The notes: generated from the sequence alone by a model not told the origin. A stretch of 63,008 nt of DNA, filler included, from Octopus bimaculoides (GCF_001194135.2; 5 parts of 5 records of this genome joined end to end with filler, not necessarily neighbours in it), one strand, 5' to 3'. Counted from the whole stretch's first letter, positions 1 through 63,008 are shown. Translations and numbers: made by a program.

Positions 1-323
1 AGCCTGCTCGTGAAATTAACGTGCAAGTGGCTGAGCACTCCACAGACACGTGTACCCTTAACGTAGCTCTCGGGGATATTCAGCGTGACACAGTGTGACA
101 AGGCTGACCCTTTGAATTACAGGCACAACAGAAACAGGAAGTAAGAGTGAGAGAAAGTTGTGGTGGAAGAGTACAGCAGGATTCGCCACCATCCCCTGCC
201 GGAGCCTCGTAGAGCTTTAGGTGTTTTCGCTCAATAAACACTCACAACGCCCGGTCTGGGAATCGAAACCGCGATCCCATGACCGCGAGTCTGCTGCCCT
301 AACTACTGGGCCATTGCGCCTCC
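1..323 (-). mobile_element. tRNA-derived SINE, family M (3' end cut by window start)
   Basis: Minus strand begins GGAGGCGCAATGGCCCAGT...GGTTTCGATTCC (Pol III A-box and B-box). Near-identical copy at 45819-46196. Confidence 0.85.
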
Positions 324-1640
324 ACGCATAAAGAAGTACTGAGGGAGTAAATCTAGAATTATACTAATCTCGTGTAGATGCATATCATTCATATTACCTT
401 CAGTTCATACTGTTTGTAAAGTACATTCTATGATCACATGCAATGTCTATTTCATACACGTTTTAATTAGTTCGTGTTTTGTATTTCTGCTTATATAAGT
501 ATGTCACATACAGCTTGTATAGTCCCGTTCGTAATGTAGAATGTTTGCATCTTATTCAGTGGGTATCATGTTTTTTTTATGTACATATCATAGTCATATA
601 AAATATAGTTTGTATTTATTTACGTTGTAAATATGTAATAAAGATTGTAAATAATAAACATTTAATCAACATATGTGAATAAGTTTTATCTTTTTAATTT
701 GTCTTTTATTTCCTTAAACTGTAAAGTACATCGTATCTGTCGAATGTATTTCAAGGAGGTAAGTAAGAAATACCTTCAAAATTCATTTCAATTACGTTTA
801 AAAGTAATGTTTTTATTAAATGGCAGGATATCAAAAGCAGTTTTTGGAACTCCTCGTTTGTGCTTAATATGCTAATATGATACTTTCACATGTGCTAACT
901 TTTACCATGGAATTTCCAAAGGTCCTGCTAGTTATCATTATTATCATTATCCTCTTCTTTCAGTTTTGTTTCTATTTCTTGCCGAGAGTCTTCCCGACAC
1001 CTAGGACAAAGAAACTCACTGTATACATTGGTAGGCCATTAGCATAAATACACCGGATTGTTCATTTACAAAATCATGCGATAGAAAAAGGGGAAGAAAT
1101 AAAGAAAGAAAAAGGAAAGGAGAAAAAAATGTTTAAACTAGGGAAAAAATTGAAAAAAGAAAACAAAGAAAATAAAGGGGAAAAAAAGGAAAGAAAATTC
1201 ACAGCAGCAATATTCTTCTCAATGATGATGATAACAACAACAACAACAACAACAATAATAATAATAATGCTTATACATGTTTAACTATGATGTGATGTTC
1301 CATTGATAGATACCTTTATCGTAAATACGATGTGATGTTTTATAAATAGATTACTATACTTTTGTTAAAACTTTGAGATGTTGTCCATAAATTTCTATAT
1401 CTTAGCTATTCTATGTCCAACGTGTCGATGCTCCTCTCAAAAAAATCTCCCACTCACCTCCATTTCACCGCCAGGCATGTCAACTACCAATCCAATCAAA
1501 CAGCCTGTGTTAGTAGACACAACAAGCCCGCTCTTCTATTTAGCGCCGCTGCATCATCAGTAGCTAAACCAACAGCCGCATATCTGCCATCGTTTGTTGT
1601 CTAAAGAAATCAGGGGAGACTATATTAAGACCGCTAGGTC

Positions 1641-1704
1641 TTATAGTAATAATGTAATTATAGTAATAATGTAATTATAGTAATAATGTAATTATAGTAA
1701 TAAT
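1641..1704. repeat. 17-bp tandem repeat (TTATAGTAATAATGTAA, about 3.7 copies)
   Basis: Direct reading; lies at the 5' flank of the R4/Dong-like element. Confidence 0.85.
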
Positions 1705-1809
1705 AGTGAAACTACAGAGCGAACAAGTAAATAATAAGATAGGGATTATAGTAGTAATAGTGAAATTATAATAGTGAACATGTAAATTACATGTAAATTA
1801 CCCAGAATG

Positions 1810-2934
1810 ATTAATAAGTGGCGTTGTGAAACCGCCGAGTCGTCGGCGACTAAACCGGAAACCCCACTAAGCTTACTTGGTGAGGAGGGTGGATTTTCGA
1901 CACCCTGCGAGATTAAAAACAAAACCCAGCAAAGTGTAGAGGAACTCAGAAGAGTCAATGGCCATTCCGAAACAGGTGGACAATACTCGTGAGCATTGGT
2001 CGTCTAAGAGAAGGAACGCTCTGATTTAAAACTGGAGCAGATAGGGCTCCTTAGTCACAGTGGCGACAGCCTGTCAGTGTCCAACGGCTCCATGCCTGCG
2101 ATGAAGGCGAGTGAACCGAGAATCAGGACTTAATTCCGGAGCAATATTTGGATGATGATACGGGACCAACTGACGCTCACCTGCCTCCCAGTGAGAATCA
2201 TGATCATGGACCCCAACAGAAAGAAATGCGAAGGGAACAGGCCCAACTTATGGGTAGTAAGAGCTCTGCAGTTTTGGTTGACCTTCTTCCTAGAGCTGAT
2301 AAAAATACCGGTTGGTGGCTAACCTTAAAACAAACCTCATTGTTGAGTGAAAATGTCTAATACAAATGTATCAAATGACGGTGTTAATGAGGCTGCAACC
2401 AAAGGTGAAAACCTTTCGCCTGGCAGGTGCCCCGTGGTTGAGCAGCGCAGGCCCAGTCGTCATCCAGGGACTGCTTATACACAAAGCCAGAGCCAGAGAA
2501 GAAGGTGCGATAAGGAGGCAAACTGAACGGTAATTGAATGCTGGATCAGGAGTGAACCCAGCAGAAGGGGATTCCGCCAACGAATGAAAGCAAAATAGAA
2601 TGAAATAGGACTCTTCGAAACAAGTGAGCAACGGTTAGTTGACCAGGCAAGAGCAATTAGAGCAAAAGGGTGGTTAACAGACATGGAAACTGAAGAGATA
2701 AAGAGGAAAGTAGAAAATAGAAATAATACTTCACCAACAGATACATTGCCCAGTGAGAACAAAGAAATGAATGACGACAGTGAGGACGTAGAGCAAAGTG
2801 TAACTGTAAATGCATCCTCAGTAAATGAAGCAGAAGTAATAATATGATGACAAGAATACGATGATAACCAACAAGATATAGTGAGGATGCTGAGCCGACG
2901 TATCAGAGAAGACCAGGATCAAGCAAACTTCATC

Positions 2935-3006
<72 letters not shown>

Positions 3007-5865
3007 GCACACACACATAAACACACACAATCAGAGGTACATTGATCAACGCAAGCTCAAAGCTGAAACCGAAAAGATAGATTCGGTCTTTGGGCTATTT
3101 CAGAGGAGAAATTTAATTGAAACTAACAAGATTATTTGGGATGCAGTAATGGTTGCTGCAGATAGAGTTGGATACAAAAGAAGAGAAAAAAGAGAACGTA
3201 AAAAACCATTCCGGTGTCGATGAATTTGTGAGAGACAAAGTTAAGAACACATTTAGGACAAGTTGATAGTTTGAGAAAAAGGGAATTGCAGAACGAAAGC
3301 ATAAGAATAATGCTGGAATGAACACATAGAATAAGAGATAAAGGATATGATGTGATATTGGAAGAACTGAAACAAGGTAGTAACAATCAAAGTAAAACTG
3401 GAAAGACGTGAAAATAGAACAAAACAATTCAGGCAAAACAGATTGCTTGAAGCAAATCAGAAGAAACTGTCTCAGGAACTAGATGGGTAATTACACGTAA
3501 CAATGATACCAGATGCAGAAGAAAGCAGGGCATTCTGGAGATGGATCTGGGACCGACCCGTAGAGCATAATGACGAAGCGGAGTGGCTGCATGATATCCA
3601 AGATAGGTTAAGAAATACAGAAGTCCAAGAAGATACAAAAATAACTACAGAAATGATAAAAAAGCAGTTAAAAAATTCCCAAATTGAAAGAGCCCAGGAC
3701 TGGATGGGGTCCAAGGTTATTGGATGAAGAAGCTGAGAGGGCGCAATGAAAGGGTAGCGCAACAGCGAGATGAGTGCTTGCAGAAAGACGCAGTACCCAG
3801 CTGGACGACAAAGGGAAAGATATTGCTGTGTGCCAAGGATCCTGAAAAGGGAAATGTTGCATCCAACTTTAGACCAATAACGTGCCTTCTGCTAATGTGG
3901 AAACTAATGTCAGGTGCATTGGCCGGTGAGTTGTAGAGATACCTGGAAAACAGTGGGCTGCTACCTACTGAACAGAAATGGTGCCGAAAGAGGAGCCGGG
4001 GAACGAAGGATCAGCTCTTAATTGATAATTTAATTATCAGGAACTGCAAGAGAAGACACAAACCTGAGCATGACATGGGTTGATTATCGTAAAGCATGCG
4101 ATATGATACCATACTCCTGAATAATAAAAAGCAATGGAAATGTATGGAGTAGCAGAAAATATAATGGAATAGCATGAAATGCTGGAGAACGGAATTGACA
4201 GCAGGGAATCAAGAGAGGTATCTTACAGGGGTACAGTGTGTCCCCACTGGTCTTTGTGCAGGGAATGATCTCCTTGAGTGAAATACTACAGAAAACAAAG
4301 TTGGGGTGTGATCTGGGAAGAGGTAAATGAAAACTGAACCACTTGCTATTCATGGATGACTTGAAGCTGTTCAGAAAAAACTGAGGCAGAACTGGACAGC
4401 CTAATCCAGTCTGTGCGGATTTTCTCCAATGATATTAAGATGGAGCTTGGACTCTCAAAACGTGCTACGATGATGATGAAACGAGGAAAGCTTTTCAGAA
4501 CAGATGGCATATGGTTGCTAAGTGGTGAAATGATGAAGGTAATTCAACCTCAATCCAGCTATAAATATCTGGAAATACTTGAGGCAGATGGAATCAAATA
4601 CAATGACATGAAGGAAAAGACAAAAAGAGAGTATCTGCGGCGACTGAGAAAAATATTGACTTCAAATCTAAATACCAGAAACCTAATTTCCACAATAGAC
4701 TCGTACGCAGTCACGGTAGTTCGGTATGACGCTGGAATCCTAAAGTGAACAGAGGAGGAACTAAAGGAGATGGACAGGAAGTCAATAAAGCTTCTAACGA
4801 TGCATGGAGCCCATCACCCACGTGCGGACACTGATCGCCTATACATGAAGAGAGCAAATAGAGGAAGAGGACTGATATGTGTGGAAGACTGCGTGCGTTT
4901 CGAACTCGAAAGCTTAATGAGATACATAGCCCAAAGTAAGGAAACCTTGCTAGTAACAGTTAGGAATGAGGGAGTATTGAAAGCAGAGAAAAAAGGAAAA
5001 ACAAAGGAAGAAGTACAAAAAGGACATGAAGAGGAAATACGCAACAAGGGACTACATAATCAATTCCATGTAGCCACAACAGAAGTTGCTGGAAAACATA
5101 GGTGGGATTGGCTGATGAAAGGAACATTGAAAGAAGAGACTGAGAGCACTATACTGGTAGTGCAAGACTAAGCTTTGGCCGTGAATTGGTGGGTCAACCT
5201 TAGGAATGAACAAGTGTCTCTGCTGTGCCGCATCTGCAATAGAATGGATGAAACCATTGGCCATATCACGAACGAATTTCTTAGACTTACCCAAAACCAC
5301 TACAAGTTGTGGCGACACGATCAAGTAGCGAAAGTGCTACATTAGAAACTGTGCGAAAAGTGGGGGCTAGGGAGAAGCAAGATGTGGTATGAGTACAAAC
5401 CGGAGAGAGTGGAGTCGGAGACTAGCAAAATCCTCTGGGATTTTCCAATCCAAACAGATCAGGTGCTAAAGCATAACAGACCGGACCAAGTGATGGTGGT
5501 CAAGATGCACCACATATGCTATATAGTTGATGTTGCATGTCTCTTTGACACACGAATAGTCAAGAAGGAAGGTAAAAAGATAGATAAAGTACGAAATAGC
5601 CCGGCTATAGAAAATGAAGAAGGTGAAGATAGTGCCAATTATCGTTGGGTCCTTGGGAACAGTATCAGAAGGCATCAAGATCAATATAAAGGAAATTGGA
5701 ATAGAGTGCCCAGTAGAACTGTTATAAAAGGTTTGCTTCCTTGGCACGGCCAGAATAACTGGGTAAGTATTAGACAGCTGAAAAGAATGGATAGTAGGTG
5801 GCAGATAGTAAACCCGCTACGCATGTACAATTCCAGGGGCTCCAACAAAACCTGTGATAAAGAGA
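1810..5865 (+). mobile_element. Near full-length, decayed R4/Dong-like non-LTR retrotransposon (RT + CCHC + restriction-like endonuclease)
   Basis: Frameshifted single ORF. N-terminal [30 protein letters not shown] (~2540-2670), KDPEKGNVASNFRPITCL, RT core KLNHLLFMDDLKLF (4331-4372), HPRADTDRLY, CRICNRMDETIGH zinc knuckle, WDFPIQTDQVLKHNRPD RLE motif, terminal LGTARI. 3' UTR runs into (TAA)n. The 5' boundary is approximate. Confidence 0.88.
2935..3028. repeat. (CA)n microsatellite interrupting the LINE ORF
   Basis: Direct reading. Confidence 0.95.
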
Positions 5866-5878
5866 AATAATAATAATG

Positions 5879-5926
<48 letters not shown>
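5866..5926. repeat. (TAA)n tract between two R4/Dong-like elements
   Basis: Direct reading. Confidence 0.95.
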
Positions 5927-7040
5927 TTTAGGAATGATGTTACTCCTCCCGATACTGACAGACTGTATGTGCCTAGAAACAGGGGAGGAAGAGGCCTCAT
6001 AAGATGCAAGATCTGTGTTGTCAATGAGAAGAACAGTCTGGGAAGGTACATCAAACAGCAGAGTGAATCATTGCTTGCTACTGTTAGAGTCAACAATATA
6101 ATGCCTACCAAAAATGTGATGCACCCACAAACATTTAAGAAACAAAATGAAAAAGAAAGTAAGCAAATGGAAAATGAAATCACTTTATGGGCAACACCTC
6201 AGAGAAATCGAAGTAAAAGACAAGATGAACACTTGGAGATGGCTAAGAAAAAGTGATCTGAAAGGATGCACTGAGGCATTGATATACAGCGCCCAGGAAC
6301 AAGCTCTGAGAATTAATTACACCAAGTTCTAAATAGATAAGAGTAACGAATCTTCCCTTTGTAGGATGTGTGGCAGCAGAAACGAAACAATCTCATATAT
6401 TGTGAGTGAGTATAGCAAACTGGCCAAAAGCATTACAAAAGGATGCACAACAACGTGGAAGCTATGTGAGAAACTATGTGAGAAGTACGGCCTGAACAGA
6501 GCACGAAATGGTACGAACATGAACCGGAAGGAGTCACCGAGAACAAGAAACGTAACATACTGCAGGATTTTACAATCCAATGTGACTCACTAATCGAGGC
6601 TCGAAGATATTGTTGTGGTAGATAAAGGGAAAAGGAAACCAAGATCATAGATATTGCAATACTTGGAGATGCACGGATAAGTGACAAAGAATTAGTAAAG
6701 ATTGAAAAGTACAAACTACTAAAAGACGAAATTGCAAGAACGTGGGCTATGAGGAGAGTGTCTGTCATTCCAGTAAGTGAAGGGACACTCGGAGCACTAA
6801 CAACCAAGTTCGAGAAATATGTCAAAGAAATCGGAATTGACTTGAGAGTAGAGCAAGGCCAAAAAGCTGCTCTGCTGGGGACAGCTAGGATTTTGAGATT
6901 GGTACTTGGATCTTGAGTGTCTCACATGATAATTAACAACCAAGTATCAAGGCTTATAATGTGCAGAAAGACCTCTGACAGGAGGCTGATGTCCGCTCTC
7001 ACAGAATTTACAAGAACAGACAAGACCGAACGTTTTGAGA
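5927..7040 (+). mobile_element. 5'-truncated R4/Dong-like LINE, second subfamily
   Basis: DTDRLYVPRNRGGRGLI, WLRKSDLKGCTEALIYSAQEQAL, CRMCGSRNETISYIVSE, terminal LLGTARILRLVLGS* at ~6915. The 3' UTR runs into the N gap. Confidence 0.88.
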
Positions 7041-8387
7041 NNNNNNNNNNNNNNNNNNNNNNNNNNNNNNNNNNNNNNNNNNNNNNNNNNNNNNNNNNNN
7101 NNNNNNNNNNNNNNNNNNNNNNNNNNNNNNNNNNNNNNNNNNNNNNNNNNNNNNNNNNNNNNNNNNNNNNNNNNNNNNNNNNNNNNNNNNNNNNNNNNNN
7201 NNNNNNNNNNNNNNNNNNNNNNNNNNNNNNNNNNNNNNNNNNNNNNNNNNNNNNNNNNNNNNNNNNNNNNNNNNNNNNNNNNNNNNNNNNNNNNNNNNNN
7301 NNNNNNNNNNNNNNNNNNNNNNNNNNNNNNNNNNNNNNNNNNNNNNNNNNNNNNNNNNNNNNNNNNNNNNNNNNNNNNNNNNNNNNNNNNNNNNNNNNNN
7401 NNNNNNNNNNNNNNNNNNNNNNNNNNNNNNNNNNNNNNNNNNNNNNNNNNNNNNNNNNNNNNNNNNNNNNNNNNNNNNNNNNNNNNNNNNNNNNNNNNNN
7501 NNNNNNNNGAAACCATTATTATTATTAGTAGTAGTAGTAGGAGGAGAAGGAGAAAGAGGAGGATGAAGCGGTGGCAGCAATAGTTGTCATTGCGTGCCTT
7601 CACCGTTCTGCTGGACACTGCTTTGTGTACCATGGTCACACGCAGGGATTTCTTTTACTTGTTGTTTTCTATTGTATTGTAAATATTCTGTATCATATAT
7701 GGATGCAGTTCTCAGTTATGTCATCTTCTGTGTGTTGTATATATTTGTCAGTCCTGTGGGTTTTAATAGTATATTTGTTAACTTCTTGTTTTGCTTTTTT
7801 CCTTTTTAATAATTCCCAAGGAACCTATAATTAAATGGCGCTTATATCTAACGTCATTATCCACACTCTTGTCATTTATATTTCCATATTGTTAGATTCG
7901 AAAATCTCTCAGTTGCTTTCAAGTTATTTTAGTCGCTATTGAGATTGATACTTCGATCAAAAATCACTGCCTTCTTATATAAACCTTAAGAACAATATCC
8001 AGCCATTTAGTCTTAACATCTATTTGTATCAATTGGTATATCACTGAGAATTGTCGTTTTGTCATTTTCCGAGTCATTTTCTCCTGGTATTTCATAACTC
8101 TAGCATAACGAAACCAATGGTAGCATGCTAGACGAAAAGGACTTTTCATTTACTTCCATTTTTTTTTTTCTCTGTTCAGATGAATTTCTCAACTCTGAAT
8201 TTATGTTGATACTATTAGCTAATTTCTTAAAAATCAACAACTTAACACGTGTATGCAAATTAGCTGACCTCGTGTGAAATAAAATTCGTTTCATGTGTAA
8301 TAACTATGAGCGGTATACTGAACTGCTTAATGTTTCAATGTTCACATGTTCGTGCTACGTTAGTCTATTAGTCATATATGTGTAAAC

Positions 8388-8425
<38 letters not shown>

Positions 8426-8889
8426 TTCGATCACAGTAAATATATATACATATGTATACATACATTTACATATATATATACATATATATATAATATACGT
8501 AGTTCTCTTTTCTCTTTCGTTCTGCATATATGTTTATACACGCACACACACACACACACATGCATATATATATAGAGGCAGAGAGAGAGGGGGAGAGGGG
8601 GAGAGAGATTATGGAGATGAGTGTATTCTTCGTCACTTTGCATGTTACCAACCTCAAAAGGAAACACTTTGTACTCCCCACCTGATGGCTTTTAATTAAG
8701 AATGTAGCGCAAAAGAGTTTGGTAAATGTCTTTGAGAATTTCATTTCAATGAAGAATTTTCGTTTCTGCCGCACTTCTTATTGAAATTCCACTCCAACCC
8801 GCTTCGTTCTTTTCAAAACGAAGACAATCCGAGTTAATTGCCAGAGTTACATAGAGAGACTTGGAATCTTAAAGTGTGGAACAACGCCA

Positions 8890-10140
8890 AACTTTTGATC
8901 TTCTAAACACACACACACACATACACACACACACACACACATACACGCTCACTCATACACACACGCACACTTACTCAAGTCATACAATCACACACTCACT
9001 CACTCTCTCTCACTCTCTCCCTTTCTCTTTCTCTCTCTCTCTCACTCTCTCGCTCTCTCCCTCTCTTTCTCTTTTTCTCTCTCTCTCCCCTTTCTTTCAT
9101 TCTTTCCTCNNNNNNNNNNNNNNNTTCTTTCCAACCCTTTCAGCTACTTTGTTTCCATCCCTGTTACTCTCATTCGCTCTCATTCTCTCTCTCCCTCTCT
9201 CTCCCCCCTCTCTCTCTCTCTCTCTCATTTCCCTCTTTAGCTAACAGACACGCACTACATGTCAGTCTCTTACTGTCTCACCCTCTCTTTCTCTCACTGT
9301 CTCCCCTCTCTCTCTCTCTCATTCATTCACTGACTCTTTCGTCTCTCCGCCTTCAATCCCCTCTCTTTTTATTGACTACCTCCATCTCTCTCTCTCCTCA
9401 CCCTCTCACTCTCTCTCTCCCTCTCTTTTTCTCTCTATCTGTTTCATACCTACACACACACTGACAAAAAGCAGCTATCTCTCACATACACACACATATA
9501 TTCAAACAGATAAATTCACACATCGATGTACATGCTAGATACACACACACGCAACACACGCGCGCACACTCGAGCTTATTCTCACTCATTCACGTACTCT
9601 CACTCGTTCTCTCTCTTTCTCTCTTTCGTTCTCTATCCCTCTTTCTTTTTCTTTTTTTCTTTCTCTCTTTTTCTCTCTCTTTCTTTCTGTCTGTCTGTCT
9701 GTTTCACTCTCTCTCTCTCCCTCTCTATCACTGTCTATCTCTGTTTCACAAACACACACACACACACACACGCACACAACTAATACTCTTTTATTTTCTG
9801 TCTCTCTTCCATCCAAACAACACACTCTTTCTTCCCCGCCCTCTGTCTTTCTCTGTCTCTGTCTTTCTCTCTCTCTGTCTCTCTCTACCCCCCTCTCTCT
9901 CTCTGTCTCTCTCTACCCCCTCTCTCTCTCACTCCTTTTCACACTCATTTTTCCACACTTTTTCTCAAAATCTACTTTCATTATTTCTTTCCTTCTCTCT
10001 CTCTATGTCTCTCTCACACACATACAAACGTATACGTACACAGCACACGCACACAGATGCATATACGTATACATGCACATGCACACACAGGCAACATAGA
10101 AACACACGCACACATATACATACATACACACAACACCAAT
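8890..10140. repeat. Compound (CA)n/(CT)n microsatellite field
   Basis: Direct reading. Confidence 0.9.
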
Positions 10141-10199
10141 GGTACAGGACCAATGCTGCAATGCATTTATCAAAGTCGGATGATTAGCATGGGGCACGG

Positions 10200-10370
10200 T
10201 TAAACACTACAGCAGTACCTTTAATCCGGCTTATGGTTGAGGAGCTCGCTATGCAACCACGGCACCTTGGGCGTGTGTCGTGTCTTCTATCGTTGCCCCG
10301 GACTGACCAATGCCTTGCGAGTGAACTCGATAGATGGAAACTGTGTGGAAGCCTGTCGAGTGTACTGGTC
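10200..10370 (+). mobile_element. Degraded SINE family V fragment
   Basis: GGCACCTTGGGC...GCCTTGCGAGTGAACTCGATAGATGGAAACTG...GAAGCCTGTCG matches the core of the copies at 44952 and 50926. Confidence 0.6.
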
Positions 10371-10640
10371 CTAAATAAAGACAGTACAATCTGTCTTCCG
10401 TATTAATCATTTGGAATACACTCAACGTGCAACAAGGAATTCCTTACGTACATCCAGCAACGAACGTGTACTATCCCGGATGGCGCCTGGTAGCCGCAAG
10501 CGGTGAACGTGCTCCGCAGGCACACTACAAGGGACATTCCCATAACAAGTTTTGGATGCTACACCTTAAGATCTACCTAAACTTTAATTTTAAATACAAC
10601 ATATTTGTGTGTGTGTACATATGTGGATATATATACATAC

Positions 10641-10703
<63 letters not shown>

Positions 10704-10924
10704 NNNNNNNNNNNNNNNNNNNNNNNNNNNNNNNNNNNNNNNNNNNNTTAATTAATTAANNNNNNNNNNNNNNNNNNNNNNNNNNNNNNNNNNNNNNNNN
10801 NNNATATATATATTTATATATATTATATATATAAATTCAAAAAAAAGAAAAAGACAAAAAAACAACAACGTGAGGACGTGATACGGATTGTGTTACTAGA
10901 CGCTCGGGAAAGGAAAGAAAGAGA

Positions 10925-10959
10925 ATTTGACGTTTCGAGCGGAGCTCTTCGTCGGAAAC
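10925..10959 (-). ncRNA. Minimal type I hammerhead-like motif in a Penelope-like terminal fragment (core variant CCGACGA)
   Basis: Minus strand GTTT-CCGACGA-A-GAGC-TCC-GCTC-GAAAC-GTC-AAAT; palindromic ACGT stem III. Confidence 0.55.
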
Positions 10960-11111
10960 AAAGAAAGTCCAAAGAAGGGAAAAACGGAGGAAGAAAAATC
11001 GCCAACGATATCCACGAGGTTACATTATACACATATGTATGTAGGTATGTAGGTACATATGTTTGCATAAAGAACGTAGAATAACATTTGGAAAGGAAAC
11101 CATTTGCTCAC

Positions 11112-11358
11112 CTTTTGGCATGATGATGACTGAATACGAAGAGTGGTGACGGTCGCACACTGTGGAGTTGAATTTATGTTGTCTCTTGGCGAAAATTGTC
11201 AGAGTTATAAGATCATGTTCTGATTTATTCATAACAGATACATAACCAGGATGTCCATGCTTTGCAGATGTTTTGTGGTCGTGGTCGTGGTCATCTTCAT
11301 GGTGGCATTTATTGTGGACGGCAACGTGCATGGTAACCTCGGCACAATGGGCCTTCAC
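11112..11358 (-). CDS. Exon D1 (phase 0 to 1, 247 nt), His-rich copy of the repeated domain: VKAHCAEVTMHVAVHNKCHHEDDHDHDHKTSAKHGHPGYVSVMNKSEHDLITLTIFAKRQHKFNSTVCDRHHSSYSVIIMPK
   Basis: Acceptor ctttactgttttgatcag| and donor AAAG|GTGAGC. Paralogous to 14279-14513, with synonymous third-position changes and only in-frame indels in this frame. Confidence 0.8.
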
Positions 11359-11997
11359 CTGATCAAAACAGTAAAGATGTAACATTAACGGTCACCTCGA
11401 TCATTGGATAGCGATATCATCCCATCAACATACTGTCTGGCCCTTATAATATCCCTTCTATTACCTTCAAGTTTTATACCCCGACGCTGCCCATTGACTT
11501 TCCTGAATTTTCCAATTTTTCTATCTCAATAGAAATCCTTCCTAATTTCTGGGAATACCATTTCTTTAATTCCCTGCAATTACGGATTTATTTCCCACAG
11601 TCCCGAAAATTCAGACAGGATGTGGAGACAATCATCAACGATTCTTCTTCTCCAATATCTTAAATCCTTCTCCCTATTAAAGGATTACTAATATGACTTC
11701 CATAATAAGGTTCATCTGTATCGCATCTGTATCCAAGTTTACAGACCCACCTTACTCTCCTCTCCTCATCACCCATTATGAGATTTCACCCTCACAGGTC
11801 TCCTGTTGACCCTATACACCCGACTCCTTTATTTAAATCAGGCACAAACAGAACAACATTCATATGAATCGGACTAGTTTCAGAAAAGCAACGAGGTCTG
11901 TAGACGTTCAACCAACACCTACCAGCACATAGGACTAATAACATGACAATATAAATAGAAAAGAAACGTAGCTGATGTTTAGGAAAGATCGTCTTAC

Positions 11998-12119
11998 CCA
12001 AATCTTACTTCCTGAGGAATGTGTACTGTTGGTGATTTCCAAAACTTGCTTGTGATTTCGGCTATTCTTGGGAATAATGGTATTAATCAATTTACTGACT
12101 TCAGCAGCAACAGGTTTCG
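11998..12119 (-). CDS. Exon C (phase 1 to 0, 122 nt): (S)KPVAAEVSKLINTIIPKNSRNHKQVLEITNSTHSSGSKIW
   Basis: Acceptor gattttgtttgcag| and donor TGG|GTAAGA. Phases join exon B to exon D1 in frame. Confidence 0.7.
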
Positions 12120-12480
12120 CTGCAAACAAAATCGATCGTTTGTAATGAAGGTACAAAATCACATGCCTCTGTGTGTATGTGTGTGTGTGTGTGCGTGCGT
12201 GCGCGTGTGTTTTTGTATGTATGCGTGTATATATACATTTAATAAAAGAGAGACGGGCAATAGTAAACAGCGTTGAATTATTGAAATACAAGATATACAG
12301 AAGTGAGCATTAATTGTCTGTATTTATTATTGCCTTTAAATGCAGTCCTACGCATGTGATATAAAGAAATATATACACAAACACACATACATACACACAT
12401 ACACACAAATACATACACACATACATACAATACCGAAAGAGAAGGTGATGTTTAGAGGCTAAAGACTCGTAAATACTTAC

Positions 12481-12564
12481 AGTTGTAACATGCAGAGTCG
12501 AGTTGCTTTGCAGTACATGGGCTATGGACATGATTTACAAGGCAAGACGCTTCAAGTCTGGGTG
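12481..12564 (-). CDS. Exon B (phase 1 to 1, 84 nt): (A)PRLEASCLVNHVHSPCTAKQLDSACYN
   Basis: Acceptor ttgtctttctctttcacag| and donor |GTAAGT. Only the phase-1 frame is open; C-x8-C-x8-C. Confidence 0.78.
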
Positions 12565-12789
12565 CTGTGAAAGAGAAAGACAAATGTGAGAACAGGAAGA
12601 GACAGACTTTTTATTGGTAGTGAGCGCCTCTAAACGTGATGATACTTATATAAATATATTGTATTTGTTCAGTTTAGTAGCAGTAGTAGTAGCGGTACTG
12701 CTAGTGCTGGAGGATATAGTCGTGTTGAGGTTGTAATTAGAAGTGTGTTGTCAGTGGGAATGGAACTTCCTAGCCAAACTTTGAAAACT

Positions 12790-13250
12790 AGATTTCTGCC
12801 GGGGTCTCTTTCTATTCACAAGTTCCCCATATAGCATCTGCTTAAGGAACCTTGCTATCCCTCATTCTAATAAGGTGTCCAGTCCAACGTAACCAGTGCT
12901 TGTGCACCATTGCCTCAATACTCAAGATATCAGCTTTCTTCAGGAACTGTGTGTCTGGAGTTTTTAAGGTCCAGCCAACATTCAGAATGTATCTGAGACA
13001 TCTCTGATGAAACGTTCAAGGACCCTTACATATATATTCTTCGCAAGTGGAGGAAAATGTATTCGATAACGTGATAGAGAATAATGCATCATTTTATCAG
13101 ATCCGGATGTCTACCATATTGCGTCATCTTAGATATCCGGTCGCATCATCAGACAAGCAGTTATTTAGGCAATTGAAGACATTCTAAGAGAATGGATCCC
13201 AGTAAAGGCATACAAGAGCTGCATAGTGGGTTTAAAGTGGGTAACTGAAG
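12790..13250 (-). mobile_element. RTE-clade LINE 3' fragment (intronic)
   Basis: Minus translation FHQRCLRYIL...SIEAMVHKHWLRWTGHLIRMRDSKVP/KQMLYGELV. Confidence 0.75.
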
Positions 13251-13347
13251 AGTTCCAGCATTGATGCCTTGTGTGTAGTAAGAACAAAAATCAAAGGGGA
13301 AGCAGTCAGAAGGTAGTCTTGAAAGTTAAACGCTTGTATGTACTTAC

Positions 13348-13431
13348 CTGTAGTACATTTAGACATGGTTTCTGACAAGAAACACTTTCTTTCGTCGTGT
13401 TTTCGATGGCAAACTACTTCGTGTTTGGAGT
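13348..13431 (-). CDS. Exon A (phase 1 to 1, 84 nt): (D)SKHEVVCHRKHDERKCFLSETMSKCTT
   Basis: Acceptor catctttcttttgtacag| and donor ACAG|GTAAGT. Same length, phase and Cys spacing as exon B. Confidence 0.8.
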
Positions 13432-13580
13432 CTGTACAAAAGAAAGATGTAAAACATGGTAGAAAGATTGATGGACGAACAGTTAGAAGGATANNNNNNN
13501 NNNNNNNNNNNNNNNNNNNNNNNNNNNNNNNNNNNNNNNNNNNNNNNNNNNNNNNNNNNNNNNNNNNNNNNNNNNNNNNT

Positions 13581-13730
13581 ATATATGTTTGGGAGAATTT
13601 ACGAAAAAAAAACAACAAACGAAGACAGGCGGTGTAAACAACAAATGGATGTATTAGTATAACGCTCGGGAATAGAGAAAGTCTTTGACGTTTCGAGCCT
13701 ACGCTCTTCAACAGAAAGGAACTCAGAAAG
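13581..13730 (-). mobile_element. Penelope-like terminal repeat fragment with hammerhead-like motif (13683-13718), abutting (TA)n and a gap
   Basis: Minus strand CTTT-CTGTTGA-A-GAGC-GTAG-GCTC-GAAAC-GTC-AAAG. Second copy at 44161-44330. Confidence 0.6.
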
Positions 13731-13744
13731 AAATATATATATAT

Positions 13745-13960
13745 ATATATTCTTTCACTTGTTTCAGTTATTTGACTATGGCCATGCTGGAACACCGTCG
13801 AACAAATCGACCCCAGGACATATTCTTTGTAAGCATAGTACTTATTCTGTAGGTTTCTTTTGCCGAACCGCTTAGTTAAGGGGACGTAGACACACCAACA
13901 TCAGTTGCCAAGCGATAGAGAGAGGAGAAAACCACACACACACAAATATATACATATATG
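13745..13960 (-). mobile_element. SINE family V, 3' half
   Basis: GACTATGGCCATGCTGGAACACC...GCCGAACCGCTTAGTTAAGGGGACGT matches other family V copies. Confidence 0.75.
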
Positions 13961-13983
13961 AATATACATACCACCAAAGATAG

Positions 13984-14014
<31 letters not shown>

Positions 14015-14278
14015 GATAGATAGATAGATAGATGTATTTTATAGATAAGAGTCAAATATTCTCCGTAGAGAATACACTTCGTAGGGCTCAAAGGTTTAAA
14101 GTTGAGCAGGGAGCAGAGTAAATGTAAGGATAAGCAAGTATAGCAACTTGACTAACTTGTTTTTACCTCACATTTAGTCCTACACACGAGCGCGCGCGCG
14201 TGCGAACACGCACACCTATGTATGTAGGTATCCATAGAGAATGTAGAATAACATTTGGAAAGGAAACCATTTGCTCAC

Positions 14279-14513
14279 CTTTTGGCATGATGCTGACAGA
14301 ATAGGATGGATGGTGACAAGCTGTAGAGTTGAGGTTCTGTTGTCTCTTGGCGAAAAGTGTCAGAGTTACATCGTCGTGTTCTGATTTTGTCATAAGAGAT
14401 AGAGCACCTCGATAGCCATCTTTTGCAGATGTCTTGTAGTCGTATCCATCTTCGGTCTGATACTTGTTATGAAAGGAACCATGCATGATAACCTCGGCAC
14501 AATGGGCTGTCAC
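14279..14513 (-). CDS. Exon D2 (phase 0 to 1, 235 nt): VTAHCAEVIMHGSFHNKYQTEDGYDYKTSAKDGYRGALSLMTKSEHDDVTLTLFAKRQQNLNSTACHHPSYSVSIMPK
   Basis: Acceptor ctttgctgttctgatcag| and donor AAAG|GTGAGC. About 65% aa identity to D1 (51/78, hand count). Confidence 0.8.
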
Positions 14514-14544
14514 CTGATCAGAACAGCAAAGATGTGGATTTAAT

Positions 14545-14680
14545 TATTTCTACACAAGGCACAAGTTCTTGAAAATTTGTGGGGAAGGGAGTAGTCGATT
14601 ATATCGACCCCAGGGCATAACTGGTACTTATTTCATCGACCGCGACCGGATGAACGGCGAAGTCGAACACGGTGGAATTT
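14545..14680 (-). mobile_element. SINE family N fragment, present only in the D2 upstream intron
   Basis: CAAGGCACAAG...GTCGATTATATCGACCCCAG...CTGGTACTTATTTCATCGACC; absent from the paralogous intron at 11360-11390. Confidence 0.75.
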
Positions 14681-14780
14681 GAATAGATGTAAAAATAATG
14701 GTCACTTCGGACATTGGATAGCGATATCATCCCTTCAACATACTGTCTGGCCTTGACAATATCCCTTCTATTATCTTCAA

Positions 14781-15170
14781 AGGCGATCTTTTGGTACGAG
14801 TCCTAAATATCGGCCTTTTCCGTAAAAAGTGTCTTCGGCGATCTTTACCAAAGATCGGCCCTTTCTGTAACACCCGCACGATCTTCACTACGGTGTTAGG
14901 GTTAGGGTTTTAGTGTCAGGGTTAGGGTTTTAGGGTTAGGGTTAGTGTTTAGGGTTAGGGTTAGGGTTACGGTTAGGGACGGAATTCCCTAACGCAAACC
15001 CTAAAACCCAAACCCTAACCGTAAACCTAACCCTAACCCTAACTGTAAACCCTTCAAAATAAATCGCGCTCTCTGGATGTCTTTCGCTGTTATGGCGTCG
15101 TTTCCCTGTTTCTTTCCAACACTTTTTACGGAAAAGGCCGATATTTAGGACTCGTACCGAAAGATCGCCC
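14781..15170. mobile_element. 390-bp MITE with ~52-bp TIRs, 5-bp TSD (TTCAA) and internal inverted (TTAGGG)n/(CCCTAA)n arrays
   Basis: TIR (A/G)GGCGATCTTT(T/C)GGTACGAGTCCTAAATATCGGCCTTTTCCGTAAAAAGTGT at 14781-14832 and 15119-15170. TTCAA at 14776-14780 and 15171-15175. The paralogous intron at ~11468-11478 is the empty site. Confidence 0.88.
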
Positions 15171-15819
15171 TTCAAATTTTATACCCCGACGCTGCTCACT
15201 GACTTTACTGAATTTTCCAATTNNNNNNNNNNNNNNNNNNNNNNNNNNNNNNNNNNNNNNNNNNNNTTAATTAATTAANNNNNNNNNNNNNNNNNNNNNN
15301 NNNNNNNNNNNNNNNNNNNNNNATATATCGCTTGAATTGTTTCGACTTATCTAGTATCGACTTCTCACGAGTGGGATACTCAACAACTGGTTCAGGAGCA
15401 ACCGACGGTGCAGATGTGTCTCTTCGGGTGTTAAATAGATATAACTCATTAAAATAACAGTTCCGCAATGTATCTTCTCGGTTCGTGTAAAGAAAAGCAG
15501 CAAATTAAAGAATAAAGTTTCAATAATAAAATAGCATATGCAAAAAAAGAAACGAACACGCAATACAACGAAAACGATATTAATTATCACCGTTAACGGA
15601 TATGGATTTATAAATACACTCGCGTCGGTTGTAAGGCACATGTACATTCGCTCATACAAGCATCCACGAAGATGTAAGCATACGCACACGTGTGGTTTGG
15701 TGCACATACATTCACATAGTGAATAAATAGCTACTTGATATTTATAAGAATGGGGTGATTAGGGCTAAATTTAATTCATCTATACCTTAAGGTGAATTAT
15801 GTTAACAATTACTCAAATT

Positions 15820-16260
15820 CATTACCTCTGCATTGTGCGAAAATGCATTTATATGCATGTAAGCATCCCGAGAGTCCTTCAGAAAGAAATTCTATTAATG
15901 ATCTTCTCGTTGGTCCATAGAATAGTTAGGGATTCCTCAGAGCAGAATCAGCATCTTCTGGAAATGATATCATATGGTTTTCCGTGCCTTACTATGGACC
16001 AAGTTATGTTACACTTAATTTTATCTTCCCTAAGTCGTCACACAACATCGGCCAAAGATGTTGAATGTCTCTTATTGATTTTCTTGAAGCTGCTGACATG
16101 GTTGCGATAACGATCCTTGAATGAATCAGCCGTTGCTTCAGTGTAAACATATGGCTCTCCCTTAGTGTGCACGGTACGTTTATATACAAGATTTATACTC
16201 ATACAGAGGTTCTTCAATGGACATCTTGATTTTTCTCTGCACGAACATTTATTACATTTA
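15820..16260 (-). mobile_element. Penelope-like element GIY-YIG endonuclease fragment
   Basis: Minus translation CPLKNLCMSINLVYKRTVHTKGEPYVYTEATADSFKDRYRNHVSSFKK...WSIVRHGKPY...RC*FC. Confidence 0.7.
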
Positions 16261-16589
16261 TTTGTATATATGGCAGTTCTGACTTCTTTTTAAATCTTCG
16301 TGGCACGTTACCTTATAGCACTTTACTCCTGTGAATCGGAAAGGGGTTGTAGTTATTTGATAATAAAACGAATGATTTATACCTGGTAGCTTACTGTATA
16401 TATAGTCACTATAAAGTCACTAGCCTCTATCCACAAACACACACACTTACACGTTCTCTCACACACACACACGCACGCGCACCTTCGTTTTGGAATCACT
16501 GTTAGCTTGTACGTGATTTCAATATACTCTTTATGCGTCTACTATTTACACTAGGCACACCATTTACAATTCCTACATACTTATTTCCT

Positions 16590-17340
16590 GCATACTGAGC
16601 ACGGTTATTTGTTGGGCAGTAGCAGAGTTCTGTCTTCTTTTCTACTTAGTTTAACAATAGTCTTGGTTAAATTTATTGTAAGGCCATTCAATGCCAAGTT
16701 TTGCTTTCATAGCTGGAATTTGTTCTGCAACTCTTCTACTGTTTCTGCAGTAAAAATAAGGTCATTAGCATAAAGGAATTCCCATAGACAGCCAGTCTTA
16801 ATTCTTCTGGTTCAGTTTGTAGGGCAATAATAAACAGGAGAAAGCTGAAGACAACCTTGATGGACCTACCTGCTCTTTAAATTTATCGCTGTACTCGTTG
16901 TTAACACTAACCTTGCTGACTGCCTCTTCATATATCGCCTGTACTGTCCACATAGATATTCACGTATCCCTTGCTTCGTCAGAGACCACCAGATGGCACA
17001 GCGCGGGACTCTGTCAAAGGTTTTGTCGGGCCTGCTAAAGCTAGGTATAAAGGCTTACTCTTAGCTAAGTATTTCTCCTGCAATTGTCTTATTAAGAAGA
17101 TGGTATCAGTGGTACCAATTCCAGGTACAAAGCCAAACCGCATTTTATCTTGGTTAATAACTTCCATGACTCGACTCAACAATCTGATGCATCTGTAGTT
17201 TCTCATCTCCAGTTCATCCCTTTTGCCTTTGTAGCAGTTTTCAATAATACGCCTTCAATCATTAGGTATGGCTCTTTTTATTACCTGACTGACGAGATTT
17301 GATTGATTGATGTGTATCCTACTTTGTCGGATATTTTAAG
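16590..17340 (-). mobile_element. RTE-clade LINE reverse transcriptase fragment
   Basis: RFGFVPGIGTTDTIFLIRQLQEKYLAKSKPLYLA, then SKVSVNNEYS and LYANDLI (degenerate YADD). Confidence 0.8.
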
Positions 17341-17894
17341 CAAGTCAACAACTATTTCCGATGGGTCAACTGCTTTCTCTACCTCGGGCTTGAATCATAA
17401 CATCGAACACAAGAGGACCGAATGCGAGAAGGTTGAACGTCAAAACACTGAATTCAAATGATCTAAAAATTAGAATTCAGAAAGATTGAAAGACTGAATA
17501 CTCAGAGTGACGAATTCCGGAATAAATTTGGGGAAATATGAAAATCAGCTTTGAAAGATATTTATTTACAGATGAAAAAAGAAGGTTTTCGTGAAACATA
17601 TTGCAACATATTTGCTTTTTTTTATTAGGCTATGAAAGAATAACTATTTTAGAAGAAAAACGTTAGTTTTAAAATAAAGCATATTTGAAACATATAACAT
17701 CATATTTACTCTTTCTATTATGGTATTTCTGTATGATTATTTTAAAGAAAAGCCAGAGGAAAAATGGTCTTAAAAACATCTATTTACGGTTTTAAAACGA
17801 AAAGAATCAAAGACTCGCAACAAAATGACGATGACGATGATGATGATGGCTTCTTTATTTGGCCTCATGGGCCCAATAATAATAATAATAATGA

Positions 17895-20800
17895 TGGCTT
17901 TTCTTAGTGTACCCACTAAAGATTCACAAAAATATTGCGAACGGTACAGACAATACAGTTTAGGATTATATGAAAGAACGTGCAAAAGGAAGAATAACAG
18001 TAAGAGAGAAACAATAAGATTTAAACAATGAATAATTCTCCAAGGGAGGGTGACCTCCAAGGGATGCTCATGAAAGCCCCACAAAACTACAGTCACCCTG
18101 AAAGTAAGTGCCCTCTCCCTCTTGTCCTCCTTCAATTACAGGCCATGCCCAGAGCAGGTATGTAATGTTTACTAGAACGAGGATTTCTCCAGGACTCGTG
18201 TCTTAGAACACACACTTTAGCTCTGAGAATGCAACCATCACGTTTTACTTTGCATTGAAAATTTGGCCAAGGGCAAATCTTGCCGCAAGAATGTTCGCTG
18301 CGATAATTTTTCTAAGCGCCTTTTATAATATTCTAAGTAGGTTTCCTCATCCATCTTCCTTGCTAAGCCTTATCAACTCTACTTTGATCGCCCTTTCCAG
18401 GATGCGCCAATATTTGTTGTTGACGATTGCTTCCGCCAACGCATACACCGGTCTCTGTATGCTTGGAGCACTAGGAGCGACGCGTTCAGGTTCCCTTAAC
18501 CGGGTCCCTGTCTACAAAGTCTATCTAGGTCGACCACACAGATCATAAATTTGTGTAGTCGTCGATCTTAAATTGTGGATAACCACTGTCATCCTTATGT
18601 ACTGGTCTACAGAATACTTTAGATAGATCTGTATGACCTGATGCAGTTTGTCCATGTCCACAGTGACACATTCGAAGAATCCAGTCAGTGCCTGTGAATC
18701 AACTAGAAACGTTTGAGCAGGTTTGTGAGGCTTTTGCATTACCACCATCAATTGGCTAGCTCTACATGGTCCAAGCGTGCATCCGAGATATCGATCCAAT
18801 CTTCCACAAGCACTAAGGAACAGACGTTGCAAGGAAACACTCCAATCGCTTAAAGAAATCTGGTTACCCGGCCCCCGTTGGGTCTCAGATGGTTACTAGT
18901 TTGAAAGTATGGCCTTCGCTGCTGGTCACGTCGGGGTTCAGGGACATGGTCCTTATTGCGAGATTCAGATCTTTACTAGTCAACACAGCAACACCGCCTC
19001 CCGATCCAGGTTTCAACCGAAAATGGGTGTCAAAACTCATGGATTGGATGTTGTGCCTGTGGTTGTGGTGATAGTGATGGTAGTGATGGAAATGATGATG
19101 GTGGTGCTGGTAGCATTGGGGCTCTTGTTGGTGTTGGAAATGGTGGTGGCATATCGTTGTTGGAACATATGTCTTCCGTTTGAACCTTCTAGCTATTTTT
19201 GTTGCTGTGTTTTTTCATTTATCCTTTTTATTTTTGTTTTTACTTTTTGCCATTTGCTTTCTTTCTCGTTATCTTCAACACATATGTCTGGGAAGCGTCA
19301 TATTTCGGATGAGGGGAAGAGGGATCATAGGGTTGTTGTTTTGTTGCTTGGGGGCTTTCGATTGCTGTTGCTGCATGTGGTCAGATGGGCCTCGAGGTCG
19401 GTATCTCCTTTGTTGTTTCTGCTATTTTCCTTTCCACTATTAGTGTTGTTTCTGTTGTTTTGTTGTTGTTACTGCTGGTACTGCTGCTTTGATGGCTGCT
19501 AGTCTTAGTGCTGTATTTGCTGTCACTGTTGCCCTTGTGGTCGCAGGCTGCTGTTGGTGCTGCTGCTGTTTTTGCTGTTGGTGTTGTTGCAGCCGTGGTG
19601 ATGGTGTCGGCAGAAGTGGAGGTCTTCTTTCTCTCCTCCTTTGCTGTGGACAGGAAAACTTGAAGCAGTTTTTGTTACCTCACAAATGATCCCCTGGGTT
19701 TCTAACCTAAACGGCTGCGCACAGTTGCGAGCCAGCTGACAGAGTGATCAGATCCTGGATATATTCCATACTCGCATGATTCGTTTGAATTACTAGCTCC
19801 ATCCCTTAGCCCAACCAACTTTGTTTCTGCAACCTCTTGACCTGCAAAATATTGGTTTTGTCCTATATGTTGGAGAGAACAGCAATCACCAACCAGTAGA
19901 TGGTTGGTGACGGCCAATGTAGATTGGCATGAGAACTAGTTTGTTACGTTTCAGGATTATTGTGGAGTGTCTCATGGTCTCGTTTTCTGTTCAAAAACTC
20001 TCCTCTACGATGCCGAATTTTCCTTTCAAGTAATGCATGTTTCGGTGTCCCAGATTAATCAGAGGCACTTTTCTGTTTGCTGTTGTGTCACTTGTTCTAT
20101 GATCCGGTCTTTTATTCCTATGCATTTATAGAAGATCATAATGACTTGTAAGGACACTGTATTTCGTTATGAAACCATAATACACTACGAAGTATATTAA
20201 ATGCTTTATAAGTCAATAGTGTGTCCTACTGTGTTAGCAGTGCTGTTAAATCCCTTTGATCGCATTGTTGTTTACATAAGATGTTTTCGGATACGATACA
20301 TCGTAGCAAATCAGTGCTGGCTATAATTTCTATAGAAAATCTGTTGAGATAACCTTAACAAGTTAAAGAAAGATCGTTTTGTGGTTGGTTTCTTGCCGGA
20401 AGAACTCTGGGATATTTAGTGATAAATTTCTCTCTGATCTCGCGAGGAGGATTTTGCATTTTTAAAATCCCGAGTGCATGAAATTAGTTTTTCTTTCAGC
20501 GAACCCATTAACATTGGATTAATTGTCGCTGTGTTTTGATTTTTAAATGTGTTGATTTCAATGATGGTGGGATTTCGGACTTTGCAGGTGTACTGAAGCA
20601 ATAATTCAATTTTTCTGTTTTTATCTTTCTAATTCTCAATACTATTGTTGTTATTGTTGTTTTGGTAGTGACTGTAGTGCTAGTGGTGCTGTTTTCGTTT
20701 AGCCTGAGAAAGGTGAAGTTAAGACTTCTCTTCCAATCTCTAATTTCACAATCCTAGCCTTCTGTCGAAATATTCGGCCCGATGCTTTCTTAAACTTTTT

Positions 20801-20990
20801 GTGTTAACTTCACAAGATTAATTACAAATACCAGTCAGAAGGACAAAATACAACGCAGCTGAGAAGCTCCTCAGAACCTTTAAGAGTTTATGTAACACAC
20901 AAACCAAAAATTTTAAACAGATATTCTTATATATATTCTTAAAATAAAATAATAAGATTTACGAGTGGATCGAAGCGAGGCGTTTCTGAC
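17895..20990 (-). mobile_element. Tx1/L1-clade LINE with ORF1 region, AP endonuclease and 3' end but no RT (internally deleted)
   Basis: APE motifs GSGGGVAVL..FKLVTI*DPTGAG*PDFFKRLE and linker NNKYWRILERAIKVELIRLSK. The 18030-18240 segment aligns with the 3' region of the element at 22230-22450. Ends are approximate. Confidence 0.72.
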
Positions 20991-21019
20991 ATCACAACAA
21001 CAACAACAACAACAATCAT

Positions 21020-21111
21020 TTCTACTAAAGGCACAAGGCCTGAAATTTGGGGGAAGGGAATAGTCGATGTAATCGACCCCAATGTTTCACTGGTACTTAA
21101 TTTATCGAATT
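21020..21111 (-). mobile_element. SINE family N 3' fragment
   Basis: TTTCTACTAAAGGCACAAGGCCTGAAATTTGGGGG...GTCGATGTAATCGACCCC. Confidence 0.75.
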
Positions 21112-21143
21112 ATTATTATTCAATAATAATAATAATAATAATA

Positions 21144-21341
21144 AGTCAAAATTAAAAGAAGAGTGCCATTTGCTATCTTGTGAACAATATTTCGACATCT
21201 TGCGTGTCTTCCACTGGTTCAAAAAATAAATTTGTCAATCTACTTCATTTGGTTAATATAGAAAGGATTGAGGTAACTCCTCCTGAAGATATAGAGTCAA
21301 AATTAAGATAGCAAATGGCACTCTTCTCTTAATTTTGACTC
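21144..21341. repeat. ~200-bp element bounded by ~36-bp inverted repeats
   Basis: AGTCAAAATTAAAAGAAGAGTGCCATTTGCTATCTT (21144-21179) versus its reverse complement ending at 21341. Confidence 0.65.
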
Positions 21342-21614
21342 NNNNNNNNNNNNNNNNNNNNNNNNNNNNNNNNNNNNNNNNNNNNNNNNNNNNNNNNNNN
21401 NNNNNNNNNNNNNNNNNNNNNNNNNNNNNNNNNNNNNNNNNNNNNNNNNNNNNNNNNNNNNNNNNNNNNNNNNNNNNNNNNNNNNNNNNNNNNNNNNNNN
21501 NNNNNNNNNNNNNNNNNNNNNNNNNNNNNNNNNNNNNNNNNNNNNNNNNNNNNNNNNNNNNNNNNNNNNNNNNNNNNNNNNNNNNNNNNNNNNNNNNNNN
21601 NNNNNNNNNNNNNN

Positions 21615-21726
21615 NCATTTTCAATACAGTAACCATAAGAGCATCACAGCAAACCACAGCACATACTCGAGGCACACAGAGCTGCGCTCGGTAGTGAAGT
21701 GAAAGCACGTTACAAAAATAAAACTA

Positions 21727-21792
<66 letters not shown>
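21615..21792 (+). mobile_element. Probable LINE 3' UTR terminating in (TAA)n
   Basis: Unique ~115 nt ending AAAATAAAACTACTG followed by ~20 TAA units; same architecture as the R4/Dong-like 3' ends at 5.8 kb. Confidence 0.45.
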
Positions 21793-21794
<2 letters not shown>

Positions 21795-22005
21795 TGCTTT
21801 ATACTGTAGGCATAAGGCCTGGACTTTTGTGGGGACGGGACAATCGATCACATCAACCCCAGTACTTGACTGGTACTTAATTTATCGACCCCGAAAGGAT
21901 GAAAGGCGAAGTCGATCTCGGCGGAATTTGAACTCAGAAATTAACGACTGGTGAAATACTGCTAAGTATTTCGTCCGGCGTGCTAACAATTCTACCAGCT
22001 TGCTG
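21795..22005 (-). mobile_element. SINE family N
   Basis: GGCATAAGGCCTGG...CTGGTACTTAATTTATCGACCCCGAAAGGATGAAAGGC...GAACTCAG. Confidence 0.8.
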
Positions 22006-22010
22006 CCTCC

Positions 22011-22045
<35 letters not shown>

Positions 22046-22068
22046 CAACAACAACAACAATAATAATG

Positions 22069-25000
22069 ATTTCTTTTATTTGCGACCAAGACGAAGGATT
22101 GAGGGGGAGAATACAAAGACAGACGTAAAGTAGGGGAGGTTACATATAATGGAATGATAAAATAAAAAAGTATACACGGTATACATTGGAAGAAGGGAAG
22201 TATTCATAGTATACGACACTAGAAGAAGAGGGAAAAAGTGATAGTGATGGTCCCTCTGATATAGGAGGACCTCTAGGAACCCCACCATCCAAGATCACCC
22301 TGAATACCGAGGACGAGTGCCCTCTCCAACTCTTTTCTTCCGACTCACAGGTCTACACTGAGAGCGGTACCATCCACTGCATTTTCGCAACTTTCACTCA
22401 TCTTTTCATAAATTCCCTCGAGGACAGCACCTGCCTCTCCAACCTTACTTACCTTTTCAAGTGAAACTTGAAAAAGTCGATGAGGGCTTTACCAAAGAGG
22501 AATGTTTTTGCCCTCATTCCATTCAGCCTCGTCCACCAGATAACCTCTTTCGTCACAGTCACAGGACAAAGGAAAAATGCCTTGTTTGCCCGATTAAAGT
22601 AGGGCGACGGGGCAATCATCATTATGGACTCGGCTGACAGAGAGATCCGTTCTACACACGACAACAGCTGTTCGGCATAACTTCACAAGTCAGCAATGCC
22701 CGGACACTGAACGAGTGCATGCAGAACGGTCTTGTCGCTCTGCAAGCACCTCAGACAAGCCCATCTGACAGCACATCCTTACCTGTAGAGTTTATTTCGA
22801 ATCGGTGGCGCCCAGACGGTACCACTAGGCCATAGACATCTGGAAATTATTCATAACAGCCCCCGACCGGAAAGTCCTCCGGAATAGACTTGTCAGTTCG
22901 TCTTCGTCGACGCCTACACTCTCCCCTAGGACGTCGTCTTACTCGCCGCTACTAATCCTCTCTAAATAACTAAAGTGGAACATCCATCGATCCTATTGCC
23001 GGACTTGAAGAGGACAGTGAGTGCCTGACGATATTCTAAGTGCCAGGCGCCCAGTTTCGGCCTATCCTTTACCCACGACTACAGCTCTGTCAAGGAGACG
23101 AGCTGTAGAAAGGCGTGTCTCACAAACGGAGCCCACACATGTTCCCCTTCTAGAAGTCGCTGCAGGTGGCGCAACCCGAGTGTATGTCTGCGCATTAAAA
23201 GCCATGGCATGCCTAAGCTGCCACACAGAGGAAGTTGGCAGCAGACCGACCAGCTGACCATTGGAACGCGTCGTATTCACAAGAAAATTAACAGGATACA
23301 CTCCAACATAATCAAGCAGTAACTAGAGCAAGGCACGACGGTCAGACGATAATGACAGAGGCGATGTAGGTATTCGCCACCTCTGCCCGACCTTTCAGGG
23401 ACAACTTACTTCTGCCCATTTCTAGGTAAGAGGGATCACCCTGTTCATCACCTCTTCCCAATTCTTATCCACATGGAGGTCGTAACCAAACCAGACCCCA
23501 AGCAGTTTCACTGGTCCGTCAGTCCAGCGTCCGACGACGCCGTCCGACGACGCCGTCCGACGGCATCGATCTGCCTCTCCAGGTGTCCAGTCGCAATCCC
23601 ACCGACTCGTCTGTATTTTTAGCCGTGTGCAACCGACTCATACTNNNNNNNNNNNNNNNNNNNNNNNNNNNNNNNNNNNNNNNNNNNNNNNNNNNNNNNN
23701 NNNNNNNNNNNNNNNNNNNNNNNNNNNNNNNNNNNNNNNNNNNNNNNNNNNNNNNNNNNNNNNNNNNNNNNNNNNNNNNNNNNNNNNNNNNNNNNNNNNN
23801 NNNNNNNNNNNNNNNNNNNNNNNNNNNNNNNNNNNNNNNNNNNNNNNNNNNNNNNNNNNNNNNNNNNNNNNNNNNNNNNNNNNNNNNNNNNNNNNNNNNN
23901 NNNNNNNNNNNNNNNNNNNNNNNNNNNNNNNNNNNNNNNNNNNNNNNNNNNNNNNNNNNNNNNNNNNNNNNNNNNNNNNNNNNNNNNNNNNNNNNNNNNN
24001 NNNNNNNNNNNNNNNNNNNNNNNNNNNNNNNNNNNNNNNNNNNNNNNNNNNNNNNNNNNNNNNNNNNNNNNNNNNNNNNNNNNNNNNNNNNNNNNNNNNN
24101 NNNNNNNNNNNNNNNNNNNNNNNNNNNNNNNNNNNNNNNNNNNNNNNNNNNNNNNNNNNNNNNNNNNNNNNNNNNNNNNNNNNNNNNNNNNNNNNNNNNN
24201 NNNNNNNNNNNNNNNNNNNNNNNNNNNNNNNNNNNNNNNNNNNNNNNNNNNNNNNNNNNNNNNNNNNNNNNNNNNNNNNNNNNNNNNNNNNNNNNNNNNN
24301 NNNNNNNNNNNNNNNNNNNNNNNNNNNNNNNNNNNNNNNNNNNNNNNNNNNNNNNNNNNNNNNNNNNNNNNNNNNNNNNNNNNNNNNNNNNNNNNNNNNN
24401 NNNNNNNNNNNNNNNNNNNNNNNNNNNNNNNNNNNNNNNNNNNNNNNNNNNNNNNNNNNNNNNNNNNNNNNNNNNNNNNNNNNNNNNNNNNNNNNNNNNN
24501 NNNNNNNNNNNNNNNNNNNNNNNNNNNNNNNNNNNNNNNNNNNNNTCCGTCACCGAAAGCCGTGGTAAGCCGTCTAGGTACTGGTGAAAATTTTTTAAAG
24601 AGCCCTTCCAGCAGCCATTTATCAACAGATTTTTTAAAAATCCTCACACTACCTGGGAATTTTTCTGTTATAGTTTTATAAACGTCTGACGACGTTTTAA
24701 TTAAAAGTCTGTCCTTGGAGGTTTTGAGGATGAAATCCTCAAATTCCTTTCCCTCTCACTCTATTTTATCTTTGTTTTGATTTACAAAATCCATCAATTC
24801 ACTGTTGCATTTGTTCACAACAGTGAAATTGATGGATACATTTTGTTTACAGTCTGATGAATATTTTTGAAGTTTTGTAATTAGTTGTTTCTCGGTTTCT
24901 TTAATTTCATGATGTTGTGGATAATGTTGCTGTTTTTGAAGCTGTTGATCTTGTTCTTGTATTTTGTTGGAGTGGTTGTGAATTATATTGCAGTCGTGGT

Positions 25001-26110
25001 TTCAGAACAAGTTTTTGTTGATTTCTTGGAGTAGGGCTATGTACTCACCTCCTGTTTCGCCTACCTCCTTTTGTCACCGTGATCAATCGATCGTTCAGCT
25101 CTTCCTTCTCCATGTCATTGCAGTTGATGTTGGTTTGGGAGGAAGAGCACTCACAAGAAACTTGCTTTGCCGTGGTAAGCGGGGGTAGGCCCCTTCTTTT
25201 TCTTGGTTTGGGAGTGGATGTGAAAGTGGGTGTGGGAGTAGGTGTAGGAGTCTTGAGCACTTGTTTATGATTTTGCACTTGTGTTTGTAATGTTGGCAGA
25301 AGTGAGGCTTTATTTTACAGATCCACAGATGTGACATCTTAGCTTTCTACTCTCCACGAACACTGACAGGTGATTACCATCCAGGAGATCGATTAGATCG
25401 AACAGCAGGTCGATATGGTCCTGCTTGCATTGCAAGGTCAGTTCTATACCTATACCTAACCAGTTTTGCTTAGATAGTTTCTTGACCTCCAATATTGTGA
25501 CTTCGTCTTCTAAACCTGCAAAGACGGCCACCACTAATCAGGTAAAGGATATTTCTGGCGGCACATTCAGCACCCTAATCTTGGTAAGGCGTTGGCCACA
25601 ATAGCTAGGGATTAAGAAAAAGTTGTCATTCCTCAAAGTGGTTGCGGAATTACAACTAACTTCTTCCGCCCCAAATCTCACCTCAATACTTCCAAACTTC
25701 TTTCCTCGGGTGATGTGGGCCTTTTGATCCCACACGCGCCCAAGGTATTTTTGTACTTAGCTCTCAGGAGTATTTTTCACCCGCCAAGACTTGACTCCGA
25801 TGCAACGGTATGTTATCATGAATAGAGGGTTTAGAGCTACCCTTCTCCCATCTCTTTTTACAATTTTTCTAGCCAATTTTAATTCTTCTTCATCTATTTG
25901 GAAACTTTCCATATTTCCTGCAGCAGACGCAAAGGACGCAGAGACGACATTTGTGTTTTTATGTTTCATTTCTTTCGTAATGCTGTTGCTGTTATTGTTG
26001 TTGTTGTCACTGCTGCTGATGCTGCTGTTGTTGTTCTCGTTGTCGACACCGAAAGTTTTGACGTTGCTTAGAGACGAAACATTTTTGACCTCGGTGACGT
26101 CATTAAGTGA
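22069..26110 (-). mobile_element. Decayed Tx1/L1-clade LINE (ORF1, gap, RT thumb, C-terminus, 3' UTR with AATAAA)
   Basis: KNTDESVGLRLDTWRGRSMP, KLSLKGRAEVANTYIASVI, ISLSAESIMMIAPSPYFNRANKAFFLC..KEVIWWTRLNG..LIDFFKFHLKR. N gap at 23645-24545. Confidence 0.8.
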
Positions 26111-26139
26111 TTAACTGGCATCGAAATTTCGCTGGAATT

Positions 26140-26700
26140 TCAAAAGCGTTTAATGAAAGTTACCAGCATGTTGCGGAAAAATATCCTTGTTTCGAACAGA
26201 TATTTCCCCAGCTGCCTATTGTAGCCTTTAGACGGAATAAAAATATGAGAACTATTGACCTCTATTTTTGACTCCAAGAAAACTAACATTGGAATATCTG
26301 CACCCTGTACCTTGAGAAACAGCCGCAAGAGAGGTAAGCCCTGTTCATTGTGCAGCAATACGAGTCAAGTGAATTCCATCAGGAATCATAAGAGAAATGT
26401 TATGATTTATACAGAAGGCGGGACATGTAGAGATTACCATTTGATGTACGCGGCAGAATGCACGGAACACAACTTGATTTCTGAAAATTAAACAAAAGGT
26501 TTAATAGGCAAAGATATGAGTACAATGACAGTAGTTCGACAGAACTTGCCGAACATTTTGCTTCAAACGGCTGCAATTTTGAAAAAGACTTGAAAGTGCA
26601 TATTCTCAGAAAATATTCTGAATCTGTTACGCTTTCAATACTCAAAATGCATGACAAGAAATATGTTTGCTGGTTATTAGCATCACGGCCTGGAGGAATG
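26140..26700 (+). mobile_element. Penelope-like element C-terminal/GIY-YIG fragment
   Basis: YPCFEQIFPQLPIVAFRRNKN, KPCSLC, GGTCRDYHLMYAAECTEH, RFNRQR..STELAEHF..DLKVHIL. Confidence 0.72.
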
Positions 26701-27059
26701 AAGAAAATGACAGGAGAATTTCATCAAATATACACAAAACTGTTTGATTAAATATTCTACTTTTTCCTACTCTTTTTTCTTTCCTGTTTCTCTCTCTCTT
26801 TTCTGTCTTTTTCTTTTCACCAGTTATAAAATTGAAACTTAAAAAACTGATGATGTCATTCCATCAGTGCGTGGACGCTGGTTACTCTCGTTCATATTTT
26901 AGATTTGAATTTCTATAATTTTGAATTTTCATCACTTTTTCTTTTGAACTCTACAAAGGCAGACTTGCTGTCGAAATATCGTTCAACCAATGAAATATCT
27001 ATTGCAATTGCATCGCGCTCTTCGTCTTGTCTAATAATAATAATAATGATAATAATAAT

Positions 27060-27480
27060 CCTTTCTACTAAAGGCACAAGGCCTGAAATTTGGGGAAGGG
27101 GTTAAGTCGATTACATTGACTCCAGTACTCAACTGGTACTAATCTTATCCCGAAAGGATGAAAGGCAAAGTCGACCTCGACAGAGTTTGAAATTAGAACG
27201 TGAAGACAGACGAAATGCCGCAAGCTAAAGATTCTGCCAGCTCGCCACCTTTCATAGTTTCAAATTTTGGCACAAGGCCAGCAATTTTGGGCAGAGGGTG
27301 TTAGTTAATTATATCGATTCAGTGCTCAACTGGTACTTATTCTATCGATCTCGAAAAAACGAAAGGGAAGTTATAAGTTGCCCTAGGTTGTATTTGAACA
27401 CAGAGCGTAAAGAGTAGAAGAAATGCTGTTAAGCATTTTGTTCGACGCGCTAACGATTCTGCCAATTTACCGGATTTTCT
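27060..27480 (-). mobile_element. Two tandem SINE family N copies
   Basis: Two GGCACAAGGCC...CTCAACTGGTACT...GCTAA(C)GATTCTGCCA units. Confidence 0.78.
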
Positions 27481-30400
27481 TCGGAAATGAATGTTATGAG
27501 CATCATAAATTACAATTGTGCTGAAAAACAAGTTGTGTATGTGTGTGTGTATAAGTGTGTGTGTGCGCGTGTGTTGTCACTTTTTTTTCCAAATTATTCA
27601 GTTTTGACTTTCCTTTCGAAAATTTTTTTCACATTTAAATATTAAATATCTGAGATCATAATTTTTTTGTTTCTTTCTCACTCCCTTTCAGTAACATTTT
27701 CGTTTTTGACATTTCTTCAAATTTTGCTTTTCAAATTTACATTTAATAAAAACCGAGAATTACAATTATGTAAAAATAAAATCTTAATTTCAGTTGTTGG
27801 GTGCAGTTTCAAGATTTGAAAATTTGAAAATTTTGTTTCTATCACCATAACTTTTCATTTTCTTTACCTTTGAATTTTTTGAAGGCTCCAAAGTTAAAAA
27901 AAACCTCCAAAAAGCAAAAGAAATCGAAAATGTAAAAGTTATGCGTATTTTTGAAGAATCATAATCTGAGATGTTTAAAAGAAAAACCTCAAACTAAAAA
28001 AGGAAAAGAAAGAGTAAAATGAAAATTAAAAAATTACGAAAAGGGTTAGGTAAACCATCCTCTCACTTTCTTGTTTTGCAGGATCGTAATCTACAATACT
28101 TAGAATATACACATCTGAAGAATTTATATGTAGGTTTGTAAAATAAATTCGGTCATTTTTCTTTTCAATGTTATTTGAATTAACACGAAAAATATTTTTT
28201 CGTTGCGTTTTATGTTTCTTTTTTGTAGCTGTATTCGCTGTATCTTCCCTTTACAACTTTTGTTCATCGCTTTTGAAATATGAATAAATTTTATCTATTT
28301 TCAGACATATAATGATGGAGTGCCAAGTAGAAAATGTGAGCCTTTTTGATACAAGCTTCTTATCACTTTCAGTCAAGCTTCCGAAGCTACCGAACGGAGA
28401 AGACGCTATTACTGAAAGAGCTGCACAGAAATAGTCTTCGCGCTTCGAGGAAGGATAATTCGATCTCACTGACTCCGCGTTCAGGTTGGCCTGTTCTGTT
28501 CAATGGTGAGCGATTGAACGAACTCATATCCGTGCCAGTCAACTATACAGGAATCGTCCCTGTATACGCTAAAGCTAATTGAAAAGAATTTCCTATTTGG
28601 TGTGTCTGGAATATGGAGGCCTATAAGATCGTATACATCAGCATTGTAAAAAGTTCCTATTTCTATGTTGATGGAGCCTTTTGTCATTCCGCTTAACCCA
28701 AGACTTACGCTCATGGATTTACGCAGAATTGCACCTAAGGACTCATGCTCTGGTTTCTATAACCTCGGAAAGCTAAACTATGAACTTTTATGCTTCTTTT
28801 ATCTTTTCTCTTTCTATCTCCTTATTTTTTTACTCCATTCCTCTATGTCGTCATCTTATTGATATATACCATTATTATTTTCCATATTTTTTCTTCAATT
28901 TATCTCTGATGATGGAATATCCCATACTCGGGGATATCCCAGAAACAGCTGTAAGATTTTGAATTTCTTCCTATAATAATATTGTATATGACTTATGATG
29001 TTTGCCCTGCCTTAATGTTTGACGTCCTGTTTAGCAATTATATATATATCTTCTTCCAGTCGTAACCTAGATGGACGGGTCAAGTTGCACTATGTTCTAT
29101 TTTTGTGAGGAATCATAAGTGTTAAATTTTACTTACCCGAAGAAAACTTTTTTTTTTGCATGATGTAACACTTTTGTTCATCAATAAAGAACACGTCTGA
29201 AACAACTGTAGTGAACCTCAACCAATCTGTATTGTTGTTTATTCGTCAACTAACTCGGAACCTTCCAGGCATTAGATCTGGAGTCTATAGTCGACTGTGG
29301 AATACGTGCCCTGTGTGTACCCCTGTCAGTACTTGTGAATGTGCGCATAACTAGAGTGACAAATTCATAAGGACGTATATATCAACACACATTATTAGTA
29401 CACTGGTGCGCTATCCCCGACTCTACCTTGGTGCTTTTACTACTTAAATACCTGATTCTAACGGATCTTGAAAATTTTATAATATACATATATATTATAA
29501 AATTGTGTGTGTATCGGTGTGCATACATTTCTAATGAGTATACAAACATTGAACGGCATTACCTGTAACATTCTATCCCAGGGAAAATTTCTTGGCGAGA
29601 GTTCTATGTTAACAATACAGGACTCCGCTCAGAACACTAGTAGATCGCCACATACGCTGTTTCGATTTGATTTCTTCTCCTCAGTGATGAATTTCCCGGA
29701 CGTTCTGAATCAAGCTGAAAATACTGGTTCCGATATAGAAATCGCTGAACGAAACATTCACTGATTTCTACGAAAGCGAGCCTGGCTAGAATTAAATTGA
29801 TATATGCATCTAAAACAGTACTGGAGCATTTAATGTTCATAATATGTATATAAGTAAGGAAAGCTGTTGTTTGGAATATTTTGACCAGAGATCATTTCTC
29901 AACATGTGTGTTTAGACGCAGCGTTTCGCTCAGAAACCATGTGAATCGCCAGACAGTGTTTCGACCTCAACTGGTGTACTGGGGTAAATTCATCTTTAGA
30001 CAAAAACATCGTCAATATACTCATATATACTCATACTTTTTATCCGCAGCGTATATATATAAGCATTGTTAAAAATTATTTGAGGTTGTTATTGGCAGAG
30101 TAAATACGTTGTCGCATATCATTGAAATAATAAAAAAAAAGTAATTCAGACAAAAATATTAAATTCATTCAGTAGATACACGAGAAAAAAAATCAAAATT
30201 ACTTTCAAAAATAGAATTGCCAAAAAGAAAAAAGGTTATAAAACTGATTATTTTTATGTAAGAATAAATAAAACTTACTTTTAAATATTAATTCACAAAA
30301 GATATGAAAAAATAATGCTTCACTTTTTAAAAATTGGTAGACGAAATAATTATTTTAAAAGACAAATTACGTGCAATGCTTCTATGCTTCCGAAATAATT

Positions 30401-30939
30401 TAGTATACGTGATTTCGATATTTATTGATGTTGCATTAAATTGATGCTGTACTATTTTTACATTTCTTTCTGATATATCTAATGTGCAGCGTCTGTCTCA
30501 GCGATATTACTACTTTGTCTCTTGATTGTTCCCTTTTCAACAGTAAAATAAATGTAGAGATCATAGGATTGGAACGTTTGTTTTTAAATTTCCTTTTCAT
30601 TATGAACAGAACGCGGAGAATTTACTTTACAAAATTAAATGGTATATATATANNNNNNNNNNNNNNNNNNNNNNNNNNNNNNNNNNNNNNNNNNNNNNNN
30701 NNNNNNNNNNNNNNNNNNNNNNNNNNNNNNNNNNNNNNNNNNNNNNNNNNNNNNNNNNNNNNNNNNNNNNNNNNNNNNNNNNNNNNNNNNNNNNNNNNNN
30801 NNNNNNNNNNNNNNNNNNNNNNNNNNNNNNNNNNNNNNNNNNNNNNNNNNNNNNNNNNNNNNNNNNNNNNNNNNNNNNNNNNNNNNNNNNNNNNNNNNNN
30901 NNNNNNNNNNNNNNNNNNNNNNNNNNNNNNNNNNNNNNN

Positions 30940-30940
<1 letters not shown>

Positions 30941-31018
<78 letters not shown>
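30941..31018. repeat. (TAA)n microsatellite
   Basis: Direct reading. Confidence 0.95.
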
Positions 31019-31021
<3 letters not shown>

Positions 31022-31099
31022 CAACATAAAACAAATCTTATCATATGCACAGCGTTGTTCTGGAAGAAGTTTAGGTTCATGTTCATTCACAAATGCAAC

Positions 31100-32130
31100 C
31101 AATTTTGTAATAATTTGTCTCTCTTGCTATGTCTCTTGAAGTTAAATCCCTAATTTGACGGTTTGTTTTTGGCAGTCCAGAGCCAGACTATTGTAAATTT
31201 TTGCCTCCCATGACCAAAACTTGATCCTCAATTTCAATCAGTGCTTGGTTAAAAATTGTTTCAGAGAACTGAGTATTGATACCTGGGTTTGCCTGTTGAA
31301 CTGTCCTCATGATGCTTCATCCAAAGCTGTCGGAGACTGCTAAGTTGACACATGTTTAGTATAATTGCAAAACGGTTACGGAGTTTCCTCGGAGAATCTG
31401 ATACTGATGCTTCAATCAATGCAAGGTCCCAATGTTCATCATTTTCTAATAAAACCTTGTTGATAGCATGCTTCCCTATAAGTCTCACACACATGACCAT
31501 CTACCCTCCTCGACTCTTCATGCAAAAGGAGGCGTAAGTAGTAACATTCTGTTTGGCTTGGTGGGGACACAGTAAACTCTTGCAAGAGCATCAGTCCCCA
31601 CATTTCATCTTGTGCCATTTTTTGTTTCTCCATGTGTAATACTTGGGCAATTGTGGGTAAAGGAGTTTTCTTGCATCTTCATCTACTTGACACAACTTAA
31701 AAAAGGCAGTAAGGGTAGTTTCTGTTGAAGAAAATGCTTGTTGCAAGGTTGTTTGTTTTGTAAAGATAACCCTGTGGTCATCCCCTAGATGGACACTCAG
31801 ATGAATGATGGATGAGTGCCTCTCATGAATGGGAAAAATTGAAGATGCGCCAAAAAGCCTCATTGGTACTAATGTATCTTCCTCTGCCATACTGTGTATC
31901 TTCGTCATTTTTATTTATCAGTTGACTGCCATTCTGCATAAAAGTGTATGTTGCAGCATCTAAACCTTTGTTTATATATTTGCAAACATACTTGATGGAG
32001 TTAACAGAGTTGCAGACTCCAGCATTGACTCTGGCTACCTGTACTCATCTTTGCTTCACTGTAGAATACTGATCGTCTACATCTATCCCGACTCCTCATG
32101 TAGAGTGAGAACATTGTTCTTGGAAACTTT
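31100..32130 (-). mobile_element. Helitron Rep/helicase coding fragment (decayed)
   Basis: NSVNSIKYVCKYINKG, FPIHERHSSIIHLSVHLG, TTLTAFFKLC, LLYPQLPKYYTW, ECYYLRLLLH, VCETYREAC, LLENDEHW: typical RepHel motifs. Confidence 0.88.
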
Positions 32131-32316
32131 TACGAAAATTAAAATGGGGATTAAATGAAAAAAGGAGTTACGTGAATATCGTCACAACAGTAATTGAAAT
32201 AAATGACGATTGAAGGACGTCCCACGCACGCACATACACACAATATCAAACATCATATGAAATGGACGTGTGTGTCCGTGTGTGTGTGTGTGTGTGTGCG
32301 TGTGTATGAGAGAGAG

Positions 32317-32522
32317 AAGGGGTGTGTTGTCATGTATACGTACATACATAAATAAATATGCATACATCTTTTGTGTGTATGAGAGGGAGAGAGAGAGAGA
32401 GTGACTGCCACTTTGACATCACTCTCTGTCTCACACACACGCACACACAGGCACACATACATACAAAAAAGATGTATGCATATGTATTTATGTATGTACG
32501 TATACATGACAACACACCCCTT
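32317..32522. repeat. Inverted repeat, ~65-bp arms around a ~75-bp spacer
   Basis: 32317-32381 is the near-perfect reverse complement of 32456-32522. Confidence 0.85.
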
Positions 32523-33129
32523 GACTCACTCTCTTTCTTTCTCTCTCTCTCTCACAAACGCACACACATGCATAAATGTATACAAACGTAATTACGAAAA
32601 CACACGTGTGCACGTGTGTGTGTGTGTGTGAGAGGGTGAGGGAAAATATTGCGAACAATGAATGAAACAAACATGAAATGAAAAAGTCGTATAAATAGAA
32701 GCTCTTACGTAAATAATGTACATAATTCTTCATCTCTTAAATATTGAACTGCATAAAAGCTCTTGTACGGAATGTTTAAATTTGTGAACTTTGTAAATAC
32801 TTTTTTCAGTAATTTATTGTAGTTGTTTGCAAATAGTAAATTAAAACTTGAAATGAAAACGTCAAAATAGAGAGTGAAGCTTTTTGACGTTGCTACGTCA
32901 ATACTGGAAGTTGACATTGAGAAACCTTTTTAAAGAAGTCAATCATATATATACAGCAATATTATTTATTTTTAATAAAAAAAAGAATCAAATGAAGAGC
33001 CTAATATTTGTCCGAGATCAAATTATTCATGCATCGCAAGTATGCAAGCAATTGGTGAAGCTGTTTTCGCGGGAAGAGCGAATACACAGGCGTCTCTATT
33101 TTATATATTAGATATATATTTTGTATATT

Positions 33130-33250
33130 TCGCCGGAGTCGGTTATGCCTTTTATCCTTTCGGGGTCGATAAAATAAGTACCAGTTGAGTATTGGGGTCG
33201 ATGTAACCGACTTATTCCCCCGAACTTACTGGCCTTGTGCCAAAATAGGA
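33130..33250 (+). mobile_element. SINE family N 3' half
   Basis: ATCCTTTCGGGGTCGATAAAATAAGTACCAGTT...GGCCTTGTGCCAAAA. Confidence 0.75.
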
Positions 33251-34310
33251 AACCAATATATATATATATATATATATANNNNNNNNNNNNNNNNNNNNNN
33301 NNNNNNNNNNNNNNNNNNNNNNNNNNNNNNNNNNNNNNNNNNNNNNNNNNNNNNNNNNNNNNNNNNNNNNNNNNNNNNNNNNNNNNNNNNNNNNNNNNNN
33401 NNNNNNNNNNNNNNNNNNNNNNNNNNNNNNNNNNNNNNNNNNNNNNNNNNNNNNNNNNNNNNNNNNNNNNNNNNNNNNNNNNNNNNNNNNNATATACTAT
33501 GTACAAAAATATGACGATGAATTTACCAACAATGTATTGGCTCACGATATAATTCCCTTGTGATGAAGTTGCCAGGTAATAGATTTACAATTGCCCTACG
33601 ATAAAGCTATATTAATATTATCTGAAGTATCCTTCCTTTTTTTAAAGCTACCGAGGTGTGTAGAAAAGTAAAAGTGATTGTAGTAAGATAAAAATCAAGA
33701 ATGAATTATATTTAAATTATCACCTGTTTACTATATACCAAGCAAAAATATATATCTTCCGAACTTGTTTGTAGAATAATGCAATAATATTTATACTGAA
33801 AATGGTTCATGAGTTTAACTACAATACCAAATTAGAGCTATATATATGGAACTTTGTGATTAAATACTTCAGCAGCCCTCAAAATTTTCCAAGATCTTTC
33901 CAATAATAACTTTGACCAGTTTTATGAATTCTTTACCTCTATCACTGAAGGGCATACTTATAAAAAAAACAAAAACAAAAAAAAAACAAGAAAACATTGC
34001 AGCACGCATGACTTTCGGAAATATTTTTACTACGTTCAGAATTGGCGAAGTATAGAATAAACATCACACGTCGGTTTTAATCTGTTAAGATACTGCATCT
34101 TTCAAAAATTCGATACTTCCCGAATTCTTCTACATCACTCCTTACGTGCTTATACCTTTTTGTGTATCTTTTGCTGTTCACTTTTCTGTCTTTTCGTGTT
34201 TTATTCTGTGTACAATGTATGCATTTTGGCTGTATCATTTCCGTCTCTCTTTAGCTGGCTTGTTGCTGCTTTCTATACCCTCTCTTCCGACGAGTATCAG
34301 AGCAAGTGAA

Positions 34311-34660
34311 TCTATATATATATAAATGAGAATGTGTGTCTGTCTGTCTGTCTGTCTGTGTGTGTGTGTGTGTGAATCCCTAAAACTCGAGAACTACGCA
34401 ACCAATTTCATTCAAATTTTACAGATGCCTTAGGCTTCCAGTTGTGTTTTAGTCAAAAACTTTTTTAACTTCTTGCAGAGTTCGAGCCCAAGGCAACATA
34501 ATATCTCCTCCACTATTTAAGTATTACGTGTCAAAAGTGAAACAAAAACACTCATGTCAAATACTTTCACTTTAAAAATGAAACTATTCCACTAACTGAA
34601 ACAATCACATTTCGATACTGTAATGACAGATACTTTCAGAGAGAGAGAGAAAGTGAGAGA
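34311..34660 (+). mobile_element. Probable non-autonomous Helitron 5' portion
   Basis: Starts TCTATATATATAAAT after an A, followed by (GTCT)n/(GT)n and AACTACGCAACCAATTTCATTCAAATTTT: 5'-TC plus microsatellite layout typical of non-autonomous Helitrons. Confidence 0.5.
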
Positions 34661-35467
34661 GAGAGAGAGACGTATATGTATACATATAGATGTATATGTA
34701 CACGTATATGTATAGATATATATATATATAGATATAGATCTATATGCATACATGTATATGTATACATATGTGTAGATGTATATATATATATATAGATGTA
34801 CATGTAATATGTACNNNNNNNNNNNNNNNNNNNNNNNNNNNNNNNNNNNNNNNNNNNNTTAATTAATTAANNNNNNNNNNNNNNNNNNNNNNNNNNNNNN
34901 NNNNNNNNNNNNNNGTGTGTGCGTGTGTGTGTGTGCGTGTGTGTGTCTGCATTGCATTATTGCACAAACAGAAATGCAACACAGTTTTCTTGTATACTTG
35001 CCCGCATCTTCTTTATCTCTCTGCTAATATCAATCTTCCCCTGTTTTCTCCCTTTCCTTCCCTCCTCCACTCCCGTACTTCCTCCTAAACATCAGATTCC
35101 CCTCCAGCGAGCCTCACGCATATTCCCTTCACTTTTCTCATTCCTTAATTGGCGCTGTTCTTCTCTCTATGATATTCTACGTCGCCATTACGTTCTCACC
35201 AGTTATATCCTAACCCTTCGCTGTATACTGCAGCCATTTGCCATAACTAGTCATATCAGCAGAACCATCAACATCTCGAAATACGAACTGGCATTGAGGA
35301 CTCTACATGGTCCATTCGGTCTGTTAGAAATAGCAGCCGTTCAATCACATTCAACATGAGATATAGTTGCTTAATACACAGCTAGGCTTTATCTAACAGA
35401 CCTATGATGAAAAGCGCTCCATTCGTGATAATTTAGTTCTTATTTTATCTTCCCTTTCAGGATAATA

Positions 35468-35714
35468 CAGTAATCCCTCGACTATCACGTGTGTTACGTT
35501 CCAAAGCAGCCCACAACCGCGATAGATGAAAATCCGCGAAGCAGAAACAGTACTGTACTGTATATCTTTTTGTTAATTGTTCTTATAATTTGTATATATT
35601 TATTTTATTGTAAATGCAATACACACCACCACGGAGGAATCGACGTAGGCTTAAATAATAAACCGCGATAAGTTAACCGTGATAGGTTAACCGCGAAAGG
35701 GTGAGGGATTACTG
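35468..35714. mobile_element. Tc1/mariner (pogo/Tigger-like) MITE
   Basis: TIR CAGTAATCCCTC / GAGGGATTACTG flanked by TA on both sides. Second copy at 58516-58738. Confidence 0.85.
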
Positions 35715-36384
35715 TATAACTAAATCTACATTATCTTTCAATGCGTCATTACTTTCTTCGTTTAACATACTATGGTGTGATTTATTGGAATTTTGGTTTC
35801 TATTTCTAGGACATGGAGGCTCTCTATTTGAGCTGCCCTCATCGGCGAAACACACTCGTTGAAACAGTCACCGAATCGAGGCAGGGTCGTTGAGAAACTC
35901 TCCACGATGAAGAATCAGACTCAACTACGAACCAGGCTCGTTATGACACTCTCACAGTGGCAACATGCTCTACTTTGATTATGAAGTCAGAAATACGATG
36001 TGTCAATAAATAGATAAATAAATACTAAGAAATAAAAGACAGAATTATTATGGATTAAATAATTTTGGTTATAAACCTGTTGCATCAATAAGTAACTGGG
36101 AACAATCAACAACAAAACAACACCAGCAAAATTAGAATATAAATGATATTATTAGGATTAACATAATTAATGTACTGAACATGAACACCGTCGAAAGAAA
36201 TGGTAAACCCGTGTATATATACTTCTTGTAAGAAGGACCATATTTAAAATCTGATCATTCTGTCTTTTCCGATATTTTCAAGATGTCATTTTTAATAATG
36301 TTGGTTATGATATATTTTACGGTTCCAGTTAGAACAGTAAAAATAACGTGCGGGATTCGTGGATTGTATGAAGTATGGAACTTC

Positions 36385-36830
36385 TTATTTCTTTATTGCC
36401 CACAAGGGGCTAAACATAGAGGGTACAAACAAGGACAGACAGAGGGATTAAATCGATTCCATCGACACCAGTGCATAACTGGTACTTGATTTATCGACCC
36501 CGAAAGGATGAAAGGCAAAGTCGACCTCGGCGGAATTTGAACTCAGAACGTAACGGCAGACGAAATACCGTCAAGCATTTCGCCCGGCGTACTAACGTTT
36601 CTGATTTATTTATTGCCCATAAGAGGCTAAACATAGAGGGGAGAAACAAAGACAGACAAAGGGATTAAGTCGATTGCATCGACCCCAGTGCGTAACTGGT
36701 ACTTAATTTATCGACCCCGAAAGGATAAAAGGCAAAGTCGACCTCGGTGGAATTTGAACTTATAACGTAACAGCAGACGAAATACCGCTAAGCATTTCGC
36801 CCGGCGTGCTAACGTTTCTGCCAGCTCGGT
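36385..36830 (-). mobile_element. Head-to-tail dimer of SINE family N
   Basis: Two units with GAGCTGGCAGAAACGTTAG head and GAGTTCAAATTCC B-box. Confidence 0.85.
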
Positions 36831-37064
36831 GCTATGTATGGGACTTCTATGAAGTAATAACAGTGAAACTAGATTAATGCATAGGAGCGAGGAAATAGAA
36901 ATAATTAAGGGATGTGAAAATACAGAGCAAACGATTAATTGGAACTATAATACAAAAAAATAGACTATATACCTGTTGTAATTTAGTTATCCATAGTCCG
37001 ATGATATTTCGGAATACAATTCCTTCTTCAGATATTCTTAGACGGAGTCGCTGCTGCACTGGAG

Positions 37065-37384
37065 CTGGCACTCTGCTAGTCCCGACGACGAGGTTTCCAG
37101 TTGATCCGGCCAACGGAACAGCTTGCTCGTGAAATTAACGTGCAAGTGACTAAGCACTCCACAGACACGTGTACCCTTAACGGAGATCACTGGGAAATTC
37201 AGCGTGACACAGAATATGACAAGGCTGGCCGTTTTGAAATACAGGTAGTATTAATGTTTGCCAGCTGAGAGGACTGGAGCAACGTGAGATAAAGTGTCTT
37301 GCTGAAGGACACAACGTATCACCGGGAATTGAACTCAAGACCTTACGGTCGTGAGCAGAATGCCCTAACCAAAAAGCCATCGCT
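37065..37384 (-). mobile_element. SINE family M variant
   Basis: Shares GCTCGTGAAATTAACGTGCAAGTG..CACTCCACAGACACGTGTACCCTTAAC with 1-323. Confidence 0.8.
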
Positions 37385-39093
37385 TTCACATATCTTCAAT
37401 ATATGGCGTAGTGTAAAGCTCTCTAGCATATCTGGACCTGCATTATGCTCCGATGTTTTCCAGCATTTGTTAAAGTGTTGGAGTATGATCTGGGAGACTA
37501 TGACAACAGTTTCTAGCAGGTCGAGCGACCATATGAAGCACTGCTGTTTCTAGACTCCCAATTATGACATCTGTCTTAGGTCGCCCCTTATGAAGTCATC
37601 ACATTTCAGAGATCTCCTTCACAGATAATTCCTCTAGACTCTCTGATTTGTTCTAGAACCAGACTTCTAGTTTTAAAAGCCAAACTTTTCCCGATGTGAT
37701 ATCTATCCAAGTTAGTCACCTCAACGACTCGTCTCACCCAACTTACAGCATTGTTTTGTCACCTTTGAATCTAACACTTGTTCTGTCATCACATCGAACC
37801 CCATCCATTATTTTGCTCTGTTCGGAAAGATTCGAACTTGAATGAACGATTGATGATTGTTGTTATTGTCATAGGAGAAAGTCACCCACCAGACGGCTTT
37901 TGTTCATAATACGATTCATCGAAGTAAGAGGCCATTCAGACACGGTGAGATTTCATCTTATTTTGTGTCTTCTCACTCAAAGCGACTTCACCGGATCAAT
38001 GAACCTAACATGGACAGCGGCTCTTGTTTATAGAAATCAGCAAACAAATTCTTTGCTAATTTGTGCTGATGTCTGTCAGCCTGATAATAATTCTTGAGTT
38101 ATTGTACAAGCAAGACAATAAGAATCCAAACAATAACATATCTTTTTTTTAATATGTTGTAGCAGATTCGAACTTATCAATTTTACCACTGTGGTTTTAC
38201 GTCATCGGATAACATCTCCCTTTAAACGATGTGTGTTCATAACACCCACGATTCTCCGATATAAAGGGTATTTGTGACATCATGGCGTCTTGACCTTATT
38301 GTATCTAACTTCAGTCAAAGCTATTTCTCAGGATCGATGAATCAGTAACCGTAAACAAGACTACCATATTCTAGAAAATTTATATAACTCCACCTTGAAA
38401 ATGCTGCGCCTCAAACAGTAACCTTCTGCATGTCAAAGCGTGCGCAGTGTGGTTAAACAAGGAGGTCGTTTAACTACTTGGCTATATATATGTCTGTTTA
38501 AACAGGGCTGAATTATTTACAAGCGACAGCAACGATCTCTCTAATTACTACAATAGTTAAGGAAATGAGACAGGAGAGTTTTCTACGTACGAAACTAATA
38601 TCTATAAGCAAGATCAAATGACCAAAATTTTTTCAACGTAGACAATAAAGGTTTGCGTGGATCCGTTGTTTAAAGCCAAATTGCGAGAACAACGGGCAAG
38701 TTTCGATCCTAGTACATATCAAGGAAGCATATTTTACAAAGTTATCAATCTATAAATGTGTGTCTGTCTGTCTCTCTGTCCTCTTGTCTGTCTATCTGTA
38801 TGTATGTATGTATGTATGTATGTATGTAGTACGTAGATAGACAATCAAAGGATAACAGTCGAAAGAAATTCATTTATACGAAAATTTGGTCATACATTTC
38901 TGTGATGTAATCAAGTCAAAAATTTATCTGCTGTTGTAACGAACAAAACTTTATTCATCATTAATGTATGTGTTGTCTAAATCCAAGTCACTGTTCACCT
39001 TAATGCGCTTAAGTCAATGCTCTCAGATAATTTTTGCTTTAATCATACGATTAGTTTAGGTCAAACTATAACTACACAACCATAAGTCTTATG

Positions 39094-39310
39094 TGTGCTG
39101 GATTGATGGTATGATGTGTCGGATTGATGGTAGGATGTGCTGGATTGATGGTACAATGTGCTGGATTGATGGTACGTTGTGCTGGATTGATGGTACGTTG
39201 TGCTGGATTGATGGTACGATGTGCTGGATTGATGGTACGATGTGCTGGATTGATGGTAGGATGTACTGGATTGATGGTACGATGTGCTGGATTGATGGTA
39301 CGATGTGCTA
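39094..39310. repeat. 21-bp minisatellite (TGTGCTGGATTGATGGTACGA, about 10 copies)
   Basis: Direct reading. Confidence 0.92.
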
Positions 39311-39524
39311 GACTGATTTTAGGACATGCTTGACTGATTTTAGGATATGCTCTATTGGTAGCACAGATGATTTTATCTACTGAGGCAGAAACATGTGTCC
39401 GCACACAGCTTCTTAAGATAAAGAGAAAACAATCCGTCTCTTTCTTAAAGGCATGTCAGGCGCTTGAGAATGTCTCTGTTTTTCTTTTAGATTCGCTCCA
39501 AATTAACACCAGGCATTTCTTTAA

Positions 39525-39850
39525 CATAAGAAAATGCATGGCTGAGTGTTTGGGGAATTCGATTCACGGTCTGACGATCGTGGCTTCGATTCCCAATGGT
39601 GTGATGTATCCTTGAGCAAGACACTTTATTTCACGTTCCAGTCCACACAGCTGGCAAAAATGAGTAGTACCTGTAATTAAAAAGGGTCAGCCTTGTCACA
39701 CGTTGTGTCACACTCAATTTCTTTCAGAAATTAGTTAAGTGTACGTATGACTGTGGAGTACTCAGCCATCTACACGTTAATTTCACGAGCGGGATGCTCT
39801 GTTGATTGGATCAACTTGAACCTTTGTCGACTTAACCCATGGTCTGCCAG
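39525..39850 (+). mobile_element. Degraded SINE family M
   Basis: GCTTCGATTCCC B-box and GGGTCAGCCTTGTCACAC...CACGTTAATTTCACGAGC core. Confidence 0.7.
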
Positions 39851-40171
39851 TTTTTCAAAACACAAGTAAAATAATCAGAATTATCTAGTATGACATGAAT
39901 TCGGTTGATGCATAATTATTGCGGCTTTTTTCCAACAAATTTTATTCAACAACAACAATAATATTAAAAAAAAACATCTTTGAATGACGGTCTAACCGTC
40001 TGCCAGGCAAATGGGAAGCACTAATTGAAGTAGATGGTGAATATGCTCCGGAATAATCCTTTAAAGATGTTTTTGTTACATGTTGTTATTGTTTTTTGTT
40101 GAAAAAAAGTTGCAATAATTAATCACAAATATCATTAATCATCTATATCGTTCGAATTTATGCCACTAAAC

Positions 40172-40498
40172 CATGGGTTCTCAATCGTTATCCCTTGGAA
40201 CCCATATTAGATTTTGATAGGGGCTACGGATGCAGTATAGTAAGTTGTAGATCCATGATTATTTTGCAGAGACCATGAAAAACTCTGATTCAGACCAGTA
40301 AAGTTTATGGACAATAAATTTGTCACACTTCTACAACACACAAAATATTGAAACAACTTTTTATAAAAGTCCTAATATTTAATTATGAAAATAAAATAGG
40401 ATTTTTAAAGCATCGAATGGCTATAGGGGTGGAGGAACACCCGAGTAAAATAGGAATTAAAGGGGTCTACGGGTGAAAAAAGTGGTTGTGAACCCCTG
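40172..40498. mobile_element. Old hAT (Charlie-like) MITE
   Basis: Ends CATGGGTTCTCAA / TTGTGAACCCCTG; imperfect 8-bp TSD CACTAAAC / CACGAGAC. Confidence 0.6.
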
Positions 40499-41376
40499 CA
40501 CGAGACAAGCCCGGGGTTTTTCTGATTCGCGGACCCTGAAGTTATTAATGGTTTGGGATTTACCTATAATTAGCAAATACTTGATGGAAGAAATAAAATT
40601 AAGTGTGTAATGAGGAGGAAGGAGACAAAAGTGTGAGGTAGAAATAAAAAGAGGGAGAGAAGAGAGAGGGAAACGGTGAGAGAGGAAGAGAGAGGGAGAG
40701 AGAGGAGAGAGAGATTTAGAGTGAGAGATGAAACGAGCGTTATAATACGCAACAATCTCAAATCAGCCGAGATGCTACGTTAACTAGAATATAATAGATG
40801 TATTCTGTATGTATAAGAATGAACAGAGGCACGCATACACACGCATGCGTAATATATATATCACACGTATGGTAAAATGTATGAAATATCGCCGCTGAAT
40901 TCCTAGCAGTGAATACTTCTATCATTGTGGATTTCTTCAATCGTAGGACATAGTGTGTGTCTCCCTATCAGGATTCGACCGATTTGTGCGTGTGGTGGTG
41001 TACGTGTGTGTGTGTGTGTTAGACGGCATACGCTTGTGTTTATGTAATCGCGCGCGCGTGTGTGTGTGTGTGTGTATGTGTGTGTGTGTGTGTGTGTTGG
41101 TTTTCTGGCTTTTGAGTACGCAGCAAAAAATATAAAGTGATTTATACTTGGTTATGCAAATGAGTATTTAGGATGTTCTGCGCATGTGTGAGAGTGTGTG
41201 CGTACGTGCATGTATGCATGTCTCTATAGGTATATGCATTGAATCACGCATGCAAGCACAAACCGACACACAAAAGCATGCACACACACACACACACACA
41301 CACACNNNNNNNNNNNNNNNNNNNNNNNNNNNNNNNNNNNNNNNNNNNNNNNNNNNNNNNNNNNNNNNNNNNNNNN

Positions 41377-41439
<63 letters not shown>

Positions 41440-43697
41440 ATTTATGTATATGTATGTATATATATATTTATATATAAGCAAGCATAACCCCCCCACACAC
41501 ACACATATACATATACATATATATATACATGTATGTATATATGTATACGTGTATATACATATATATATACATATATATGTATGTATACGTATGTATATAT
41601 ATATATAATAATATAAATATATATATATAATATATATATATAATATAATAATAATATATATATACATATATATATACATACATACATTTTTATATATGAC
41701 TGTGTGTGTACATACACACATATATATCAGTGTTAGTGTATGAAGATATATAAACTATGGCCCTATATCTTCTCTATCAACAATTACAATAATAAGACAA
41801 AAACAGCAACAACAACATTAACAACTGAAACGAGAACAAGGAAAAGCAACAAGGAAAACCATCAGCATCGGTTGTAGCTTGTTAAACTGGCATATCTCTT
41901 TTCTTATCAAGGCATTACAATATGGTGAGAATGAAGAGAAAATATTTCGATCCATTGTTAGTTCCATTCATTAATCAATGCATTGCACAATATTTTAGAG
42001 ATACTGCTGGTGGAGGCGAGGGAGTTGGAATGTACGCTATTGAATGTGTTTACACACATCATGTACTTCCATAAAGATATAGCCAATGAAATGCACGTGT
42101 ACACATACATTTGCACACGCGCGCACAGACCCATGCACAGAAATAAATATGTACAAATATATAGATATATACGTACATATATATATATATAATATTATAT
42201 ATATNNNNNNNNNNNNNNNNNNNNNNNNNNNNNNNNNNNNNNNNNNNNNNNNNNNNNNNNNNNNNNNNNNNNNNNNNNNNNNNNNNNNNNNNNNNNNNNN
42301 NNNNNNNNNNNNNNNNNNNNNNNNNNNNNNNNNNNNNNNNNNNNNNNNNNNNNNNNNNNNNNNNNNNNNNNNNNNNNNNNNNNNNNNNNNNNNNNNNNNN
42401 NNNNNNNNNNNNNNNNNNNNNNNNNNNNNNNNNNNNNNNNNNNNNNNNNNNNNNNNNNNNNNNNNNNNNNNNNNNNNNNNNNNNNNNNNNNNNNNNNNNN
42501 NNNNNNNNNNNNNNNNNNNNNNNNNNNNNNNNNNNNNNNNNNNNNNNNNNNNNNNNNNNNNNNNNNNNNNNNNNNNNNNNNNNNNNNNNNNNNNNNNNNN
42601 NNNNNNNNNNNNNNNNNNNNNNNNNNNNNNNNNNNNNNNNNNNNNNNNNNNNNNNNNNNNNNNNNNNNNNNNNNNNNNNNNNNNNNNNNNNNNNNNNNNN
42701 NNNNNNNNNNNNNNNNNNNNNNNNNNNNNNNNNNNNNNNNNNNNNNNNNNNNNNNNNNNNNNNNNNNNNNNNNNNNNNNNNNNNNNNNNNNNNNNNNNNN
42801 NNNNNNNNNNNNNNNNNNNNNNNNNNNNNNNNNNNNNNNNNNNNNNNNNNNNNNNNNNNNNNNNNNNNNNNNNNNNNNNNNNNNNNNNNNNNNNNNNNNN
42901 NNNNNNNNNNNNNNNNNNNNNNNNNNNNNNNNNNNNNNNNNNNNNNNNNNNNNNNNNNNNNNNNNNNNNNNNNNNNNNNNNNNNNNNNNNNNNNNNNNNN
43001 NNNNNNNNNNNNNNNNNNNNNNNNNNNNNNNNNNNNNNNNNNNNNNNNNNNNNNNNNNNNNNNNNNNNNNNNNNNNNNNNNNNNNNNNNNNNNNNNNNNN
43101 NNNNNNNNNNNNNNNNNNNNNNNNNNNNNNNNNNNNNNNNNNNNNNNNNNNNNNNNNNNNNNNNNNNNNNNNNNNNNNNNNNNNNNNCTCTCTTGAGCAC
43201 TTTTATTCTTTCTAATCTTTATCTCTATCCTTGCTTTCCATTTCTATAATTATATCGCTATCAAACTCTTGTTGTATATCTTCTATTCTAACTATCATTT
43301 CAATATCCTTCCCATCCATCAACAAGCACTCAGTCTAGCTATCTATCTATTTATCTCCCGAATGTTCCATCGATTTAACTAATTCTATATCACTCATTAT
43401 TGCAGATACTCCATTCGCTTAACACTCTATGCATCGCCATTCGGATCAACGACGTGATAGTTAAATCGGTTAAAAATAGCAACTAACGCTTCAGATCGCA
43501 CCCAAACGTCATCTATACAGAAAAGTATCTTTGAATAATATCGCCATATATATATTTCTCAAACGTAAGGATGGGCACGGATGGGCTGTGATTAGAAGTC
43601 AAACGATAATAGCTTTAACACTACAAATATCTAGTTATCTCTCTATTTTCTCTCTGTCACTCTGTCTGTCTCTCTCTTTATCTATCTATTTCTCTCG

Positions 43698-43750
<53 letters not shown>

Positions 43751-44001
43751 ACATGTAGCTATCTAGTGAGATACCAAGTTTGCCACCTACCTATATATTT
43801 ATTTATGCATATATTTGTTTCTATGTATGTATGTGTGTATGTATATGTATGTGTGTAGGTATGCATGCATGTACCTATTTACCGCTCTGTCTATATGTCT
43901 ATCAATCTATCTATTTATCTATCTGCCTATCTATGGAGAAAGAGAAAGTTCAAAACTGAGCTACATTATCTTTTCCTTTTCTCTATATATACGTCTGTAT
44001 G

Positions 44002-44048
<47 letters not shown>

Positions 44049-44134
44049 GTATGTACGTATGTATATGTATATGTATAGATATACATATATATNNNNNNNN
44101 NNNNNNNNNNNNNNNNNNNNNNNNNNNNNNNNNN

Positions 44135-44160
<26 letters not shown>

Positions 44161-44183
<23 letters not shown>

Positions 44184-44330
44184 GAGAATTTACGAAAAAA
44201 ACAACAGACGAAGACAGGCAGTGTAAACAACAAAAGGATGTATTAGTTTAACGCTCGGGAATAGAGAAAGTCTTGACGTTTCGAGCCTACGCTCTTCAAC
44301 TGAAAGTAACACAGAAAGAAATAAGGAGAG
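44161..44330 (-). mobile_element. Penelope-like terminal repeat fragment with degenerate hammerhead-like motif (44272-44306), abutting (TA)n
   Basis: Near-identical to 13581-13730; core reads CAGTTGA. Confidence 0.6.
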
Positions 44331-44518
44331 AAACAAGGAGAAAATGATATAAATGTATTGACTTCCGAGGCTGTTGTACTGAAAATTGGAAGTTATCCAT
44401 AAATGGAGGACGTGGCTGGAATGTATATTGGAGCAGGAATTCCATTAAAAAATTTTCGATGATGATCCGATCCGCAAAAATGTATCCCTAATGGGTATCT
44501 AGGATTATATTAGAAAAT

Positions 44519-44900
44519 GTACAAGATTCATTCCAGAAGTTTTGAGACTCTTTCAGAAGTGACATTTACAAGTGCAAAACTCTGATCTCCATCAAAATAG
44601 CATCCTCTGACTTGAGTTCATTTGTTGTAGCGCTTCAGACTCTTCAGGAAAGCCGTATGAAAGTACTCCACAGTGAAACTGTCCAAGATCCTAGGTACAC
44701 CATCTTTAATCTCAATGCCTTGTCTTCAAAAAATTGACCCTGAGGCTTTTCTTCAGCTTGGAGAAAAAACCCCAGTAAACTCAGGGAGTAAGGCCTAGAC
44801 TGTCCTGAGGGGGTGGGGCTATTCTTATTCTCGTCACTGAACACACTAGGGACAGACTTTGCTCAGATTTTTTCAAATCTTCAGATCTCCATGAATAAAT
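44519..44900 (-). mobile_element. Mariner transposase 3' fragment
   Basis: Minus translation resembles PYSPDLAP..F.KLK..L.G..F.D and GxYFxGD; TIR-like end TACAAGATTCATTCCAGAAGTT. Confidence 0.55.
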
Positions 44901-44951
44901 CTCTGTGAGGTTTCCACACCAAATGCAAACTATATACTTCTTGTTTATATA

Positions 44952-45453
44952 GTCGCAGGAGTGGCTGTGTGGTAAGTAGCTTGCTTACCAACCACATGGT
45001 TCCGGGTTCAATCCCACTGCCTGGCACCTTGAGCAAGTATCTTCTACTATAGCCTCTGGCCGACCAAAGCCTTGTGATTGGATTTGGTAGACAGAAAACT
45101 GAAAGAAGCCCGTCGTATATATGTGTGTATATATATATATATATATNNNNNNNNNNNNNNNNNNNNNNNNNNNNNNNNNNNNNNNNNNNNNNNNNNNNNN
45201 NNNNNNNNNNNNNNNNNNNNNNNNNNNNNNNNNNNNNNNNNNNNNNNNNNNNNNNNNNNNNNNNNCCCCCCCCCCAACATCGCTTGACAACCGATGCTAG
45301 TGTATTTACGTTCCCGTAACTTAGCAGTTCGGCAAACGAGACCGATAGAAGTACTAGGCTTCCAAAGAATAAGTCCTGGAGTCGATTTTCTCGACTAAAG
45401 GCGGTGCTCCAGCATGGCTGCAGTCAAATGACTGAAACAAGAGTAAAAGAGTA
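44952..45453 (+). mobile_element. Full-length SINE family V with internal microsatellite (gap inside)
   Basis: A-box TGGCTGTGTGG, B-box GGTTCAATCCC, core GCCTTGTGA(G/T)TGGATTTGGTAGAC, then (TA)n, then conserved 3' half. Confidence 0.88.
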
Positions 45454-45818
45454 TAGACACACAACGGTCTATAATAAAAAAAAAAAAAGGAATTTCCTCT
45501 TCCATCGTTGGTGTTCTAAAGTCCCCAACCCCTTATGCTTATCATCGTTTCTCACTTCGTTTCTATTATTTTTGAACCTGTTGTGCCAGCGAAAGATTTA
45601 GTCCATAGTTAATTTGGAGTATTTCACACGTTTCTGTTGCGTTTTTGTACAATTTAACAGAAAGATCTACTCCATAGCAAACTTCTAAATGTCCCAACTG
45701 CTTTCTTCAAGCTAGTCAGCTGTGAGAAGCCATGTTTGATACAGCCGTCTCCTTTAATATAGAATAACAAATATCGGCAGGTCAGCTTATTAGACGGAAC
45801 CTAATAATATTTGGTTGT

Positions 45819-46196
45819 TGGCACTCCGTTGCTTACGACGTCGAGAGTTCCAGTTGATCCGATCAACGGAACAGCCTGTTTGTTAAATTACCGTGCAAGT
45901 GGCTGAGCACTCCACAGACACGTGTACCCTTAACGTAGTTCTCGGGTAAATTCAGCGTGACACAGTGTGACAAGGCTGACCCTTTGAATTACAGGCACAA
46001 CAGAAACAGGCAGTAAGAGTGACAGAAAGTTGTGGTGAAAGAGTACAGCAGGGTTCGCCACTATCTCCTGCCGGAGACGCGTGAAGCTTTTAGGTGTTTT
46101 CGCTGAATAAATACTCACAACGCCCGGTCTGGGAATCGAAACCGCGATCCTACGACTGCGAGTCCGCTGCCCTAACCACTGGGCCATTGCGCCTCC
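45819..46196 (-). mobile_element. Full-length SINE family M
   Basis: tRNA-like head GGAGGCGCAATGGCCCAGTGG...GGTTTCGATTCCC; near-identical to 1-323. Confidence 0.88.
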
Positions 46197-46718
46197 ACCC
46201 TAATAATATACTAAAATTACAATATGATCTAGGACAGTTATAATTGCTTCTCCTAAAGTTTTAGATCTCTTGAAATGTACTTCATATCATCCTTCTTTTA
46301 AACTTGATTCAGGATTAGTTAATTGAAATTTGGCTGTCATTTCTAGCCGTTCGAGACAGAGACTTAATCTTCGGTTTAATGAGAGATAAAATTTTTCTGC
46401 CATGTACTCAGAATATCTTTGATGAATACGTATACAACTTTGAACCTTCAGTTCAAGATGCCACAAAGTGGGTTAACAGGAAGGCCGTACATATCTGCAT
46501 ATAGCCACAAAACTTACATAAGCTCACTCACTTACATGTATACTGCATGAGTCATCTACATATCTACGCATAAAGAAATTAAAGATGATCTTTAAGATAT
46601 TGATATATAAATAAAGTGTATTTATCACATCAGAACACGAGGATACACTCTTTCTGGCTTATTTATTCTCCCCTACCTATCTCTCTCTCCCTCTCACTCA
46701 TTCACTCTATCAATCTAT

Positions 46719-46754
<36 letters not shown>

Positions 46755-46949
46755 AAATCTATCTATCTACTTATTTGTCTCTTTTCTCGCCATTTCTATG
46801 TATCCATCTATCAACTCAATCTTGTTTCTCCTCGACGTATCTCGTAATAAAAAAAACATGCGTGTTTTAGCGGGTCTTTTTGGGCTTACGCATGTACGTA
46901 TTTATGTATGTATATATGTATCTGCATGGATACATACACATATATATGA

Positions 46950-46992
<43 letters not shown>

Positions 46993-47009
46993 GCGTGTGT
47001 TCGTCGCTT

Positions 47010-47440
47010 TGACCATGACAGAAAAGGTTGAGCAGAGAATCTGCTTCAAATTTTTCAGAAAGCTTGACGTTACCTTCTCAGAGGCCTACGCAAAGTTTTC
47101 AAAAAGTATTTAATCGTTATCCACAAAATCAAGGAGCCTTTGTGCAACTGAAACCCCATTGTCTTTTTTGGTCACCTGAAAGCCGTTTTGGCACAAACTT
47201 GGCAGACGCACGTCTCTCACCCAAATCTTCACTGATAATGGACTGGAATGTATCTAATCTGCACATCCTCTGATAACTCACGAATGGTGATTCAATGATT
47301 TCTCCATAGCGCTTCACACACATCTGCGATGTTTTTCTCAGTTCTGTTAGTTGCGGGTTTCGCAGAACGTTTGTCAATATCGACAATTTTTCGGCCATCT
47401 TGCAAACGTCTCAACCATTCGTACACTCCTCTTCATACAC
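47010..47440. mobile_element. Mariner transposase N-terminal fragment with internal inversion
   Basis: Plus strand MTEKVEQRICFKFF (47010-47110); minus strand VYEWLRRLQDGR..TIRELSEDV..ISEDLGERRASAKFVPKRL (47440-47130). Confidence 0.72.
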
Positions 47441-47639
47441 CTTATTTCACGTTGCTCCAGTTAACTCAGCTGTAGAAATGAGTTGCGACATCACTGGTGC
47501 TAAGCTCTATCGACCTTTGCTTTTCGCTTGGATAACATCAGTGGTGTGGAGAGGGCAGGTTGGTATGAATGGACGACTGCTTGCCTTCCACAAACAACTT
47601 TACTCGGACTTATCAGTATGTTTCCTTTTTTTTTTTTTA

Positions 47640-47782
47640 CTTTTTTACTTATTTCAGTCATTTGACTGCGGCCATGCTGGAGCACTGCCTTTAGTCGAGC
47701 TATCGGTCTCTTTTGCCGATCCGCTAAGTTACGGGGATATATACACATCAGCATCGGTTGTCGAGCAATGCTAGGGGGACAA

Positions 47783-47844
<62 letters not shown>

Positions 47845-47982
47845 GATGGGCTTCTTTCAGTTTCCGTCTACCAAATCCACTCACAAGGCTTCGGTCGGCC
47901 CGAGGCTATAGTACAAGACATTTGCTGAAGATGCCACGCAGTGGGACTGAACCCAGAACCATGAGGTTGGTAAGCAAGCTAC
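47640..47982 (-). mobile_element. SINE family V
   Basis: Reverse complement of 44952-45453 with (CA)n/(TA)n in the same slot. Confidence 0.85.
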
Positions 47983-48134
47983 CTATGTTGCGAGTTTCTG
48001 CGACCGATAAGTAAACATATTTTTGTAGATTTTAAATAATTATGAGATAAAAATAAGCATTTTCGCGCCTAAAACTTAATTAAAATACAGTACAGTACTG
48101 CACTATATAATACGTTAATTACAATACATTATTC

Positions 48135-48525
48135 TCTACTCTAGGCACAAGGCCCGAAATTATGGAGGAGGGGGCTAGTCGATTAAATCGACCCCAGTAT
48201 GCAACTGGTACTTAATTTATCGATCCCGAAAGGATGAAAGACCCCAGGACTTATTCTTTGTCAGCCTTGTATTTACTCTATCGGTCTCTTTGCTGAACCG
48301 CTAGGCTACGAGGACGTAAAGCCACCAGCATCGGTTGTCAAGCGATGGTGGAGGGACAAACACAGACAGACAAACACATATATAATACATATATATGTAT
48401 ATATACGACGAGCTTCTTTCAGTTTCTGTGTACCAAATCCACTCACAAGGCTTTGGTCGGCCCGAGGCTATAATAGAGGACACTTGCCCAAAGTGCCACG
48501 CAGTGGGAATGAACCTGGAACCATG
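48135..48525 (-). mobile_element. SINE family N fragment fused to SINE family V
   Basis: Motif matches to both families. Confidence 0.8.
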
Positions 48526-48600
48526 TAGATCGAGAGCAAGAGAGAGAGAGAGAGAGAGAGGGACAGAGAGACAGTGCGAGCAAGAGAGGGAGAGAGAGCA

Positions 48601-48641
<41 letters not shown>

Positions 48642-49094
48642 GAGAGCAAGAGAGAGAACGAGAGAGAGAGAGAGAGAGACCTATTGGTATTTATACACAA
48701 TTACAGACACACGTACACGCCCCTACGCATGCATGCAGGCGCGTAACTTTCGCGCACGACTGTTACGGTTGGCGGCGTTTTTCATCGAACACACTTACAC
48801 AGAAATTGCTTGTGTTGTTCCCCTGCACGTTTACATAAACACACATTCACCTCCTCTGTGCGCGTGTGTGTATGTGTACCTGCGTGTCCATGTATGCGCG
48901 TGTGCATGTGTAGTGAGGTATTCTCTACACCCACGTATACGTATAGATACAGAGTAACACACACACGCATATACATAGCGACAGATACATTAACTAACGA
49001 ACTTACATCAGAAGATACTTGCTCAAGGTATCATGCACTGGGATTGAACCTGACACCACGTGATTGTATTTATACATATATAAACGTTACGAAC

Positions 49095-49462
49095 AAATTT
49101 AATGAAATATTCTATTCTATTCTAGGCACAAGGATCGACATTTTGGGGGAGGGGACCAGTCGACTAGATCCACCCCAGTGCGTAAGGAGTACTTAATTTA
49201 TTGAGCCCTAAAGGATGAAAGTTAAAGTCGACCTTGGCGGAATTCGAACTCAGAACGTAACGGCAGACGAAATACCGCTAAGCATTTCGCCCGGCGTGCT
49301 AAAGTTTCTTATTTCTTTATTGCCCACAAGGGGCTAAACATAGAAGGGACAAACAAGGACAAGCAAAGGGATTAAGTCGATTACATCGGTTGTGAAGCGA
49401 TGGTTGCGGAGGGGACAGACACAGATACACAAATACACACACAAACACACACACACACATAA

Positions 49463-49493
<31 letters not shown>

Positions 49494-50150
49494 CACACAC
49501 ACACACACATATCCGACGGGCTTCTTTCAGTTTCCGTCGACGAAATCCACTCACAAAGCTTAGGTCGGCCCGAGGCTANNNNNNNNNNNNNNNNNNNNNN
49601 NNNNNNNNNNNNNNNNNNNNNNNNNNNNNNNNNNNNNNNNNNNNNNNNNNNNNNNNNNNNNNNNNNNNNNNNNNNNNNNNNNNNNNNNNNNNNNNNNNAA
49701 GGTATCATGCACTGGGATTGAACCTGACACCACGTGATTGTATTTATACATATATAAACGTTACGAACAAATTTAATGAAATATTCTATTCTATTCTAGG
49801 CACAAGGATCGACATTTTGGGGGAGGGGACCAGTCGACTAGATCCACCCCAGTGCGTAAGGAGTACTTAATTTATTGAGCCCTAAAGGATGAAAGTTAAA
49901 GTCGACCTTGGCGGAATTCGAACTCAGAACGTAACGGCAGACGAAATACCGCCAAGCATTTCGCCTGGCGTGCTAACGTTTCTGCCAGCTCGACGCCTTT
50001 CAGATAACGTGTATTCTTTTCTACTCTAGGCACAATGCTCGAAATCTTTCGTGGGAGGCCAGTCGATTAGATCGACCTCAGTACGCAACTGGTACTTCAT
50101 TTATCGACCCCTGAAAGGGTGACGGGTAAAGTCGACCTTGGCGGAATTTG
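49095..50150 (-). mobile_element. Cluster of SINE N and V copies including a duplicated segment across a gap
   Basis: About 250 bp from 49026 is identical to about 250 bp from 49699; motif matches. Confidence 0.8.
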
Positions 50151-50925
50151 AACAAATTTAATGAAATATTATAAACTGTTTCTTACTCAATAGTGATAGT
50201 CACTAAGACAACGACAAAACTAGCCCTTGCCTAACAACTATTCCACACACACACGCACGCAAATACATACACACACACACACGCATACATATATATGCGT
50301 GAGCGTGTGGGGTGGGTGTTTATGTATATATAAATAGCTCACATCCGATACACAAACACACCTTCAGCGTACACACCCCAAAAGTCACAAACATAACATA
50401 ATTAAGGAGACATGGTTTCAGCCAGCCGCTAGAAATAGCAGGCGAGTTACTACTCCCTAATCACACTCAATTCACACCCTTCTGCGTCGAATAGGAAAAG
50501 TAGAGACTAAATCAGATTTGTAGTTCTAGATACATTCAGAAACAAATGGGATTGTCACGGCTGGAGAGCGTTCGATCGTCATAGGTTATCAGACTGCACG
50601 ACCAAATTTGCTGTGCAGTTTAAAGTTCATCTTGAACAATAACAGACAAAACACACACGTACGCACACACAGAGATACACACACGCAAACACATACGTAT
50701 ATGAACAGAGAGAGAGAGAGAGAAGGAGAGACTAAAAGACAGAGAGGGAGAAAGAGGATGGATAACAGAGACAGAGAGTGATAGAGAATAAAAGGGGAGA
50801 GTGAGAGGTAATCAGCTAAGTTTACAGATTCATTCACAAATATACGCATATACATAAATATACATTCATGCACACACACACATACACACACACACACACA
50901 CATTTTATCTCTCCTTTGTTTACAT

Positions 50926-51090
50926 AGGCAGAGGCGTGGTCGTGTGGTTAGAAGCTTCCTTCCCAACCACGTGGTTCCGGGTTCAGTACCACTGCGTGAC
51001 ACCTTGGGCAGGTGTCTTCTACTATAGCCTCGGGCCGACCTAAGCTTTGTGAGTGGATTTCGTCGACGGAAACTGAAAGAAGCCCGTCGG

Positions 51091-51131
<41 letters not shown>

Positions 51132-51375
51132 TGTGTGTGTGTGTGTGTTTATGTGTGTGTGTGTTTGTGTGTGTATTTGTGTATCTGTGTCTGTCCCCTC
51201 CGCCACCATCGCTTCACAACCGATGTTGGAGTGTTTACGTCCCTGTGACATAGCGGATCGGCAAAAGAAAATAAGTACTAGGCTTACAAAGAATAAGTCC
51301 TGGGGTCGATTCGTTCAACTAAAAGGTAGTGCTCCAGCATGGCCGCAGTCACATGACTGAAACAATTAAAAGAGT
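50926..51375 (+). mobile_element. Full-length SINE family V with internal (TG)n
   Basis: Head GGCAGAGGCGTGGTCGTGTGG..GGGTTCAGTACC, core and 3' half. Confidence 0.88.
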
Positions 51376-51411
51376 ACAAACATATATTTCGTCCCAATAT
51401 GTAACACTGGC

Positions 51412-51845
51412 GTAAGTCTGCGAGCTGGCAGAAACGTTAGCGCGCTGGGTGAAATGCTTGGGGGCATTTCTTCTGCCGCTACGTTCTGAGTTCAAATTCC
51501 GCGGAGGTCGACTTCACCATTTATCATTTCGGGGTTGATAAATCAAGTACCAGTTACGCACTGGAGTCGCTGTAATCGACTTAATCCTTTTGTCTGTCCT
51601 TGTTTGTCCCCTCTGTGTGTAAGCCCCTTGCAGGCAGTAAAAGAAATAAGAAACGTTAGCACGCCGGGTGAAATTCTTAGCGGTGTTTCGTCTGTCTTTG
51701 CGTTTTGAGTTCAAATTCTGCCTAGGTCGACTTTACCTTTCATCCTTTCGGAGTCGATAAATTAAGTACCAGTTGCTTACTGGTGTTGATCTAATCGACT
51801 GACCCACTTCCCCAAAATTTCGGGCCTTGTTCCTAGAGTAGAAAA
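51412..51845 (+). mobile_element. SINE family N dimer
   Basis: GCGAGCTGGCAGAAACGTTAG head; two cores with different tails. Confidence 0.85.
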
Positions 51846-52189
51846 GAATATGTAACAGAGTTGAAAATGAAATGAACATAAGCACGGGCGCGTACGCACG
51901 CATGTCTCTGCCCGCGCAAATATACACGCTCATAGAAATGCATATATATGTAGATTAAGAGCCTGAAACTTCGAAGTTACTCTCAACATTGTTTCAGTTA
52001 AAGAATAATACGAAAAGTATCGTGTTATCCCTCAGTTTAAAAATTTTTGAAATATATGTGTGTATATATGTGTGAACTTGTGCGTATGTGTATCTGTGTG
52101 TGCGTGTACATCCGTGTATGTATGCATGCATATGTGTATGTATGTTTAAATGGTGTTAGCGTAGTTCTCTTTTAAGAAGTTTTTTTTCC

Positions 52190-52980
52190 CGACCACATGG
52201 TTCTGGCTTCAGTCCCACCGTGTGACACCTAAGGCAAGTGTCCACTACTATAGCCCCGGGCAGCCCAAATACTTGAGGGGGACATTGTGGAGATAAACTA
52301 AAAGTAGATCGCCGAATATGTTTGTATATGTGTGTGCATTTACCTATCTATCTATATAAATACATAGCCTTGGTTTTTCTTTTCTTATCTCGTTCTGAAA
52401 ATATATATATATATATATATANNNNNNNNNNNNNNNNNNNNNNNNNNNNNNNNNNNNNNNNNNNNNNNNNNNNNNNNNNNNNNNNNNNNNNNNNNNNNNN
52501 NNNNNNNNNNNNNNNNNNNNNNNNNNNNNNNNNNNNNNNNNNNNNNNNNNNNNNNNNNNNNNNNNNNNNNNNNNNNNNNNNNNNNNNNNNNNNNNNNNNN
52601 NNNNNNNNNNNNNNNNNNNNNNNNNNNNNNNNNNNNNNNNNNNNNNNNNNNNNNNNNNNNNNNNNNNNNNNNNNNNNNNNNNNNNNNNNNNNNNNNNNNN
52701 NNNNNNNNNNNNNNNNNNNNNNNNNNNNNNNNNNNNNNNNNNNNNNNNNNNNNNNNNNNNNNNNNNNNNNNNNNNNNNNNNNNNNNNNNNNNNNNNNNNN
52801 NNNNNNNNNNNNNNCCACTGTTTGACAACCAGTGTTGGTTTGTTTATGTACCGGTAACTTACTCGTTCGACAAAAGAGAACCGATAGAATAACTGCCAGA
52901 TTTGAAAATAAGTACCCTTGGGGTGGGTGGCTTGTTGGACCAAAATTCTTTAATGTTTGCTCCAGCATGGCCTGAATCAA
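52190..52980 (+). mobile_element. Degraded SINE family V split by a gap
   Basis: 5' half at 52190-52270, 3' half at 52815-52980. Confidence 0.6.
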
Positions 52981-53105
52981 GTATACACATACATGGAGGT
53001 GTTTATTTACTCAGGCCCGTTCGCATGCGCCATTCTCAATTCCAGATACCTTGTAGTTCTCGCTCAGACACATTCATGCACACACACAAACACGCACGCA
53101 AACAT

Positions 53106-53142
<37 letters not shown>

Positions 53143-53439
53143 AGCAAGCACATATATACATATACTCATAAATGCTTGTGTGCGCGCGTACTCACACACA
53201 CACATACACACACAGCAACACAGAAAGTCATACACACATAATAACACACAGAGGCACAGAAACACAAACACTCACACACACACAAACATTCACACATACA
53301 CTAACATCGTACCCCGCATGAGCATATGCATACACTGACACACACACACACACCTGTGCACTAACCCTCAGACATAAGGGTGTACGCAGTAAGTTTGCTA
53401 AATACATACATCCACGTCTATGCGCTCACACACGATCAT

Positions 53440-53672
53440 ACAAACACATTACTTTCACTTTCTTCAGCGTATATTCTTTTTCTTCCTCTTTCTCTCTTTC
53501 TCTGTCTTACTCTCTATCTGTCTGTCTACGCATCTTCTATATAAATAGATAGACAGATAAATGGATTAATAGATCTATCCACTTATCTGTCTAACTATCT
53601 GTCTATATCTACCTATATGTCATTCTACGTATCTATCTGTCTCTCTGTTTGTCTGTCTCTCTGTCTGTATTC

Positions 53673-53725
<53 letters not shown>

Positions 53726-54834
53726 NNNNNNNNNNNNNNNNNNNNNNNNNNNNNNNNNNNNNNNNNNNNNNNNNNNNNNNNNNNNNNNNNNNNNNNNNNN
53801 NNNNNNNNNNNNNNNNNNNNNNNNNNNNNNNNNNNNNNNNNNNNNNNNNNNNNNNNNNNNNNNNNNNNNNNNNNNNNNNNNNNNNNNNNNNNNNNNNNNN
53901 NNNNNNNNNNNNNNNNNNNNNNNNNNNNNNNNNNNNNNNNNNNNNNNNNNNNNNNNNNNNNNNNNNNNNNNNNNNNNNNNNNNNNNNNNNNNNNNNNNNN
54001 NNNNNNNNNNNNNNNNNNNNNNNNNNNNNNNNNNNNNNNNNNNNNNNNNNNNNNNNNNNNNNNNNNNNNNNNNNNNNNNNNNNNNNNNNNNNNNNNNNNN
54101 NNNNNNNNNNNNNNNNNNNNNNNNNNNNNNNNNNNNNNNNNNNNNNNNNNNNNNNNNNNNNNNNNNNNNNNNNNNNNNNNNNNNNNNNNNNNNNNNNNNN
54201 NNNNNNNNNNNNNNNNNNNNNNNNNNNNNNNNNNNNNNNNNNNNNNNNNNNNNNNNNNNNNNNNNNNNNNNNNNNNNNNNNNNNNNNNNNNNNNNNNNNN
54301 NNNNNNNNNNNNNNNNNNNNNNNNNNNNNNNNNNNNNNNNNNNNNNNNNNNNNNNNNNNNNNNNNNNNNNNNNNNNNNNNNNNNNNNNNNNNNNNNNNNN
54401 NNNNNNNNNNNNNNNNNNNNNNNNNNNNNNNNNNNNNNNNNNNNNNNNNNNNNNNNNNNNNNNNNNNNNNNNNNNNNNNNNNNNNNNNNNNNNNNNNNNN
54501 NNNNNNNNNNNNNNNNNNNNNNNNNNNNNNNNNNNNNNNNNNNNNNNNNNNNNNNNNNNNNNNNNNNNNNNNNNNNNNNNNNNNNNNNNNNNNNNNNNNN
54601 NNNNNNNNNNNNNNNNNNNNNNNNNNNNNNNNNNNNNNNNNNNNNNNNNNNNNNNNNNNNNNNNNNNNNNNNNNNNNNNNNNNNNNNNNNNNNNNNNNNN
54701 NNNNNNNNNNNNNNNNNNNNNNNNNATACAGATTTTCGTCTTAAACACAGATAAAAACACACGCACACACACAGAGAAAGATACACAGATAAATAGATAG
54801 GCAGACAGACAGACATCCAGACATGCTGACCGGC

Positions 54835-54903
<69 letters not shown>

Positions 54904-55688
54904 TTTTCACTCACGTACACAAGAAAGCGGTATCTGTATGGTTGAGAGTGCAAGATAGGAAGAGAGATAGACAGACTAACTCATAAGGAGAGAGAGAGAG
55001 AGAGAGAGAGAGATAGAAAGAGAAGGCGGAGGGAGAGAGATAATATGTTTGTATGACTGTATGTATGTGTATGACTGTATGTATGTATGTGTTTGCATGC
55101 GCGTGCGTAATCTGAAGAATTAGTGGTTGTTTGAAAATCTGCCTTGGCTGTGCACTCATGGAGTCAACAACGGACGCACACACACACACTCACACACACT
55201 CACCCACACAATAATTCATATGCCTCTCTCTCTCTCTCTCTCTCTCTCCATATTTAAGTTAAGGGAGAGAGGAGGGGAGAGAATGAGGGAAAGTAAATTG
55301 AAAAATGGTCAGGTACGTGTATGCTGTTGTTAAGAGAGAGAGAGAGAGAGATAGAGATGGATAGAGAGAGAGAGAGATATATAGAGAGATAGATAGAGAG
55401 AGAGAGAGAGAGAGATACATACATATATGTGTGTGTGCGAGATAGATAGATAAATAGACAGATAGACACAAGGACAGACATGTAGAGAGGTAGACAGACG
55501 GATAGATAGACGGATAGACAGACGATAGACAGATAGATAGATATGTTTCTTTATTAGCCATACAGGGCTCAACATAGAGGGGACAAAATACAAATGTAGA
55601 GCTTTTCTTTTCGAGGGGGTCGAAAACAAAATAGAAAAAAAAAACAAAAGTGGGGACAACGATGAAAAAAAAAAAGATAGATAGGTAA

Positions 55689-55736
<48 letters not shown>

Positions 55737-55761
55737 GTAAATAGAAAGGTAAATAGATAGT

Positions 55762-55825
<64 letters not shown>

Positions 55826-56693
55826 CAGATTGATTGATTGAATGGGAAAGAGAAAAAAGAGAAGAAATGACAAGGAGAAAGATGCGTGGCGGAGGAGTAA
55901 AATAAACAGAGAGAATTGGAGAGAGAGCGAGAGAAATAAAGAAGTGTAGGGAGAGAGGGGGAGAGAGAGGGAGAGAGAGAAAGAGAATGGGGAACAGTGA
56001 GAGGTAGGAAAATCTCTCGAGTGAAGAAGTGGTTGTTTGTGTGTGTTTTGCACATACAGTATCATACACACACACACATCAATGCGCACACACACACACA
56101 CACACACACTAGCATACGCAGAGAAATACGTAGAGGAAAGTGTTGTCCAATATATATAAAACTAGGTGGAGAAAGAAGAGATAGACAGAGAAAGAACCAG
56201 AGTTAGGGACAGAGAGAGAGAGAGAGATAGAGAGAGAAAGAGAGGAGAAGTAATGAGAGAGGGAGAGAGTGGTAGTGAGAGGTAGAGAAGTAGTGAGAGT
56301 CAGACTGAGAGAAGGGAAGACGGTGATAAAGAAATAGGGAGAGCGAGATAGAGAGAGAGAGATATAGTTAATCAGAAAGAACGAGAGAAGGAGAGAGAGA
56401 GAGACACAGAGAGAGAGACACAGAGAGAGACACAGAGAGAGACACAGAGAGACACAGAGAGACACAGAGAGACACAGAGAGAGAGGAGGGTCTTCGTGAC
56501 AGACACTCAGACAGAATGATAAAAAGGCAAAGAGACAAAGAGAATGAGTGATTGAGAAAGAAAGAGGGAGAGAGAGAACGAGAAAGTGGGATAGACAGAC
56601 AGACAGATAGACAGACCTAAGCGAAATACGTATGCAGAAGGCAGAAGCGAGGGTGAGAGAGAAATGGAAAGGAAAAGAGTAAGATATCAAAGA

Positions 56694-56729
<36 letters not shown>

Positions 56730-56765
56730 GAAAGAAAGACCCACAGAGAGATATGGGTGTAAGAC

Positions 56766-56802
<37 letters not shown>

Positions 56803-57341
56803 AAGAAAGAGGCAGAGAGAGATTAAGAGAAAGAAAGAGAACGGTCTTGGTGGTGGTGGTCGTGGTGGTGTAATGTGTCCGTGGCAAGAAGAAGAAGAAG
56901 AAGAAGAAGAAGAAGAAAAGGAAGAAGAAGAAAAGGAAGAAGAAGAAAAGGAAGAAGAAGAAGAAGAAGCGGTGGTGGTTGTTGTTGTTGATGATGATGA
57001 TGGTGGTGGTGGTGGTGGTGGAGGTGGTGGCGTTGGTGGTGGTGGTGGTGGTGGTTGTTGGTGGTGGTGGTTCGAGAGAGTCTGTCTTACCATGTGTCTG
57101 ATGAGATAAGAGACGTTTGCAAAGTTTCGGAAACGAGATAAGCTGCTGGTCTTATCAAGAAAGCATTCATCATGGATATATAATGAATTCCTGTTTGAAA
57201 CAAGGTGGGTGGAAAACACGGTGGCGTTGGTGTGTGTGGAGAAAGAGAGAGGGTAGCAGTGTAAGGAGAAATGTGGGAGAGGGCAGAGGAGGAGGGGGTA
57301 TAAATAGGGTGGAATATATATTAGTGGTGGTGGTGGTGGTG

Positions 57342-57420
<79 letters not shown>

Positions 57421-57469
57421 CGTGGAGCCGATCAGTTGTCTAGTGGTTAGTGTTGGCGTTTGTTATTTT

Positions 57470-57537
<68 letters not shown>

Positions 57538-57572
57538 CAGTAGTAGTTGTAGCAATAGTAGTAGTAGTAGTG

Positions 57573-57603
<31 letters not shown>

Positions 57604-58049
57604 CAGTAGTAGTTGTAGCAATAGTAGTAGTAGTAGTGGAAGTAGTAGTTCTAAAGGCCACCGTTGTTTGGCTCCTAGAATGATCAAATGAATTTCATCC
57701 GTGGCCATCCCGCCGTCTGAATTCTAACATATGCAGGAAATCCAAAACCGAAAGTGCAGGGTCGAAAGCGGTCATTTTGTTTTAAGGAGTTTAATGAGGT
57801 GATCTGAGTAAGAGTTAGCTGCTATTTCTAAAATGTCGATCGACAACGTATATAACTCCATGTTGTTGTTGCAACTTTTGCTGTACTTTAGCCCAAGGCG
57901 GACATATTTGAGCAGAGCTGTACTTGAAACCGTAACTAATGCAGATCTCCCTCTATTCCTTTCGTATCTCAGTCTCTTTCTGTCTCCCTCTCTCTCCCTG
58001 TCTCTCTCTCTCTCCTCTCTATCTCTCTCTCCTCTCTCTCTCTCTCTCT

Positions 58050-58103
<54 letters not shown>

Positions 58104-58180
58104 TCTTTGTCACTTTCTCTATCCTGCGCGCGCTCGCTCTTTTGCTCTTTCTCTATCTTACTATATATGTATATAGACAG

Positions 58181-58234
<54 letters not shown>

Positions 58235-58300
58235 ACAGACAGACAGACAGACATTCAGACAAACAGATAGATAGATAGATAGACAGATAGATGTAGATAT
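53440..58300. repeat. Large compound microsatellite field: (TATC)n, (GA)n, (GAA)n, (GGT)n, (GT)n, (AGT)n, (CT)n
   Basis: Direct reading. Confidence 0.92.
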
Positions 58301-58515
58301 ATATCTGAGGAAAGCAAGGAAATCGAAATTACGATGTTACGATCAACCATTTGCTTTGAAAAGTTTGATAAACATGTATTCCCATGACGTTTATTGAGTA
58401 AACCTTCAGTGTAAAGTTACATTTATATATATACACATGTATATATGCATATATATATATATATATACATATACATACAGATATACATACATACATACAC
58501 ACGCGCACATATGTA

Positions 58516-58738
58516 CTGTAATCCCTTGGATATCGCATGTGTTTCGTTCCAACCCGTTCCCCCGCGATAGATGAAAATCCGCGAAGTAGAAGAAATAGTA
58601 CTGTATGTATTTTCTGTTATTTTTATAATTTCTATATATTTATCTTATCGTAATCGCAAAACAACACCACGGAAGCATTGACGTAAGCTTAAATAATAGA
58701 CCGCGATAAGTGAACCGCAATATGGCGAGGGATTAGTG
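58516..58738. mobile_element. Second copy of the pogo/Tigger-like MITE
   Basis: Aligns with 35468-35714 (CCGCGATAGATGAAAATCCGCGAAG; GCTTAAATAATA(A/G)ACCGCGATAAG). Confidence 0.75.
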
Positions 58739-58750
58739 TGTGTGTGTATG

Positions 58751-58784
<34 letters not shown>

Positions 58785-59601
58785 CNNNNNNNNNNNNNNN
58801 NNNNNNNNNNNNNNNNNNNNNNNNNNNNNTTAATTAATTAANNNNNNNNNNNNNNNNNNNNNNNNNNNNNNNNNNNNNNNNNNNNAAATACACACACATA
58901 TGTACGTTTACTCGATTACTCAGACGTTCAATATTTAATACGTAGTTTTAAGGTACATATGATCTTTTAAGAAATCAATTTGCTATCCGTACCATCTGTT
59001 TATTTATATCAATAATTATACGAAGACCATTTTGACTTGTCAGATTAATGTATATTATTTGCCGACACTTTGCCTCGTTTTTCCACAATATATTTATTAC
59101 CTCTAATACAATAAGTCTTCGCAATGTTTCATACTTTCGGCAGACGACGTATCTTGTCTTATTATATACTTCATTTTAATCGATTGTGATCGGGTGTACA
59201 TTATGTGTCTGGATATATACTTTTCTCCGAGAAAGGTTAAATTGTTAAGACATGTCTTAGCTTGTAATATTTCGTAATATTTTCGTGTTCACTTTGAGCC
59301 GGTCACCAAGAGTTTTTCGTTTAACTAATCTCCAGCGTTTATTTCATGTTAGATTTGGAGAATGTCATGAGACATTGATCTTGAAATGTTTTCCGATGAG
59401 TTGGTCATTGATATTTGGAGCTGGTAGTTTGTGGTTTGGCAAAGGAAAGTCGTTTGTGGAGTTAGGAAGGGAGTGAGGCGGGTTTGGTTGGTTGTTATTT
59501 AAAATTCAGACGTCGGAACTTCTGTTTCAATTGCATATCGTATTTCTTTTTCACTTTATTTTGTCGCAAGAAACACACACACACACACACACACACGCAT
59601 A

Positions 59602-59655
<54 letters not shown>

Positions 59656-59663
59656 TACATATA

Positions 59664-59696
<33 letters not shown>

Positions 59697-60560
59697 NNNN
59701 NNNNNNNNNNNNNNNNNNNNNNNNNNNNNNNNNNNNNNNNNNNNNNNNNNNNNNNNNNNNNNNNNNNNNNNNNNNNNNNNNNNNNNNNNNNNNNNNNNNN
59801 NNNNNNNNNNNNNNNNNNNNNNNNNNNNNNNNNNNNNNNNNNNNNNNNNNNNNNNNNNNNNNNNNNNNNNNNNNNNNNNNNNNNNNNNNNNNNNNNNNNN
59901 NNNNNNNNNNNNNNNNNNNNNNNNNNNNNNNNNNNNNNNNNNNNNNNNNNNNNNNNNNNNNNNNNNNNNNNNNNNNNNNNNNNNNNNNNNNNNNNNNNNN
60001 NNNNNNNNNNNNNNNNNNNNNNNNNNNNNNNNNNNNNNNNNNNNNNNNNNNNNNNNNNNNNNNNNNNNNNNNNNNNNNNNNNNNNNNNNNNNNNNNNNNN
60101 NNNNNNNNNNNNNNNNNNNNNNNNNNNNNNNNNNNNNNNNNNNNNNNNNNNNNNNNNNNNNNNNNNNNNNNNNNNNNNNNNNNNNNNNNNNNNNNNNNNN
60201 NNNNNNNNNNNNNNNNNNNNNNNNNNNNNNNNNNNNNNNNNNNNNNNNNNNNNNNNNNNNNNNNNNNNNNNNNNNNNNNNNNNNNNNNNNNNNNNNNNNN
60301 NNNNNNNNNNNNNNNNNNNNNNNNNNNNNNNNNNNNNNNNNNNNNNNNNNNNNNNNNNNNNNNNNNNNNNNNNNNNNNNNNNNNNNNNNNNNNNNNNNNN
60401 NNNNNNNNNNNNNNNNNNNNNNNNNNNNNNNNNNNNNNNNNNNNNNNNNNNNNNNNNNNNNNNNNNNNNNNNNNNNNNNNNNNNNNNNNNNNNNNNNNNN
60501 NNNNNNNNNNNNNNNNNNNNNNNNNNNNNNNNNNNNNNNNNNNNNNNNNNNNNNNNNNNN

Positions 60561-60603
<43 letters not shown>

Positions 60604-61234
60604 TGTAACATAACGATTTGGCGGATAAAAACAATAACGGCCAGGCTTCAGAATATATTATTGCGTTAATTTGTTCGACAAAACCCCTCTAAAGTGGTGC
60701 TCTTGTTCTTCGCATTCCAATGCCTGAATAAATAATAATATAAAAGAACAAAATTATTTCTTATTATAGTTTCAGTTTGCCCAGAAGTTTTCCGAGTGAA
60801 CTTTGTATGGAAGCCCGCCAGAATACAAATATATATGGAATAGCCAGCCACATAAAATTACGTAGTTCAGTTGAACGATCCCCCTGCAACAAGCATGTTT
60901 CAACATCTCCGAGAGACCTGTCGATCTTTATATATATAAACCAATGTATTATTTATACACTATCCATATGCATCTCAGATTTCCTAATGTGATCTCGTTA
61001 CGGAAATGACAAGAATACGTGACGCTGATAAGTCACTGATTTGTCAGCTTCACGTATGTCGCGAAATGCATGTCTATCGCTCTCTCATTCGCTTCCTAAC
61101 GATTTCGTTTCGCCAAGTTCTGAAGTATATTCTGTTTTCTTGACACAATACGTCTATAAAAGGATTTTCTCGGACGTAAAAACTGCAGCTTCTGGTTTTA
61201 CGACAAATATATGTTATGTTATATACTCTTTTAC

Positions 61235-61445
61235 TCTTATAATCTTTTGCTTGTTCCAGTCATTTGACTGCGGCCAAGCTGGAGTATCACTTTTAGTCGA
61301 ACAAATCGATTCCAGGACATATTCTTTCTATGCCTCGTACTTATTCTATCGGTTTCTTTTTGCAGAACCGCTCAGTGACGGGGACATAAACGCACCAACA
61401 TTGGTTATCAAGCGATGGTGGGAGGACATACACAGACACAGACAA

Positions 61446-61517
<72 letters not shown>

Positions 61518-61645
61518 CGTCGGGCTTCTTTCAGTTCCCTCTACCAAATCCACTCACAAGGCTTTGGTCGGCCTGAGGCTATAGTAGAAGACACTTGCCC
61601 AAGGTGCCACGCGGTGCTACTGAACCCGGAACCATATGGTTGGGA
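61235..61645 (-). mobile_element. SINE family V with internal (CA)n
   Basis: Motif matches. Confidence 0.85.
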
Positions 61646-61869
61646 CGCAACTTGAGCTATTTCTGTTGTGCAGTTCGGTCATTGTTCCTCAATAGCAAGC
61701 CAGTGTATAGATTATACACTATTTCTAATCATTTCAGTCTCGCTGATTCGATCTCTTGTCAGAAGTGGTAAGAGCACGTGACACTGACTGGCTGTACCAC
61801 AGCGAAATACGTATCTGCTGCTCTTACGGTCGAGTACGGAATAACTTCGTTTCTACCAGGTTTGAAGTA

Positions 61870-62325
61870 TACAGTTTCTTATTGTATAGGCGGCGAACTG
61901 GCAGAAACGTTAGCACGCCGGGCGAAATGCTTAGCGGTATTTCGTCTGCTGCTACGTTCTGAGTTCAAATTCTGCCGAGGTCGACTTTGCCTTTCATCCT
62001 TTCGGGATCGATTAAATAAGTATCAGTTACGCACTGGGGTCGATATAATCGACTTAATCCTTTTGTCTGTCCTTGTTAGTCCCCTCTGTGTGTAGCCCCT
62101 TGTGGGCAGTAAAGAAATAAGAAACGTTAGCACGCCAGGCGAAATACTTAGCGGTATTTCGTCTGTGTTTATGTTCTGATTTCAAATTCCGCCGAGGTCG
62201 ACTTTTTACCTTTCATCTTTTCGAGGTTGATAAATGAAGTAGCAGTTGCGTACTGGGGTCGATGTAATCGACTGGCCTCCTCCCCCAAAATTTCGGGCCT
62301 TGTGCCTAGAGTAGAAAAGAATATA
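61870..62325 (+). mobile_element. SINE family N dimer
   Basis: Same two-unit structure as 51412-51845. Confidence 0.85.
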
Positions 62326-63008
62326 CTACGTGTATAAGAGGATCTTTCCCGGATGGAAAACTAACTGCTTCTTCCCGCTTTTCAAAGACACACATACTTT
62401 AAATACGTTTCACACACATACGTTCAGACACACACACAAACACACACAGACATGCAGGCGCGCACACACACATTCAGCCAATAGACTTAGTCACCTGTTA
62501 TTGATTAATACTTTTAGTTATACATTTGAAAGCCACAACCATACCTGATATAAATGGTTCCTGTAAGAATGAATATGTAACAATGCATACAAGTATATAC
62601 CAGGTATTTTCATTTTAAAGAAAATGTATCTGTTTAGATGTTGTTTTCGTAAAGAAAAGCAACGGAAAAAACAAATATTTGAGATTATCACTACTTAAAT
62701 TGTTGTTTTCTCATTAACAAACATTTACAACATCCAGAATAATTCGTAGTTGAATTCATAGATTTTATAGCATCAAAAGGAATTTCAAATAACGTAAAAA
62801 TATCTTAATTGCCAGTAACAACTACTAAATAGACACGTAAACAATAACTGCTAATCAAAATTGCAGAATATGAACACTAACTGAAAATGAAGAATAGAAT
62901 AAATAAATTAATAAATAAAATTAATATTCTTCAGGTTCGGATTCTCTGTCATTGAAACAAACCTAAAAATTCCATATTAATTTACACAGTTATTTGTTCG
63001 TTATTAAG

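What the first reader, a model, noticed from the sequence alone, without database searches (positions are those of the whole stretch)
11112..14513. Hidden five-exon gene encoding an unrecognised modular, probably secreted protein
Five minus-strand exons (14279-14513, 13348-13431, 12481-12564, 11998-12119, 11112-11358), each with GT-AG sites and polypyrimidine tracts, chain in phases 0-1-1-1-0-1 into about 257 aa without a stop. The architecture is [domain]-[28-aa Cys module] x2-[domain]. N-glycosylation sequons (NST in both D exons, NST in C, NKS in D1) and conserved Cys suggest an extracellular protein. The alternating hydrophobic pattern and the K(S)xxDxxxLxxF...SSYSVxxMP ending loosely recall a C1q/TNF-like or PPC-like beta-sandwich, but I cannot assign a family. 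It may be a lineage-specific repeat protein.
Basis: partly seen in the sequence, partly recalled or inferred. Interest (0 to 1): 0.85.

Follow-up and report, generated by a model that had tools for sequence, protein, structure and literature searches.

The report
Fragment of an octopus VWA matrix-protein gene
The five exons are real and conserved, but they are an already-annotated, uncharacterised middle piece of a much longer Octopus bimaculoides gene for a secreted matrix-type protein, built from a repeated beta-sandwich domain that no domain database has yet classified.

Summary
All five minus-strand exons have AG/GT sites and chain into 257 open codons.

The gene is not hidden. The peptide is 100% identical to NCBI model XP_014785007.1, Octopus bimaculoides LOC106879814, "uncharacterized".

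It is not a whole gene. A gapless O. sinensis ortholog reads VWA-C-D-B-C-D-[A-B-C-D]x3. The window matches that locus from its third to its fourth D exon.

All five exons stay open in the ortholog, with conserved splice sites. Pooled dN/dS is 0.50.

Exons C and D together encode one ~120-aa domain with two near-invariant Cys and conserved N-glycosylation sequons. It has no significant Pfam or PDB sequence match. AlphaFold (pLDDT 82) plus Foldseek place it nearest the bacterial PPC / collagenase collagen-binding beta-sandwich, at TM 0.5-0.68.

Exons A and B are homologous 28-aa C-x8-C-x8-C linkers.

Full-length relatives carry a signal peptide, a VWA domain, and either a GPI-like tail or chitin-binding CBM_14 domains. 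Gastropod VWA+CBM_14 proteins hold the same domain.

The assembly gap is intronic and does not touch the reading frame.

Best reading: a fast-evolving secreted matrix or adhesion glycoprotein, an octopod offshoot of the molluscan Pif/BMSP-like lineage. Interest is moderate.

The parts
14279..14513 (-). Exon D2: C-terminal two thirds of a PPC-like beta-sandwich domain (CAEV type), phase 0 to 1
   Evidence: AG/GT sites and 78 open codons. Its ortholog at L002 20434-20667 is 73% identical in protein, dN/dS 0.44. It carries the near-invariant Cys pair.
13494..13579 (.). Assembly gap inside the D2-to-A intron
   Evidence: Sits 62 nt upstream of exon A's acceptor. Its flanks are colinear with gapless L002, and the orthologous intron holds no coding module.
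13348..13431 (-). Exon A: 28-aa linker module, C-x8-C-x8-C, phase 1 to 1
   Evidence: The ortholog at L002 22153-22236 is 93% identical in protein, dN/dS 0.14. In canonical paralogs this module comes just before the Ser/Thr stalk and the GPI-like tail.
12481..12564 (-). Exon B: 28-aa linker module with the same Cys spacing, phase 1 to 1
   Evidence: It is 82-86% identical in protein to O. sinensis copies. The A-to-B junction is modelled independently three times in P0035.
11998..12119 (-). Exon C: N-terminal third of the beta-sandwich domain, phase 1 to 0
   Evidence: The AlphaFold model puts the first strands of the sandwich here. The ortholog at L002 27794-27916 is 63% identical in protein.
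11112..11358 (-). Exon D1: His-rich variant of the D exon (HNKCHHEDDHDHDHK...HGHPG), phase 0 to 1
   Evidence: The ortholog at L002 30412-30651 is also His-rich, 70% identical in protein, dN/dS 0.51, and is followed there by another A exon.
11529..11573 (-). Alt-exon-like element in the C-to-D1 intron (GIKEMVFPEIRKDFY*), in phase after exon C
   Evidence: 14 of 15 residues match the C-terminus of the LOC106879812 model P0023. The ORF is kept in 7 of 7 copies, but the acceptor AG survives in only 4 of 7 and the flanks are equally conserved. Its status as an exon is uncertain.
11359..11517 (-). Conserved intron stretch upstream of D1. Its counterpart upstream of D2 is split into 14514-14535, 14691-14780 and 15169-15222.
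   Evidence: 87-93% identical between the two copies, against 80% for the exon. Also conserved in O. sinensis.
11050..11111 (-). Conserved intron stretch just downstream of the D1 donor (GTGAGCAAATGGTTTCC...). Its counterpart after D2 is 14217-14278.
   Evidence: 87% identical between copies and conserved in O. sinensis Dc. Gnomon models P0002 and P0005 read through it.
14782..15169 (.). MITE inserted in the intron upstream of D2, not part of the gene product
   Evidence: 57-nt terminal inverted repeats, 95% complementary. 7-bp target-site duplication TTTGAAG, with the empty site visible in the D1 copy. Its interior holds TTAGGG/CCCTAA arrays.
12790..13060 (-). Degenerate LINE 3' fragment in the A-to-B intron
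   Evidence: Translation carries stops and a frameshift. The surrounding aligned block, window 12947-13493, is 90% conserved in L002.

Best explanation
The window holds an internal segment of a long Octopus bimaculoides gene for a secreted, glycosylated extracellular-matrix or adhesion protein. NCBI currently splits that gene into at least two partial models, LOC106879812 and LOC106879814.

The full protein begins with a signal peptide. Next come a ~150-aa N-terminal domain with no Pfam match and a VWA domain with a DxSxS metal-site motif. After that runs a tandem array of ~120-aa beta-sandwich domains. Each domain is encoded by two exons (C + D). The domains are separated by one or two 28-aa three-cysteine linker modules (A, B), each on its own phase 1-1 exon.

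The window covers D2-A-B-C-D1. This is roughly one and a half repeat units of an array that has at least five D domains in O. sinensis.

Shown here:
- the exon structure
- conservation of the exons under purifying selection
- the gene's place in the larger array
- membership of a tandemly clustered octopod gene family
- the presence of the same domain in gastropod VWA + chitin-binding proteins
- a predicted jelly-roll sandwich closest to the PPC / collagenase collagen-binding fold

Inferred, not shown:
- The VWA domain mediates metal-dependent binding to matrix partners.
- The sandwich/linker array forms a disulfide-stabilised, N-glycosylated stalk or a multivalent ligand-binding region.
- The His-rich loop of D1, also His-rich in the ortholog, may bind metal ions.
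- The protein acts at the cell surface or in a secreted matrix such as a chitinous or collagenous lining.
For: Identity and exons:
- The peptide is 100% identical to XP_014785007.1.
- The five exons and their phases are verified.

Ortholog:
- P0035 reads C-D-A-B-C-D-A-B-C-D-A-B-C-D, with a His-rich D followed by another A.
- The gapless locus L002 carries VWA, C, D, B, C, D, then three A-B-C-D units on one strand. A VWA gene fragment is called upstream.
- The window is colinear with L002 from about 19.6 to 30.7 kb.
- All five exons are open with AG/GT in the ortholog, pooled dN/dS 0.50, p = 6e-4.

Neighbour model:
- P0023 (XP_014785006.1) is signal peptide-N domain-VWA-D-B-C. It ends in a peptide also encoded in the window's C-to-D1 intron.

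Relatives:
- Pfam confirms VWA and CBM_14 in them.
- Signal-peptide-like N-termini and C-terminal hydrophobic tails are consistent across them.

Domain:
- Two Cys, one Asn and one Tyr are near-invariant, and the sequons are conserved.
- AlphaFold gives pLDDT 82.4, pTM 0.78, all-beta.
- Foldseek top hits are the ColG collagen-binding domain (E 5.7e-4) and a Bacillus collagenase PPC domain (TM 0.61/0.68).
- The A4 profile finds the domain in Haliotis, Littorina and Nucella VWA+CBM_14 proteins, between the VWA and CBM_14 domains.

Cluster:
- Paralogs lie in tandem on O. bimaculoides chromosome CM046627.1, one module per exon.
Against: - I could inspect no transcript evidence. All supporting models are Gnomon or automatic predictions.
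- Adjacency of LOC106879812 and LOC106879814 is inferred from consecutive accessions, the shared intron element and the O. sinensis layout. It was not read from O. bimaculoides DNA.
- The 3' end of the gene is unknown. No tail, CBM_14 or further A exon lies in the piece or in the 8.6 kb after the array in L002.
- Fold similarity is moderate (TM 0.5-0.68, one hit at E below 1e-3), and no sequence-level link to PPC exists.
- The domain exons (C, D) diverge faster than the flanking introns, and dN/dS is about 1.2 for C on few sites. Part of the array could therefore be weakly constrained.
- No tissue, localisation or binding data exist, so the function is inference from domain content.
Confidence: 0.8

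Rival explanations
1. A complete, stand-alone five-exon gene for a small secreted protein of about 236-257 aa.
For: XP_014785007.1 starts at an in-frame Met within D2 and uses the same four junctions.
Against: - That Met lies inside the beta-sandwich domain. It cuts off exon C's strands and the first conserved Cys.
- No signal peptide follows it.
- The model's 3' end leaves D1 at a cryptic GT after 'FNST' and adds only 'RNLL'.
- The ortholog array continues on both sides, and VWA exons lie upstream on the same strand.
- The piece is bounded by assembly breaks.
Confidence: 0.07
2. A decaying or non-functional repeat: exon-like relics of a duplicated gene segment, or TE-borne ORFs, that gene predictors string together.
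For: - Domain exons diverge faster than the alignable introns: 84.9% against 89.2% between species, and 80% against 89% between D1 and D2.
- Exon C has dN/dS of about 1.2.
- The introns are full of mobile-element debris.
- I saw no transcript data.
Against: - There is no stop or frameshift in any of five exons in two species, nor in 14 modules of P0035.
- Splice sites are conserved.
- dN/dS is significantly below 1 overall and 0.14 for exon A.
- The two Cys, the Asn, the Tyr and the sequons are kept.
- The domain has been conserved since the cephalopod-gastropod split.
Confidence: 0.08
3. The C+D domain is a C1q/TNF-like or an immunoglobulin-like domain rather than a PPC / collagen-binding-like sandwich.
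For: - One C1q structure appears among weak Foldseek hits for the first, poorer model (9lkk, E 0.027, TM 0.34).
- The profile gives sub-threshold sequence matches to the F-strand motif of antibody V domains ('LTISS...YYC', E 0.03 or worse).
- Two Cys lie about 61 residues apart.
Against: - No Pfam C1q, TNF or Ig match was found for any of 20 units.
- With the better model, the top-ranked Foldseek hits are mostly PPC / collagen-binding / enterotoxin C-terminal jelly rolls. No C1q or Ig chain appears among the first 50.
- The Ig matches are not significant and cover about 28 residues.
Confidence: 0.05

Closest known systems
Molluscan Pif/BMSP family (VWA + chitin-binding shell-matrix-type proteins; classification in PMC11291548)
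   Same: - Secreted proteins with an N-terminal VWA domain.
- Octopod paralogs (P0025, P0038, P0007) and gastropod relatives (P0040-P0042) have VWA followed by CBM_14 chitin-binding domains, the family's hallmark. They carry the same C+D domain between the two.
- The paper records that subfamilies differ in what lies between the VWA and chitin-binding domains, for example Sushi/CCP arrays in PifCCP. That parallels the array here.
   Different: - No CBM_14 or laminin-G-like region was found in the window, in L001 or in the ortholog locus L002.
- The insert is a PPC-like sandwich plus three-Cys linkers, amplified at least five times, which that literature does not describe.
- Octopuses lack an external shell, so a role in shell matrix is not implied.
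- I could not test canonical Pif or BMSP sequences with the domain profile.
Bacterial pre-peptidase C-terminal (PPC, PF04151) domain / collagen-binding domain of clostridial and Bacillus collagenases
   Same: A predicted jelly-roll beta-sandwich of about 115-120 residues. These are the best Foldseek neighbours: 1nqj (E 5.7e-4), 5sv5 (TMq 0.61 / TMt 0.68, rmsd 3.7 A) and 1nqd (TM 0.56-0.59). As in the bacterial proteins, it is an accessory module in a secreted multidomain protein.
   Different: - There is no significant sequence similarity. PF04151 reaches only E 0.22 in 1 of 20 units, and PDB sequences give nothing.
- This is a metazoan domain split over two exons, with a conserved Cys pair and N-glycosylation sequons.
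- Calcium or collagen binding has not been tested.
Metazoan VWA matrix proteins (matrilins, FACIT collagens XII/XIV), which NCBI uses to name some paralogs
   Same: VWA domains of paralogs hit matrilin-4 at about 31-35% identity. Two paralogs are auto-named 'collagen alpha-1(XII)/(XIV) chain-like'.
   Different: The relatives contain no collagen triple-helix, fibronectin type III, EGF or coiled-coil domains. The resemblance is limited to the VWA domain, which lies outside the window.
Octopod paralogs of the same family (e.g. O. vulgaris CAI9741715.1 / P0022, O. bimaculoides A0A0L8HVA9 / P0032)
   Same: They share the same modules and exon plan. The canonical form is signal peptide, N domain, VWA, C-D, B, C-D, A, Ser/Thr stalk, then a hydrophobic GPI-like tail.
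   Different: In the window's gene, A is an internal exon followed by B-C-D again (the A-B-C-D unit is iterated) rather than by the tail. One D copy has a His-rich loop. The C-terminus is unknown.

Membership tests
Octopod VWA + beta-sandwich array family (uncharacterised; LOC115228461, LOC115230178, LOC106879812/14) | C+D domain with two near-invariant Cys, one Asn and one Tyr, and conserved NxS/T sequons | tested here: met
   Alignment A4 of 20 units includes both window copies. hmmsearch domain scores are 114-127 bits for the window's units.
Octopod VWA + beta-sandwich array family (uncharacterised; LOC115228461, LOC115230178, LOC106879812/14) | 28-aa C-x8-C-x8-C linker modules on separate phase 1-1 exons between domains | tested here: met
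   Exons A and B. They are 82-93% identical in protein to their O. sinensis orthologs. The same modules occur in P0022, P0032 and P0035.
Octopod VWA + beta-sandwich array family (uncharacterised; LOC115228461, LOC115230178, LOC106879812/14) | Signal peptide, N-terminal domain and VWA domain upstream in the same gene | not testable with these tools
   These lie outside the piece. They are met in the ortholog locus L002, where VWA sits at 405-794 on the same strand. They are also met in the neighbouring O. bimaculoides model P0023. Physical linkage in O. bimaculoides was not read.
Pif/BMSP family (molluscan VWA + chitin-binding matrix proteins) | Chitin-binding peritrophin-A (CBM_14) domain(s) downstream of the VWA | tested here: not met
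   No CBM_14-like sequence was found in the piece, L001 or L002 by tblastn, and Pfam gave none on the spliced peptide. It is present in paralogs P0007, P0025 and P0038 and in gastropod relatives. The gene's 3' end is missing, so absence is not final.
Pif/BMSP family (molluscan VWA + chitin-binding matrix proteins) | VWA domain that groups with the Pif/BMSP clade in phylogeny | not tested
   The VWA lies outside the window, and I could not fetch reference Pif or BMSP sequences. ObiBMSP is Ocbimv22007257m.p in PMC11291548, and that ID could not be mapped to these accessions.
PPC domain (Pfam PF04151) / collagenase collagen-binding domain | Sequence match to the family profile above its threshold | tested here: not met
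   PF04151 reaches only E 0.22 in 1 of 20 units. The window peptide gives no match, and the profile gives no PDB sequence hit below E 0.03.
PPC domain (Pfam PF04151) / collagenase collagen-binding domain | Same jelly-roll beta-sandwich fold | tested here: inconclusive
   On a predicted model of pLDDT 82, the best Foldseek hits are of this class, at TM 0.51-0.68 and E 5.7e-4 to 4e-3. This is suggestive, not decisive.
PPC domain (Pfam PF04151) / collagenase collagen-binding domain | Calcium-dependent collagen binding | not testable with these tools
   Needs biochemistry.
C1q/TNF superfamily | C1q or TNF profile match and a trimeric jelly-roll fold | tested here: not met
   Pfam gives no match. 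The only hit is a weak C1q structure for the poorer model (TM 0.34), and none appears in the top 50 for the better model.
EGF-like or other catalogued Cys-rich modules (for exons A and B) | Profile match and six-Cys pattern | tested here: not met
   Pfam on A+B returns only Paramecium_SA at E 0.16. Each module has three Cys, not six.

The most novel reading that the evidence does not exclude
The C+D unit defines an uncatalogued metazoan domain family: a PPC / collagen-binding-like jelly roll with its own Cys pair and glycan sites. It is an ancestral, so far overlooked component of molluscan VWA + chitin-binding (Pif/BMSP-like) matrix proteins. Octopods have amplified it, together with a three-Cys linker, into long, fast-evolving arrays. 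Some copies have acquired His-rich, possibly metal-binding loops. If so, the domain is a ligand-binding part of the molluscan matrix toolkit, and octopods re-used it after losing the shell.
Probability: 0.45. Interest if true: 0.5.

Novelty: new variant of a known kind. Interest (0 to 1): 0.33.

Why it matters
For genome annotation, two partial "uncharacterized" O. bimaculoides models (LOC106879812 and LOC106879814) and two O. sinensis models are probably pieces of single long genes. The profile built here (alignment A4) would allow the whole tandem gene cluster to be re-annotated.

For protein classification, a conserved ~120-aa domain shared by cephalopod and gastropod VWA + chitin-binding proteins has no Pfam entry. 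Its nearest structural relatives are bacterial PPC / collagen-binding domains.

For mollusc biology, the Pif/BMSP literature treats the stretch between the VWA and chitin-binding domains as variable "insert". A folded, conserved domain there would be a new candidate for matrix or ligand binding.

None of this overturns current understanding. It is a useful but moderate finding.

Tried and rejected
1. Pfam on the spliced peptide, on C+D1 and on A+B gave nothing meaningful.
2. A PDB sequence search with the 5-sequence profile gave no hits. With the 20-sequence profile it gave only non-significant antibody V-domain motif hits. Ig membership was rejected.
3. The first AlphaFold model, from 6 sequences, had pLDDT 72 and gave only generic jelly-roll hits, none at E <= 1e-3. 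The 20-sequence model replaced it.
4. A word-indexed search with alignment A4 returned a single Argonauta protein and added nothing.
5. Bacterial T9SS/CHU_C proteins (P0012, P0014, P0016, P0017, P0019) hit the D profile only over a ~25-28-residue 'LTL.V..K....S..C...SY' motif. They were rejected as a motif coincidence.
6. P0021 (CUB x10 + VWA) matched at E 7e-4 over 46 residues. I judged this too weak to call the domain CUB-like.
7. I tried to read across the assembly gap in the chromosome-level assembly. P0001 and P0031 are not on record. The P0008 locus (L003) is a paralogous part of the cluster, not the window's locus.
8. A search for a GPI-like tail, a CBM_14 domain or a further A exon in the piece and after the array in L002 found none.
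9. Literature searches by locus, RefSeq and UniProt identifiers returned no papers. A search for a PPC-like domain in Pif/BMSP proteins found none described.
10. I asked whether the alt-exon-like element is a true alternative terminal exon. The ORF is kept in 7 of 7 copies, but the acceptor is lost in 3 and the flanks are equally conserved. This is left open.


Full report
**Observation.** I read the piece (10804-15222) on the minus strand and checked the five claimed exons mechanically.
- Each exon is preceded by a pyrimidine-rich tract ending in AG and followed by GT(A/G)AG.
- Lengths are 235, 84, 84, 122 and 247 nt. The chain is 772 nt, or 257 codons with no stop, in phases 0|1|1|1|0|1.
- The other two frames are full of stops.
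- Exons A and B are both 28 aa with Cys at positions 8, 17 and 26.

**The assembly gap.** The gap (13494-13579) lies in the intron between D2 and A, 62 nt upstream of A's acceptor. No reading frame crosses it, and the D2-to-A link is a phase-1 splice, so gap length cannot affect the frame.

I tested order and orientation against a gapless O. sinensis locus (L002, no N):
- D2 and its flanks align to L002 20365-20736.
- Alignment resumes exactly at the right edge of the gap (window 13493 = L002 22091) and runs at 90% identity through exon A and 480 nt beyond it.
- The orthologous intron (1485 nt) contains nothing resembling any module.
- In seven protein junctions from relatives, D is followed directly by A with no extra residue.
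- The left edge of the gap is T-rich/(AT)n, as is the low end of the piece, so this is an ordinary low-complexity assembly break.

I could not measure how much intron is missing. I also could not read the site in the newer O. bimaculoides assembly.

**Identity.**
- The spliced peptide is 100% identical over 90% of its length to XP_014785007.1, 'uncharacterized protein LOC106879814' of Octopus bimaculoides.
- That model uses the same four junctions, so the gene is not hidden.
- The model is clearly truncated. It starts at a Met inside the D2 domain. It leaves D1 at a cryptic donor after 'FNST' and adds four residues.
- No paper in the library mentions this locus or its relatives.

**The larger gene.** The D exon and its intron flanks are duplicated about 3.16 kb apart, which pointed to a tandem array.

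An exhaustive profile search and a word-indexed search recovered a family confined, at strong scores, to octopods: O. bimaculoides, O. sinensis, O. vulgaris and Argonauta hians. All members are annotated as uncharacterised, hypothetical or 'collagen alpha-1(XII/XIV)-like'.

Full-length members (P0022, P0032, P0029) read in this order:
- signal peptide
- a ~150-aa N-terminal domain without a Pfam match
- a VWA domain (Pfam E 1e-39 to 1e-86)
- C-D, then B, then C-D, then A
- a Ser/Thr stretch
- a 14-16-residue hydrophobic C-terminus that looks like a GPI-attachment signal

Other members replace the tail with three CBM_14 chitin-binding domains (P0025, P0038, P0007).

The decisive relative is P0035 (O. 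sinensis LOC115228461, partial). It reads C-D-A-B-C-D-A-B-C-D-A-B-C-D. This is the same D-A-B-C-D order as the window, and it includes a His-rich D followed by a further A.

Its genomic locus L002 shows, on one strand, VWA, C, D, B, C, D and then three A-B-C-D units. NCBI calls a separate VWA gene fragment at the upstream end. The window is colinear with this locus from its third to its fourth D exon.

In O. bimaculoides the neighbouring accession, XP_014785006.1 (LOC106879812, P0023), is signal peptide-N domain-VWA-D-B-C. It ends in 'GIKEMVFPEIRNDFY'. The window encodes 14 of those 15 residues at 11529-11573, in the C-to-D1 intron. The upstream edge of the piece corresponds to the sequence just after that element.

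I therefore infer that LOC106879812 and LOC106879814 are parts of one gene. This rests on synteny and accession order, not on contiguous O. bimaculoides DNA.

**Coding status.** All five exons are open in the ortholog, with AG/GT retained.

| Exon | Protein identity (%) | dN/dS |
|---|---|---|
| D2 | 73 | 0.44 |
| A | 93 | 0.14 |
| B | 82 | 0.45 |
| C | 63 | 1.24 |
| D1 | 70 | 0.51 |

Pooled values are dN 0.15, dS 0.30 and dN/dS 0.50, below 1 at p = 6e-4. D1 against D2 within the window gives 0.28.

The protein is nevertheless fast-evolving. Across orthologous blocks the exons are 84.9% identical, against 89.2% for alignable intron (p = 0.0055). The excess divergence lies in C and D, not in the linkers. 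I cannot tell positive selection from relaxed constraint with these data.

**The domain.**
- A 20-unit alignment (A4) shows two near-invariant Cys, one Asn and one Tyr, plus conserved NxS/T positions in both C and D.
- Neither the window peptide nor any of the 20 units matches a Pfam family. PPC appears once, at E 0.22.
- The profile finds no PDB sequence below E 0.03. The best hits are a ~28-residue antibody V-domain motif.
- AlphaFold with the 6-sequence alignment gave pLDDT 72. With A4 it gave pLDDT 82.4 and pTM 0.78, an all-beta sandwich in which exon C supplies the first strands.
- Foldseek on the better model ranks the collagen-binding domain of ColG collagenase first (1nqj, E 5.7e-4, TM about 0.5-0.59).
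- The best superposition is to the PPC domain of a Bacillus collagenase (5sv5, TMq 0.61, TMt 0.68, rmsd 3.7 A).
- Next come the receptor-binding C-terminal domain of a clostridial enterotoxin, which shares that fold, and the jelly-roll domain of Tk-SP.

C1q/TNF is not. The similarity is moderate and rests on a predicted model, so I treat it as 'works like' and not as membership.

**Deeper relatives.** The search with P0003 also returned Haliotis, Littorina and Nucella proteins with VWA and CBM_14 domains, covering up to 68% of the query. The A4 profile detects the C+D domain in all three (51.7, 33.0 and 24.1 bits). In each it sits between the VWA and CBM_14 domains and is followed by an A-like Cys linker.

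VWA plus chitin-binding is the hallmark of the molluscan Pif/BMSP matrix-protein family. A 2024 survey reports one single-VWA BMSP in O. bimaculoides. It also notes that subfamilies differ in the insert between the VWA and chitin-binding domains, including Sushi/CCP arrays (PMC11291548). No paper describes a PPC-like domain there.

The window's gene meets neither the CBM_14 nor the laminin-G criterion as far as its known sequence goes. I therefore place it as an octopod offshoot of that lineage, not as a Pif/BMSP member.

**Mechanism.**
- Shown: secretory-pathway features in relatives, a modular exon plan that keeps frame when whole units are added or skipped, and tandem clustering of paralogs.
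- Also shown: O. sinensis LOC115230178 isoforms X1 and X2 differ by exactly one 120-aa C+D unit.
- Inferred: the VWA domain binds matrix partners through its metal site.
- Inferred: the sandwich/linker array is a glycosylated, disulfide-stabilised stalk or a multivalent binding region.
- Inferred: the three-Cys linkers may pair with one another (A+B gives six Cys) or between molecules.
- Inferred: the His-rich loop of D1, which is also His-rich in the ortholog, may bind metal.
- Tissue and ligand are unknown.

**Verdict.** This is a real, conserved and already annotated gene fragment. It carries an uncatalogued domain, and its family context can now be stated. Novelty is moderate (a new variant of a known kind), and interest is about 0.33.

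Noticed in passing
window 14782-15169 (target-site duplications at 14775-14781 and 15170-15176): A 388-nt MITE with 57-nt terminal inverted repeats (95%) and a 7-bp target-site duplication TTTGAAG. The empty site is visible in the paralogous D1 intron near 11470. Its interior is a palindromic block of telomere-type TTAGGG/CCCTAA repeats.
   Followed up: partly
window 14536-14690: A ~155-nt insertion present upstream of D2 but absent from the D1 copy, probably a SINE-like element. A 26-nt piece of it recurs at 13797-13822.
   Followed up: no
window ~12790-13060, minus strand: A degenerate LINE 3' fragment ('HWLRWTGHLIRMRDSKVP*', 'LYGELVNRKRPRQK') in the A-to-B intron. The aligned block that overlaps it is about 90% conserved in O. 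sinensis and recurs in the next repeat unit, so the fragment appears to predate both the speciation and the unit duplication.
   Followed up: partly
window 11529-11573; L002 12711, 19536, 29721, 30205, 37188, 37672: An alt-exon-like element (GIKEMVFPEIRKDFY*) upstream of every CAEV-type D exon. NCBI uses it as the last exon of LOC106879812. The ORF is intact in 7 of 7 copies, the acceptor AG in only 4 of 7, and the flanks are equally conserved.
   Followed up: partly
window 11050-11111 and 14217-14278; L001 13063-13100: The first ~36-60 nt of the intron after each D exon are strongly conserved between copies and species. When read through they encode G(E/K)QMVS..NVIL, and Gnomon models P0002 and P0005 end this way. 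This may be a splicing element or an intron-retention isoform.
   Followed up: no
window exons C and D against L002; D1 against D2: The domain exons diverge faster than their alignable introns: 84.9% against 89.2% between species (p = 0.0055), and 80% against 89% between D1 and D2. Synonymous divergence is also higher than intron divergence. The cause is unresolved.
   Followed up: partly
window 11259-11326 (D1 exon loop); L002 30412-30651: D1 carries a His-rich loop (HVAVHNKCHHEDDHDHDHKTSAKHGHPG), with several Tyr-to-His changes and two 6-nt insertions relative to D2. The O. sinensis ortholog is also His-rich.
   Followed up: partly
L002 29721-30412 and 37188-37888: Partial tandem duplications of the segment [alt-like element + first 10-12 codons of D] lie upstream of two D exons in O. 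sinensis.
   Followed up: no
L002 33544-33960; window ~12690-12735: A long Thr-coding (ACN)n microsatellite sits in the A-to-B intron of O. sinensis, and the window has a short Ser/Thr-coding remnant at the same place. It may be a relic of the Ser/Thr stalk that follows exon A in canonical paralogs.
   Followed up: no
L003 (O. bimaculoides CM046627.1, 17,720,855-17,743,913): Canonical paralogs lie head to tail: N domain-VWA-C-D-B-D-A-tail, then the next VWA gene. 9.7 kb of N remains even in the chromosome-level assembly.
   Followed up: partly
P0018 (JGI metagenome contig, 938 nt): A 284-aa hypothetical protein from an unidentified organism. It has two more PPC-like copies of the domain ('GDTEMFASLTNSRPSATDYDY...VTVYISVSGYAKNNTFSLRV'), a Thr-rich linker and a hydrophobic tail. 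It could bridge the octopod domain and PPC.
   Followed up: no
P0012, P0014, P0016, P0017, P0019 (Bacteroidota T9SS proteins): A repeated ~28-residue motif, 'LTLIVLSKKERKFSATICDGQSY', resembles the last two strands of the D exon. I judged it coincidental.
   Followed up: partly
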